Source of the DNA: Macrostomum lignano
Lineage: Eukaryota
Direction: 5' to 3'
DNA length: 64,000 nucleotides
NCBI GenBank assembly: GCA_002269645.1
Contig: NIVC01000032.1
Coordinates: 744,001 to 808,000, forward strand
Shown: positions 1 to 64,000 of the stretch, piece by piece
Layout of the letters: each line of letters starts with the position of its first letter
How positions within the stretch are numbered: the first letter of the stretch is position 1
Program-made: the position numbers and the translations under genes
Notes under the pieces: model-generated
Seen by the model: the letters and a program-made list of their open reading frames with translations, nothing else
Databases searched by the model: none
What the model was told of the DNA's origin: nothing

Positions 1-1639
1 CAGGCTAAAATAATTGCTTACATTAATCTTTTGGCAACTGAAACATCAATTCAAAGGTGCTTCGTACATTAAAAAAACAAAGTTGCTTAAAATATTACCT
101 CCAATTCATCATTGATTGGAGCAGTAGGTTTGTCACGGAAACTCATGTTTGCTTGCGAGCTGCCAGAAAATTACAGCTGCTTTTTTAAACGACTGGAGCA
201 GCTTTGTATCTGAAATCTACAATGCTCGAAAAGTTTCTAGAAAGTCGGCTTAAACGCACAATCAGTTATTTCAGTATCAACACATGCACAGAGCCAGACT
301 GTAAAACTAAGTCGCATCGCGGAGTCGAAAAGCCATTCAGAATCTTAAATTTTTGTATTTGCTATCGTGAGAAATGAATGATATACTTTGAAGCATAATA
401 AAAATGTAAATATTACAAATTTTAGCAAGCGGCTGTTTATTTTATCCGTGCCGAAGCTTAGAATGGATTTTACTATACATTTTGTTATACATGTTCCTTC
501 GCACGGTAAAACATTTTAGTTAAAATTTTAATCCGTTGACAATATGCTTTGCAATTCCAAATGGTTATTTGTAAAATGGTTTAGTTTTTTATTATTTTTA
601 AAACGGGATAAACTTATGAACTAAGTCGTAATGAAGATATACATAAATATTCCAATAATGATTGTTTTCCCCGCTTCCTTATACGACATTAACAACAAGC
701 CGTGTGCCATAAGTATTTGTTATTTTCTTTATTTGATTAAAATAAGTATTGAAAACGTTTAGACACAAAATATAGCGCACAAAAATTCATTCCTGACAAT
801 GAGAGGTCTGTCAAAATGTGGGCTTTCTATATATTTGCACAGACACGTATATTTTTGTTTTACACACACTGTGTCACTATATGTATAATTGAGAAACACA
901 GCTGTCAGCTGAATAATATTTGATAAAATACAACAGTTTTTATTAACTACTTGATGCTGAAAGCAGAATAAAATAGAGCGAATGTTTAGCAGAAAAAAAC
1001 TTTTTTGAAAAAAAGAAATATTTTTGAGAGACAGTACATCAAAACTACAACTGTTGCACGAACGATTCAGTGGATTTAATGTAATTAAAAAGGGACACGA
1101 TGACCGTATTTAACACTGCTTAATTAAGGCGTATTTGACGAATCTGCAAAAAGTATATGTTTGATGGGATACTAATTTCCCACACGATAAAAAATAAAAG
1201 AATTCCAGCTGACGGCAAGCATGCTGAATTAAATTTGCAAAACAAATAACAGAAACCAAATGTGTCAAAGCTGAAAAAGCAACAAAAACCAAGGGTTGTT
1301 CATTTTGTTAAAATGATCATTTTTTCTGGGTTTTTTTCATTTTTTCTCTGATGAGCATTCTGTTTGTTACTTGACGTCCCAAAGGATCTTGTTGAAATCT
1401 CGGCTGTTCTAATTAAAATGAATGAATATAGAGTAAAAATTGTGATGCGCTGTCTCGATCGAACTGAACTGCTTCTACGCGTTTTCCCAAACGAAACTGC
1501 GAAAGGAGCAACAGCAGCATGCAGCAGCTTTGAGTAACGCTGAGCACACGCCGAGATGAACCTAATGATCGAGAGGACGAGGGAACGCTCTGTTGGGTCC
1601 CGTCGATCTCTCGTCAAAGTCCCAACCGGTTCGGATCCC

Positions 1640-1762
1640 CTAAGCGTTGACGCCACCGCCTCGAAGGATTCGCAAGAAACGCGAATCGGTAGACGCGCCA
1701 ATGTTAGCCCCGTTGTTGCTGACGCCGGAGACACTCTGGAGCACAGAGCTCGTCAGCGGTTG
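1640..1762 (-). CDS. Candidate SLC6 terminal exon 12 (QPLTSSVLQSVSG...GGGVNA*)
   Basis: Acceptor ctttttaacaaacctgttgcag at 1763-1765, phase 0, 40 codons then TAG. The GC content is higher than the flanks. No homology support. Confidence 0.35.
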   Translation of the reverse strand, partial: QPLTSSVLQSVSGVSNNGANIGASTDSRFLRILRGGGVNA

Positions 1763-2146
1763 CTGCAACAGGTTTGTTAAAAAGATCATTTATCCGGTCC
1801 CGTAAGAATACACACGCTTGCTACGAGTGTTAGTCGTCAATTTGAGCAGTGCCTAAAAATAGTCAAGGACTACTCAAGTACAAGGACGGGAAACCACGTT
1901 TCTTGGAGGAACATTTTAGGAGGCAGGCATTTTTTTACCGAAAAAAAATCATTATGGAGATAGGAGGTTTTTATTTTTGCAGCACAAAAATCGTTATGGC
2001 TTCTGATATAGGAGGCAGACCTTATAATGCTTTTCTTTTGATATGCTTTGCCTTTATTATAGCTCTATTGATATTCATAAAGCTTTTTGTTTGAAAAATT
2101 AGGATTCTATCTTAATTTTATATCCTACGTACAATCTCACATTTAC

Positions 2147-2284
2147 TGTGTCTAAAATGGTAAAACCTGGCTCCGTAAAGTTTCCAAGCAGCGTAGTTTC
2201 TTGTCCTTCTACTTGAGTAAGTCCTTGACTATTGACTGCAATGTCCGAAGGTTTCAAGCCAGCGTTACACTCTACAACAGTGTG
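2147..2284 (-). CDS. Candidate additional SLC6 C-terminal exon 11 (phase 0; HTVVEC...ILDT; can read through to a stop at 2099)
   Basis: Exon 10 ends at a strong donor (CAG|gtgagt, 2518). There is a good acceptor ctaaacctttcag at 2285-2287, an open frame for 46 codons, and a donor ACA|gtaaat at 2146. No homology support. Confidence 0.45.
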
Positions 2285-2470
2285 CTGAAAGGTTTAGATT
2301 AAATTACTATTTTTATCCTGCATGGTTTGGTTGGCCTGTTGATACGGACAAAGGGACAGTCGTTTCAAAGCCAGCGAAACACACAAACAGTCATAACAGA
2401 TACGTACGCAGGCACACACTTCCATAGGATGTACAGCGCCACTTTGCATACACATCGTCATTCTTGGTTG

Positions 2471-5400
2471 TTAATCAAGCGCACAAGCCTCAAATTTGAT
2501 CAATTCGACGTTACTCACCTGTGACGTCTCGAACGGCAGTCCGTCGCCGTTCATGTCTTCGTTGCCGACTCTGGAACGACGGCGGACCTTCTTGCCCATC
2601 TCGCGGCCCCAGCTGCGGTGGGGCAGCATCAGGCTGTGTATCTTCTGTTGGAAATAAGAAAGAGTATGACTGAGCATGCTTAGAAAGCAGACTTTTTGGT
2701 CAATAGCCGGCCTAAGCCCCATTATTAAAAAGTTTTATTGCTGTGAAAACAGCCTATGTCAATTATCAGTACGTAACGACATTTCTCGAAGATTTCCCAT
2801 TTGATAAATCTGATGTCAAGAACTACATATGTCAAATCTCGGTCTGAGGCAATTCTGCCCATTCCACTGACACCTGAGCACACACTGCTCGTATATATTT
2901 ACATCAAAACCAGAAGATTCTTTCTTACCTGCTTTAGCGACATGTTGCCCTTCAACGTGACAACTTTATAGATGGCAACTCCAGGCATTGGCATGACAAC
3001 AAGCATCGAGATCACCCAGCCAGCAATGTCAGCGCTCGGCGGAAACTCATACAGGCCGTACTTTGACGGTTTAATCGACGTGAAGGTGAAAATAGCCACA
3101 GAAATGAGTACCAATGGCGAGAAAAACTGCCAGACGATTTTCCAGAAGGTTCGGGACTTTCGAATGAAAGGGTTCATTTCCTCGATGTTGTCTAGAAAAT
3201 TGTCAGCTCCGTACACCCAGGTGATGACTACCAGTTCTAGGAATCCAACCACGAGAACAGAATAGGTGCAGCTGTAGTTATCCAGCAGTTGAAGAACGAA
3301 CATTCCACCCTGAGAATGGCCGAGGCATCAATGAAGGTTTAAAATACAATAAAAGGCTTCAAGTGCTCGATAGTCTGTTCAAACTAATATTCAATTCTTG
3401 CTAGAACGGAATACTGAGAAGCGCCAGGGGCGCTAGCACCAGGGGCGCCAGCACCAGGGGCGCCAGCACCAGGGGCGCCAGCACCAGGGGCGCCAGCACC
3501 AGGGGCGCCAGCACCAGGGGCGCCAGCACCAGGGGCGCCAGCGCCAGCACCAGGGGCGTCAGCACCAGGGGCGCCAGCACCAGGGGCGCCAGCACCAGGG
3601 GCGCCAGCACCAGGGGCGCCAGCACCAGGGGCGCCAGCACCAGGGGCGCCAGCACCAGGGGCGCCAGCACCAGGGGCGCCAGCACCAGGGGCGCCAGCAC
3701 CAGGGGCGCCAGCACCAGGGGCGCCAGCACCAGGGGCGCCAGCACCAGGGGCGCCATAAATTTGCTACTCCTCTGCTCTATCTTACCACGCGGTCTATTC
3801 AGGGTGTGTCCAAATCCTAATTTAATGAGCTTGAGCTAAAAAACATAAACTTCAGAACCATCTCGTACCCGAGTTGTGCAGGGCAGGCCACAGACAAAGG
3901 CCAGCAGGCAGATGGCGCAGAGCACAATGAACGGCCGTTTGCCGATGCTAAGGTGCCGGCTCCAGTTGTCGCACACGGATGTAACCAGCGTGTTCACATT
4001 GGCAATCATGGTGCCAAAGCCGAGGGTGAGCAGCATGCCAAAGAATAGAGCGGCCCACAGCGGCGACACGGGCATCGAAGTCACAATGTCCGGGTAGAGA
4101 ATAAAGGCCAAACCAGCGCCTGAAATCATGCCAAATGTTCCTTCATCGATATATAGATATTTTTAAGACCGAATGAGCATCTCACCATCCTTGGCTACTT
4201 CGTCGATGGGCACAGACATCACGTGACTCATGTAGCCAAGCACGCAGAAGACGGTCATGCCGGCATAGATTGACGTGGCGCCGTCGCCCAGTGACACCAG
4301 AAGGGAGTCACTGAATATTGATTTATTTTTAATTCGCAAAATTGCTTCAAAATATTGGCTGTTTTTGTAGGCCGCTATGCTCATATCAAGGTAAAATATA
4401 TAAAATATGAGAAACTTACAGCAAAGCGTTATTATGGAATTTATTGTAGCTGCTCAAAGCGATGATCCCGCCCCAGCCGCTGGCCAGAGAGAAAAACACC
4501 TGTGGAAAATGTTGTTATTTTTTGTTGACTTCAGTTCGCTGATTCCCCGAGCACTCTACAAGCGCGCCAATACTGTACGCAGGCTGTCAGAGAAAAAGTA
4601 CAAAGTGTACCTGCATCGCGGCGTCGCCCCAGACCTTCGCGTCGGCCAGCCGATCCCAGTTGGGAATGAAAAAGTACTCCAAACCCTTTGAGCTGCCCTC
4701 CAGAGTGAGTCCACGAATCAGCAGAATGGTGAGCACAAGGTATGGAAACAACCCTGTGAAATACACAGCCTGAAAAATAAAAAAATAATTTCTTTATCAT
4801 TCAAAAAGTTTAGATTTGATAGATGTTTTCTGTTTTCTTATTAAAAACAATAAATATAGATCAAATTTTCGGTGTGGTCTACTGCTGGTCAGTAGTCTGA
4901 TGATGATAGTGCAATATTATCATACCAGCTAAGTTCCCGTGACCTCTAAATGTATAAAATCTGGCCAAAATTAATTCACATGTATGCTATTTAGGTAAAT
5001 GAACTGTAAATTTACACAAATCTAATGCAAACTAATTATTAAGTTTTGTATATTTCTGATGGGTTTTTTATTTAGTCACACGCCAGCAACACTGTTTTAG
5101 TGTGAATCAAGCCGGCTAAGCTTTATAAACCGCTGTTACATCTAGCTTGTTATTTGAATAAATTTTATACTCTTCTTAGTCCTAAGTCTAGAAACTAATA
5201 AAAACTGTAAGAGAGAGAGAGTGGTCAGGCAGATCAAAGTCGGGCAGATTTGTATCAAAGTAGGTCAACGGTCAAAGTGTAATTGAGCCTAGTAGCTGTG
5301 GGGTACCTCTAGGGAATTTTCTGTAAAGATATGCGACTTTTATTTCTTGATAACCACTGGATATATTATTCGACAATAAGTTCGAGCAACAGCGAGGGGC

Positions 5401-8400
5401 TTTATCAAACTCAAATCTTCACAAACTCAAATCTTCACAAACTGGAATCTTCACAAACTCGAATTTTCAAAAACTGGAATCTTCACAAACTCGAATTTTC
5501 ACAAACTTGAAACTTCACAAGCTCGAATCTTTACAAGCTCGAATCTTCACAAGCTCGATGCTTCACAAACTCAAATCTTCACAAACTCGAATCTTCACAA
5601 ACTGGAATCTTCACAAACTCGAATCTTCACAAACTCAAATCTTCACAAACTCGAATCTTTACAAACGGGAATCTTCACAAACTCGAATCTTTACAAACTC
5701 GAATTTTCACAAGCTTGAAACTTCACAAGCTCGAATCTTCACAAGCTCGATGCTTCACAAACTCAAAACTTCACAAACTCGAGTCTTTACAAACTCGAAT
5801 CTGCTCGAAAAAATGCTCGCCTTTGAAAAGCTTCTAATTATCTATTAATTACAGCCCCGTCGCTGCAAAAATGTCTATGGCCAAAAAACCATCTGAATCA
5901 GTGCAAAGTCATTGGTATGAGACTCTGTTCATGCCACAGATTCTATTTACCCCTAGATGGGCCACTCCAACCGGGGTTCAGACCATAGACTGCAGCTTCT
6001 TCTGCTACTCTAAAGCACTATAGCAGCAGCAGCGACAGCTGGTGTCTGTGGCCCTAACCCCGGGGTAAATACGGTAGCGAGTTACTGGAATGACACATCT
6101 AAGTAATATAGAATGGTGTAGCAGTTGGTGCAATATAGAATAAAGAATCTATGATTCATGCCCCCCCCCCAATACTGTCTATGGTACTTGGCCAATTCAA
6201 AAAAGAATTTTTGCAAATTGAAAAAGTTTCTAAGAACTTAACAATATTAATTTTTTAGTCTATCATTTGGCGATAAAATTTTTTGTTGACACTGATACAG
6301 TTTTCCTCGAATACACAAAATTTGATACAGTTTCTGCGCAAGAAACAGCATTTGCCGTGTTGACTGCTGATTGCTACGTTGATGATGCATTGCTAGTCAC
6401 ACTAGAAAATTGCAGTGCAAATTTACGTGTAGGAGAATAACTGCAGTGGGGTAGTCGACCAGTAGAAAGCGAGGAGGCAACTGCACTCGTGCCTCTCACG
6501 CTCACACAAGGTGTACAGGGGGATCGAATGAAACTCACTTTTCCAGCAGATTTGACTCCCCGAATCAGGCAGAGGATCACCACAATCCAAGAGGCCAGCA
6601 GGCAGAGGACCAGTTCCCATTTCGGCAAGCCCATCTCGTGAAATCCGTTTGAGATAGACAGGACGAAGTTGCTGGAATATAGCGGTTAAAAAGTTAATAG
6701 ACAGGTACAGTGTTTCAAAGAGCATTAAGTTAATAATAATATGCTTCTAGTTGCGCTGACGCAATTCTGCACATTCCGCAGACTCCTGAGTCAGAGTGCA
6801 GGCACAGCACTCATACACACGCTCACTCAGGGTGTAAAGCGGCAATGAATTTCTAATCATCCAGGCATTTACACTCTCTGTGACTACAGCTAAGCTGTCG
6901 CGGAATTTACAGGCTACTCACTGAAAGTACTCGTCGCTGGAGGTCTTGGGCGCGGGCACCGAGCCCAGAAAGTTGTGCAGCAGGCTGGTATTCGTGGAGT
7001 TCAACGTCGCGGCTTCGTCGTAGAATGTCGACAAGGCGGTACCGTCGGGCGTGTCGTTTCCAGGAAACGGCCTCATGGCCCCATCCGAAGACTCCATCAC
7101 CCAGCTGGCGTTGTTGGGCAGCAGGCAGCTGTGGTTCAGAGCGAAGGCGAAGAACCCGCCCTGACGCCTGCACCGATTTCTCTCCGACAAGGTGCGAATG
7201 TGCACGCAGTCGCCGGTGTTCCAGCTGGAGCTGCACGTGGTCCAGGGCAGGTCGCCAGTCACTGAGCTGATGCTCTGCCAGAAGTAGAACATCGTCCAAG
7301 CGATCAGCATGTTGTAGTAGATGCTGCCGCAAAATGTGATGATAATCATCGACCAACCGATGCCTGTTTTGTAAAAATGAGGGAAATTGTTGGGAGTGCG
7401 TTACTGTTGTATATACAGTTCGGTTGAATTACATAAAATTAGTAGATTGTGCTTTCTTAATGTTAAATGTAGTTAGGAACTTTATTAAATATCCAGGGCG
7501 ATCACAATGAGTCCTGAGAGGTTGCACGAGAGTGGGGAGTGAGATGTCCATGAGAATCAGCAGGTGATTGGGAGAGATGTCCATGAGAATCACCAGGTGA
7601 TTAGAAAGATGTCCATGAGCATTAGCAGGTGATGACAAAATTGGAAATAAAGTTCTAGTTTATTACTAGCAATCTAGTGCCCCCTTCGGGGCGCCCAATA
7701 AGCAAGGGACAAAAATTATTTATGTGAACCCTTTTTTCCTTGAGCGATTCTCCGCATGAGCCTTGACATCACAGTTTATTTATTCAAATATTAGACCTGT
7801 ATGATTACATAGATTGTTGTTGTAATAGCCACTTGATGGTCATATTAGTCTTGGTTAGGACATTAATTAGGTCAGACAATGTGTCCAATGCTTCCAGTCT
7901 TGAGTACTCGAAAATTTAGTTCGCAACTACTAGGAAAAACTTTTTAGAGAGTTCATCATTACCTACATAAGTACGTATAGTTCACCCCCGCCCAAGACCA
8001 GGCAATTGGTCTTAGTCTGTTGGAAATATTCCATGGAAAACTAAAAAAAGACGTCGTAAAGGCTATATAATTGAAGGCTGCACATAGCCCCCCAGTCATC
8101 AGGGGCTATACGAGTATAATGAGAGAGAAAAGTTCAACAGAACACTTCTGCACAGCGGGTGCAGCAGCAGCAGTAGCAATAGCAGCACGAGCTGTGCTCA
8201 TGACGCGACACGGCAGCAGTCTCGCAGACAAAGAAAGAGACTAAAAAATTAGTCGGTAAATAACTAGAAGCCCTTGAGATTCTAAAGACTCCTGCAGTAG
8301 GGTAGCTGTCAGACTCTCTCAAACAACCCCCCTCCATGACTAAAGCTGTACGTCTCTGTCTCGTTCTCTTCCACTGTAATTTTATTTTAGACTGGCCAAA

Positions 8401-10127
8401 ATATGAATGGAAAACTACTGAGGAAACTGAGTAAGGGTGGAGAGAGAGAGGGACGCCCGCTCTTTACTTAGCCGTGATTTTCCTAGATAGATAATAGTAT
8501 AGAAATTAGAGCCAAGGATTACTAAAAACAATATTAATCTGGAGCGGAAACAAAGTACACTTATACAGTGTTTGATCATTCGGTATTTTTTTATGCAAAC
8601 ATTAAAGCCATTTAGAGCTAGCTTGTAGTTTGTTTTTCTTGTCCTGTAATAGTTTTATTCTTTGACTGAGCCAGCCAGCCAACTTACTATTTTGCCTTAT
8701 TTGTCACACGAGGCTCCAAGTTTACAAAATTCGGTGCGCCTAAGATGACGTCTGCATGATGCCTGAAAATGGGAACCTTTAGCAAAGGCCTCTTGCGGCA
8801 CTCCGCTACTAATATTTTAAGCTAAGGCCGTATGGGCCATGCGTGAGAGCATGAATCATCAACCCAAAGAGTCATAAACCATGAAGATTCTACGAATCTA
8901 AGGTGAACAGGGCTGGCTGTCTTTGTTAAAGGCTGCTGTAATCTTCAATGCTAAAAAGTCGATTGCACGGGTTTTCAACGGTTTAAACAGTAGGAATACC
9001 AAGCATTTTTCTGACCGTTGTTAAGCTACCAAAGGGGTAGGGGATTCCCACCATCTGACATTTTTTTGCTGCGCCGAAACGTAAACAAAGCAAAGCACAC
9101 GAAATTTTAAAACACCGGCTAACTTTTTGTTTTGCACCTTCTCAAACAGGAATCAAGTCGCCAACCCCCTGGACTGTCGAGATATTCGATAATTTTTGCC
9201 AGAAGGTCAGATTTAGTGTATTCAGTACACCCACTGTGCGCTGATCAAGCCTCGACAGTGGGCAAACCTCAACTGCTTGTGAAGCTTGTGGATTGTGAAT
9301 TTTGCCTTTGTTTGGAAATGAAAAGCTGTCAAGTTAAATAAAGTTCAATTTAGGTGTAGAGACATCCTGCTACATTCTTACCTGTGAAAAGTGGGCTAGC
9401 CTTCCACACAGTGATTGGTCCAGTGGCAGAGTACTGGCCAAAGCAGGTCTCCATGTAGAGCAGCGGAATTCCCACAGTCACTAGCATGCAGATGAAGGGT
9501 AGCAGAAAGGCGCCTCCACCATTCTGTTGTATTTTAATCAATAGTAAAAGTCATTTTGTTAGAATTGTATGCCTGTATGGTAAATTTAGTTGAATTATAT
9601 CAGTTGCACTAACAAACCAATTTAAAAAAATTAATATATATTAATCAAAAAAACCATTTTTTCTCATTTAAAAACAAAGTCAGTACTATGGCAATAAAAA
9701 TATTAGCTTTAATACTAATAAAACTGATAAAGATATTAAAAATGCATCTATAAATTCATATTTAATGGTGTAAAACTCTAGAAAAGCTAAATTCTAAAGA
9801 GAACTACCAATATCACTAATATGAACAATTCTACAATATAATTCTAAAACTAGAACTAGAACTATTTAAAATGTATATATTTGATGTACAATAAGGTTGG
9901 ACAATAACATTCAATTAAAATCAAATGTATCTATAGAAGAATCATGCAAAATCAATAAATTAATTTACCTTGTAACACAAGTAGGGAAATCGCCAAACAT
10001 TTCCCAAGCCAACAGCATAGGAGAGGCAAGAAAACAGAAATTCCGCTTTGCCACCCCAGGAGTCCCTGGTCTGCTCCTTGTCCTTGGATTCGCCTTCTTC
10101 TGGTACTGGCTGTTCAGCAAGATTCAT
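2471..10127 (-). CDS. SLC6: SLC6 (Na+/Cl- neurotransmitter:sodium symporter) transporter, glycine/neutral amino-acid (GlyT/ATB0,+-like) type, multi-exon
   Basis: Phase-consistent GT-AG exons: 10127-9969, 9523-9382, 7363-6922, 6671-6539, 4769-4611, 4499-4420, 4310-4186, 4119-3869, 3309-2929, 2644-2519 (666 codons). The end is either read-through to the stop at 2471 or further exons. Motifs: [40 protein letters not shown] (TM1), IYYN (TM3), PWTTC..WNT..C (EL2), [29 protein letters not shown] (TM6; the WGG is GlyT/ATB0,+-like), [14 protein letters not shown]. Confidence 0.93.
3421..3755 (+). repeat. 15-bp GC-rich minisatellite (GGGGCGCCAGCACCA)n, about 22 copies, in SLC6 intron 8
   Basis: Near-perfect tandem units; source of the LAPLV-repeat ORF. 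Confidence 0.95.
5405..5800 (+). repeat. Degenerate ~16-bp minisatellite (AAACTCGAATCTTCAC)n in SLC6 intron 4
   Basis: Direct inspection. Confidence 0.9.
5944..6071. mobile_element. Small foldback/MITE-like element
   Basis: TATTTACCCC at 5944 and GGGGTAAATA at about 6062-6071 are inverted, with a further imperfect inverted match inside (ggggttcagaccatagactgcagct versus ggggttagggccacagacaccagct). Confidence 0.4.
7538..7635 (+). repeat. About 33-bp unit x3 (GAGATGTCCATGAGAATCAGCAGGTGATTGG-like) in SLC6 intron 2
   Basis: Direct inspection. Confidence 0.75.
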
Positions 10128-12199
10128 CTGTTGATAGATAAGCATAATTAATAGGCCTAAGCATTGTTAATTTTTTATTGCATTTAATAATTTTTTTCTT
10201 GAAACAAACAAGAATTACTGGTAATGTTTCCTTTGATAATAATAGAAAATTAAGATTTATTTGCAAAAAGATGTTTTATTTACATTTAATTTGACTATTT
10301 TTGAATAGTGACAATGTGGTTTCTATTACAATAGCTTTTGAGGAGCAAATATGAAATTTAGAAAGAGAAAATGGGGATTTATTAAGGAAGTATATTATAA
10401 AATTTCTTTTGAATTTATGTGATTTGAATACATATAAGAGTAAGTTCAGTGTTTTTTTAGGAAAGGAACTCTATTCTATTTTGAAACTAAATTTCTATGT
10501 ATATATATATATGATAAATCTTGAAGATTATTTTCAAAATATAGCTTACCTCAAAGTCGTCAGCAATAGGATCAGATTGTTTTTTACTTAAGCTCATTGC
10601 AGCTTTAGTAAAAAAGGTTTAATTGTAAAATAATCAGTCAAATTCTTTATAAATAGACTCTCAAATATTACCACGGATTGACTGAAAACTTAATTTACAT
10701 TAACCACCTCTGTATAACAAATTAATTTATTTAAAAACAGAAAATAGAAATATATTTAGTTTGCTAGACACAATGAATGAGCTCAGCACTTAGTATGGAA
10801 AATTCCAGAGCCAGTTTTAGTGTTTTGAATAAAAGCCAAAAATATCGTGCTATTTAAAACAGAAGAATATTCACTTTCAATTTCCAGCCACATGCAAGCA
10901 TAAATGTTTAATATTAAAATACACGGGCTTTATTTTCTATTCTAATAGGTTGTATATAGCGGTTAGTTAAACTTTTTGTTATTTCACATAATCGCAGCAT
11001 TCTTTAAAGGCAGTACAAGCCGCTAATTTATTTTATAAAATATATGCCTCCTAAAATTGAGACATCTCAAGTTAAATGTATATTGGATTAATACTTTCGC
11101 GTCTGCTTAAGTCATCACTGTGTCTGCCTAGCTAAAAACTTATAACTAAATAATTTGAAATATATGCTTGAATCATGACTTCGAATTCGACATGTAATTG
11201 CAAGAGTAACCATACAAATGAAATTAAGCTCGGACAAATATGTTTTTTTCGTAAGTTCAAAATTTGGAGGAGTTCTTAATCCTGACTGGAGCTGACAGAC
11301 GCAAAACTATAAAAAAATTTAATATATATAGTGCGTTGGGAACTAATGCGTATTTAATTTGTACCTTCAAAAATAATTAATTTACCAGGGAACTTTTGGG
11401 AAAATTGTGATAATTTTTTATTTCCTAGAAAAATGTACGTCAGTCAATCTGACGAGGAGAAAAGATGATTGAGAACCAGGATGGCCATTTTTAAAAATCA
11501 CTTTTTTCGCAATATTTTTGAGTCGCAGCTGATGTCATGACCACATCATCAACTCTAATTAGAAAATTGTCACCAAGTTTTTTTAAAAGCTGGATTTATT
11601 TAATTTTTAGGTTAGTTGGAACTGGAAGACGGAAGCTTCAATAATAACGAGTAAAGATTGAAATAGCCCTAGCTTAGAGTACAGCATGACCTTTGAGTTT
11701 TAGGGACTGTTAGCTATCTGCAAACGTTTCATAAAGTTTGAGAATGAGTATAGCCAGACAAAACCATAAAATTGAGTGTCGGAGTACGTGACTTATAAGT
11801 ATTGATTCCTCAGATTATGATTATAAAAATGGTACTTCTATTGCATAGCGCCACCAATATGGAAGGTTGCTAAATTATTTTTAGCACGAACGAACTTTTA
11901 GCATGTATAAATTAAGTTATCGGGAATTACACGTACATGTACATGCAAACAATGCATAGATTTAAACATTCTTAATGTAATTTTATGAGCAGATTATTAA
12001 AAGGTAATTTTTAGGGAGATAAAATAAGTCTTAATTAAACTGCGTACTAACCAAGGCCAACTCAGCTTAACTTTGCTGGTGCTGACGAAAAAATGAGGAG
12101 GGTTGTCAGGGAAAAAGTGCACCAGAAGCGACTCGGAAAGACGTTTTGAATGGATATCAGAGAGTGCAGAATGAGCGTCAAGAAGAGCCGAAAAGGGCC

Positions 12200-12625
12200 G
12201 TCAGCTGGAAGCGTCTAAACGGAGCGTCAGGAAGCGCCAAAAAAGAGCGGTAGAAAGCGCCAAAAAGGAGCGGTAGAAAGCGTCAAAAAGGAGCGGTAGA
12301 AAGCGCCAAAAAGGAGCGGTAGAAAGCGCCAAAAAGGAGCGGTAGAAAGCGCCAAAAAGGAGCGGTAGAAAGCGCCAAAAAGGAGCGGTAGAAAGCGCCA
12401 AAAAGGAGCGGTAGAAAGCGCCAAAAAGGAGCGGTAGAAAGCGCCAAAAAGGAGCGGTAGAAAGCGCCAAAAAGGAGCGGTAGAAAGCGCCAAAAAGGAG
12501 CGGTAGAAAGAGCCAAAAAGGAGCGGTAGAAAGCGCCAAAAAGGAGCGGTAGAAAGCGCCAAAAAGGAGCGGTAGAAAGCGCCAAAAAAGATCGTCAGGA
12601 AGTGCCAAAAAGGGCCGTCAGGAAG
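12200..12625 (+). repeat. 23-bp minisatellite (GAAAGCGCCAAAAAGGAGCGGTA)n
   Basis: Tandem units; three overlapping repeat ORFs. Confidence 0.95.
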
Positions 12626-13109
12626 CGCCAAAAGCATTTCAGGGGGGCATCAAGAGGGGAGAAAGCTACAGCTTTCATTTCGATCAGCTCATGGCTGCAT
12701 CTATTTTAGGTTTGATTTCAATCCGGCTCAGAAATCTTGTCCAGGATTCATTAGCATGATCCGTCTTCATCATTGATTCTTGCAGCGGGGAGGCAGCTTA
12801 AGAAGCCTATTTTCGGGGCCAGACAAGGCAAGCACTGACCCGAAGTGATATAATCTTTCGTTTGGTGGTTTATTTTTGGAATTCTAATAGCCCGTCGCCC
12901 CAGAGTTTGTCGGGGTGGGGGGAGAACGGAGCTTTCTAGCAGAGTTTCGAAAATCAATGTCTTACTAACGATTTTTGTTTCAGTGGCTTGCATTCGGATT
13001 ATGAAATTAATATTTTATTACAAGCTAAATAGAGTTCATGGTGGAAGACTTGGGCTTGTTCCATTAACCCGTACGAGTATCTTTTCCTCTGATTGTGTAA
13101 TATTCGTAT

Positions 13110-14290
13110 CATATACCCCTCTCTCCCCGATCACTTCCCTCTCACCCTCCATCTCCCTCCATCTCCCTCTCACCCTCAATCTCCCTCCCACCCTCCATCT
13201 CCTTCCCACCCTCCATCTCCCTCTAACCCTCCATCTCCCTCCATCTCCCTCCCAACCTCCATCTCCCTCCCACCTTCCATCTCCCACCCACCCTCAATCT
13301 CCCTCCCACCCTCTATCTCCCTCACACCCTCCATCTCCCTCCCACCCTCCATCTCCCTCTCACCCTCCATCTCCCTCTCACCCTCAATCTCCCTCCCACC
13401 CTCCATCTCCTTCCCACCCTCCATCTCCCTCTAACCCTCCATCTCCCTCCATCTCCCTCTTAACCTCCATCTCCCTCCCACCTTCCATCTCCCACCCACC
13501 CTCAATCTCCCTCCCACCCTCCATCTCCGTCTCACCCTCCATCTCCCTCCCACCCTTTATCTCCCTCACACCCTCCATCTCCCTCCCACCCTCCATCTCC
13601 CTCTCACCCTCCATCTCCCTCTCACCCTCCATCTCCCTCCCACCCTCCATCTCCTTCCCACCCTCCATCTCCCTCTAACCCTCCATCTCCCTCCATCTCC
13701 CTCCATCTCCCTCCCACCTTCCATCTCCCACCCACCCTCAATCTCCCTCCCACCCTCTATCTCCCTCCCACCCTCCATCTCCCTCCCACCCTCCATCTCC
13801 GTCTCACCCTCCATCTCCCTCCCACCCTCTATCTCCCTCACACCCTCCATCTCCCTCCCACCCTCCATCTCCCTCTCACCCTCCATCTCCCTCTCACCCT
13901 CAATCTCCCTCCCACCCTCCATCTCCTTCCCACCCTCCATCTCCCTCTAACCCTCCATCTCCCTCCATCTCCCTCTTAACCTCCATCTCCCTCCCACCTT
14001 CCATCTCCCACCCACCCTCAATCTCCCTCCCACCCTCTATCTCCCTCCCACCCTCCATCTCCCTCCCACCCTCCATCTCCGTCTCACCCTCCATCTCCCT
14101 CCCACCCTCCATCTCCTTCTCACCCTCCATCTCCCTCCCACCTTCCATCTCCCACCCACCCTCAATCTCCCTCCCACCCTCTATCTCCCTCCCACCCTCC
14201 ATCTCCCTTCCCACCCTCCATCTCCGTCTCACCCTCCATCTCCCTCTAACGCTCCATCTCCCTCTCATCCTCCATTTTCCTCTCACCCCT
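13110..14290 (+). repeat. Polypyrimidine ~18-bp minisatellite (CCCTCCATCTCCCTCCCA)n with higher-order blocks
   Basis: Direct inspection. Confidence 0.95.
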
Positions 14291-14904
14291 TAAATCCCCA
14301 TCCTGGATTCTCACCGACCCCAACTCAGACTTCCCACAGTGTAACTAACTGATGTTCCCACATCAGGCCAATGTCAGGCAGACAGTTCAACCAATGGGAT
14401 CATGTGGGAGCGGAGCTTTTTTAGATTAAGAAGCCTCCTCATAAGCCTATAAGCCAGCAAGCTAAAGTGTGATTTCTACGCTCTAAAAAATAGAAAAAGA
14501 TATTTTTTGCAAATCTGCATAGCTTTTAAAACTAGCAAGAAAATATCCTCATTGCAGGTAAGCCTTACCAAAACAAACTGCTTAATTAATTAAAAATTAA
14601 AGTTGAAAGAAAAGCAAAAATTTTTATCAGGATAATACCAGTACTTAGTTATCTTTAAAATTGAGCATTCAAAACAAGTCATCGACTGAGATGATAACGG
14701 CATGGTGGTTTCAGGGTCAATTGAAGGTGAAAATAGTAATGAAGCTTTTGAAATTGTCTGAATTCTTAGAGTTTTAAAAGGCGTGAGAGCCCTGCTTTTT
14801 GTAGTGGGTCTTTGCAGTTGGGTTCTTTTTCTGGAACTTCGATGGTTTTCTTTTAATTAATTTAATCACCCCTTTCACCTTCATCTCTGTCTTCTTCTCT
14901 CCAT

Positions 14905-16135
14905 CAGATCCTCAGTTGCTGGGCCAGTCTCCCAGAGTGTCAGTTTCTGGGCCAGTCTCCCAGAGTGTCAGTTTCTGGGCCAGTCTCCCAGAGTGTCAGT
15001 TTCTGGGCCAGCCTCTCAGAGTGTCAGTTTCTGGGCCAGCCTCCCAGAGTGTCAGTTTCTGGGCAAGCCTCCCAGAGTGTCAGTTTCTGGGCCAGTCTCC
15101 CATGCAGAGTGTCAGTCTCCCAGATCCTCAGTTTCTGGGCCATGCAGTCTCCCAGATCCTCAGTTGCTGGGTCATGCAGTCTCCCAGATCCTCAGTTGCT
15201 GGGCCATGCAGTTTCTCAGATCCTCAGTTGCTGGGCCATGCAGTCTCCCAGATCCTCAGTTGCTGGGCCATGCAGTTTCTCAGATCCTCAGTTGCTGGGC
15301 CATGCAGTCTCCCAGATCCTCAGTTGCTGGGCCATGCAGTCTCCCAGATCCTCAGTTGCTGGGCCATGCAGTCTCCCAGATCCTCAGTTGCTGGGCCATG
15401 CAGTTTCTCAGATCCTCAGTTGCTGGGCCATGCAGTCTCCCAGATCCTCAGTTGCTGGGCCATGCAGTTTCTCAGATCCTCAGTTGCTGGGTCATGCAGT
15501 CTCCCAGATCCTCAGTTGCTGGGCCATGCAGTCTCCCAGATCCTCAGTTGCTGGGCCATGCAGTTTCTCAGATCCTCAGTTGCTGGGCCATGCAGTCTCC
15601 CAGATCCTCAGTTGCTGGGCCATGCAGTCTCCCAGATCCTCAGTTGCTGGGCCATGCAGTCTCCCAGATCCTCAGTTGCTGGGCCAGCCTTCCACCAGAT
15701 CCCCAGTTGCTGGGCCATGCAGTCTCCCAGATCCCCAGTTGCTGGGCCATGCAGTCTCCCAGATCCTCAGTTGCTGGGCCATGCAGTCTCCCAGATCCTC
15801 AGTTGCTGGGCCATGCAGTCTCCCAGATCCTCAGTTGCTGGGCCATGCAGTCTCCCAGATCCTCAGTTGCTGGGCCATGCAGTCTCCCAGATCCTCAGTT
15901 GCTGGGCCAGCCTTCCACCAGATCCCCAGTTGCTGGGCCATGCAGTCTCCCAGATCCCCAGTTGCTGGGCCATGCAGTCTCCCAGATCCTCAGTTGCTGG
16001 GCCATGCAGTCTCCCAGATCCTCAGTTGCTGGGCCATGCAGTCTCCCAGATCCTCAGTTGCTGGGCCAGCCTCCCAGATCCCCAGTTGCTGGGCCATGCA
16101 GTCTCCCAGATCCTCAGTTGCTGGGCCAGTCTCCC
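14905..16135 (+). repeat. 28/32-bp minisatellite (CAGTCTCCCAGATCCTCAGTTGCTGGGCCATG)n
   Basis: Tandem units; the 32-aa periodic ORFs equal 3 x 32 nt. Confidence 0.95.
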
Positions 16136-16165
16136 GCATATTTAAGAGCATTCCGAAATTCGAGC

Positions 16166-16938
16166 GTCATACTCATACTCATACTCATACTCATACTCAT
16201 ACTCATACTCATACTCATACTCATACTTATACTCATACTCATACTCATACTCATACTCATACTCATACTCATACTCATACTCATACTCATACTCATACTC
16301 ATTCTCATACTCATACTCATACTAATACTCATACTCATACTCATACTCATACTCATACTAATACTCATACTCATACTCATACTAATACTCATACTCATAC
16401 TCATACTCATTCTCATACTCATACTCATACTCATACTCATACTCATACTAATACTCATACTCATACTCATACTCATTCTCATACTCATACTCATACTCAT
16501 ACTCATACTCATACTCATACTCATACTCATACTCATACTCATACTCATACTCATACTCATACTCATACTAATACTCATACTCATACTCATACTAATACTC
16601 ATACTCATACTCATACTCATTCTCATACTCATACTCATACTCATACTCATACTCATACTCATACTCATACTCATACTCATACTCATACTCATTCTTATAC
16701 TCATACTCATACTCATTCTCATACTCATACTCATACTCATACTCATACTCATACTCATACTCATACTCATACTCATACTCATACTCATACTCATACTCAT
16801 ACTCATACTCATACTCATACTCATACTCATACTCATACTCATACTCATACTCATACTCATACTCATACTCATACTCATACTCATACTCATACTCATACTC
16901 ATACTCATACTCATACTCATACTCATACTCATACTCAT
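16166..16938 (+). repeat. (ACTCAT)n hexanucleotide microsatellite
   Basis: Direct inspection. Confidence 0.98.
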
Positions 16939-17376
16939 ACGCCACCGTCTTTAAAGGCTGTAATTATACGAGCATGTATGCGAAGGTATTAATAAAATAT
17001 CGATTTTGGTGAAAAAATCGATAACACTAAGTGGGTGTTTCGCAGTATGTACAAGTACAAATCCTAAAAATTCTCCCAGCTCAATTGCCAGTGCACAAGG
17101 CGGGCGGGGGGATTATACTATTACATAGCTGAGAAACTGTGAACAAAGCGATAAGCCCCGAGATCGGGGTGGTAAACCAAGCTTAGCATTTGTAATCTCG
17201 CTAGCAATCAGAAGGAGAAATAAAGAATGAGTCGTTCTGATCACAGAAAATCTTACACTTCCGTTTGGGACTCGGTTTGCGGATCAGTCCTCGGACTAGT
17301 ATGCAAAATAACAGAAAGATCTTTTTGCTGGTGAGGCCCAACCGCGAAGCCAACTTCCGTTCGCAGAAATTCTCAA

Positions 17377-17785
17377 CCTGAATGTCTACTACTGTTTATC
17401 TACCTGAATGTCTACTACTGTTTATCTACCTGAATGTCTACTACTGTTTATCTACCTGAATGTCTACTACTGTTTATCTACCTGAATGTCTACTACTGTT
17501 TATCTACCTGAATGTCTACTACTGTTTATCTACCTGAATGTCTACTACTGTTTATCTACCTGAATGTCTACTACTGTTTATCTACCTGAATGTCTACTAC
17601 TGTTTATCTACCTGAATGTCTACTACTGTTTATCTACCTGAATGTCTACTACTGTTTATCTACCTGAATGTCTACTGCTGTAATTAGTAGTAGATAATCT
17701 ACCTGATCTACCTGAATGTCTACTGCTGTTTATCTACCTGAATGTCTACTGCTTTTTGTCTATCTACCTGAATGTCTACTGCTGT
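17377..17785 (+). repeat. 26-bp minisatellite (CTACCTGAATGTCTACTACTGTTTAT)n
   Basis: Direct inspection. Confidence 0.95.
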
Positions 17786-18889
17786 TTATTCATCTAAATA
17801 CGCATTTTTGGTTATCTACACGACTGTCTACTTTTAAGTGATCTACACGTACTGGAATGTGCATCTATCCGAGTGCCTGCATTTTAATTTTATCTCATTT
17901 CAATTCAATTTCAAGGTCAATTCATTCAATTCATCTACTCTTCATCAAGCGAGCCACTTTACCTGATTTCTAATTGATTAATCTACCCAATTCCGCTACG
18001 AACTAATTCATGCTTGTCTATTTGCATTTCTCCTCGTCGGGACAAATTCTTATAGCCATACTAAATCACCAAGTTTATCACCAACTCTCAAATATTTCGG
18101 AACTAAACTAAATAAAAAATAAGGTTAATTGGGTTCCTTTTGCCAGGTTTTCCTGCGCAAAACTTTTTTTGTTTTCTCCGAGGCACTAAAAAATTCTAAA
18201 AAGGAGGTAATGTCGTTAATGCGTTGAGCCTGAAACCAGGGAAGTCGTACTCGATCAGTGAGTCTACAGCGCTCAGGCAGCTGTCACAACTGTTCACTGC
18301 AACTGGAGACCAATACTCAATCTATCGATTTTCATTATTATTTCTCTAACGCCCTATTTCTTATGCTCTATAGCTAATCTTTTATTTCGCTTTTCAAGAG
18401 TACTTGAAGGCAGGCAGCTCGTCCGCTCGCGTGCGTTTTCTCCTATTTAACGCCCCCTCATATGCACACAACGAGAGCTGGGTTAATTTCCAAATCCATA
18501 CAGCTCTATTTTCATTTAGCTATCTGGGCTCCCGTGTCTTCACGCCGCGAATTTGCCTTCTCTCTCTCTCGCTCACCAGCAGATAGCTACTCCTATTGGA
18601 GGGGAATGAATGGTTCGTACACAACACGGTCTAGCGGAGGCTTGGAGCCACGCACACGTCCTGCAAGACAGCTCACGCCCGCGCGTCTCTCACTCTCTGC
18701 AGCCGCACCGTTCAGCGTTGGGTCGTATTTCAATTTGTTCAATCCCAAAAATACCCGATCAAGCCAACCCACCGTGTACCTCCCCTTTCTCCGCCAGTTT
18801 TTTTCTGTTCAGCCAAGTCCTTTGCTACCTACTACTCCGCCTCCGCCTCCTCCAGTAGATTATGGCCTGTGACTCTTGGGAATACGTGG

Positions 18890-18928
<39 letters not shown>

Positions 18929-19989
18929 GAGGAAAGAATGGGGGTAAAGCATTTCAGTTTGATCGGCAAACACTGCGGCTGAAAAAAATCCTTCTTGCTA
19001 GCGAATCTAGACAGAGCGAGACAGAGCGGCTATAGGAGCTGACCATTGTCCGTCAGAGTAGTTCTGAGTTCTGGGAGTCTACTCGCTCTCTCTTTCTCTT
19101 TCTCTCTCTCTTCAAGAGGAGAATAGTAGAGGATTGACGCCCCACGCACGCAGCGAGAGTCTTCAGAGTTTCATAGCAGTGCTACACTTCGCGCCCACAG
19201 AAGAGTCCAGTTACTCAAATCGAAAGTTCCTCTGCAGCTTTCCAGCCCTCCGTCTCACTTTGTCCGCAAAAATATTTCTATTCCTCTGACAGAAAGATAG
19301 TGTGAAAGCCAATCTATACACCCATTCAGCTTTAGTCTGCTATTGCAGCTTTGAGAAGGCAGCTCAACAACTGTCAGTTGCCGTTATAAATTGAGTCTAA
19401 CGGACAGCAGTAGATTTTTTTCTTAATCCTCTCCCCGCCTCACCTTCTCAACTCCAGTACGCTGTTCTCCGATTTTTCGCTAGATTTTTTCACTAGAAAA
19501 GTTGAGTTGTCTTCGATTACTGCTCACTGCCCCACCCAGCCGGCAACCCTCGCCTCAAGTTGTTGCCACAGGTTCAATAGCTGAGACTTGACAAATATTA
19601 CTTGCTGACACATCTGTCGACAGACCAAAACTAAGCGCTTGGCTCTTCAATTTCTGTCTTTCCCTATCTCGATGCGGTGGTAAGTGAGAATCCTGCATGC
19701 CATTTTTTGCCTTTTATGCGTCGAAATTTGAGCTTCTCAAATAAATAGTTTGCATCTTCAGTCTAAAGAATTTCTTCCAGTTTCTTCGTGACATCAGAAA
19801 CATATTTTCTTAAAAGAGCTTATATGCCATTTTGACGACATCATTTACAGGTTATAATTTCTGGAATTTATTTTTTATCAATAATGAATTGGAGTACGAA
19901 TTATTTGCACCTGTAAAGCCACTAGACTTATTATTATCATGTGTATCCAATGCAACATCTACCATGACTCCAAATATTTATATACTTTT

Positions 19990-20720
19990 GCGTCCACATT
20001 CGCATCCACATCCGCATCCACATTCTCATCTGCATCTACATCCACATCCGCATCCACATTCTCATCTGCATCTACATTCACATCCGCATCCACATTCTCA
20101 TCTGCATCTACATCCACATCCGCATCCACATTCTCATCTGCATCTACATTCACATCCGCATCCACATTAGTATCTACACCTGCGACTACATCCACATCCA
20201 TATCCGCATCCACATTAATATCTACACCTGCGACCACATCCGCATCCACACCCGCGTCCACATCCACGTCCACATCCACATCCGCATTCACATCCGCATC
20301 CACATCCACATCCGCATCTACATCCACATCCGCATCTGCATCTACATCCGCATCCACGTCCACATCCGCATCTACATCCACATCCGCATCTGCATCTACA
20401 TCCGCATCCACGTCCACATCCGCATCCACATCCGCATCCACATCTGCATCCACATCCGCATTCGCATCCACATCCACATCCACATCCGCATCCACATCCA
20501 CATCTACATGCACATCCACATCCGCATCCTCATCCACATCCGCATCCACATCCACATCCACATCCACATCCACATCGCATTCGCATCCGCATCCACATCC
20601 GCATCCACATCCACATCCACATCCACATCGGATTCGCATCCGCATCCACATCCGCATCCACATCCACATCCACATCCACATCGCATTCGCATCCGCACCC
20701 ACATCCGCATCCACATTCCA
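19990..20720 (+). repeat. Mosaic hexamer repeat (ACATCC/GCATCC/GCATCT)n upstream of the SK start, probably in a 5'UTR intron
   Basis: Direct inspection. Candidate donor gtaagt at 19680 and acceptor gctgcag at 20752-20753. Confidence 0.92.
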
Positions 20721-20774
20721 CGCAACCCCCAGGAGCCCACACATTAGCTGCAGCGGCTGCATTGTTGAGTTGGC

Positions 20775-23700
20775 ATGAGCGGCAAGGCGCAGGGCAGCAG
20801 TATAGTCGAGGACCCCGGCATACCTTTAGTCGGCAAAGGCGGCAGCATGAATGGCAGCAGCTACGGTTCGTCTGTCGGCGAGCAGCCTAAGACCTACAAA
20901 TACGAGAATGTTGGCGCTCGTTTGGCCCGTCGGAAGGAGCTATTCGTTAGGCGGAAGCTAATCGCCGATTTGAGCTTATTCTTTGCCATGCTTGGCATCG
21001 TGCTAATGATTGTTGAAACCGAGTTGTGCATGGCGAACGTGTTCAACAAAGGCCAGCCCGGATCTATCATCGTGAAGAGTCTAATTAGCATTACCACGGC
21101 CATTCTTCTTGGTTTTATCACCTGGTACCACTACTTGGACATCAAGGTATTCATGATTGATAACTCCATCGATGACTGGCGGCTAGCCATCACTATGTCG
21201 CGAGGTTTCCATCTCGCTCTTGAGCTGCTGGTGTGTGCCGTGCACCCGATACCAGGACAGCACGAAGTCCAGATGCTGGTGTACGATGACACCAAGAGAG
21301 TGCGACTGCTTCAGGTAAGTTATGTTGTTTAATAATATACAAGTCACTCCAGTGAGTGAAGTCAAGGAGTTATTTCCATGTTGAGTAGGAACTTTTAGGA
21401 CTTTGATTCATAGTTTGCTTTCATATCCGCATCGGTATATGCATAATTCGAGCTACGGCTAGTATAAATACAAGCTCAAATCCGCTTTAGTAGGGACTTT
21501 ACTGATTAACTGATAGTTACAGCCTTTTTACCGATTAATTAACAAAAAATCGTTTCCTGCTCTGCTCAGGTGATTCCTATCGACGTAATCTTCAGTCTGC
21601 CCATGTTTCTAAGATTCTATCTGGTCTGCCGAGTCATGATGCTGCACAGTCGCCTGTACCAGGACGCTTCATCGCAGAGTCTGGGCGCTTTGAATAGGAT
21701 CCACTTTAACTTCCGGTTCATCTTCAAATCCTTGATGAATCTCTATCCAGAGTACGTTCTAACAGTAATGGCTCTGTTCCTGTTCATCTGGGCATCTTGG
21801 GCAGTTCGCGCCTGCGAGATGTACCACGGCCAGGAGCACAGGAACTTTCTAAACAGCATGTGGATGACGGCCATCACATTTCTAACTGTTGGATACGGCG
21901 ACATTGTACCGGCGTCTTACTGCGGTCGAGGCATTGCCGTGCTCACTGGTAAGTAAAAAATTAGGCCAAGGGATTCCGGCCTTTCGAGTTTAAATCTGTG
22001 GTAGAATCATCCAGTCCAAAGTCCGCGGCGTATGACCACGAAGCTGAACTATCGAATACTCCTAGTAGTTTCTAGGAAAAATAGGTGACTGTTTGAGTGG
22101 GGCAGAGTTGCCTAGCGGTAAATTCGCCTAACTTACGAACAACGAACCCCTGGTTTGAATTCTTACTAAGCCACATTCATTTGGGGCTTGTGCCAAAACC
22201 TCCAAGGCACAAAGTGTACATGCCTGAATATTAGAAAGTCAGGACCCCTGTGCACCCTGTGTGAGCGTGTGTATGAGTGCTCGACTGCGCGCTTGTACGA
22301 AATGTGCTCACGAGTCAGCGGAATGGGTGGAATTCCCTCAGCGCTGGTTGCGGGACGATGTCGCCTAAGGCGTTTCGCCAGGTTGCAATTATTATTGCTA
22401 CATTTATTAATTCCTGTTTGAGGCGCTCTTCTGCACGAATAACGCACTAATCGACAGCGTGAAGAGTTTCAGGAATTATCTAGGCACCGACATTAGCAAA
22501 AGACACCATAGTTGTTTTGTTTTCCAAAAATTATTAAGATGTCAAACTCAGCAGTCTCAAAAGTATCAACTTAACGCTCCGCCGCTCCTAGTGTCAAAAA
22601 AGCTTTTAATCAAAGCAAATCTAAGGCATGAATCGGATAGCGCAATTTTGGCAGCCTACCTAGCTACTAAAGCATACCAAATTTGGTTGTCCAATACGCT
22701 CGATTCTATTTACAAAGTTCGATCGGCATGTATAGATATCTTGATCGGATTAACATGAACCTTCAACAACATGAAAATGTCGCGTCGCGAATGTAGGACA
22801 GCTTGCTGGAATGAATAGTAAAATCTGCATGTAACACTGACAAGCATGCAGGAGTTGTTAGCTTACAAAGTGCTTGCTCAAATTGGATTAGGGGCGCAAA
22901 TCTGGCATATGAAGAATAAAAAAGCTAACTTAGTAAGCTATGTATGAGTCAGACCTTCTTCCATACTGCCCACGCGTTGTAAAAAACAATTAAGCTTGAA
23001 ACGCAATCGACGAATGATTAGGTATATTTGGTAATTCTTGATCGACAAAATGACATGGGTATGAATGACAATTACTAACACTTTACCAACAGTTTATTAT
23101 TATCACAATGTCCATAGTATCACTTAATAACACTTTTTGGTCTCCTCACAAAAGACTTTACCATTAAGCCTGTTCTATTAATTCGTTCACTAAGAGCCAC
23201 ATTACCGACCGCTGTAAGGTGACCCACCAACAAGGCGTAGGGTAAATAGATTTCTGACGATAGAAAGCCAATTGGTCTCAGTGTACCCTGAGAAAAGTGT
23301 CTCGTATGTACCCGCGGGCATCTGCGTGCTCAAGGATCAGGTAAATGAGTATGGCTGATTTCCTAGTCTCCAAAAACTACGAGCAACTAAGCTAAAGTAC
23401 TTCTGTCTAAAACTGCACACAGGCCTCTTTGGCACCGGCGTCACGGCTCTGGTCGTTGCGGTGCTCGCCCGAAAACTCGAACTGTCTCGGGCAGAAAAAT
23501 ACGTGCACAACTTTGTCATCGATATTGAGCTGGACAAACAGGTGAAACACGCGGCGGCGAACATCCTTAAAGAGGGCTGGCTGTCCTACAAGTACAAAAA
23601 GGCTGGCAACACAGGCAAAACGTTGAAACACCAACGAAGACTTTTACACTCGATTCACCGGATCCGAGACCTTCGAGGCGATCAGAAGCGTCTAGCTGAC

Positions 23701-23850
23701 AGCTCGGTTAGCCTGACGGAGATGCATCGCAATCAGGCGTTTATGATGACCAGCTTGACCACCGTGCAGAGTCGCAGTCGAGAGATGGAGTCTCGTCTAG
23801 CCCGCATCGAGGACAAACTCGACAGACTGCTGCAACAGTCCAGGGCTTGA
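20775..23850 (+). CDS. KCNN: Small-conductance Ca2+-activated K+ channel (SK/KCa2), 448 aa
   Basis: Exons 20775-21314, 21570-21948, 23423-23850 (phases 0 and 1 consistent; 449 codons). Motifs: [25 protein letters not shown] (S1), [42 protein letters not shown] (S4), pore [13 protein letters not shown], CaM-binding AEKYVHNF...[14 protein letters not shown]-terminal coiled coil. Confidence 0.96.
22099..22390 (+). mobile_element. Diverged copy of tRNA-derived SINE family A in SK intron 2
   Basis: A-box-like TTGCCTAGCGG, B-box-like GGTTTGAATTC, then agccacattcatttggggct and a body that aligns with the copies at 59927 and 62432. Confidence 0.7.
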
Positions 23851-26065
23851 TTGAGTTAACTGACTGGCTGAGTTTCTATTGATGGAATTCTATGCAAGGT
23901 TCGTGCTGTCCCAAAAAGTTTGTTAGTTTGGCCAGATCCCTGGGTCGATAGTAATATCTCTGGATTTTCCTATAACAGAATATATTAAGGCTTTAATGCC
24001 CCTAAGAGGAGTTTTCATATATAGATAGCTATACCTAGCAAATAGTAATTTTGAGAAATAGATTAATCTCGACTCGGCATTTGTAGTGGTTGCTTGACGC
24101 TTGGACGGAATTAATTTGAGGATGACGATCAATGCCCAATGTTGAATAATAACCCAGTCTAAAAGCCTTGGGAAAATGCAGACTTGTTCAGCTTCGGTTC
24201 AGATGAAGTGCTTGCTACTCACTAAAGTATAGCTATCTTTATTGAGACGGTTCACATTGTCGCTAGTAACTCCCTCTGCGGGTCAAAGATTGCTCAAATC
24301 AATGTTCAATCGGTTCAGACCAAGTTAAAGTTTTATTATAACAATCTTGAGCACGCAGTGTCACTAGCGGTAGCTAATGTGATTTTTAGTTAGCGGTTGC
24401 TGTTCTCGATGTGATTGTGGAATATGGTTTACATTTATCCGCTGTTTTGCTGTCTTAGTGATAAAACTTTGTTCTTTTTGCGCACTCAACGTGTTTCAAT
24501 GGTCAACAATAAACAGTCAATGGTCTTTGGGTACCCGTTTTAATTTTTGTTTGTCTCTGAGTACAAGAATTGTGCAAACTTCATACTGTCAATTTTCTGT
24601 GTTGTCTAACTTTTCTGAGATTTTTCTGTTCAATTCTGTGAAACTTTCTAAATGAATTTGCTTGACAATTTTTTTCTTAAACATGTCTACTATGCAGCAA
24701 TCTTTCTGTTGCTTTCGCAGTCTGTTTTTTGGTATTTTGCTGATGTCTTTTCAAAATGTTTGCTAGCAATAGCCCGAAAAGGTCAGCAATTGTTCCTTGC
24801 ACAGACGGGCAGACGTTGCACCACCCAAAACCGTGATTCAAGGCATAAAATTGAGTGTATAGATTCGTCTTAATATTTGTTTTGGCTTGTGTTCTGTTCA
24901 GTCGTGTTTTTGTCCAATATTATTACGTTGTTTTGGATTAAAATTTGTTATAGAAGTTGTTGATGTCTTTTTTTCAAGCGTTGCCTTGTCGTTTCCGACG
25001 CTTATCGGCATGGTTGGAAAAAAAGTACTTTTACATCACAACGACGTTTGGCCGACGTAAAACGTTGTCATTCGTCGGAGTAATGTAAAAAGATCATGGC
25101 AAAGGAAATTTCCGGCTTCCTTGAATAAATGCCGATCAGATTAGTTTTTGCTGCTTCGAAGTCTGAGTTTTTTTGCAAATTTTGGTGCGTGATTTTGTCC
25201 CAATAAAATATTACAGTTATACTGCACTGTTATAATTCTTATTATATTTGCGAACTTAATATTAATACTATATTTTACGTTTTTTTTCAGGCGGAAGTGT
25301 TTAGTAGCTAAAATATGTCAAAGCCGCTGCAACTTAATTTATTGTTATTAGACAGGCGTACGCACCAAGCATTATTCGTTTATTTCTTATGGCACTACTC
25401 GCCAGACTTCTGCGCGCACCTACTACGACATGTTCGGGGTGATGATATTGTTTGTGTACGTGGTTATTGTGCGCTTAAACGCGTCATCTAGTGTTCATCT
25501 CTCCCTGCAGGCTATAAATGTGTATCGTCTCTTTCGAGATTAAAAAATTGCAATACCAGCAATATCTATATATTACCTCGCATATTTGGTTTCATGTCGA
25601 TAAAGAGCGTAAATATAATGAACGTTAATTATTTTTTTCTGTCGGCTTGTGTCCGTTTACAAACAAAAAATGGCCTCTTGAAGTATAAATGTATGCTCAC
25701 GTGTGTGTATCCTGTGCAGCATTCCGACGTCTGTCGCCGACAAATACAGTAGATGTCTTTTTACAGTACATCGTTTTATGATGATACATCTTCTAGAGAC
25801 GTTGAAACGTCGGATTGATTTTAGACACAAGGCCATATGTCTCCAGAACTGCGACCCAGAAACTTCAAAACATCCAGTCCGGCCCGCTCAATGTCCTCTT
25901 CTCAGCTTCCTTCTCTCTTTCCACTCTTTTCTTCACTCTTCTCAATTCTCTCCTTCCCCCCACTCACTTTATTCCCTCTTATTTTCCTCTCATATCCATG
26001 GCCCGTAACCATGAGCTAGTAGGTTCTGGCCCATGAGGTAAAAATTTTTTCCAAAATCTGCTCTA

Positions 26066-26745
26066 ATGATGGTCATCCCAAAAGTTTCAGCTAACACTTA
26101 TTTATTTTCAACAAACGAGTTGTCAGAACAACGAACTGCTCAAAGTCACTCAAAATAACTTTTACTGGTTTGAATCGTGCGTTCCCAGCTGCCAGGCAAC
26201 TTCTAGATGCCGTCAGCAGCGCCGGATTTGCAATGCGGCGGACCACGCTGAACAGGCAGGTCTAGGCAGTAAAACCGACGCCCTCAAAGCTGGTTTTTGA
26301 GCTTTGGGAAGACGTCGAAATCACACAGAGAATATGAGGTCTTTGGAGAGTAAGGAGGATGACAGGATGAGCAGAACCTCCCTCTGGTAGTCCCGCAGTA
26401 GGTCCTGCACAGTGAGTGCGGTGTGCGAGCTAGCATTGCCGTGCAGAAGGAGTGGACCAATTGCCAGGGTCTGTGGCCACTTCTTGCGCAGGACAGGCCA
26501 AAGATGATGAATTATGAAGCTCCGATAGTTCTGTTGGTTGATGTTTTTGCCCTCAGGAACGCGGTGGATGAGAATAATTCCAAACTGTCATTATCATCAT
26601 CATCATCATCTTCGCCGCAGAACCGATGGTCTCGATGACTGGGCAAAGCTTTTCGACTGCCACTCGGAGTTCTGGCTCTTGAGGTTGGGTTCGTACGAAC
26701 AGATCCATGTCTCCTCCAGCGAGACGTATAATAATAATATCAATT
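26066..26745 (-). pseudogene. Decayed mariner (Tc1/mariner, DD34D) transposase fragment with one terminal repeat
   Basis: Minus-strand translation across frameshifts and stops gives EETWICSYEPNLKSQNSEW (DETW motif), GIILIHRVPEGKNINQQNY, LHGNASSHTA (HDNA motif), HPPYSP..SLCDFDVFPKLKNQL*GRRF, ADGI*KLPGSWER. A mariner-like end TA|ATGATGGTCATCCCAAAAGTTTC lies at 26064-26090. Confidence 0.85.
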
Positions 26746-27729
26746 AGTATTATGATTAAACTTTTGTTTAAAAATACTTGTAGAATTGAGACAAACCCAC
26801 TACATCCATAGTTGCAGCCTACAGCTTAAGGAATACAAAATCCCGGGTTTTGCCAATCCCAGGATTCTCACGATCGGAATATCCCGGACTATGCCAATCC
26901 TGGGATCCCGACGAATTGAGCCTGGATCCAGGGATCGAAAAGGTTCCTTAAATTTTGTTGGTGCAATTTTGGTTCACGAAGCCAGCTAACCTGATTTTAA
27001 AGGGCTTTTAATGATAAAAATAGAACACACTAAAATATTTTGCTAACAAGAAACTGACAGTGAGCTCGGAATTGGAGTGTGATGTACTGGCTGGTGTAAT
27101 ATGCGTGCTTTGTTACATGCCAGTACCAGCTCAGGAAAATCACACTTGATTGTGATCTAACCTGGGGGATGATAGCTTACAGAGCTATGGCCCGAGGTAC
27201 TGATACCGTACCATGGGTAGAAGCAAGGACTACTAGAAGTGTTCCTAGTGGTCCTTGGGCAGAATGGGATCAGACCTCACCCTCCCCAGGCACCCCCCCC
27301 TAGATAGAGAATTGGTACATGTAGCTCTGGTTGTGGTCCGATAGCAAGGTCCCACTGTTCTAATCCCAACTACGGCCAAGGATCGAGTTTTGAAGGAGGG
27401 ACTGCTTAAATTAGTTATACATTATTACACCTTAAATACCCTTGCGACCTGCTAACAGCTTCTGTTTTGTGTCCCTGCAGCCCTATAGCCTTCTACTTAC
27501 TAGTCTGCATGCTTAAAAGATTAAGAAATCAAATTAGGATAACTGGGTTATGATTTACTCGTATTTCTGCAGTATTTCAGCTGCAAATACTAGTACTCGA
27601 GAATGGATCTTTGAATTATTGCAAAGCGAGATCGGGTAGTGGTCCCTGGGTCAATCCCGGGATTTTCGAATCCCGGACAATAGTTATCCCGGGATTTAGG
27701 CCTAATCAAAATTGGAATCTGTTCAAAAC

Positions 27730-27806
27730 ATGGAGGAAAAAATAGAATGGAGTGCTAATCTTAACTTTTAACATCCCTTTCCCCCTCGTTCCTTCCTATT
27801 GGCTCA
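27730..27806. mobile_element. Partial copy (29-bp internal deletion) of the TIR found at 29641 and 29846
   Basis: catggaggaaaaaatagaatggagtgctaatc|ttaacttttaacatccctttccccctcgttccttcctattggctc aligns to both arms of the 29641-29950 element. Confidence 0.8.
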
Positions 27807-28188
27807 AGGCATGTGCGTTTTGCTCACCTGATGATGATGCTGGTTGGAGCTGAGCCGTCAAGTGCTGCAGAGTGTGAAGCTGTTGCTGAAGATCCTGACG
27901 ATGGCCTTCCAGGACTTGCAGTTCGGGCAGCTCCACCTCCTGTCGCAGCGCCGCCAGCCGGTCGCTCCCCGCCCCCGGAGGCGCCTCGCCCGGGCTGCCG
28001 ATGCCGTCCTCGGCGTCCGGAGAAGAAGTCATCTCGGAGTTGTTTAAGTCTTCGTCAGCTTGCTCTAAACCGAGTGCAGTAGACAAGCGCTTGGCGAGCT
28101 GTTGTTTGCGGCCCGTAGTAGGCAGGCCTCTGTTTCGCAGCTCAGCCTTGAGTTGGTGCACGTTTAGTCGCTTTGGGCTGGCACTCAT
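27796..28188 (-). CDS. SAP-domain plus coiled-coil ORF (130 aa), probably a truncated TE-derived (gag-like) or captured fragment
   Basis: ATG in GCCACCGCCATG context. LNVHQLKAELRNRGLPTTGRKQQLAKRL matches the SAP consensus and is followed by heptad-rich RLAALRQEVELPELQVLE. The stop codon lies inside the flanking TIR-like sequence. Confidence 0.7.
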   Translation of the reverse strand: MSASPKRLNVHQLKAELRNRGLPTTGRKQQLAKRLSTALGLEQADEDLNNSEMTSSPDAEDGIGSPGEAPPGAGSDRLAALRQEVELPELQVLEGHRQDLQQQLHTLQHLTAQLQPASSSGEQNAHALSQ

Positions 28189-28397
28189 GGCGGTGGCTGA
28201 GCAAAAAATTGAGAAATGGCGACGGAGACAAGCCGGGCCGGGTGCAGAGGCTTTAGCTGGCTGGCGCGGCCAACACCCCCAGACCTCAACCCCCGCCAAA
28301 GTACAGCGATATGTACAGCGGCACCCCCCGGCGTGTCTAACACACCTTACTCAGAGAGTAACGATTGCATTACCTAAAGCTAAACAGCATCTGAGTG

Positions 28398-28541
28398 AAT
28401 GTCACTGGGTTAATGTCACTGAGCCAATGTCACTGGGCCAATGTCACTGGGCCAATGTCACTGGGCCAATGTCACTGGGCCAATGTCACTGGGCCAATGT
28501 CACTGGGCCAATGTCACTGGGCCAATGTCACTGGGCCAATG
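28398..28541 (+). repeat. 14-bp VNTR (AATGTCACTGGGCC)x10 at the 5' end of the NHL ORF
   Basis: Direct count: 10 units plus a partial unit; each carries ATG and most carry CCAAT. Confidence 0.95.
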
Positions 28542-29399
28542 TCGAGAGACACTGCGGTGAACGCGACATCCGAGGAGATAGACGCTGCTGAGAGAGAGAG
28601 ACTGTTGGAACCGATGGTCTTCAGTCACGAGGTGAAGCTGGATGGCTATGTTGCATGGCTGGCTGTGTGCAGCGACACCAGCGGATTCGTTGGTGACCGC
28701 TCAGGCCATGTGGTTCCCGCCGACTCAGCGGGAATACGTAATTCCTTGCCTCCTCCCTGCATCCTGGCATCATTCTCTTCCAACAGAGACCACCTACTGG
28801 TGCTGTCGGTGGACGGCTCACAGAAGTTGCGATGCCACTGCAACATCGACTGGAAGAATATCATCCGTGGCCTTCACTGCGACATCTGTGGAATCGGCGG
28901 CAACGCAGCCTCCGTGTTTGTGTCCAGTGGAAACAAAATTGCTGCATTCAGCAAAACGACTTGGCAGATGGAGACGGTCATCACGCTGTCTCAGCTTCCT
29001 GATGCTCGACTGGGTAACCTGGTGACTCACGACAACTGCATCCTGGTGAGAGACTGGAAGCACAAGCAGGTGCACAGAGTGCGCATCGACACCCAGCAGC
29101 TGGTGGCCTCTTTCCCGACTCAGCGTTCCGGCCTACGACAGTTTGGTGGTCCAGCCGATGTGGCCGTCGACAGCAGAGGCCGCCTGTTCGTGAGTGAATT
29201 CGCTGGTCACTCAGTGCGAGCGGTGGCTGCAGACGACGGGTCGCTGCTGTGGACTCTGGGGACTCCGGGCGAGAGCGGCAGTGGAGACGGCAGATTCAAC
29301 AGACCATGGGGTCTGGCGGTGGTGACGGGAGGTCCGCGCGAGCAGCTGGTGTTGGCTGACTTTATGAATAGCAGACTGCAGGTGTTCAGTTCATCCTAA
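28413..29399 (+). CDS. Intronless NHL-repeat beta-propeller protein (start uncertain: 28413-28539)
   Basis: FGGPADVAVDSRGRLFVSEFAGHSVRAV and GSGDGRFNRPWGLAV...LVLADFMNSRLQVF are NHL repeats; the frame is open for more than 280 codons beyond the VNTR. Confidence 0.8.
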   Translation: MSLSQCHWANVTGPMSLGQCHWANVTGPMSLGQCHWANVTGPMSRDTAVNATSEEIDAAERERLLEPMVFSHEVKLDGYVAWLAVCSDTSGFVGDRSGHVVPADSAGIRNSLPPPCILASFSSNRDHLLVLSVDGSQKLRCHCNIDWKNIIRGLHCDICGIGGNAASVFVSSGNKIAAFSKTTWQMETVITLSQLPDARLGNLVTHDNCILVRDWKHKQVHRVRIDTQQLVASFPTQRSGLRQFGGPADVAVDSRGRLFVSEFAGHSVRAVAADDGSLLWTLGTPGESGSGDGRFNRPWGLAVVTGGPREQLVLADFMNSRLQVFSSS

Positions 29400-29640
29400 T
29401 TTTATTCACATGCCGAATATTAATCGGACTGTGGGGTTTCTGCAGTTGATTGATTTATTGGAGGCCGGGTTTTCATTAGATTTCCCCCCCATTGTATTAT
29501 GCAATTTCTTACATTTTATGACCTTCTTTGTCTGATAATTGTTCATCAAGTCCAATATAACCAGAATTTATATTTATTGAATAGAAGCACATTAAACATT
29601 ATGCATGTATTAAGTAATTACATTAAAGTCGCGTTGATCC

Positions 29641-29950
29641 CATGGAGGAAAGAATAGAGTGAAGTGCTAATCTGAGCCAGTTATTTTTGTCTCGCTCGAT
29701 CTTAACTTTTAACATCCCTTTCCCCCCGTTCTTTCCTATTGGCTCGTGACTGCCATAGACAAAGTATTTTTCGTCTCGTTTTCTTTTCTGTTCCCCTCTG
29801 AAAGGTCTGTCCAGCATAGTACGAGCTCGCATCAAAATATGCTCTCAGCCAATAGGAAGGAACGGGGGGAAAGGGATGTTAAAAGTTAAGATCGAGCAAG
29901 ATAAAAATAACTGGCTCAGATTAGCACTCCATTCCATTCTTTCCTCCACG
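29641..29950. mobile_element. MITE/foldback element with ~105-bp TIRs
   Basis: 29641-29746 is the near-perfect reverse complement of 29846-29950; TTAA follows the right end. Confidence 0.85.
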
Positions 29951-30138
29951 GTTAAAAACTGGAATTCATTTTAATAGTTTAAGATCTACATATTCTATAC
30001 TGCATTAGGAAAAGTACATGGCAGCAAGTATTCTTGATTATTATTTGTTTTTCATTTCCTACAAATGTTAATCCTTCATGAAAATTGCTTTCCTAGATTT
30101 ACATGTACAAGTACGCTAGCTGTAGTATAAGCTCTATT

Positions 30139-30476
30139 CCCGTACAACAATCCGACGTCGCACCGACCTCTGAACCGACGTCGTACGACGTCTATGTAAC
30201 ATTACGTGTTTCCTATTGGTCGGACGTCGGGCCGACGTCGAAGTCGCAGTCCAAAAATTTATTTCGCGCTGCTTTAACATTTATTTTCGCGGGATGAACT
30301 GGCAAGCAATACTGTTATGCTTAATTTAATTATTTAAGGCGAATAACGTGAATTAAGGCGAATTTAATTTTCCGACTACGACCTCGACGTCAGCCCGACG
30401 TCCGACCAACAGGAAACACGTAATGTTACATAGACGTCGTACGACGTCGGTCAGATACGTCGGATTGTTGTACGGG
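30139..30476. mobile_element. MITE with ~115-bp CpG-rich TIRs, CCC...GGG ends and a 3-bp ATT TSD
   Basis: ATT|CCCGTACAACAATCCGACGT ... ACGTCGGATTGTTGTACGGG|ATT; the arms match over more than 100 bp. Confidence 0.85.
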
Positions 30477-30794
30477 ATTCTTAATCTGCTGCAATATACA
30501 TGTACGATAGTAGCTAAGCCGATTCGCTTGTATTCAGAAAACAATTGTAGGTATAGTGTTGTCGGTAATCCATGCAGGGAACGAGAAGTTTGTCGCCGAA
30601 TAAAGCTATACTGTCCCCAGAAACTCTCTCATGTACGATCGATACTTGTGTAACAGCTTCTGTTTTAGACAATGTAAATGCGTTAAAAATACATGTACAA
30701 AATTAAGACACCCACAGACTCCCACTATCAGTGGCGTACGAAGGAATTTTTTTTTAATCAAAGGTACCACAAACCTATCGGGCACCAATATCTG

Positions 30795-31035
30795 GCGTCT
30801 TGGTGGCGCCCCTGTTTCTTGGTGAGTGCCCCTGTCTCTTGGTGGCGCCCCTGTTTCTGGGTGGGCGCCCCTCTCTCTTGAATTGGCGCTCCTGTCTCTT
30901 GGTGGACGCCACTGTCTCTTGGTGGGCGCCCCTGTCTCTTGGTGGGCGCCCCTGTTCCTTGGTGGCGCCCCTGTTCCTTGGTGGGCGCCCCTGTCTCTTG
31001 GTCGGCGCCCCTGTCTCTTGGTGGCGCCCCTGTCG
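30795..31035 (+). repeat. About 21-bp minisatellite (CCCTGTCTCTTGGTGG(G)CGC)n
   Basis: Direct inspection. Confidence 0.9.
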
Positions 31036-31155
31036 GGGGGGGGGGGAAATCGATCACAATGGCGAAGATTTTCAAAGCTCAGGGACAATTGCTAGCTGAT
31101 CAATTGGGGTGACGATGGCGAGGTTTGCTCGAGGACGGGCCGAAGCAACTCATTA

Positions 31156-31196
31156 TATTTATAGGCCACATGAGAGTCACATGGTGACGTCACCAT
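31156..31196 (-). promoter_or_regulatory. CRE palindrome (ATGGTGACGTCACCAT) about 20 bp from a TATA box (TATAAATA on the minus strand)
   Basis: Perfect 16-bp palindrome at 31181-31196; TATTTATA at 31156-31163. No transcript evidence. Confidence 0.3.
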
Positions 31197-31347
31197 CGAG
31201 CCGTACGTTAATTGGCTGGAAAAAGGGTGTCTATAAGGAATGTGGCTTAGGATGAGTCACTGCGGGATCAGTGCAGGGGTAAAAATGGGTGATTGCATGG
31301 ACATGTGAGAGTAATAAATCACTACAGATGACAATCTGACATATATA

Positions 31348-31608
31348 CTCAGCAACATCGAAAAGTCGCCATCACAGAATATTTCATTTGTTGTCGCCAC
31401 TATTGAGAGGACAGGTAAAGTCTCTGAATCTTTGCAAGTGACGCAACTTAGCTACTTGGGTTGAGGAATGAAGTTGGGCGGGGTGCGGTGTGCCAGGGTT
31501 GAACTGATAAAAACTACCCCGATCAGTTTTCTCGTATCTTTTAGTCAGAAAAGTCAAAGAGAAATTGCTCACTGGCGCATAGAGTGGCGACTTTTCAATG
31601 TTGCCGAG
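31348..31608. mobile_element. MITE with ~26-bp TIRs and TA target site (Tc1/mariner-like)
   Basis: TA|CTCAGCAACATCGAAAAGTCGCCA ... TGGCGACTTTTCAATGTTGCCGAG|TA. Confidence 0.7.
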
Positions 31609-32072
31609 TATACATGTAGGTCACGCTTGTTGATACAATTTAGAGCAAAAAGAGGGTGACATTTAAGTGTGAATCGCACAACAACCCTGAGGTCAAATTG
31701 AGAATGAGAATGAGGCCTTTTGAGAATATGATGATAATAAAGTCACGAAGTATAATTTATGGAAAATAAAAGTCTCGAGTGAGCAGATATTCGAGAGTAT
31801 CAACCATTAAGCATCCTCTCATTGACAGTCTTTCTCTCTACTGAACAAGAAATATAAATCAATGCAGGAATTCAACCTCTAAAAGCTTTCTAACTCCTGC
31901 AGCAAGTCTTAACTTCTCACCTTCTAGACTTCCAAAAAGTCATATTCGAGTGTGTAATAATATCGAGTCTGAGTCTCGACTCTCAACCACATCCTATAAA
32001 TTAGTAAAAGTACAACTTGAATTTTTTTAACGTTTATCCAGGATTTTCCCATGGGGTCCGCATCTTTGGAAT

Positions 32073-32212
32073 CGCCATTTCATTTGAGGGGCCGGCATTT
32101 CATTTGAGGGGGCGCCATTTCATTTGAGGGGCCGGCATTTCATTTGAGGGCCCGACATTTCATTTGAGGGGCGCCACTTCATTTGAGGGGGGAGGCATTT
32201 AATTTGGGGGGG
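32073..32212 (+). repeat. 20-bp minisatellite (CATTTCATTTGAGGGGCCGG)n
   Basis: Direct inspection. Confidence 0.9.
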
Positions 32213-35200
32213 GGCACCGGTACCTCAATCTTAATTCTTCTCTAAGGTGGTAATCAAAGGTCTCATAGATCAAAGTTTTATTGGCATCTGAGGTAATTTC
32301 GCTGTATTTAATATCGAAAAATTGTTTAAAGTTTTGCGAATCCGCCGCTGTAATAATATTCGACTTATCTTCCTATTCATTTCGGATTTACATGCTATTT
32401 TGTATGTAAAATAGAAATTCACAATGTACTACTTCCAATAGGCAAATAGTCCGGCAAAATCGTCTTTAAGATGATGTAACTTTTTTATCTTATCAGTCAA
32501 ATATATTTCTACTAAAAGTAATAATGATTAATATTTTGCACAATAGGATGTTTATCCTTGACACGGCATCAAAATCAATCGGTTTAAGAAGTCAAAATAT
32601 AGAAAAATCGGAATTCTTGAAGCTGTTTATGTTTCTGATTAGGCCCTTAATTCTTAAAAGCTGCACACCGGGTAAATTACAATTGCAGAATAGTCGATTC
32701 GATCGATTCTGAAACAAGAGGCAAGACAAATTATAAAAAGTGCATATCAAAACAAAACAATCATGTTTCTTAGTCAAAAGTGCATCCTATTGAATATTTT
32801 AAGGAATTAGTGCTTGTGATAAGAAACGTTACCATCTGTCACTAAAATATTAGTAAAAATACATCAGGTAATAATACAGCGCTTTAGAGTTTGAAATTAA
32901 CTCTTGGAAATAAAGAAATTATAATAAAAATAAGAAATAGTAACATGTTGATAGCCTCACTTGTAGCTAATTCTAGAACTATTTTAGTCACTGCATGTAA
33001 ATGCATGTAAATCAGTACAAACATGTACATGCATATCTCTAGTTGAAGAAACCACAAAACACTAAAGTTACACTGAAAAAAATTAACAAGGGCTAGTTAT
33101 TTTTGTTAAATATTATTCACTACGTGTGTTATAATTTACCAAAATATTGTACCACTTAGCCTGATACAATTATAAAAACTTTAAAGCCTATGGGGGGCCT
33201 TTTGTAATTTAAATGTAAATTTCAGGAAACTCAGATAAAACTGAGAAATGCAGATCTTCCTCACCAGTTGTAAAGCACAATGATCAAATACATCAAATTC
33301 GCTGCAGATACCATGTAGCCAAATGGACACATTGAAAGTAAGTACATCGCAAGGCGGTTAATCTGTTTATTTAGCGTTCAAAAATAAAAGGTAAATACAC
33401 ACTATAATGGATGCATAGGTAAGAAAAACAAAAATGACTAGCTTTGGAAACATCAGTTGAATTCCTAAAATCATTTTACGAATATTAAATAATAGAAAAA
33501 CTTGCGAGTGAATAAGGGAACGGATGTCAGATGTAGGTCCTAGGGTCTCCTAGACGTCTGGTTGAAAATTCCCGTATAAATCAAATATGTTCTCAAATAG
33601 ATACTGTAAAAGATAATTTGCTATGAAGGAATGTTTTGTTATTCCTAGTGAAAATAAAAACAGTTAAAAACATTTGTTTAAACCTAAGCATGCAGTTAGC
33701 CCCAGTATTTTTCATATCTTTAAAACTTTGTTGAAAACAAACTTTTCAACTACGGCATTTTTACAAGTTGCCCAATAAATCCTTTTTAGTGAAGGCCTTT
33801 ATCACTGTACGTGTCCAATAGTTCTTTTCAAATAATGTATTATATAGCGCTAGTAATGGCTCCTCTAATCTATATATCAGTATATAAATATAGGTAGATA
33901 GCTTGCTATGTGCCATCTGCGCCTGACATTTGAGGCAGAAATCCATTTCTGCAGGCCTAAGAAAATTCCCCAGAATATAGGCCCTAGCATTATGCCAGTA
34001 TCCCGAGCTATTGCACTAGGTATGCTTAAGTTGCTGGGACCAGGGGGCAACCTCCCCCCTTTTGTGGCTGGCCATGATGGCGACCCTTTTCCTTTGGGCT
34101 AGCAGTCGCAGAAGTACCAGAAATTCCACATAAAAAAGGTCATCACACCTTCACTGGCTTGAGTTTGCTTAGTATGGCAATGGTGTGGTGCCCCCCCCCC
34201 TAGCCTAGGCACTAGTGTATATTGTGGTACCCCTCTATTACTTTTAATGTATATTATGGCAATCCCACTCTTATGCCAATGCCATTACAGTCAAAATAAA
34301 AATCTGCCTCTACCTCTAAGTCTAATTTTAACTTTAGTTTAAGTGTAAATAATTAAAAGCCAATGATATGAATATAATATAATATTAATGAACTAATTTT
34401 ACCCTCATTTTAGAGACTTCAATAAGGGTCCTAAAGTTAAAGGCAAACATAGGAAAAATATGGCCTAGGACTAGCTAACTAAGTAGGCCTAAATGATATC
34501 AGCCTTATGGAATTTCCCTGGACCCTAGCCTAGGCCCTAGGCTGTAGCCTAGAGAGCTTGTAAGGAAATTACTATTACTAGGCCTAAGCCTAATTACACT
34601 ATGGCCTAGGCCTATCTTAGGGACCCTATTATTAGCTATGGTCCTAGTCCTTAGAGATTGAGAATAAGAATAAATTCTTTAGGGTTCCTACTAATAACTA
34701 GAAAGTAGAATATAAGTAATATTCTACTGATATCTCGATAAATATAATAGTAATAGCTATTCCAAATTTTACCACAATTTATTATATTTTAGATCATACA
34801 TGCCCAACCTCAAAATTTCACCTATCCAGTGACCAATGTGACTTAAGGCCAAGTTTAGTCTAGATTTACGACTTGTTCCTCTTGATTGCAACTTAGTTCT
34901 TCCTGATTGTGATTGTGACTTAGTTCCTCCCAATTGCAACTTAGTTCCTCCCAATTGACTTAGTTCTTCTTAATTGCAACTTAGTTGTTAGTCCCCACAA
35001 TTGCAAACCTAATTTTCATTTTATATATGACTTTTTTGCCTTTTAAATTTTTTCTTTCTTTTTCTTTTTCTTTTCCCTTTTTTTTCTCCCTCCTTTCTTT
35101 CCTTTTCTCTTCCTCTCCTTTTTTTCTTCCGCCAGGCCCCAATTTTTCATTTTTTGCATTTTTGGTTTTGCAACTTATCTTGGCTGGTAGCCATTTTACC

Positions 35201-36937
35201 TGTCCAGTTTAAATGAGTCAGATAGGTATTGGGTATATATGTTTTAGATTGGCAATCTTTGTATTCCAAATTTTTATAGTTATAGCCATATTTAAAATTA
35301 ACAAAAATCTTTAATTTTCTAAAATAAAAGCAAAAAGCAAAACCTTTCAAATTTAGTACTTTTTTGTTGTTTGGTGGCCTACAATAAATATAGACATATT
35401 TTAATATACAATGGCCAATAATATAGATTTTAGCCAAGAAGTTAAAATAGAAATAAGAAAAGAATATTTTTTTATAAAAAATTTAGTCAACTTTCATGTA
35501 TATTATTATAGGATATTATATAAGGTGCCAAAAATATTTATAATCTATAACCATAGCCACCACTAGGCAAGATTGCCACTCTAATTTTCCCATAGGCCTA
35601 ATATTTAGGTAGAATACTATTGATAAAAAATTTCCTAGGGAATTAATATCCCTAATGTGAAATAAAAAGCAAGAGTAGGCCTACATTTGATTATTTTTTA
35701 TAGATTATAGAAGAAAAATTTTTATAAGTGTTCATTGATTTTCATCTATATAATAAAAAAATTATTTTGTAATTTGTAAAAACCTAGCTTATTAAAAATT
35801 ATAGTATAATCTGTATTCATAATATTAAAGACTTTTATATTTTAAATGGAACAAAACATATTTTTAGCATTCAAGGTCATCATAAAATAAAAATGCAAAG
35901 CTAATATAAGAGGCCTAATATATCATTATTTTTTATTCTTAGTCTAACCCACCTTATCATATATACAATTTTACCAAAAATTAATTTTTTATAGGTTTTA
36001 CTTTATTGCCCCTGGCCTGACCTTTATCACAGAAATATTTTTAATAGGGCCTATATAATATTATATATTATACTAGTGCTTCTGAACCTATGGGCTGCAA
36101 CTCCCAGTGAGGTTGCCTGACCATTTTCTAGGGTTTGCAGCACCAAGAAATAATAAAATGTCATGCTTAATGATGCAATATATTGATTATAAATGGTCAC
36201 AAACAAAAAATGATGCAAGTGAATAAATTAAGGTTGCCTGAAAAAAGGTTGTAGTTATAGAAGTTATTACCCCAATCACAGAATATATATGTAAATACAT
36301 GCTTAACACTTGGCTGACCCCGCCAATTTGGCTGATAGGTGAGAGGTCTTGCCAAGGTTAGTAGCAAAAATGCCAACCTGAAAAAATAGATGCATTACTA
36401 ATTAGATGATGAGGCATTTAGCCCTAGTAATACAGTCATAATTACTCTTGCAGTTTATCTAAAAGTATATTAATTTTGATTTAGGATTTCTTTCATAGGT
36501 AAGTTGCATTTTTGGTCAAAAAGTAAGTTGCATAGCTTAGTGAAATTTTGAATTTGGGCATGTATGTATATATAGTGTCAAAAAATCTCTGTTGTTTGAG
36601 TCTTCAATCCTAAGGACTTATAAGCTGCCTACAGATTGAAGGTAAAAGCATTCATCTTTACTTTAGCTCTCACCATCTCAATGAGAACATGGGCAGTGTG
36701 GGCACATGGCATAAAAAACCTGGCACTTAAAGTTGCCCCTGTTCTGAAACTGGCAATATACATTTATTTCTATTTGAATATTGTCATAAAACCTAGGTAA
36801 ATTTATAATGCACTCTGATCTTATTGTTACAGCCATCTCTAACCCAAGTTAAGTTTAACTGAAAGCTGCAATCGCAAAAGGTTAACCCAAAGTCTCAGTT
36901 GGCATATCTAGAACATTATATAAGGCGATTATCTGCT

Positions 36938-39900
36938 ATGCTGACCAGTAGTGTCAGCTCCACAATTGGTGGCAGTGTAAAACCGCCTGTGTCAGCTGCA
37001 GCGGTGAATTCATCTAGCAAATCTCCGGGTCACCAGCATCTTCGCCGGCTTGGTTGTCAGTGCTCAAATCCTCCATCAGCGAATGGTTCCGGTTTGATCT
37101 GCTGTCCAGGCTGTTCAGACTGGTTCCATCGGGACTGCGTTAGTCACCTGCTTGCTAATGTTAGTAATAATAAAGTTGGAGGCGATAAAGATAGTTCGAC
37201 TGTGAATTCATTTCGATGCGAGTCGTGTCTCAGACTGCGACGGAATCCGAGTCCCGGTTAGTGTAGATTTCTAAATGTATTCTCATTTTTAGTCAATGGA
37301 CAATTTAAAATGCATGCCTACATCTGGTTTAAAAAACCATTGGGAGTTTCATTGGATTCATCAGATAATGTCACTCACCAAAGGAAGACTAAGAGAGGAC
37401 TTTATTACCCACTAGAAAAGTAAGTGTGAGGGTTCTATTACCCACCATAGGAGGACTAAGAGAGGGTTCTATCACCCACCATAGAAGGACTAAGAGAGGG
37501 TTCTATCACCCACCATAGAAGGACTAAGAGAGGGTTCTATCACCCACCATAGAAGGACTAAGAGAGAGGGTTCTATCACCCACCATAGAAGGACTAAGAG
37601 AGGGTTCTATCACCCACCATAGAAGGACTAAGAGAGGGTTCTATCACCCACCATAGAAGGACTAAGAGAGGGTTCTATCACCCACCATAGAAGGACTAAG
37701 AGAGAGGGTTCTATCACCCACCTTAGGAGGACTAAAAGAGGGTTCTATCACCCACCATAGAAGGACTAAAAGAATGTTCTATTACCCACAATAGAAGGAC
37801 TAAGAGAGGGTTCTATTACCCACCATAGGAGGACTAAGAGAGAGGGTTCTTTCATCCACCATAGAAGGACTAAGAGAGGGTTCTATCACCCACCATAGAA
37901 GGACTAAGAGAGAAGGTTCTATCACCCACCTTAGGAGGACTAAAAGAGGGTTCTATCACCCACCATTGAAGGACTAAGAGAGAAGGTTCTATCACCCACC
38001 TTAGGAGGACTAAAAGAGGGTTCTATCACCCACCATAGAAGGACTAAGAGAGGGTTCTATCACCCACCATAGAAGGACTAAGAGAGGGTTCTATCACCCA
38101 CCATAGAAGGACTAAGAGAGGGTTCTATCACCCACCATAGAAGGACTAAGAGAGAGGGTTCTATCACCCACCTTAGGAGGACTAAAAGAGGGTTCTATCA
38201 CCCACCATAGAAGGACTAAAAGAATGTTCTATTACCCACAATAGAAGGACTAAGAGAGGGTTCTATTACCCACCATAGGAGGACTAAGAGAGAGGGTTCT
38301 TTCATCCACCATAGAAGGACTAAGAGAGGGTTCTATCACCCACCATAGAAGGACTAAGAGAGAAGGTTCTATCACCCACCTTAGGAGGACTAAAAGAGGG
38401 TTCTATCACCCACCATTGAAGGACTAAGAGAGAAGGTTCTATCACCCACCTTAGGAGGACTAAAAGAGGGTTCTATCACCCACCATAGAAGGACTAAAAG
38501 AAGGTTCTATTACCCACAATAGAAGGACTAAGAGAGGGTTCTATCACCCACCATAGGACGACTAAGACAGGGTTCTATCACCTACCATGGGAGGACTAAG
38601 GTAGAGGGTTCAATCATCCACCAAAGTAACTGATACATGTATAATGTATTAAGTTGATAAATTCGCAGGCACTCCCGAGCACGGCTACGCTTATGATGAT
38701 CAACATCAACAGCCTCAGAATCTGCAACTCCATCTGCAGCAAGCAGTGCCTCATCATAATCAGCAGCAGCAATCTCAATTGCTGTCGCCACAAAAATTGT
38801 CATCGCCAACAAAACAGTCTCACGGCGCGGCGTCTTTCTATGAAACCTCAAGCGCAACCTACGGAGGCGGCGCCGGCCGTGGCGGCAGGAATTCCAGCGG
38901 CTCGAAGAAGATCAGCTTCTTGCCTAGATCTGATTCTTCTAGTAGCGGCCAGCAGCAATTAAGCAAACCGTCTACTAGTAAGGCGGCTGTTAGCGATGGT
39001 TAGTGATCGAATGGATTTATATGTTCTTGTCCATGGTATGTCTTGGTGTGTCCTTGGTATCTGTCTTAGTGTGTCCTTGGTATCCGTCTTTGTGTGTCCT
39101 TGGTATCTGTCTTAGTGTGTCCATGGTATCTGTCTTATTGTGTCCTTTGTATCTGTCTTAGTGTGTCCATGGTATCTGTCTTATTGTGTCCTTTGTATCT
39201 GTCTTACTGTGTCCTTGGTATCTGTCTTATTGTGTCCTTTGTATCTGTCTTACTGTGTCCTTTGTATCTGTCTTAGTGTGTCCTTTTTATCTGTCTTATT
39301 GTGTCCTTTGTATCTGTCTTATTGTGTCCTTGGTATCTGTCTTATTGTGTCCTTTGTATCTGTCTTAGTGTGTCCTTTTTATCTGTCTTATTGTGTCCTT
39401 TGTATCTGTCTTAGTGTGTCCATGGTATCTGTCTTATTGTGTCCTTTGTATCTGTCTTACTGTGTCCTTGGTATCTGTCTTATTGTGTCCTTTGTATCTG
39501 TCTTACTGTGTCCTTTGTATCTGTCTTAGTGTGTCCTTTTTATCTGTCTTATTGTGTCCTTTGTATCTGTCTTATTGTGTCCTTGGTATCTGTCTTATTG
39601 TGTCCTTTGTATCTGTCTTAGTGTGTCCTTTTTATCTGTCTTATTGTGTCCTTGGTATCTGTCTTAGTGTGTCCATGGTATCTGTCTTATTGTGTCCTTG
39701 GTATCTGTCTTAGTGTGTCCATGGTATCTGTCTTATTGTGTCCTTGGTATCTGTCCTAGTGTGTCTTTTATTTGTTTATAGATTATGCTTCTGTTGATGC
39801 CTACTTGACACTTCTAGTTTGTTGGTTTTCTTCTAAATTTCCCCCACCTGCATATTTCACTTATTCACCTATTCAAAAACTTATTGCAACCAAATAACCT

Positions 39901-42900
39901 GTCTGACTAAACTCAGGTGGTAAAGGCGCCGGTTCCTCTGGCCGTCATGCACAGGACGCCCCCGCGGGCTCCGCTAAGTCCAATACTGATGCGGCCTCGC
40001 CTCCGCAGATTGACGTGCTGGCTGAGATCTTTAGCGACACGACGCCTCGACATTCAGAGCACAAGTGGCCGGATATGAACTGCCGCATTTGCCAGACTGG
40101 ATCGCCTGAGCCTGAGGTTTGAGTCTCCACTGGCTCTGTAGTGTGTGCCGGCTGTTCTCCCAGATATTCAGTTGCTGGGCCAGCCTCCCGGATCCTCAGT
40201 TGCTGGGCCAGCCTCCCGGATCCCCAGTTGCTGGGCCAGCCTCCCGGATCCCCAGTTACTGGGCCAGCCTTCCAGATTCTCAGTTGCTGGGCCAGCCTCC
40301 CAGATTCTCAGTTGCTGAGCCAGCTTCCAGATCCTCAGTTGCTGAGCCAGCCTCCCAGATCCTCAGTTGCAGTGCCAGCCTCCCAGATCCTCAGTTGCTG
40401 AGCCAGCCTCCCAGATCCTCAGTTGCTGGGCCAGCCTCTCAGATTCTCAGTTGCTGGGCCAGCCTCCCAGATCCTCAGTTGCTGGGCCAGCCTCCCAGAT
40501 CCCCAGCCCCTATCAGCGCAATGCCGCCATACATGTACACTTCTGCCGCAGTACTTCAAAGCCAAGCCTCTCCAACCAATCGCAGAAGCTCCTCAGACAG
40601 CCGTTGCGTCGCAGCGGCTTGCAATACGACGACGATCGCGCAGTCGCATCGGTGCCCCAGCCTCCGCCAGCTTCATCAGACGGCATACCATATCATTCAT
40701 ACTACACAACCGCAGCCGTCGTAGACGAATCTTCAGCGGATGGCAACACCGAGAACTCGTCAGTCGGTCAAGCGACACCTGTCGTCGAACAACAGCCTGA
40801 CGACGCCGATCCCATGGATCTTGTCGACGACGAAGATGACGAGAAGGAAGCTGGGAAGAATATTAATGCCGATAGCCGGGAGGCTCTGGCTAGGCAGCAG
40901 CTTAGCAAGCGAATTGCTGGGGTGGCTCAGCAGCAGCAGCAGCAGCCACCGCGTCGACACGTTTGGTCCGGCATAGCCGACAGTCAGGCGGGAGAATTCC
41001 GACTTCGAGCCTATCCGGTCAGCGGCGCCGACTGCACGAATCCTCGGCGAATTGTCGGCCATTTTCCTGCGGAGCGGCGGCTTATGCTGAAAGGCCGTTT
41101 GGCTAGGAGTACCTGTTTTGATTATCTTAAACAGATGCAAAGAGTTGGTACTAGAGATATATTGGTGCTTAGCTGCGTGCCAGATGGACAGGTGAGTCTG
41201 TAAAATGTCACTTTTCTGGGTTATTGATAAATATTGTTTGTAAAGTTATGACCGTTATAATGACCGTTTATGCGATTGTATTTTATCATAAAAATGGCCG
41301 GTTTAATGTTTAGGTCATAACTACATGTAATGACCGGATTGATGATTGTTGGGTCATAACTATGACCGGTTTGATGACTTAAGCTTGATGATTGGATCGT
41401 AACTAATGAGCTATTTAATGATTGGGTCATAATAACCGGTTTGATGATTGGTTCATAACTAGCGATTGGTTTGATAATTGGTACATAAGTTATATATAGT
41501 TACCGGTTTGATGATTGGGTCATAACTAATGACCATTTTGATGATTGGGTCATAACTAATGACCAGTTTGATGATTGGGTCATAACTAATGACCAGTTTG
41601 ATGATTGGGTCATATCCAATGATTGGTTTAATGATTGGGTCATAACTAATGACGGGTTTAATGATTGAGTCACAAACAAGGACAGGTTTTATAATTAGAA
41701 TATAACTAATGACCAGTTTGATAATTGGGTCATAAATAATGACCAGTTTGATAATTGGGTCATAGTTCATATTAACTAATGACTGGGTTGATAATAGGGT
41801 ATTTTACAGTAAGAATTAATTCAACAAAAATGCTCCCATTAACGCAGCCGCACAAGCAGTCCTACCTTGGCCTTCACCAAGCTCTAGTCGTGAAAGACAT
41901 TGTTGCCGTGTGCGTGAACAAGCCGCCTCACGTGAAGGATTTTTATCTGTACGCCCTGCCTGCCAAAGCTCCCGTACCCTCCGTGCTTCTGCCTTTCAAA
42001 GGCCCAGGTAGGTTGCGTTGCGTTTCGTTTAATTTTTCTGGGTTTCTTAGAATCCAACTTTTTCAAATGTATGGATTTGGATCCCAATTGTAGATCTCAT
42101 TATCGCCACATGCAAGCTCCCAATCGGAAGTCCACAGACCAAAAATCCCCATTCTCAATCCCAGAATCCCCATCCCCAGTCCAAGAATCCCCATCATCAG
42201 TCCTACAGAATCCCTATCCTCAGTCCTAGGCCTAGAATCCCATCCTCAGTCCCAGAATCCCCATCCTCAGTCCTATAGAATCCCCATCCCGTCCAAGAAT
42301 CCCCATCCTCAGTCCTATAGAATCCCCATCCTCAGTCCCAGAATCCCCATCCTCAGTCCTATAGAATCCCCATCCTCAGTCCCAGAATCCCCATCATCAG
42401 TCCTATAGAATCCCCATCCTCAGTCCTAGGCCTAGAATCCCATCCTCAGTCCCAGAATCCCCATCCTCAGTCCCAGAATCCCCATCCTCAGTCCCAGAAT
42501 CCCCATCCCCAGTCCAATAATCCAGAACCGTGAGTAACGGTGAGAAAATTCCAAATACAATTTAATTACTCGCAGGCTTAAGCGAAGATCGGCCTCACCT
42601 GCTGCTGGCAATCATAGTGAAATCTCGGGGCGAACAACATCAGCAGCCTCATCAGCATCATCACCAACAATCCGCGGTGTCCTACGAAACGTCGAAAAAT
42701 CCGTCGCCTCCTCTATCTCCGTCGGAAGTGCCCAGTCCGGCGCCCAGTAGCGGCGGGGAGCCAGACTATTACGACTCGGTGGTCGGTGGTATTCAACAGC
42801 AGCAGCCGCCGCCTCCGCCGCCGCCGCCGCCGCCTCCACCGTCTCAGCCAGCGGCGCCTTCTTTAGCTACGCCGGCTGACGGTAGCGACACTCCGCCGCC

Positions 42901-43483
42901 TCCGCCACCACCGCCGCCTCCGCCACCGCCTCCGCCTCCGCCGCCGCCTCCGCCGCCGTCGCAGCAGCAACAGCAGCAGCAGCAGCATCAGCCGCCTATG
43001 CCGCTGCCAGTAGACGACGTCCCTGTGGCAGCTTATTCAACCTCAGTGCCAGCTGATTATCTTGTCGACGCATCGCCAACAGCAACTCTGCCAAGCTATT
43101 GGTCGATGGAGCCTCAGCAACAGCAGCAGCAGGCGCTGGATGTCTATAGTACTAGCTGGCCAAGTGTTGAAGGCTATTCACCGCCTCCTCCGCCACCGCC
43201 ACCTCAGCATCCTCAGCCTCATTATCATCATCAACCGCCTATGATGCCCTATGGACAGCCTAATAATAGTCAGTTTCCGTTTATGCAGCACCAGCATCAT
43301 CAGCATCCGCCGAATTTCCCACCGCATTTTGCGCCAGTACGTCGTGGTGGCGGTGGCGGGCCACCAGAGCGAGGCTTTCATCGAGGACGAGGTGGCGGCC
43401 GCGGCTTCTGGCACCATCGAGGTCGAGGCGGAGGCGGAGGCGGAAACTATCACAGAGGCGGCGGTCATTTCGCGCCCTATTGA
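36938..43483 (+). CDS. DIDO1: PHD-finger plus SPOC-domain protein of the DIDO1/PHF3/PPS family, about 863 aa
   Basis: Exons 36938-37256, 38669-38998, 39917-40116, 40517-41191, 41848-42007, 42576-43483 (phases 1,1,0,0,1; 864 codons). PHD CQC..LICCPGCSDWFHRDC..CESC; family motif DTTPRHSEHKWPDMNCRIC (compare DTTSQHRAHLFDLNCKIC); SPOC VWSG..AYPVSG..KGRL..DYLKQM, HVKDFYLYALPAKAPVPSVLLPFKGPGL..RPHLLLAIIV. Orthology to DIDO1 versus PHF3 is not resolvable. Confidence 0.88.
37395..38590 (+). repeat. About 34-bp minisatellite (AGAAGGACTAAGAGAGGGTTCTATCACCCACCAT)n with a ~450-bp higher-order repeat, DIDO intron 1
   Basis: The variant block at 37721 recurs at 38171. Confidence 0.95.
39040..39765 (+). 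repeat. 23-bp minisatellite (TGTCCTTGGTATCTGTCTTATTG)n with a 253-bp higher-order repeat, DIDO intron 2
   Basis: ORFs at 39140 and 39393 start with identical sequence. Confidence 0.95.
40155..40505 (+). repeat. 28-bp minisatellite (CAGCCTCCCAGATCCTCAGTTGCTGGGC)n, DIDO intron 3; same family as 14905-16135
   Basis: Shared core CCCAGATCCTCAGTTGCTGGGCCA. Confidence 0.93.
41240..41800 (+). repeat. Degenerate 30-bp minisatellite (GATGATTGGGTCATAACTAATGACCAGTTT)n, DIDO intron 4
   Basis: Direct inspection. Confidence 0.9.
42150..42515 (+). repeat. 21-bp minisatellite (CAGAATCCCCATCCTCAGTCC)n, DIDO intron 5
   Basis: Direct inspection. Confidence 0.92.
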
Positions 43484-45123
43484 AGCAGTTGACTTAAACT
43501 AAACTGTTAATTGTGATCTTTTCATAGTGACGCTTGGCAGCAAGGATTTAAATAATTGCGCTTGATTACATATTTGTTCGGATATCTGCTAGATAATATC
43601 TTGATAGACTAAATATAACAAAAAACGCTAGTTTAGCTACTTACTGTAAGTAGAATAACATGGTTTTTTAGTTTCTTTTAATTGAAGGCTAATGCAAAAT
43701 TGTAAAGATTGCTTTGTATACTACAATGATAACGAGTTGAACTCTTGGTTTGCAATAATTGCTTTATTTTGTTTTCTATGTAGTACTACAGTAACTTGTG
43801 ATTGCTCGATTCTTGTGTCACATGTTCTGCAGAATTTCATGAGCAAGAATTGCATGCATCTGTAAATATTTTATGTCGCTAAAACAATACTTAGAAATTC
43901 TGTCGTTTTTTACTGCGTGTTACTTTTTAGGAGTAAATAAACTGATCACCGTTTAAGTTCGAGTTCTGACTTATTTATAGTTTTCTAAACATAATCAATA
44001 ATAGATTAAAAACTACACTGCCCGTTTTGTAAATTGAATTGTTATTCTTAGTATAACCTATTTTAGTTGTTTAATTCTTTACTCTCACCTCATTCAAAAT
44101 TCATAATTTTTTCGAGTGAACTGAGCTAAATTTATTTGTTTATCCACTCCGTTTTATTAGCCGATCTATTTGTCGCTTTTCCTTTACCGCATGCATTATT
44201 ATTTCCTTCAAAAGCTTTAGGATGTAGAAATCGCTAGTGATTTTCTACCCCTTGATTCGCATTGTTAATCCTGTATTTTACTTATTGTTTTTTTTCTGGG
44301 AATATACGACTCACCAAGTTGTATTATTAAAAATCTATTTATTTATCCGTTGTGTCGTGATAATTAAAATTAATCTCGTGCTTCAAAACTTAAATTGGCG
44401 CCAAGATATTATTCTTTGTTGACGTCATTATCGAAAGAAAATTCAAACAAGGTTTATTAGGATTTCAGTTCCCGTCGAGTCGTCGTACTTTTGTCTTAAA
44501 TTCAAATTTTTGCAGTTCGTTAAAACCAAATTAGTTTTGGCGCCAATTCAAAATATTCGCTTAAATATTTGTTTGATAAGTTAGTTGTGTGAAAAGAATT
44601 AAATCTTCATATAAACAAATAACAAAATTGTCTAAATACCTTAATAGTACATTTAATTAAAATTTTATCTAGAGTAAAGTACTTTAAATTTCGCTGAGCA
44701 TTCTGGATTTTATTACTTACTAAATTTGGTTAACTTGCTGCACTCATCCCTTGTAATTAATAACCTTAATTAGTAAATCACAAATTGTCGACTATGATAT
44801 CCTAAATAATTGAGTCAAATACATTTCGCTTCATTCAATGACTTTAACGCCTTTAATTACTGATGAGCCATTGGACTGAATTAAACCATCTGAGTCGTTT
44901 TTTGTCTGAATTTATTTTTACCCAATTATTGTTCCTTCTGTACAAAGCTTACTACGATACATATCGGCTATTTACAATAGCTGGTATTTTTGACATTAAA
45001 TAATTATAAAAATTGAAGACAAAAAAAAATTCGATGCCTACGTACTGCAAAAACAGATAAGGGGTAACTCGATTAAAACTAATTAACAATTGATACAATA
45101 GTTTTCAGGCTGGTAAAAAGTTT

Positions 45124-45195
45124 CTCCCCGACCGGGAATCGAACCCGGGCCTTCCACGTGACAGGCGGAGATACTGACCACTATACTATCGAGGA
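45124..45195 (-). tRNA. trnD-GTC: tRNA-Asp(GTC), 72 nt, intact cloverleaf
   Basis: TCCTCGATAGTATAGTGGTCAGTATCTCCGCCTGTCACGTGGAAGGCCCGGGTTCGATTCCCGGTCGGGGAG. All stems pair, the anticodon is GTC, A and B boxes are present, and a T5 Pol III terminator lies 4 nt downstream (45115-45119). Confidence 0.96.
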
Positions 45196-45232
45196 GTTAC
45201 TTAACGGAAAAGATGTTTTGGTATATAAAGAT

Positions 45233-48200
45233 TCAACCAAACTGCAGGCGCTCTATGTAGAAAAACGTCTGATTTGGCAAGACGGAGATTTTTCGAAATT
45301 TGTCGATGCAGACAAATGTCAGCTTGTCGTTCTTTTTAAGCCGCCTAACGCCGTACAGAATGCATTTAGTGAAGGCGCCAGCCAGATGGCTCTGCTCGCA
45401 GTGGATCCAATTGTTGTTGTTTAATTGAATGGAAGTCTCCACTGGCATATCTGTGATGTCGTCGCGGAATGTAACCTGAGAAAAATTGATGATTCGAAAT
45501 GATTTCAATTAGCCTTAGTCCAAGATAAAAGCAGCTTATCAAATGAAATCAATTAATGCGAAGAAGGTGTGTGATGTTCTACCTGAGGCGTGTTATGGAC
45601 TCCCTGAGGTGTGATATGGACTCCCTGAGGCGTGTTATGGACTCTGAGGTGTGTTATGGGCCCTCTGAGGTGTGTAATGAGCCATCTGAAGTGTGTTATG
45701 GACTCCCTGAAGTGTGTTACTGTTATGGACTCCATGGGGTGTGTTATGGGCCCTCTGAGGTGTGTTATGAGGAGCTGTCTGAAGTGTGTTATGGGCTGCC
45801 TGAAGGTGTGTTATGAGCCTCTGAGGTTGTGTTATGAACTCCCTGAGGTGGGCTTTATTTTGGGGCAACCCAAGCTGTGTCAATTAATATGGTAATTCTG
45901 TCGAAACTTGAAAAAATTCATTTCTAATTAACAGCTCAGCAAAAACCAACTCACCTGTGCAAATACTCGATACACTCCCAGATGATTAATAATTAGTTTC
46001 GCCATCTGGCCATCGTGATGAAGCTGTGCAAATTCTTTAGACCTGTTGCGCATCGAGTAGCCTCTTGCTGAAGGCTTGATGCTGTCTTCTGTTAGGGGTC
46101 CGAAACTGTGGCCTGAATTGGGAAGGTGAACAGTGATTCATTCGGTTTTTTAGCAAGGTGATGGGGCTGATTTTAGGTGCAGTTGTTGATCGAAAGGGTA
46201 GTGTAGTGGATGGATCTGGGTAGTTTATTGCAACACAAAGCATGGGTTGAGTAGTTTAGAGGATTAATTTGGCTGTTTAGTGGATGGTTTATGTTGCTTA
46301 GTCAGTAGATGAGGTTATGATGTGGATTAGGCAGTTTAACAGAATTGTCATCTTTGCTCCCGGCAACTCTCACCCGTGGTGACGTAATCCGTTCCTTGCA
46401 GACAACCATTGTCGAGTCTTCTTTTGCCCATCGTTGAATGACACACGTCCATTAGCTTGGTTTGAAACACAAGTCGCATCCATGCCTGAAGAAATTGTAT
46501 GAAATAATAGAAAATTCGTCATCAACTACTACATGTATTGAGAAAAATAAAAGTAGTGGAGCCATGATCAATTTAGAATTATTTCGCGTAGTTCAGATGG
46601 AGAACTACATTCACTATCGATACCACTTATTATTCGAATTCCACGTAAAATCGCACATCGAAAATGTAGATAACTGTAATTTGCATGTAAATGTACACCA
46701 CTAAAACGTCACATCATCAAGATGCTACACCATCGAAATGACACACAATCAAAACATCATACCATCAAAAAACGTCACAAAATCGCAGCATCACATCATC
46801 AAGACGTCGCACCATCGAGACGTCACGTCATCGAGACGTCACACCATCGAGACGTCAAATCATCTAGACGTCACTCCATCAAAACGTCACACCATCGAGA
46901 CCTCAAATCATCGAGGCGTCACACCATCGAGACGTCACACCATCGAGACGTCACATCATCGAGACGTCACACTATCGAGATGTCACATCATCGAGACGTC
47001 ACACCATAGAAACCTCACACCATCCAAACGTCACACCATCGAGACATCACACAATCGAGACGTCACACCATCGAGACGTCACACCATCGAGACATCACAC
47101 AATCGAGACGTCACACCATCGAGACGCCACGCCATCAAGACGTCACACCATAGAAACCTCACACAATCACGTCACATTATCAAACCGTTTCATTATCGAT
47201 AAGTAACATCAGCTTTCGAAATAATTCCATAGAATTTCATACCCGGTCGCTTTCCAGTTTAACAGAGGCCAAGTGCTCCTGCCGAGCAAGACGCAGAGCG
47301 ACACAGGCGACACTAAAAGCTGCAACTAGCGCTGTTTGAGCGAACAGCCAGAGTCTCGGATCGTTCAGTCGACATTTAGAAATTGTTCTTGTATTTTTTG
47401 AGTTCGTCGTTGCTGCTTCTTTTGTTGATCGATTTCGTTTTTCTTTTTTTCGATTTTTAACTTTGGAATGAGTTGTTGTTGTTGCCGAAGTTTGCACTGT
47501 TGGTTTTTCAGTTGACTGCAACTGCTGGTCTATTGCATCATCAACTCGTTCGCTGTGGATACAGGTGTACAGACTACTGCTGACGCTGTTCCGATTGTCA
47601 AGGTGCTGCGGTTGCTGTTGAGACTGGTTTATCGACTGCTCGTGCTGCTGTGGCCGAGGCGGGAGCTTCGGAGGGCAGGCTATTCTGCAGTTCGCGATCG
47701 CAAGAGGCAGGATTACGCGGAGATAGGACGGAATGTACTTTTAATTTTAATTGTTTTCTCTGTCAGGCTGGGTAGCTTTTGGGATGGGAAGCTGTCAGGG
47801 TGGTTACTACTTTGACAGCGGCAAACCATCCTGACAACTACCCATCCTGACAACTACCCATCCTGACAACTACCCATCCTGACAACTACCCATCCTGACA
47901 ACTACCCATCCTGACAACTACCCATCCTGACAACTACCCATCCTGACAACTACCCATCCTGACAACTACCCATCCTGACAACTACCCATCCTGACAACTA
48001 CCCATCCTGACAACTACCCATCCTGACAACTACCCATCCTGACAACTACCCATCCTGACAACTACCCATCCTGACAACTACCCATCCTGACAACTACCCA
48101 TCCTGACAACTACCCATCCTGACAACTACCCATCCTGACAACTACCCATCCTGACAACTACCCATCCTGACAACTACCCATCCTGACAACTACCCATCCT

Positions 48201-48763
48201 GACAACTACCCATCCTGACAACTACCCATCCTGACAACTACCCATCCTGACAACTACCCATCCTGACAACTACCCATCCTGGCAACTACCCATCCTGACA
48301 ACTACCCATCCTCTGACAGCTAAAACCATCCTGACAGCTAACCTTAGCTAAACAGCTAAGAGTGGGTAGCTGTCAGAGTGGGTAGCTGTCAGAGAGTGGT
48401 AGCTGTCAGAGTGGGTAGCTGTCAGAGTGGGTAGCTGTCAGAGTGGGTAGCTGTCAGAGTGGGTAGCTGTCAGAGTGGGTAGCTGTCAGAGAGTGGTAGC
48501 TGTCAGAGTGGGTAGCTGTCAGAGTGTGTAGCTGTCAGAGAGTGGTAGCGTCAGAGTGGGTAGCTGTCAGAGTGTGTAGCTGTCAGAGTGGTAGCTGTCA
48601 GAGTGGGTAGCTGTAAGAGTGGGTAGCTGTCAGAGAGTAGTAGCTGTCAGGGTAGCTGTCAGAGTGGTAGATGTCAGTGTGGGTAGCTGTCAGGATGGGC
48701 AGTTGATATTTACTTTTTAAGAGTAATTTACCTTGGAGGAACTGGCGGACCATTTCCCTCCAT
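45233..48763 (-). CDS. TNF-superfamily ligand (Eiger/ectodysplasin-like), type II membrane protein, about 318 aa
   Basis: Exons 48763-48732, 47684-47243, 46455-46374, 46112-45955, 45475-45233, all GT-AG with phases 2,0,1,0 (319 codons). A single TM (LWLFAQTALVAAFSVACVAL) follows a 121-aa cytoplasmic part. C-terminal TNF homology domain: LIINHLGVYRVFAQVTF...WIHCEQS...TKCILYGVRRLKKNDKL...NQTFFYIERL. The start is uncertain because the frame stays open to an acceptor at 48795. Confidence 0.82.
45585..45850 (+). repeat. About 21-bp minisatellite (GAGGTGTGTTATGGACTCCCT)n, TNF intron 4
   Basis: Direct inspection. Confidence 0.88.
46705..47180 (+). repeat. 16-bp CpG-rich minisatellite (GACGTCACACCATCGA)n, TNF intron 2
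   Basis: Direct inspection. Confidence 0.92.
47825..48700. repeat. Two related 16-bp arrays in inverted orientation, TNF intron 1: (GACAACTACCCATCCT)n at 47825-48310 and (AGAGTGGGTAGCTGTC)n at 48358-48700
   Basis: The reverse complement of unit 2 (GACAGCTACCCACTCT) matches unit 1 at 13/16 positions. Confidence 0.92.
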
Positions 48764-49134
48764 CCTTGTATTCGATTTCAGAGTCAGCAGGTTTCTATTA
48801 GCATGAAGAGGTGAAGTTCTTTATGTTGAAACTTCGACCGTATGGGCAGTCATTTATGCAAGTAAAGTTTTACCACTCTGCCACTGAAGATGAAAATCAG
48901 AATTTGTGTAATGTACACGCACAAGTATAGGCGCAAAATGTAGCATAAACAGGGTTAAACGTTGTAAATAAAATTATAAAATGAATTTCAGACTTTTGGC
49001 CTTTGAAAGCGGATGATAAGAGTTGAGTGAAATTTAGGTTCAGATAAGTATCATAGCTGGATAGCACAATGGTGCACACCGAGGAGAGAGGTAGGAGACA
49101 GGTGTAGCGAGGTGGCTAGGTGGAGGGATATGGA

Positions 49135-50485
49135 GAGATGTGGAGAGACGTAGAGAGACGTAGAGAGACGTGGAGAGACGTAGAGAGACGTAGAGAGATG
49201 CGGAGAGACGTAGAGAGACGTAGAGAGACGTAGAGAGACGTGGAGAGACGTAGAGAGACGTAGAGAGATGCGGAGAGACGTAGAGAGACGTAGAGAGAGA
49301 TGCGGAGAGACGTAGAGAGACGCGGAGAGACCTAGAGAGACGTAGAGAGACGCGGAGAGACGTAGAGAGACGTAGAGAGACGCGGAGAGACGTAGAGAGA
49401 GATGCGGAGAGACGTAGAGAGACGTAGAGAGACGCGGAGAGACGTAGAGAGACGCGGAGAGACGTAGAGAGACGTGGAGAGACGTGGAGAGACGTAGAGA
49501 GACGTGGAGAGACGTAGAGAGACGTAGAGAGATGCGGAGAGACGTGGAGAGACGTAGAGAGACGTTGAGAGACGTATAGGGACGTGAAGGGACGTAGAGA
49601 GACGTTGAGAGACGTAGAGAGACGTAGAGAGACGTGGAGAGACGTAGAGAGACGTGGAGAGACGTAGAGAGACGTGGAGAGACGTAGAGAGACGTGGAGA
49701 GACGTTGAGAGACGTAGAGAGACGTGGAGAGACGTAGAGAGACGCGGAGAGACGTAGAGAGACGCGGAGAGACGTAGAGAGACGTGGAGAGACGTAGAGA
49801 GACGTAGAGAGACGCGGAGAGACGTAGAGAGACGTGGAGAGACGTAGAGAGACGTGGAGAGACGTAGAGAGACGTAGAGAGACGTAGAGAGACGTTGAGA
49901 GACGTATAGGGACGTGAAGGGACGTAGAGAGACGTTGAGAGACGTAGAGAGACGTAGAGAGACGTGGAGAGACGTAGAGAGACGTGGAGAGACGTAGAGA
50001 GACGTGGAGAGACGTAGAGAGACGTGGAGAGACGTTGAGAGACGTAGAGAGACGTGGAGAGACGTAGAGAGACGTAAAGAGATGCGGAGAGACGTAGAGA
50101 GACGTGGAGAGACGTGGAGAGACGTAGAGAGACGTGGAGAGACGTAGAGAGACGTAGAGAGACGTGGAGAGACGTAGAGAGACGTGGAGAGACGTAGAGA
50201 GACGCGGAGAGACGTAGAGAGACGTGGAGAGACGTAGAGAGACGCGGAGAGACGTAGAGAGACGTGGAGAGACGTAGAGAGACGTAGAGAGACGTAGAGA
50301 GACGTAGAGAGACGCGGAGAGACGTAGAGAGACGCGGAGAGACGTAGAGAGACGCGGAGAGACGTAGAGAGACGCGGAGAGACGTAGAGAGACGCGGAGA
50401 GATGTAGAGAGACGTGGAGATGCGTAGAGAGACGCGGAGGGAAATTGAGAGAGGTGGAGAGTCGTGGAGAGACGTTGAGAGACGT
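49135..50485 (+). repeat. 10-bp minisatellite (GAGACGTAGA/GAGACGTGGA/GAGACGCGGA)n
   Basis: Direct inspection; source of the 523-aa ORF. Confidence 0.97.
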
Positions 50486-50909
50486 GGGTAGAGGTGAAGA
50501 GAAGAGCAACAAAGATGAGATATACCCCTGTATGTGATGCAAGATAGGAGGGAACTTAGTTAAAAATATTTGCGGAAAACCGAGCACTAATTCGAACTTT
50601 AATATTGACATATTTTGGACTAAAAATGGATGGACAATCCTAACATTCGGAATTTCATAGTGCAGACCAGATGGCCCGGCATTGCAATCTAATAACTTAC
50701 CGACTAAAGCGAAGCCGGATATGAATTCAAATGAGAAATTTTATCCAAAAATGGTGGCTCACTCAGAGCTGTCTTAACTGTCTATCAAGATTTGCTATCT
50801 CTTCCTTGAGCACAGAACCCACCGGCCTGTTATCTTGGATAGAATCAGATATTTTCTCAGAGCAGAGCTGTCTCAATAAAGCTTTGCCTCCTTCCTCACA
50901 GTGTCTTAG

Positions 50910-51106
<197 letters not shown>

Positions 51107-51529
51107 GAACTTTGGAGCAGTATTTACTGTGGTCGACTGGATCTGTGTTTAAAAACACGATGCATTAGTAGAGTAATCAACCAAACAGGTCACAGGTGAA
51201 AATTTGCATCTGACCGATCGTGACTTTGAGTACAGCGTGGCTTCTGCTCATGAGCTTGGGTAGATTGGGTGGACCTGACGGGGCCCACACAGTTATACAG
51301 CACAGAAGTCAGCCAAACCACTTAGCTAGTTAAGTAGCACTGCCTGGCACTGAGGACTCTTAATGTCCGGTTAAATGGATCGTCCGGCCCTTGAGCAGGT
51401 CTTCAGAGCTGCTTTTAATGATTGCGATTCAGGATTCTGAATGGAAGGTATTGGACACTAAATTAGACTCTGGACTTTTTCCGGCCATAGGACAGGGGTC
51501 GGTTGCATAGGTGATGTGGCTTGGTAACT

Positions 51530-52460
51530 AGATCTATATCTATCTGCTTCTGGGTCCATCTATACTAGATCTATCTGCTTCTGGGTCCATCTATACTAGA
51601 TCTATCTGCTTCTGGGTCCATCTACACTAGATCTATCTGCTTCTGGGTCCATCTAGATAGATCTATCTGCTTCTGGGTCCATCTAGATAGATCTATCTGC
51701 TTCTGGATCCATCTAGATAGATCTATCTGCTTCTGGGTCCATCTAGATAGATCTATCTGCTTCTGGATCCATCCAGATAGATCTATCTGCTTCTGGATTC
51801 ATCTAGATAGATCTATCTGCTTCTGGATCCATCTACACTAGATCTATCTATTCACTGGGTCCATCTATACTAGATCTGGCTGCTTCTGGGTCCATCTACA
51901 CTAGATTTATCTGCTTCTGGGTCCGTTTGTACTAGATCTATCTACTTCTGGGTCCATCTATACTAGATCTGGCTGCTTCTGGGTCCATCTATACTAGATC
52001 TGGCTGCTTCTGGGTCCATCTAGATAGATCTATCTGCTTCTGGATCCATCTACACTAGATCTAATTATTCACTGGGTCCATCTATACTAGATCTACCTGG
52101 TTCTGGGTCCATCTATACTAGATCTGGCTGCTTCTGGGTCCATCTATACTAGATCTGGCTGCTTCTGGGTCCATCTATACTAGATCTACCTGGTTCTGGG
52201 TCCATCTAAACTAGATCTGGCTGCTTCTGGGTCCATCTAGATAGATCTATCTGCTTCTGGGTCCATCTATACTAGAATTATCTGCTTCTCGGTCCATCTA
52301 GATAGATCTATCTGCTTCTGGGTCCATCTATACTAGATCTGGCTGCTTCTGGGTCCATCTATACTAGATCTGCCTGCTTCTGGGTCTATCTATACTAGAT
52401 CTATCTGCATATATAGGTCCATCTATACTATATCTACCGGTGTCCATCTATACTAGATCT
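51530..52460 (+). repeat. About 31-bp minisatellite (CTAGATCTATCTGCTTCTGGGTCCATCTATA)n rich in short palindromes
   Basis: Direct inspection. Confidence 0.93.
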
Positions 52461-54011
52461 ATCCACCTCTCTGTCCGTGTCATTAACTGAGTACGGGCCG
52501 GCCATATCGGTATAGCAAAGAAACACAAGCCTGCTCAAGCACCCTTCTTCACTGTGTGCTCATTAATTCTTAACATCGTGACAGCAGCTTTGTAAGTTGA
52601 TCAGCAACTTCGGAATCAATTTTTCCGGCCTTCAGTTCACCCCAGTGATTTTTTGCCACGTTAGAACGTGCCAAGAACGCGAAGTTGTCAATTTGCTGAC
52701 AGAATTTCAAGCACACAAAGTATGATGTAGAAAGCTCACCTATAGCGCATAGTATTTTACAGAAATTTGTCACTACTATGAGTTTGAACTTACGAGGCAC
52801 ATAGAGTGTACATGCGCCGCTGCACACTCTGCGTGAGCGTGTGTATGACTGCGATGAACGAAAAGTAGTAGCCTGAAAGATTTTGGCTGTGGTAAAATGA
52901 TGACTATAATTTATGATCTTTAGAAAGTTTTGTTAGTTAGCGACATGTGTAGGAAAATCATAATTATCGACTTCGTGTATTCGTTCATGACTCATCTTAA
53001 AAACTGAACGCTTTAAGGTAGGTTTATTCTTCCACTCTGATGTGCGTAAGACTACATCGAACACCAAAAGGTTAAACTCACTTGGAGTCTTCAAAAAAAT
53101 TTGGAACCTCTGGGTTGGCATTAAATTTAAGCTTTCTAAAGCAACCTGTATGCGCGTAATTTGAAAGTTAACGAAAGGTTATTGAACTACGCATTTTTTG
53201 TTTATTTTTGCTCCACCAATCAGACTATACCACAGGTTATAGTACGTAGGAAAGGGTACTGACAGACATATAGGAACACGCAATTATTGTATTTTCTTAG
53301 AAATAAGAAACAATATTTTAAAGTAACATTTTAACGAGATACATATGCAAGTATCTACTGTTATTACATTGTACATGCGTATTAAACTCAAATAAACCAA
53401 ACTAAACACTAAAGTATGTTGAAAGTTGAGAGCTTCTCAAGAAAGTCCAGTTTGAACAATTTACAACTATCTACACTAACATTATAAGAAAAATTAATCA
53501 ATATTTTTAACAACTAATATTCATCAGTACAACAAATATAGAATAGTCGAGAGACAATAAAAAAGTAACTAAAAAATTCTGTCACAGAATTCAAGCAGTT
53601 TGTTAGTTTGTTCGGATAAGCTAATTTTAAAACGACAGGTTGTTAATAGTATATGGGTCCAGACTCTCTCAGAAGTAGGACACAAATATTCTCTAAAGCC
53701 AGTTACTGTAACGGTACCAAATGTAATGGAAAAGATAAAGCATACATCTTGGTCACGCACACCATGCACGCAGGCGACAATGGACATGCGCATCCCTCAA
53801 GGATCAAGCAGTCATGTTCATTCCGATAGCCCCTGAGCAATGCACATGAATGCGTACAAAAGAGACGTTGTTTGGAATTAATAACAATCTTTCTATCATG
53901 ACAGAGTGAGAACGGATCAAAAGAGAAAAGCTATTGGTGTCAAATCTTGAGAAAATTGTCTACCAAATAGTACGTATCAAACACATGCTACACTACATTC
54001 TACATTCGAAT

Positions 54012-57000
54012 TTACTTTTCCAAGCTCTCCCGAGGCCTCCTGTCCGTATTCTGGTCTGCCGAGCCCCCCATCGGAGCTGCAACCGATCCAGCCACCCGGT
54101 CGCCAGCTCCGCCAGTCGTCCTCGCCTGCGACCGCGACAGGAACATGTCCTCGCGGCCAGCTCGATTGCGACGTCGGAAAAATCGTTTCAAACCCTTTTT
54201 GAACGGCTTGTAGGTGCCGCCGTAAATAGCCGCGTTGATGCTGGTGTGGCCCATGGCCAGCCAGGCCAGGCAAAACTCCACGCCTTCGCTGATGCTCGAC
54301 TTTCGCAGTGCGATGGAGATTTTGTAGGCAAAAAACGGCAACCAACAGACTAGGAAGCCGAGAATAACGCAAGCATTGGTTATCCATCCTCGAAGGCTCG
54401 ATCGCATGTTCGACCTTTTGTTTTGAGCAGTCTGACCACCGTTCAGAAGATTCTGTCCCTGTTCCGGGTTTTGATCTGGCAACGCTACCGGCTGCTGCGT
54501 GCCCAAACGCATTCGTCGGATATTGTTGACATGGCGTCGCGAGATGACAAAAATTGTCCCATAGCCAATCACCAGCATGAGCACCATGAACAGTATTAGA
54601 CCGATTCGAACCCCGAACAGGCTTAGGTCGACTTCGTTACGGCCTCGACAAGATTTCGTGTTAAACATCAGAGTGTTGGCGGTGAACTCGTAGTAATAAC
54701 CGCTGATGGGTACGAGACGCGTCGGTAAGAAACTGAGAAAAGCCAGCACGGTCCAAACCGCCGATACGATGACTGTAACTTTGCGCTTCGACATCATTCT
54801 ATCGTAACTGTAGGGCAGCTTAATCTGGTGCAGCTTGTCCAAACCGATTCCGATGGTAATCACTAGGGTGGCCGTCAGCATCAGGTAGTAGATCCACGAG
54901 CCAAAGTCCAGCTCGATCCGGTTGCCCGGTCCAAATCCGCTGACTGCGTAGCGAAATGCGAACAGTAAGAAGCACACGCCCGAGCCGAAGTCGCTGATTG
55001 CCAGGCTCAGCATGTAGATGCCCTGGTTAGTGCGAAGGGCCGGCGTATTGTAGAACACTAGCATGACGAGAAGGTTACTAGGCAGGGCTAGCACTGAAAT
55101 GGTGAAGACTAGAGCTATTCTCCAGCCAGACGACTCAATCTCGGTAAGGTTTCCGCAGCCTGGACAGTTTATCCATTCAACTGTAGCATTTTTGATGCAG
55201 CTGAAATGTTTAGAATCCGGTTGTTACAGGAATTAGTTTAAGAAAGTACACCATTTAACCCTCGATTTTGAACAAGGAGAAATTCGAAACTGACAAACTC
55301 CTCTTCAATATTGACACTCTATGGTCGGGCACTCAAAATCTACAATCAATATTGACAGATCAAGCTTCAATTTTGACAAACTCTGGTTCAATTTTGACAA
55401 TGCACGTTTAGTCAACTTCTCCTGGGAGAATTCGGCAACAAAGTAATCCAATGAAAGCTTGAACGGGGCTGAAGTGAGCTGTGCAAAATCAGCTTATTCT
55501 GACTTTGCTTTTTGGATCTACAAGTATTGATAAAATTTATTTTTCTCCATCCTTTAGACACACAGACTAAAATAGCCTGACTGGTTGGGCTGTAAAGTCT
55601 GATTCTATTTTGACAGAGTTGCTTCAAAACTGACACTCTATGGTTTGTGTACCCAAAAATTCCGCTTCATTTTTGACAACTCCGAATCAATATTGAACAG
55701 TTAACAATCAATTTTGACTAAGACATTTTTTGAAATAGATTTTGACAATTTTTACTAAGATTTCTCTCTTGAGGGGGGGTACTTGCTATTTGGGAGAAGG
55801 GGTACTGGCTGCATGTATCTACGAGTACATGTATGGGAATATTTTTATCCAGGGATGCTTGCTATCTGGGTGGATGTTTGCTACCTGGATGATGCTTGCT
55901 ATCTGCAAGATGCTTGCTATCTGGGGATGCTTGCTATCTGGGTGGATGTTTGCTACCTGGATGATGCTTGCTATCTGGGTGGATGTTTGCTATCTGGGGA
56001 TGCTTGCTATCTGGGGGATGTTTGCTATCTGGGTGGATGCTTGCTATCTGGGGGATGCTTGCTATCTGGGGGATGCTTGCTATCTGGGTGGATGCTTGCT
56101 ATCTGGGTGGATGCTTGCTATCTGGGTGGATGCTTGCTGTCTTGGGATGTTAAATGACCGGCCTTTTGCTAGAGTCCCTTGAGAGAGCAGGGACTCTAGC
56201 AAGCATCCCTAAATAGAAATATTCCCATACATGTACTCGTAGATACATGCAGCCAGTACCCCTTCTCCCAAATAGCAAGTACCCCCCCCCTCAAGAGAGA
56301 AATCTTAGTAAAAATTGTCAAAATCTATTTCAAAAAATGTCTTAGTCAAAATTGATTGTAAACTGTTCAATATTGATTCGGAGTTGTCAAAAATGAAGCG
56401 GACTTTTTGGGTACACAAACCATAGTGTCAGTTTTGAAGCAACTCTGTCAAAATAGAATCAGACTTTGCAGCCCAACCAGTCAGGCTATTTTAGTCTGTG
56501 TGTCTAAAGGATGGAGAAAAATAAATTTTATCAATACTTGTAGATCCAAAAAGCAAAGTCAGAATAAGCTGATTTTGCACAGCTCACTTCAGCCCCGTTC
56601 AGGCTTTCATTGGATTACTTTGTTGCCGAATTCTCCCAGGAGAAGTTGACTAAACGTGCATTGTCAAAATTGAACCAGAGTTTGTCAAAATTGAAGCTTG
56701 ATCTGTCAATATTGATTGTAGATTTTGAGTGCCCGACCATAGAGTGTCAATATTGAAGAGGAGTTTGTCGGTTTCGAATTTCTCCTTGTTCAAAATCGAG
56801 GGTAAAATGGTGTATTAGCGCCTAAGTAAAGCACATATCTGCCCTGGAGCTTTATGAGAGATTCACGGGCCAACGGGAGATACATGGTATATATTCGCCT
56901 CGGTCAATAAACGAGACACCTCGAGCCTTTGACCCTAGACAACACAATAAATGGGAAATATGGTATGTATCTCCTAATCTATGTATGGTCTTAAGTGACG

Positions 57001-57126
57001 ATTTACCATATAGACAGTTGCACTCAAAACCAATGGCTTTTTTGGCCATAGACGCAACAACAGATGGAATGCCCAACTGTTTCAACATCGCTTCCTTCAG
57101 ACAAAAATCTTACTTGTGCTATTCAT
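54012..57126 (-). CDS. Orphan class A (rhodopsin-like) GPCR; main exon 55180-54012 plus an inferred 13-nt first coding exon 57126-57114 (393 aa)
   Basis: Seven hydrophobic segments with SN (TM1), LAISD (TM2), DKL in place of DRY, W in TM4, YGTIF (TM5), CWLP (TM6) and NAAIY (TM7). There is no in-frame ATG before TM1 in the main exon. ATG AAT AGC ACA A|gtaaga (MNST) joins in phase to the acceptor tacag at 55181-55183. The main exon is about 0.93 confidence and the first exon about 0.5. Confidence 0.85.
55249..56812. mobile_element. 1564-bp foldback DNA transposon, ~616-bp TIRs, TA target site, CAC...GTG ends
   Basis: TA|CACCATTT...AAATGGTG|TA. 55249-55864 is the near-perfect reverse complement of 56197-56812; the centre is an expanded GGATGCTTGCTATCTGG repeat. 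Confidence 0.93.
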
Positions 57127-57657
57127 GAGACAGCAGTGGAGATGCATACAGAATTACCAAGTTTCAAGTCCTAAAAGCAAAGCATAATCAAAAATCCTTC
57201 TTAATAAGCTACGCTGGTAACTGGAGCGTGATTTACAAAGGATAGACGAGCTTCTTAGCTGCACTAACAAGCTGCTAGTGAGCCATCTAACAGCATGCAT
57301 AATGCTTGCTGGCATGTAACAAGCAACTGGCCTCTTAAAAACGCGAAGAAAAACAAGCAAAGAAAGTGCAATCCTGCGATCCTATAATAGTATAAAAGTG
57401 ATGTAGTTCTTGAAACAACGCCCTCAAAAGACGCTAATTGCAATTCTCTTTCACAAAAAAGATCTGCTTGGCATCTGCAACTGCGTTGTTTCTACATGTA
57501 TTTATGTCATTCAAGCTTTATTCTGCCTCCTCAGAGATGGCGCCTTCCGCTGACAGGAAATTGCGCCGCAAATCACCGCCTTGTGTCAGTTAACAGGGCA
57601 GGACAATGAGAATACTCGAAGGTGTGAGAGAGTTGGCGAGAATATACGGGATATAAA

Positions 57658-59200
<1,543 letters not shown>

Positions 59201-59926
59201 TCGTTTTATTAAGTTTTTTAACGGTTCAATTTACGAGGCATCATAGAGTTGAGAATATTCAAGGCGACTATCTAACCTTCCCAATTCACTATTGAAGCTC
59301 AAATGAATTAGTTCAACGTTCTCAGGTAGTATATACCCAGTGACCGAAAGGTTGACCGCAAGTTCGGTCGAACTTGGATAAGATCCCACTGCTTAAGTGA
59401 GTTAGCGATTGTTGACTAGAATTCGAGAAGAAGCCTCTTATAGATGCCCGCTCTGAAGAGAATTTGGCTAATGAGACTTGATTTTAAGTGGGCCTAAAGC
59501 ACGCAGCATATCAATAATGCATGATTTACTGATGCTTTATAGTAAGCTAATAATTTGTTAGCTCCAGGTAGACGCTATTATGGACATTCATTCCGTCATT
59601 CCGTCAGTCTGATTAGGGTACGACCTGCATTAGCTATACCTGCAGTGTGTATAATATATACATATTCATGATTCTCAATTTCTCTTAGCGGAAAAGCTAA
59701 AGAATGCTGAGAAGAGAGCTTTTTATTGAAGGTTACGGGAAAATTTACGACGCAAAATCGCAGCACAATGGCAAAAAATCCCTTGCGCAGAAGAGTGCCT
59801 TCTCTTTATAACTCTATTTGCGCAATGTTCAATGCTAATTTTTTGTTAAAATAGAAGCTTACTATAATTAAATGTAGCAAAATATTTTAAATTGGCAAGT
59901 TTGTTATTGAATAAGAAACTGTACAA

Positions 59927-60252
59927 GGAGAGCCATAGCCTAGTGGTTCATGACGGCGCTCGATTCCAAGTGCAGTCACTGTTAATTTGGGGCTAAATTG
60001 GAATCTCGGCTTGGCTCTGCTCGTGCAATTAAAGGCCTTGAGGGCCAACCTTCCAAGGCACAGTGAAGTGTACATGCCTAACGATAAATAAAGTTAGGGC
60101 CGCTGTACACTCCTGTGTGAGTGTGTGCCTGTGCGTATGACTGCGTACGTATCCTTGAGATTGTGTGCCTGCTCAGGGGAGTCGGCGGAATGGGCAGTAA
60201 TGCCTCTCGCCGGTTGTGTGACAATGTCGCTTAAAGTGCGCCAGGGTGCACA
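59927..60252 (+). mobile_element. tRNA-derived SINE family A copy (head partly deleted, no tail), followed by an inverted head fragment at 60266-60299
   Basis: TAGCCTAGTGG / GCTCGATTCC boxes; the body is nearly identical to 62432-62794. Confidence 0.85.
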
Positions 60253-60761
60253 CAGAATTCCCGTTCATTAATGCGACTGCACTTGGAATCGAGCCTGGGC
60301 CGCTGGCTCAGTATTTCTGAGCCCAACTTATTTCAAGAATAAGCAATGAAAACTGAAAAAAGCATTTTATTAACGATATGAAAGTCAATTGTAGATTTTA
60401 CCTGAAATTCATTTCAGTTGGAAGAGAATTTTCCAGAGGCAGTTGAAGTAGCGAATTTTTATTTTCTGAATCGTTCAATAATTTTTTTGTGCGGATTCTC
60501 GAGAGAAAACTGGAAGCGCTTTTTTATAGCGGGAATGCCTCATTTATTTCCTCAAACTGTGTGCAGCACCACCGATTCGATTGGCGGTATATATAGGCCA
60601 ATGATCGGCAAGCCAAGAATTATGAATCTTCTGTGCTACTTCCAGAAGCAGCGCTGCCCTTTTCCACTGCATACAGATTTGAATTATTAATGTTTTGGTA
60701 ACACTACTTACTAGTAGCACTTAAAGGGCTTTGTACAATATAAAAGGCTGGGGTTGTTAGT

Positions 60762-60930
60762 GGGGTTGCAGCCCAGTGGTTAGAGCGTCGGACTCACGAC
60801 TGAAAGGTCGAGGGGGGTTCGATTCCCGATCCACTAAGAAAAATTTGTGTCCTTGAGCAAGACACCTAACTCTGCGTTGCTTCGGTTCACTCAGCTGTAA
60901 GATGGGTGCCAGCTTTAGCTGGGGTAATTA
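60762..60930 (+). mobile_element. tRNA-derived SINE family B with a CORE-like central domain
   Basis: A box TGCAGCCCAGTGGTTAGAGC, B box GGTTCGATTCCC, then GTGTCCTTGAGCAAGACACCTAAC...CAGCTGTAAGATGGG, which resembles the CORE domain as I recall it. A second fragment lies on the minus strand at about 62085-62150. Confidence 0.65.
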
Positions 60931-60944
60931 GCAATCTACGCCCC

Positions 60945-61990
60945 CCGTTGGGGAGCCAAAGAAATGCAATACACGTTTTTTTTAATAAGCTACATGTATC
61001 CTTGAAATCTTAAAAAATCTCCTGTCAAACCTTGTAAGCCTTGACATGTCAGTAATCCCCCCCACAAGCTTTAACATATCAACTTCCCCCCTTGACATCT
61101 CAGCAATGCCCCCAATAAGCCTTGGAAATCTAAAAATATCTGTCAACCTTCTAACCCTAACTCTAGCCTAACCCTAACCCTAACCCTAACCCTAACCTAA
61201 CCCTAAAGCATTGAAATTTCAGTAATTCTCTCTAAGAGTCATTATAGCACTACTACAGCATTATAGCGATTCCCTGCAAGCCTCGACATCGTAGGGATTC
61301 CCAAATGAATCTCTTAACTTCGACATGAAGCTTATTTTATTTTTTACATTACTCTTTTTTATCAGCGATCCCTCCCCTGAAGAGGCATCAAATAATGTAA
61401 TAAAAAGTTTTCAATAAACTACATGTAGCTTCTGACTTTAGCCTTGAAATCTCATTTATACCCCCGTGAGCCTTGACATCTCAGCTATTCCCCCCGTAAG
61501 CCTTAACATGTCAGCGATGGCCCCCATAAACCTTGAAATCTAAAAAATCCCCTGTTATTCTGTTAACCTTAAAACCCGATAAAATATAACCCTCAACCCA
61601 CACCTGACCTAAACCTAACTTTAACCCAACCTAAAGCCTTGAAATCTCAGCAATTCTTCTCCCCTAAGCCTTGACATTTTAGTTATTCCTTCTTTAAGAA
61701 TCACAGCACTATAACGATTTCCACCAAGCTTTGACATCGTAGCAATTCCCAAATGAATCTTTTAACTTCGACATGACTTTTCTTTTATGTATACGTAGTG
61801 CTACTTTTATCTTTTACATGACTCTTCTTCTATCAGCGCCCCCCCCGTGGCGAGCCAACAAAGAACGTAATAAAAAAATTGAGTAAAGTACATGAACTTT
61901 GAAGTAGCTTCTGAATTTTGCTTTGACATCTCAGCAACCCCCCCCCGTAATCTCAGTTATTCTCTGAGAGCCTTTACGTCTCAGTTTTTC
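60945..61990 (+). repeat. Diverged tandem duplication of a ~450-bp unit (2.3 copies) containing an interstitial (CCCTAA)n tract at 61152-61205
   Basis: The block ...gacatcgtag..attcccaaatgaatct..taacttcgacatga recurs about 450 bp apart (about 61285 and 61735); the telomeric tract is degenerate in copy 2. Confidence 0.8.
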
Positions 61991-62431
61991 TACCCAGCAC
62001 AGCATTATAGCTGCATTTAATTACGGATTGAACAGCCGTACGCAGCCGTCAGATGCGCTGCGCAATAGCTGCGGCTGAGCTGTCGGTAGCTGGATGAGCT
62101 GAAGCAATACAGAGTTTAGTGTCTTGCTCAAAGACACTAACTGTTCCGAGTGGGTCGAGAATACGCCGCTCGTAATACTAGGCTATTTGTGTTGTCTTGT
62201 TAGGCTGGATGCTATCAGTTCTTATTTAGCTACCTTAGCTTGGCGCTTTGCTGCTCCGTCGGTGAGTCAAGCTGGCAGGTACTCGTAGAATCTTCCGCGC
62301 AGAGTCGTTCTGCCCATGGCCGGTGCTCACCGCGCAGCTTCTTCTTGAAGTCTGCTTCTCTTCACAAATTGCTTCTAGTGGTTCGAAGAATTTATCTAAA
62401 AAAAGTCATAATTTATGTGATACCTTCATCA

Positions 62432-62794
62432 GGGGGGCCGTAGCCCAGCGGTAGCGCAGCTGCTCTGGTGTGCCGCGACCCAGGCTCGATTCCAAGTGCA
62501 GCCACATTAATTTGGGGCTGAATTGGAATTTCGGCTTGGCTCGCTTGTGCAATTAACGGCCTTGAGAGCCAACCCCCCAAGGCGCAGTGAAGTGTACATG
62601 CCTAACGATAAAATAAAGTTAGGGCCGCTGTACACTCCTGTGTGAGTGAGTGCCTGCGTACGTATCCGCGCGCTTGTATGCCTGCTCAGGGGAGTCGGCG
62701 GAATGGGCAGTAATGCCTCTCGCCGGTTGTGTGCCTATGTCGCTTAAAGTGCGCCAGGGTGCACACAACCCCCCTGCCTCTAATAAAAAAAATA
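62432..62794 (+). mobile_element. Complete tRNA-derived SINE family A element with A-rich tail and 13-bp TSD
   Basis: TSD GATACCTTCATCA at 62419-62431 and 62795-62807; A box TAGCCCAGCGG; B box GGCTCGATTCC; tail TAATAAAAAAAATA. Confidence 0.92.
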
Positions 62795-63446
62795 GATACC
62801 TTCATCAACTCAAACACTGATTCGGAATTCCAATTGTCATCTCAGTTTTCATTTTGCTACTCAGTTGGAATTTTGGTCGCATAGAAATGCAAAACACTCG
62901 TACTTAGCAAATATTGAATTAGGGCTCATACGGAATGAACAATTAAATCAATAAATCTATGCTTCCGTGTTTACTTTGCATGCGACCCGGCGGAATAACG
63001 GGGTAGGTTAATACGGATAGAAATACAAAGGGTATAGATGGCCTCTCTTCCTCACTCTTCCTGCAAGCACGCGATTGCCAAAATAATTGGCTATATTTTC
63101 ATTGCTGGAATTCTAGACTGCCTCACTGTGCCACAAATTCTACTAGGTAAATATAACATGAAAGCCCCAGTCATGAAACTGCTTAAGCAGGGATGAAGTG
63201 GTCGCTGCCACCACTGCACTTGCTTCGGCCTGCTTCTCTCCACCGATAGTTACCATAGCAACTAATAAAACAGCATATAACAGCTAGGGGAGAGAGAAAT
63301 GTTTGGGGTAAAAAATAGAAGCAAGAGAGAAGTATACCAGAGAGATTTCTGCTCCCTATATAAGCTGTTTAATCCCTGGCCCGATTAACTGACTAACTAT
63401 ATCGTCCGAATCTGACTCGCACAGATCATTATCTTGCACTAAAGCC

Positions 63447-64000
63447 ATGACTGCGGACGCGTTGAATTCATCCAGACGGCCAAGAAGTTGCTGCGACAAA
63501 TCTTGGAGGTCGGCTAGGCGATCGGTACTAAGCCAGGCAGCCACTGAGTCCACTGCTCACGGTTTGTCTCGAACGGTAGGAGACAGGCACTGGGTCGTGC
63601 GAATGCTCTGGCTATTGGCATTCCTAGTTGTGGTGTCGGTACTATTGAAACTTCTAGTCGACGCTGTGAATCGCCTGGCTAGTCAGCCGGTGAGCACGGC
63701 TGTGTCACCAAATTTGGAAAAGTTTGCATTCCCCGATATTCATATTTGCTCCTATCCGATGGTATCCGCAAGCTACTCCGCCACGATGTCAGACGCTGAG
63801 CTAAATTACACCAACTGGAAGATTAATCGCATTATGAACGTACTACACCAGGCAAACATTACCGGAGAGGAGTTGGTTCGACTAGCTGCTCAAATCTTTG
63901 TTGGCAGCGTTCCATACAGCTTTCTCAGTCGGAACATGGGCATGCGGATGGAGCAGACGATTATTGGCGCAACTGTCATGCCAGTGACGCATAATCTTGT
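63447..64000 (+). CDS. DEG/ENaC (ASIC/pickpocket-family) channel subunit, 5' part, runs off the window
   Basis: ATG in AAAGCCATGA context; the frame is open to the end of the window. MTADALNSS...ESTAHGLSR (pre-TM1 HG motif), RMLWLLAFLVVVSVLLKLL (TM1 with conserved W), SQPVSTAV, FAFPDIHICS (FPAVTICN-like). Missing from the ORF track because it has no stop in the window. Confidence 0.85.
   Translation, partial: MTADALNSSRRPRSCCDKSWRSARRSVLSQAATESTAHGLSRTVGDRHWVVRMLWLLAFLVVVSVLLKLLVDAVNRLASQPVSTAVSPNLEKFAFPDIHICSYPMVSASYSATMSDAELNYTNWKINRIMNVLHQANITGEELVRLAAQIFVGSVPYSFLSRNMGMRMEQTIIGATVMPVTHNL

Follow-up and report, generated by a model that had tools for sequence, protein, structure and literature searches.

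The 64-kb window (the whole stretch of 64,000 nucleotides that was analysed) contains, on its minus strand, a five-exon protein-coding gene of Macrostomum lignano which we interpret, with a probability of roughly 0.88, as encoding a TNF-superfamily ligand. As part of the same reading, the gene would be a member of a lineage-specific expansion of flatworm TNF ligands, with a domain closest to those of EDA, APRIL, BAFF and Eiger. The signal is far above chance, as judged by the Pfam TNF match (E = 6.6e-6) and the match to a public M. lignano protein (E = 5.6e-196). The gene is of an ordinary, already-known kind; a TNF-like label is present in the public databases, and the public gene models are imperfect. 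A tblastn search with all paralogues revealed no second TNF gene in the window.

Gene structure, protein layout and public gene models

The list of open reading frames (default 60-aa threshold) contains just two fragments of the gene, at positions 45233-45508 and 47237-47521. The first-pass annotation had joined five minus-strand segments across these fragments, and the segments do indeed join in frame, giving an ORF of 957 nt and 318 aa that ends in TGA, with every intron of the GT..AG type. Its junctions are all canonical and in frame, and one of them (47243/46455) should be moved to 47243/46485, as described below. The corrected model comprises a 987-nt ORF encoding 328 aa, with all splice sites intact over the five exons, and this exon structure is established. 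The introns are 261-1047 nt in length, enlarged by minisatellites, compared to 71-96 nt in a paralogue.

Exon 1 (48732..48763, minus strand, as are all features below; 32 nt) begins with the ATG at 48763-48761, which has an A at position -3 and a G at position +4, and encodes MEGNGPPVPP plus two nucleotides of the next codon. Its donor is gtaaat, the intron that follows is in phase 2, and both public models begin identically. Exon 2 (47243..47684; 442 nt) codes for a cytoplasmic tail rich in Pro, Gln, Thr and Lys, for the transmembrane helix and for the 14 residues of the stalk, RQEHLASVKLESDR, and its product is identical to that of the public model P0002. A start codon within exon 2 was considered and rejected: no Met occurs in frame within it, and a stop 18 codons upstream of the acceptor closes the frame. 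The ATG must therefore lie in a separate exon further upstream. The 5' junction and the expression of the gene are predicted from splice-site logic and the public gene models. Exon 3, as corrected (46374..46485; 112 nt), encodes AWMRLVFQTK, taken here as strand A of the TNF domain, and the loop between Cys173 and Cys186. It is followed by exon 4 (45955..46112; 158 nt), which contains the GPL motif and strands B', B and C up to GVYRVFAQ and is flanked by a phase-1 intron before and a phase-0 intron after. Exon 5 (45233..45475; 243 nt, including the TGA at 45235-45233) supplies strands C-H of the TNF domain and ends in TFFYIERLQFG.

The 328-aa product is composed of a 121-aa tail rich in Pro, Gln and Lys, a transmembrane helix (residues 122-144; 47285..47353; LWLFAQTALVAAFSVACVALRLA), the 14-aa stalk and a 170-aa TNF domain (residues 159-328). 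Residues 122-141 reach a Kyte-Doolittle mean of 1.95 (19-residue window), and no other stretch of the protein peaks in this way; a basic cluster, KVKNRKKEKRNR, is located on the N-terminal side of the transmembrane segment, and the N-terminus is not hydrophobic. The type II hydropathy layout is established, and from hydropathy the protein is predicted to have type II topology. The earlier description of the product as a type II membrane protein with a C-terminal TNF homology domain is supported by Pfam, hydropathy, profile and fold searches, and the motifs quoted with it (GKRR, GVYRVFAQVTF, WIHC...TKC and FFY) are all found in the product. There is no collagen-like Gly-X-Y run across the 328-aa sequence, and the extracellular Cys304 is unpaired.

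The suggestion that such a ligand is easily missed by annotation does not apply to this gene, for which two UniProt models exist. A0A1I8IC90 is identical to the product of the window over residues 1-302. The other, A0A1I8G0K9, is already named “TNF family profile domain-containing protein”; it differs at 5 of 317 residues (98.4% identity) and represents a second genomic copy that is open over all 317 modelled residues. Both public models are defective at their 3' ends, being either truncated or fused to minisatellite DNA, and the last strand, missing from both, is restored by exon 5 as read in the first-pass annotation. These defects account for the failure of the public models to reach the Pfam threshold and for the fact that the gene is not among the flatworm TNF ligands published so far (PMC7519573). 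A 2026 preprint (10.1101/2024.07.27.603686) provides supplements without accession numbers.

Macrostomum paralogues

With phmmer, an exhaustive search over 1.84 billion representatives recovered only M. lignano proteins with a TNF_2 domain (P0003, 6e-6; P0004, 6e-5; P0005, 7.8e-5), and a word-indexed protein search, using the single protein and then the paralogue alignment, retrieved two M. lignano clusters only. In the alignment with the published paralogues, Cys173, Cys186, Cys274, Cys286, the G and Y of GVY, and an RR pair are invariant. The three ectodomain introns share both position and phase (0, 1, 0) with those of the paralogue BOX15_Mlig009154g1. The paralogy with the published Macrostomum ligands is established, and sequence similarity together with gene structure argues for membership in the Macrostomum expansion.

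Like BOX15_Mlig009154g1 (PAA64699.1) and the other ligands described by Bertevello et al. 2020 (PMC7519573), which derive from the same species and have the same type II layout, the product exhibits an xxHLVxD-like ectodomain start, a Cys-Cys loop, a GPL motif, GVYR(V/I), a Cys pair around the E-F hairpin, an RR motif and a TF(F/W) end. Identity to the published ligands is nevertheless just 22-26%. A second Cys pair (GPLxC...C), carried by all seven published paralogues in alignment A1, is missing here, and the protein ends in FFY, whereas the published paralogues mostly show FWG. The cytoplasmic tail consists of 121 aa, compared to about 8 aa in Mlig009154g1, and is split by an extra 5' intron.

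The closest paralogue is A0A1I8IXE1 (29% identity over 212 aa), which is likewise not in the PMC7519573 list. The two genes may conceivably define a divergent Macrostomum subclade of TNF ligands missed by the published flatworm catalogue, marked by a long Pro-rich cytoplasmic tail (PPVPPR, PPKLPPRP), by an ectodomain that has lost one Cys pair and by an altered C-terminal strand, but we regard this proposal as doubtful. If it were true, a ligand of the subclade could have its own receptor specificity or could reverse-signal via its tail, and the single NGFR-like TNF receptor of flatworms would gain one more candidate for its endogenous partner.

The same divergence invites a different explanation, namely that we are dealing with a duplicate in decay or without function, unexpressed though intact-looking, in a recently duplicated and repeat-rich genome. 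The gene is the most divergent member of the family, has lost the second Cys pair, shows FFY in place of FFG/FWG and carries an odd extracellular Cys; its introns are swollen by minisatellites well beyond those of the paralogue, and it is missing from a catalogue that was partly rebuilt from RNA-seq reads (PMC7519573). Against this, the ORF and all of its splice sites have remained intact over five exons, and the second copy (A0A1I8G0K9), which diverges at just 5 amino acids, is open as well; the protein retains the core residues that determine the fold and, when full-length, scores above the Pfam cut-off. We therefore consider decay to be improbable, and read the gene as an intact TNF ligand.

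The exon-3 acceptor and the GKRR motif

Two acceptors for exon 3 occur 30 nt apart. The downstream site at 46455 (caag/CT), chosen in the first-pass annotation, has a canonical AG and keeps the frame, and the upstream site is located at 46485 (ttcttcag/GC). The pyrimidine tract is good at 46485 (ttcttcag), whereas 46455 has aaaccaag, and the upstream acceptor is used by both public models, P0001 and P0002. The ten extra residues that it contributes, including AWMRLVFQ, align with KSIHLVID at the start of the ectodomain, an xIHLVID segment present in all of the paralogues. With this acceptor only, the phase-0 intron matches in both position and phase an intron of the paralogue L001. Because the public models, the paralogue alignment and the paralogue intron position agree, 46485 is preferred; it is better supported than 46455 and is the probable true acceptor.

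The GKRR motif (46417..46428; residues 178-181) had been assigned to the stalk as a possible convertase site for shedding. It is instead situated within the Cys173-Cys186 loop of the domain, downstream of the inferred strand A, in a loop that is kept in all paralogues. Furin cleavage needs an Arg at P4, and this position is occupied here by Gly. The furin consensus RX[KR]R has no match anywhere in the protein, and the 14-aa stalk contains no dibasic site.

The 318-aa form, with acceptor 46455 and convertase shedding at GKRR, is accordingly an unlikely candidate for the main isoform. Its AG is canonical, its frame is kept, GKRR is dibasic, and two acceptors so close together could both serve; it would, however, skip the ten residues aligned with the conserved ectodomain start, forgo the intron position met only by 46485 and require cleavage between two invariant cysteines. 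For the 328-aa form, with its very short stalk and no furin consensus, the ligand would be expected to be mainly membrane-bound, or else shed by a metalloprotease-type sheddase.

The TNF domain and flatworm TNF signalling

The PF00229 search proposed in the first-pass annotation was run on the joined protein and returned a TNF match of 26.5 bits, above the gathering score of 23 (residues 228-320; profile positions 19-122 of 127). Passing the threshold requires the whole of exon 5, down to the stop codon; P0001 and P0002, the ends of which are missing, score 20.2 and 16.5 bits, respectively. The domain family is established, as is the fold of the TNF domain over its C-terminal two thirds. The AlphaFold2 model from the single sequence was not usable (pLDDT 36). 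A second model, built on a shallow 7-sequence alignment, shows nine strands, with pLDDT values of 71-88 (10-residue block means) over the last ~105 residues (approximately residues 224-328); values are below 50 for the 71 residues at the start of the construct, among them the putative strand A and the Cys loop. In a Foldseek comparison of the model with the PDB, the top 43 matches are all TNF ligands, the best being EDA-A1 (E = 2.4e-5; TM-score of about 0.5, target-normalised). The modelled structure is thus consistent with a jelly-roll, the ten-strand beta-sandwich.

That the protein is a jelly-roll of another family resembling TNF, such as a C1q-domain protein, is very improbable and was rejected: the C1q and TNF domains share a fold, and single-sequence similarity to solved TNF ligands is weak (best E = 0.21, with APRIL), but the Pfam scan of the protein gives TNF and no C1q match, the fold search offers no support, the predicted type II topology is accompanied by neither a signal peptide-like N-terminus nor a collagen repeat, and the sole relatives among the 1.84 billion representatives are TNF_2-profile proteins.

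Of the two conserved TNF-domain motifs that belong to the trimer core, the G-x-Y of strand C is kept (GVY), and the FFG of strand H is FFY here; the corresponding residues in the paralogues are FWG, FF, YFE or FLQ. The Cys pair (45362..45400), formed by Cys274 (45400-45398) and Cys286 (45364-45362), flanks the predicted E-F hairpin; in the model, strand E covers residues 275-279 and strand F residues 283-294. Both cysteines are invariant in all eight Macrostomum paralogues and align with the Cys pairs of APRIL, EDA and BAFF. In solved structures of EDA, APRIL and BAFF, this pair forms a disulfide that bridges strands E and F, and the Macrostomum pair is a candidate for a disulfide of the same type.

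A profile of the flatworm paralogues, compared with PDB sequences, matched APRIL/BAFF (2e-24), EDA-A2 (1.6e-9), EDA-A1 (9e-9), Spodoptera frugiperda Eiger (1.2e-7), BAFF (2e-6), APRIL (7e-6), Drosophila Eiger (2.6e-4) and TNF (0.05). EDA (EDA-A1 and EDA-A2; PDB 1rj7, 1rj8), which is also a type II protein, gives the best structural match to the model and, among the single-domain matches of the family profile, the strongest one, and its FLQC...YNTC aligns with the Cys pair of the gene product. The latter differs from EDA in that it lacks a collagen-like Gly-X-Y region, has a stalk free of the furin consensus and contains a Cys-loop insertion of about 40 residues after the first strand; identity is about 21%, and EDA is at most a putative orthologue. 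APRIL and BAFF (TNFSF13 and TNFSF13B; PDB 4zch, 1xu1, 1kxg) are the top profile match and include the sole solved protein matched by the single sequence, albeit at the weak E = 0.21. They share the aligned Cys pair (ihC...tkC with frC...nsC), GVY...QV and L..GD.L, and differ in that the gene product has no furin site before the domain. As APRIL and BAFF are known as vertebrate genes, the relation would be at most at the level of a subgroup. The Eigers of Drosophila (6zt0) and S. frugiperda (6i50) are invertebrate type II ligands; in both the fold search (4e-4 and 9.9e-4, respectively) and the profile search they come after EDA. Of the original EDA/Eiger-type designation, the proximity to the EDA/APRIL/BAFF/Eiger group and the common Cys pair were upheld.

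The ligand would form a homotrimer on the cell surface and engage a cysteine-rich TNF receptor on neighbouring cells, and signalling would run through TRAF/JNK-type or death-domain pathways. The NGFR-like TNFR that PMC7519573 describes in M. lignano is a candidate receptor. According to the same work, free-living flatworms keep endogenous TNF ligands, and no ligand was found in any parasitic species examined. Parasitic flatworms are proposed to have turned the NGFR-like TNF receptor towards host TNF. The corrected gene model leaves knowledge of the family unchanged; the practical gain is a full-length sequence of 328 aa. A complete and correct list of the Macrostomum ligands is relevant to TNF signalling in this regeneration model, and bears on how the receptor of the parasites came to sense host TNF.

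Exon structure of the gene and comparison with public models

As the first-pass annotation had stated, the mechanical ORF list contains the TNF gene in pieces only; two of them are longer than 60 aa (45233-45508 and 47237-47521). Five minus-strand segments (48763-48732, 47684-47243, 46455-46374, 46112-45955 and 45475-45233; 957 nt joined) were proposed in that annotation as exons connected by canonical sites. Indeed, every intron of this model has GT and AG at its boundaries, the joined frame yields 318 aa with a TGA at its end, and all of the motifs quoted for the protein are found in it. No methionine lies in frame within exon 2, and on the 5' side its frame runs into a stop 18 codons before the acceptor; an ATG exon is therefore needed 5' of exon 2, and the 32-nt exon 1 provides an ATG in good context (acaaggATGG).

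The joined protein matches A0A1I8G0K9 of M. lignano (317 aa, E = 5.6e-196), named “TNF family profile domain-containing protein”, whose cluster mate is A0A1I8IC90 (763 aa). Residues 1-302 of the product are identical to A0A1I8IC90. Past this point A0A1I8IC90 exits exon 5 (45233-45475), splices over a tRNA gene and runs on through exons at 43522..37017 of the window (minus strand), most of whose sequence is translated minisatellite. The window thus represents the locus of this model in M. lignano, and the model is a fusion. It is named “Protein kinase domain-containing protein”, no kinase domain was found in it by Pfam, and it looks chimeric as a gene model. A0A1I8G0K9, which differs from the product of the window in 5 of 317 residues and ends 11 residues before the true C-terminus, probably represents a second genomic copy.

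Reading exon 5 through to the stop, as originally proposed, regains TFFYIERLQFG, which aligns with the terminal TFWGMVRM of the paralogues, and raises the Pfam TNF score to 26.5 bits, above the cut-off of 23, compared to 20.2 for A0A1I8G0K9 and 16.5 for A0A1I8IC90. The 3' end of the first-pass model is thus better than that of either public model.

The start of exon 3 requires correction. Both public models place it at 46485 (ttcttcag|GCATGG), 30 nt upstream of the proposed 46455 (aaaccaag|CT), which adds AWMRLVFQTK and gives a product of 328 aa. Three independent observations favor this acceptor over the junction 47243/46455: (i) The pyrimidine tract is better at 46485. (ii) In the alignment, AWMRLVFQ falls on the conserved stretch with which the ectodomain begins in published Macrostomum TNF ligands (KSIHLVID, SMHFVLD or WIHVAID; sequences from Bertevello et al. 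2020, PMC7519573, Data S3). (iii) The four exons of the paralogue BOX15_Mlig009154g1 (locus L001) were rebuilt from its genomic locus, their translation being exactly the annotated protein, and its three introns, EH|KSIHLVID (phase 0), TK|(E)GNLGPL (phase 1) and YGQ|VSF (phase 0), correspond in position and phase to DR|AWMRLVFQ, TT|(G)HSFGPL and FAQ|VTF of the TNF gene. The same introns, together with the paralogue alignment, back the junctions 46374/46112 and 45955/45475 as first drawn. This paralogue has no intron that corresponds to the 5' junction 48732/47684, which was assigned from its splice sites, from the requirement for a start codon and from both public models.

Family membership and divergence

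The gene product stands as a TNF-family member, since Pfam, profile and structural searches, in which the absence of any jelly-roll or TNF match had been named as refutation, all return TNF-family matches. The sole above-threshold Pfam match of the product is PF00229 (aa 228-320). An exhaustive phmmer search with aa 143-328 over 1.84 billion representative proteins gave four proteins at E <= 0.001, all of them M. lignano TNF-profile proteins: the cluster of the gene itself, P0003 (6e-6), P0004 (6e-5) and P0005 (7.8e-5). As a single sequence, the product matched only APRIL among solved proteins (E = 0.21). A family profile of eight Macrostomum sequences, run against PDB sequences, gave significant E-values for TNF ligands only: an APRIL/BAFF single-chain construct (2e-24), EDA-A2 (1.6e-9), EDA-A1 (9e-9), S. 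frugiperda Eiger (1.2e-7), BAFF (2e-6), APRIL (7e-6), Drosophila Eiger (2.6e-4) and RANKL (1e-3), with TNF itself at 0.05.

AlphaFold2 gave an unusable model without an alignment (pLDDT 36). With a 7-sequence alignment, the last ~105 residues reached block-mean pLDDT values of 71-88 and formed nine strands, and the N-terminal 71 residues of the modelled construct remained below 50. In a Foldseek comparison with the PDB, EDA-A1 and EDA-A2 ranked first (2.4e-5, TM about 0.5 normalised to target), followed by GITRL, 4-1BBL and Eiger; the first 43 matches are all TNF ligands.

The protein begins with a cytoplasmic tail of low complexity that contains PxxP-type motifs and a basic cluster (residues 1-121), followed by its only strongly hydrophobic segment (residues 122-144, Kyte-Doolittle 1.95), a short stalk (residues 145-158) and the TNF domain (residues 159-328). 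Cys274 and Cys286 are invariant across the eight paralogues. The two residues flank strands E and F of the model and line up with the Cys pairs found in APRIL, BAFF and EDA, in support of the “EDA-type Cys pair” originally recognized. The dibasic GKRR, assigned at first to the stalk as a possible convertase site, is enclosed between the likewise invariant Cys173 and Cys186 and therefore lies inside the ectodomain, downstream of the putative strand A segment. Its P4 position is Gly, RX[KR]R has no match anywhere in the product, and shedding by a convertase at GKRR seems unlikely.

No other family member is as divergent as this one. It lacks the second Cys pair (GPLxC...C) present in the seven published paralogues that were aligned, carries an extra Cys304 and ends in FFY at the site where FWG prevails among those paralogues; compared with Mlig009154g1, the cytoplasmic tail is much extended. 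The nearest paralogue, A0A1I8IXE1, shares 29% identity over 212 aa, membrane anchor included.

Genomic surroundings

A tRNA-Asp(GTC) gene (45123-45196, minus strand; ARAGORN, Rfam tRNA 58.2 bits) follows the TNF stop codon after 37 nt, in the same orientation. Past the stop, AATAAA first occurs at 44916-44911, beyond the tRNA, so the 3' UTR of the mRNA may cross the tRNA gene. Minisatellites crowd the introns and the entire 64-kb window, which holds >25 arrays with periods of 4-138 nt, each up to 1.5 kb. Mostly because of such arrays, the introns of the TNF gene are longer (261-1047 nt) than those of BOX15_Mlig009154g1 (71-96 nt). Intron 1 contains two mutually inverted 16-nt arrays (47826-48312 and 48359-48693, about 30 and 21 copies); their arms are 88% complementary over 40 nt, so that this intron of the pre-mRNA could fold into a long hairpin. 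Just upstream of the gene, a 523-aa “ORF” (49040-50611, minus strand) was rejected as an ORF-listing artefact, being the translation of a 20/30-nt minisatellite (49133-50485, about 67 copies).

The paralogue search revealed no second TNF gene within the window. The rhodopsin-family GPCR domain (Pfam 7tm_1, E = 1.8e-25) is matched over its full length by an uninterrupted 360-aa ORF at 54012-55094 (minus strand), which probably represents a GPCR gene that lacks introns. Adjoining opposite-strand ORFs with a SAP domain (27796-28299, minus strand, E = 1.8e-9) and NHL repeats (28395-29399, plus strand, E = 1.1e-9) are probably exons of two more genes.

Place among flatworm TNF ligands

TNF ligands of free-living flatworms have already been published (PMC7519573), and UniProt already carries a TNF-profile name for this product. 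The gene is thus of a known kind, and the curation gain is modest, namely a corrected full-length model. The 2020 catalogue (PMC7519573), with its ten sequences from M. lignano, includes neither this gene nor A0A1I8IXE1; for this gene, one likely reason is that its public models fall under the thresholds used there. One NGFR-like TNFR with a death domain has been described in M. lignano (PMC7519573), and many Wengen-like receptors are reported in a platyhelminth (2026 preprint, 10.1101/2024.07.27.603686). By analogy with the family, the product would be anchored in the plasma membrane, C-terminus outward, would trimerise via its jelly-roll core and, on an adjacent cell, would cluster a TNF receptor of the cysteine-rich type.
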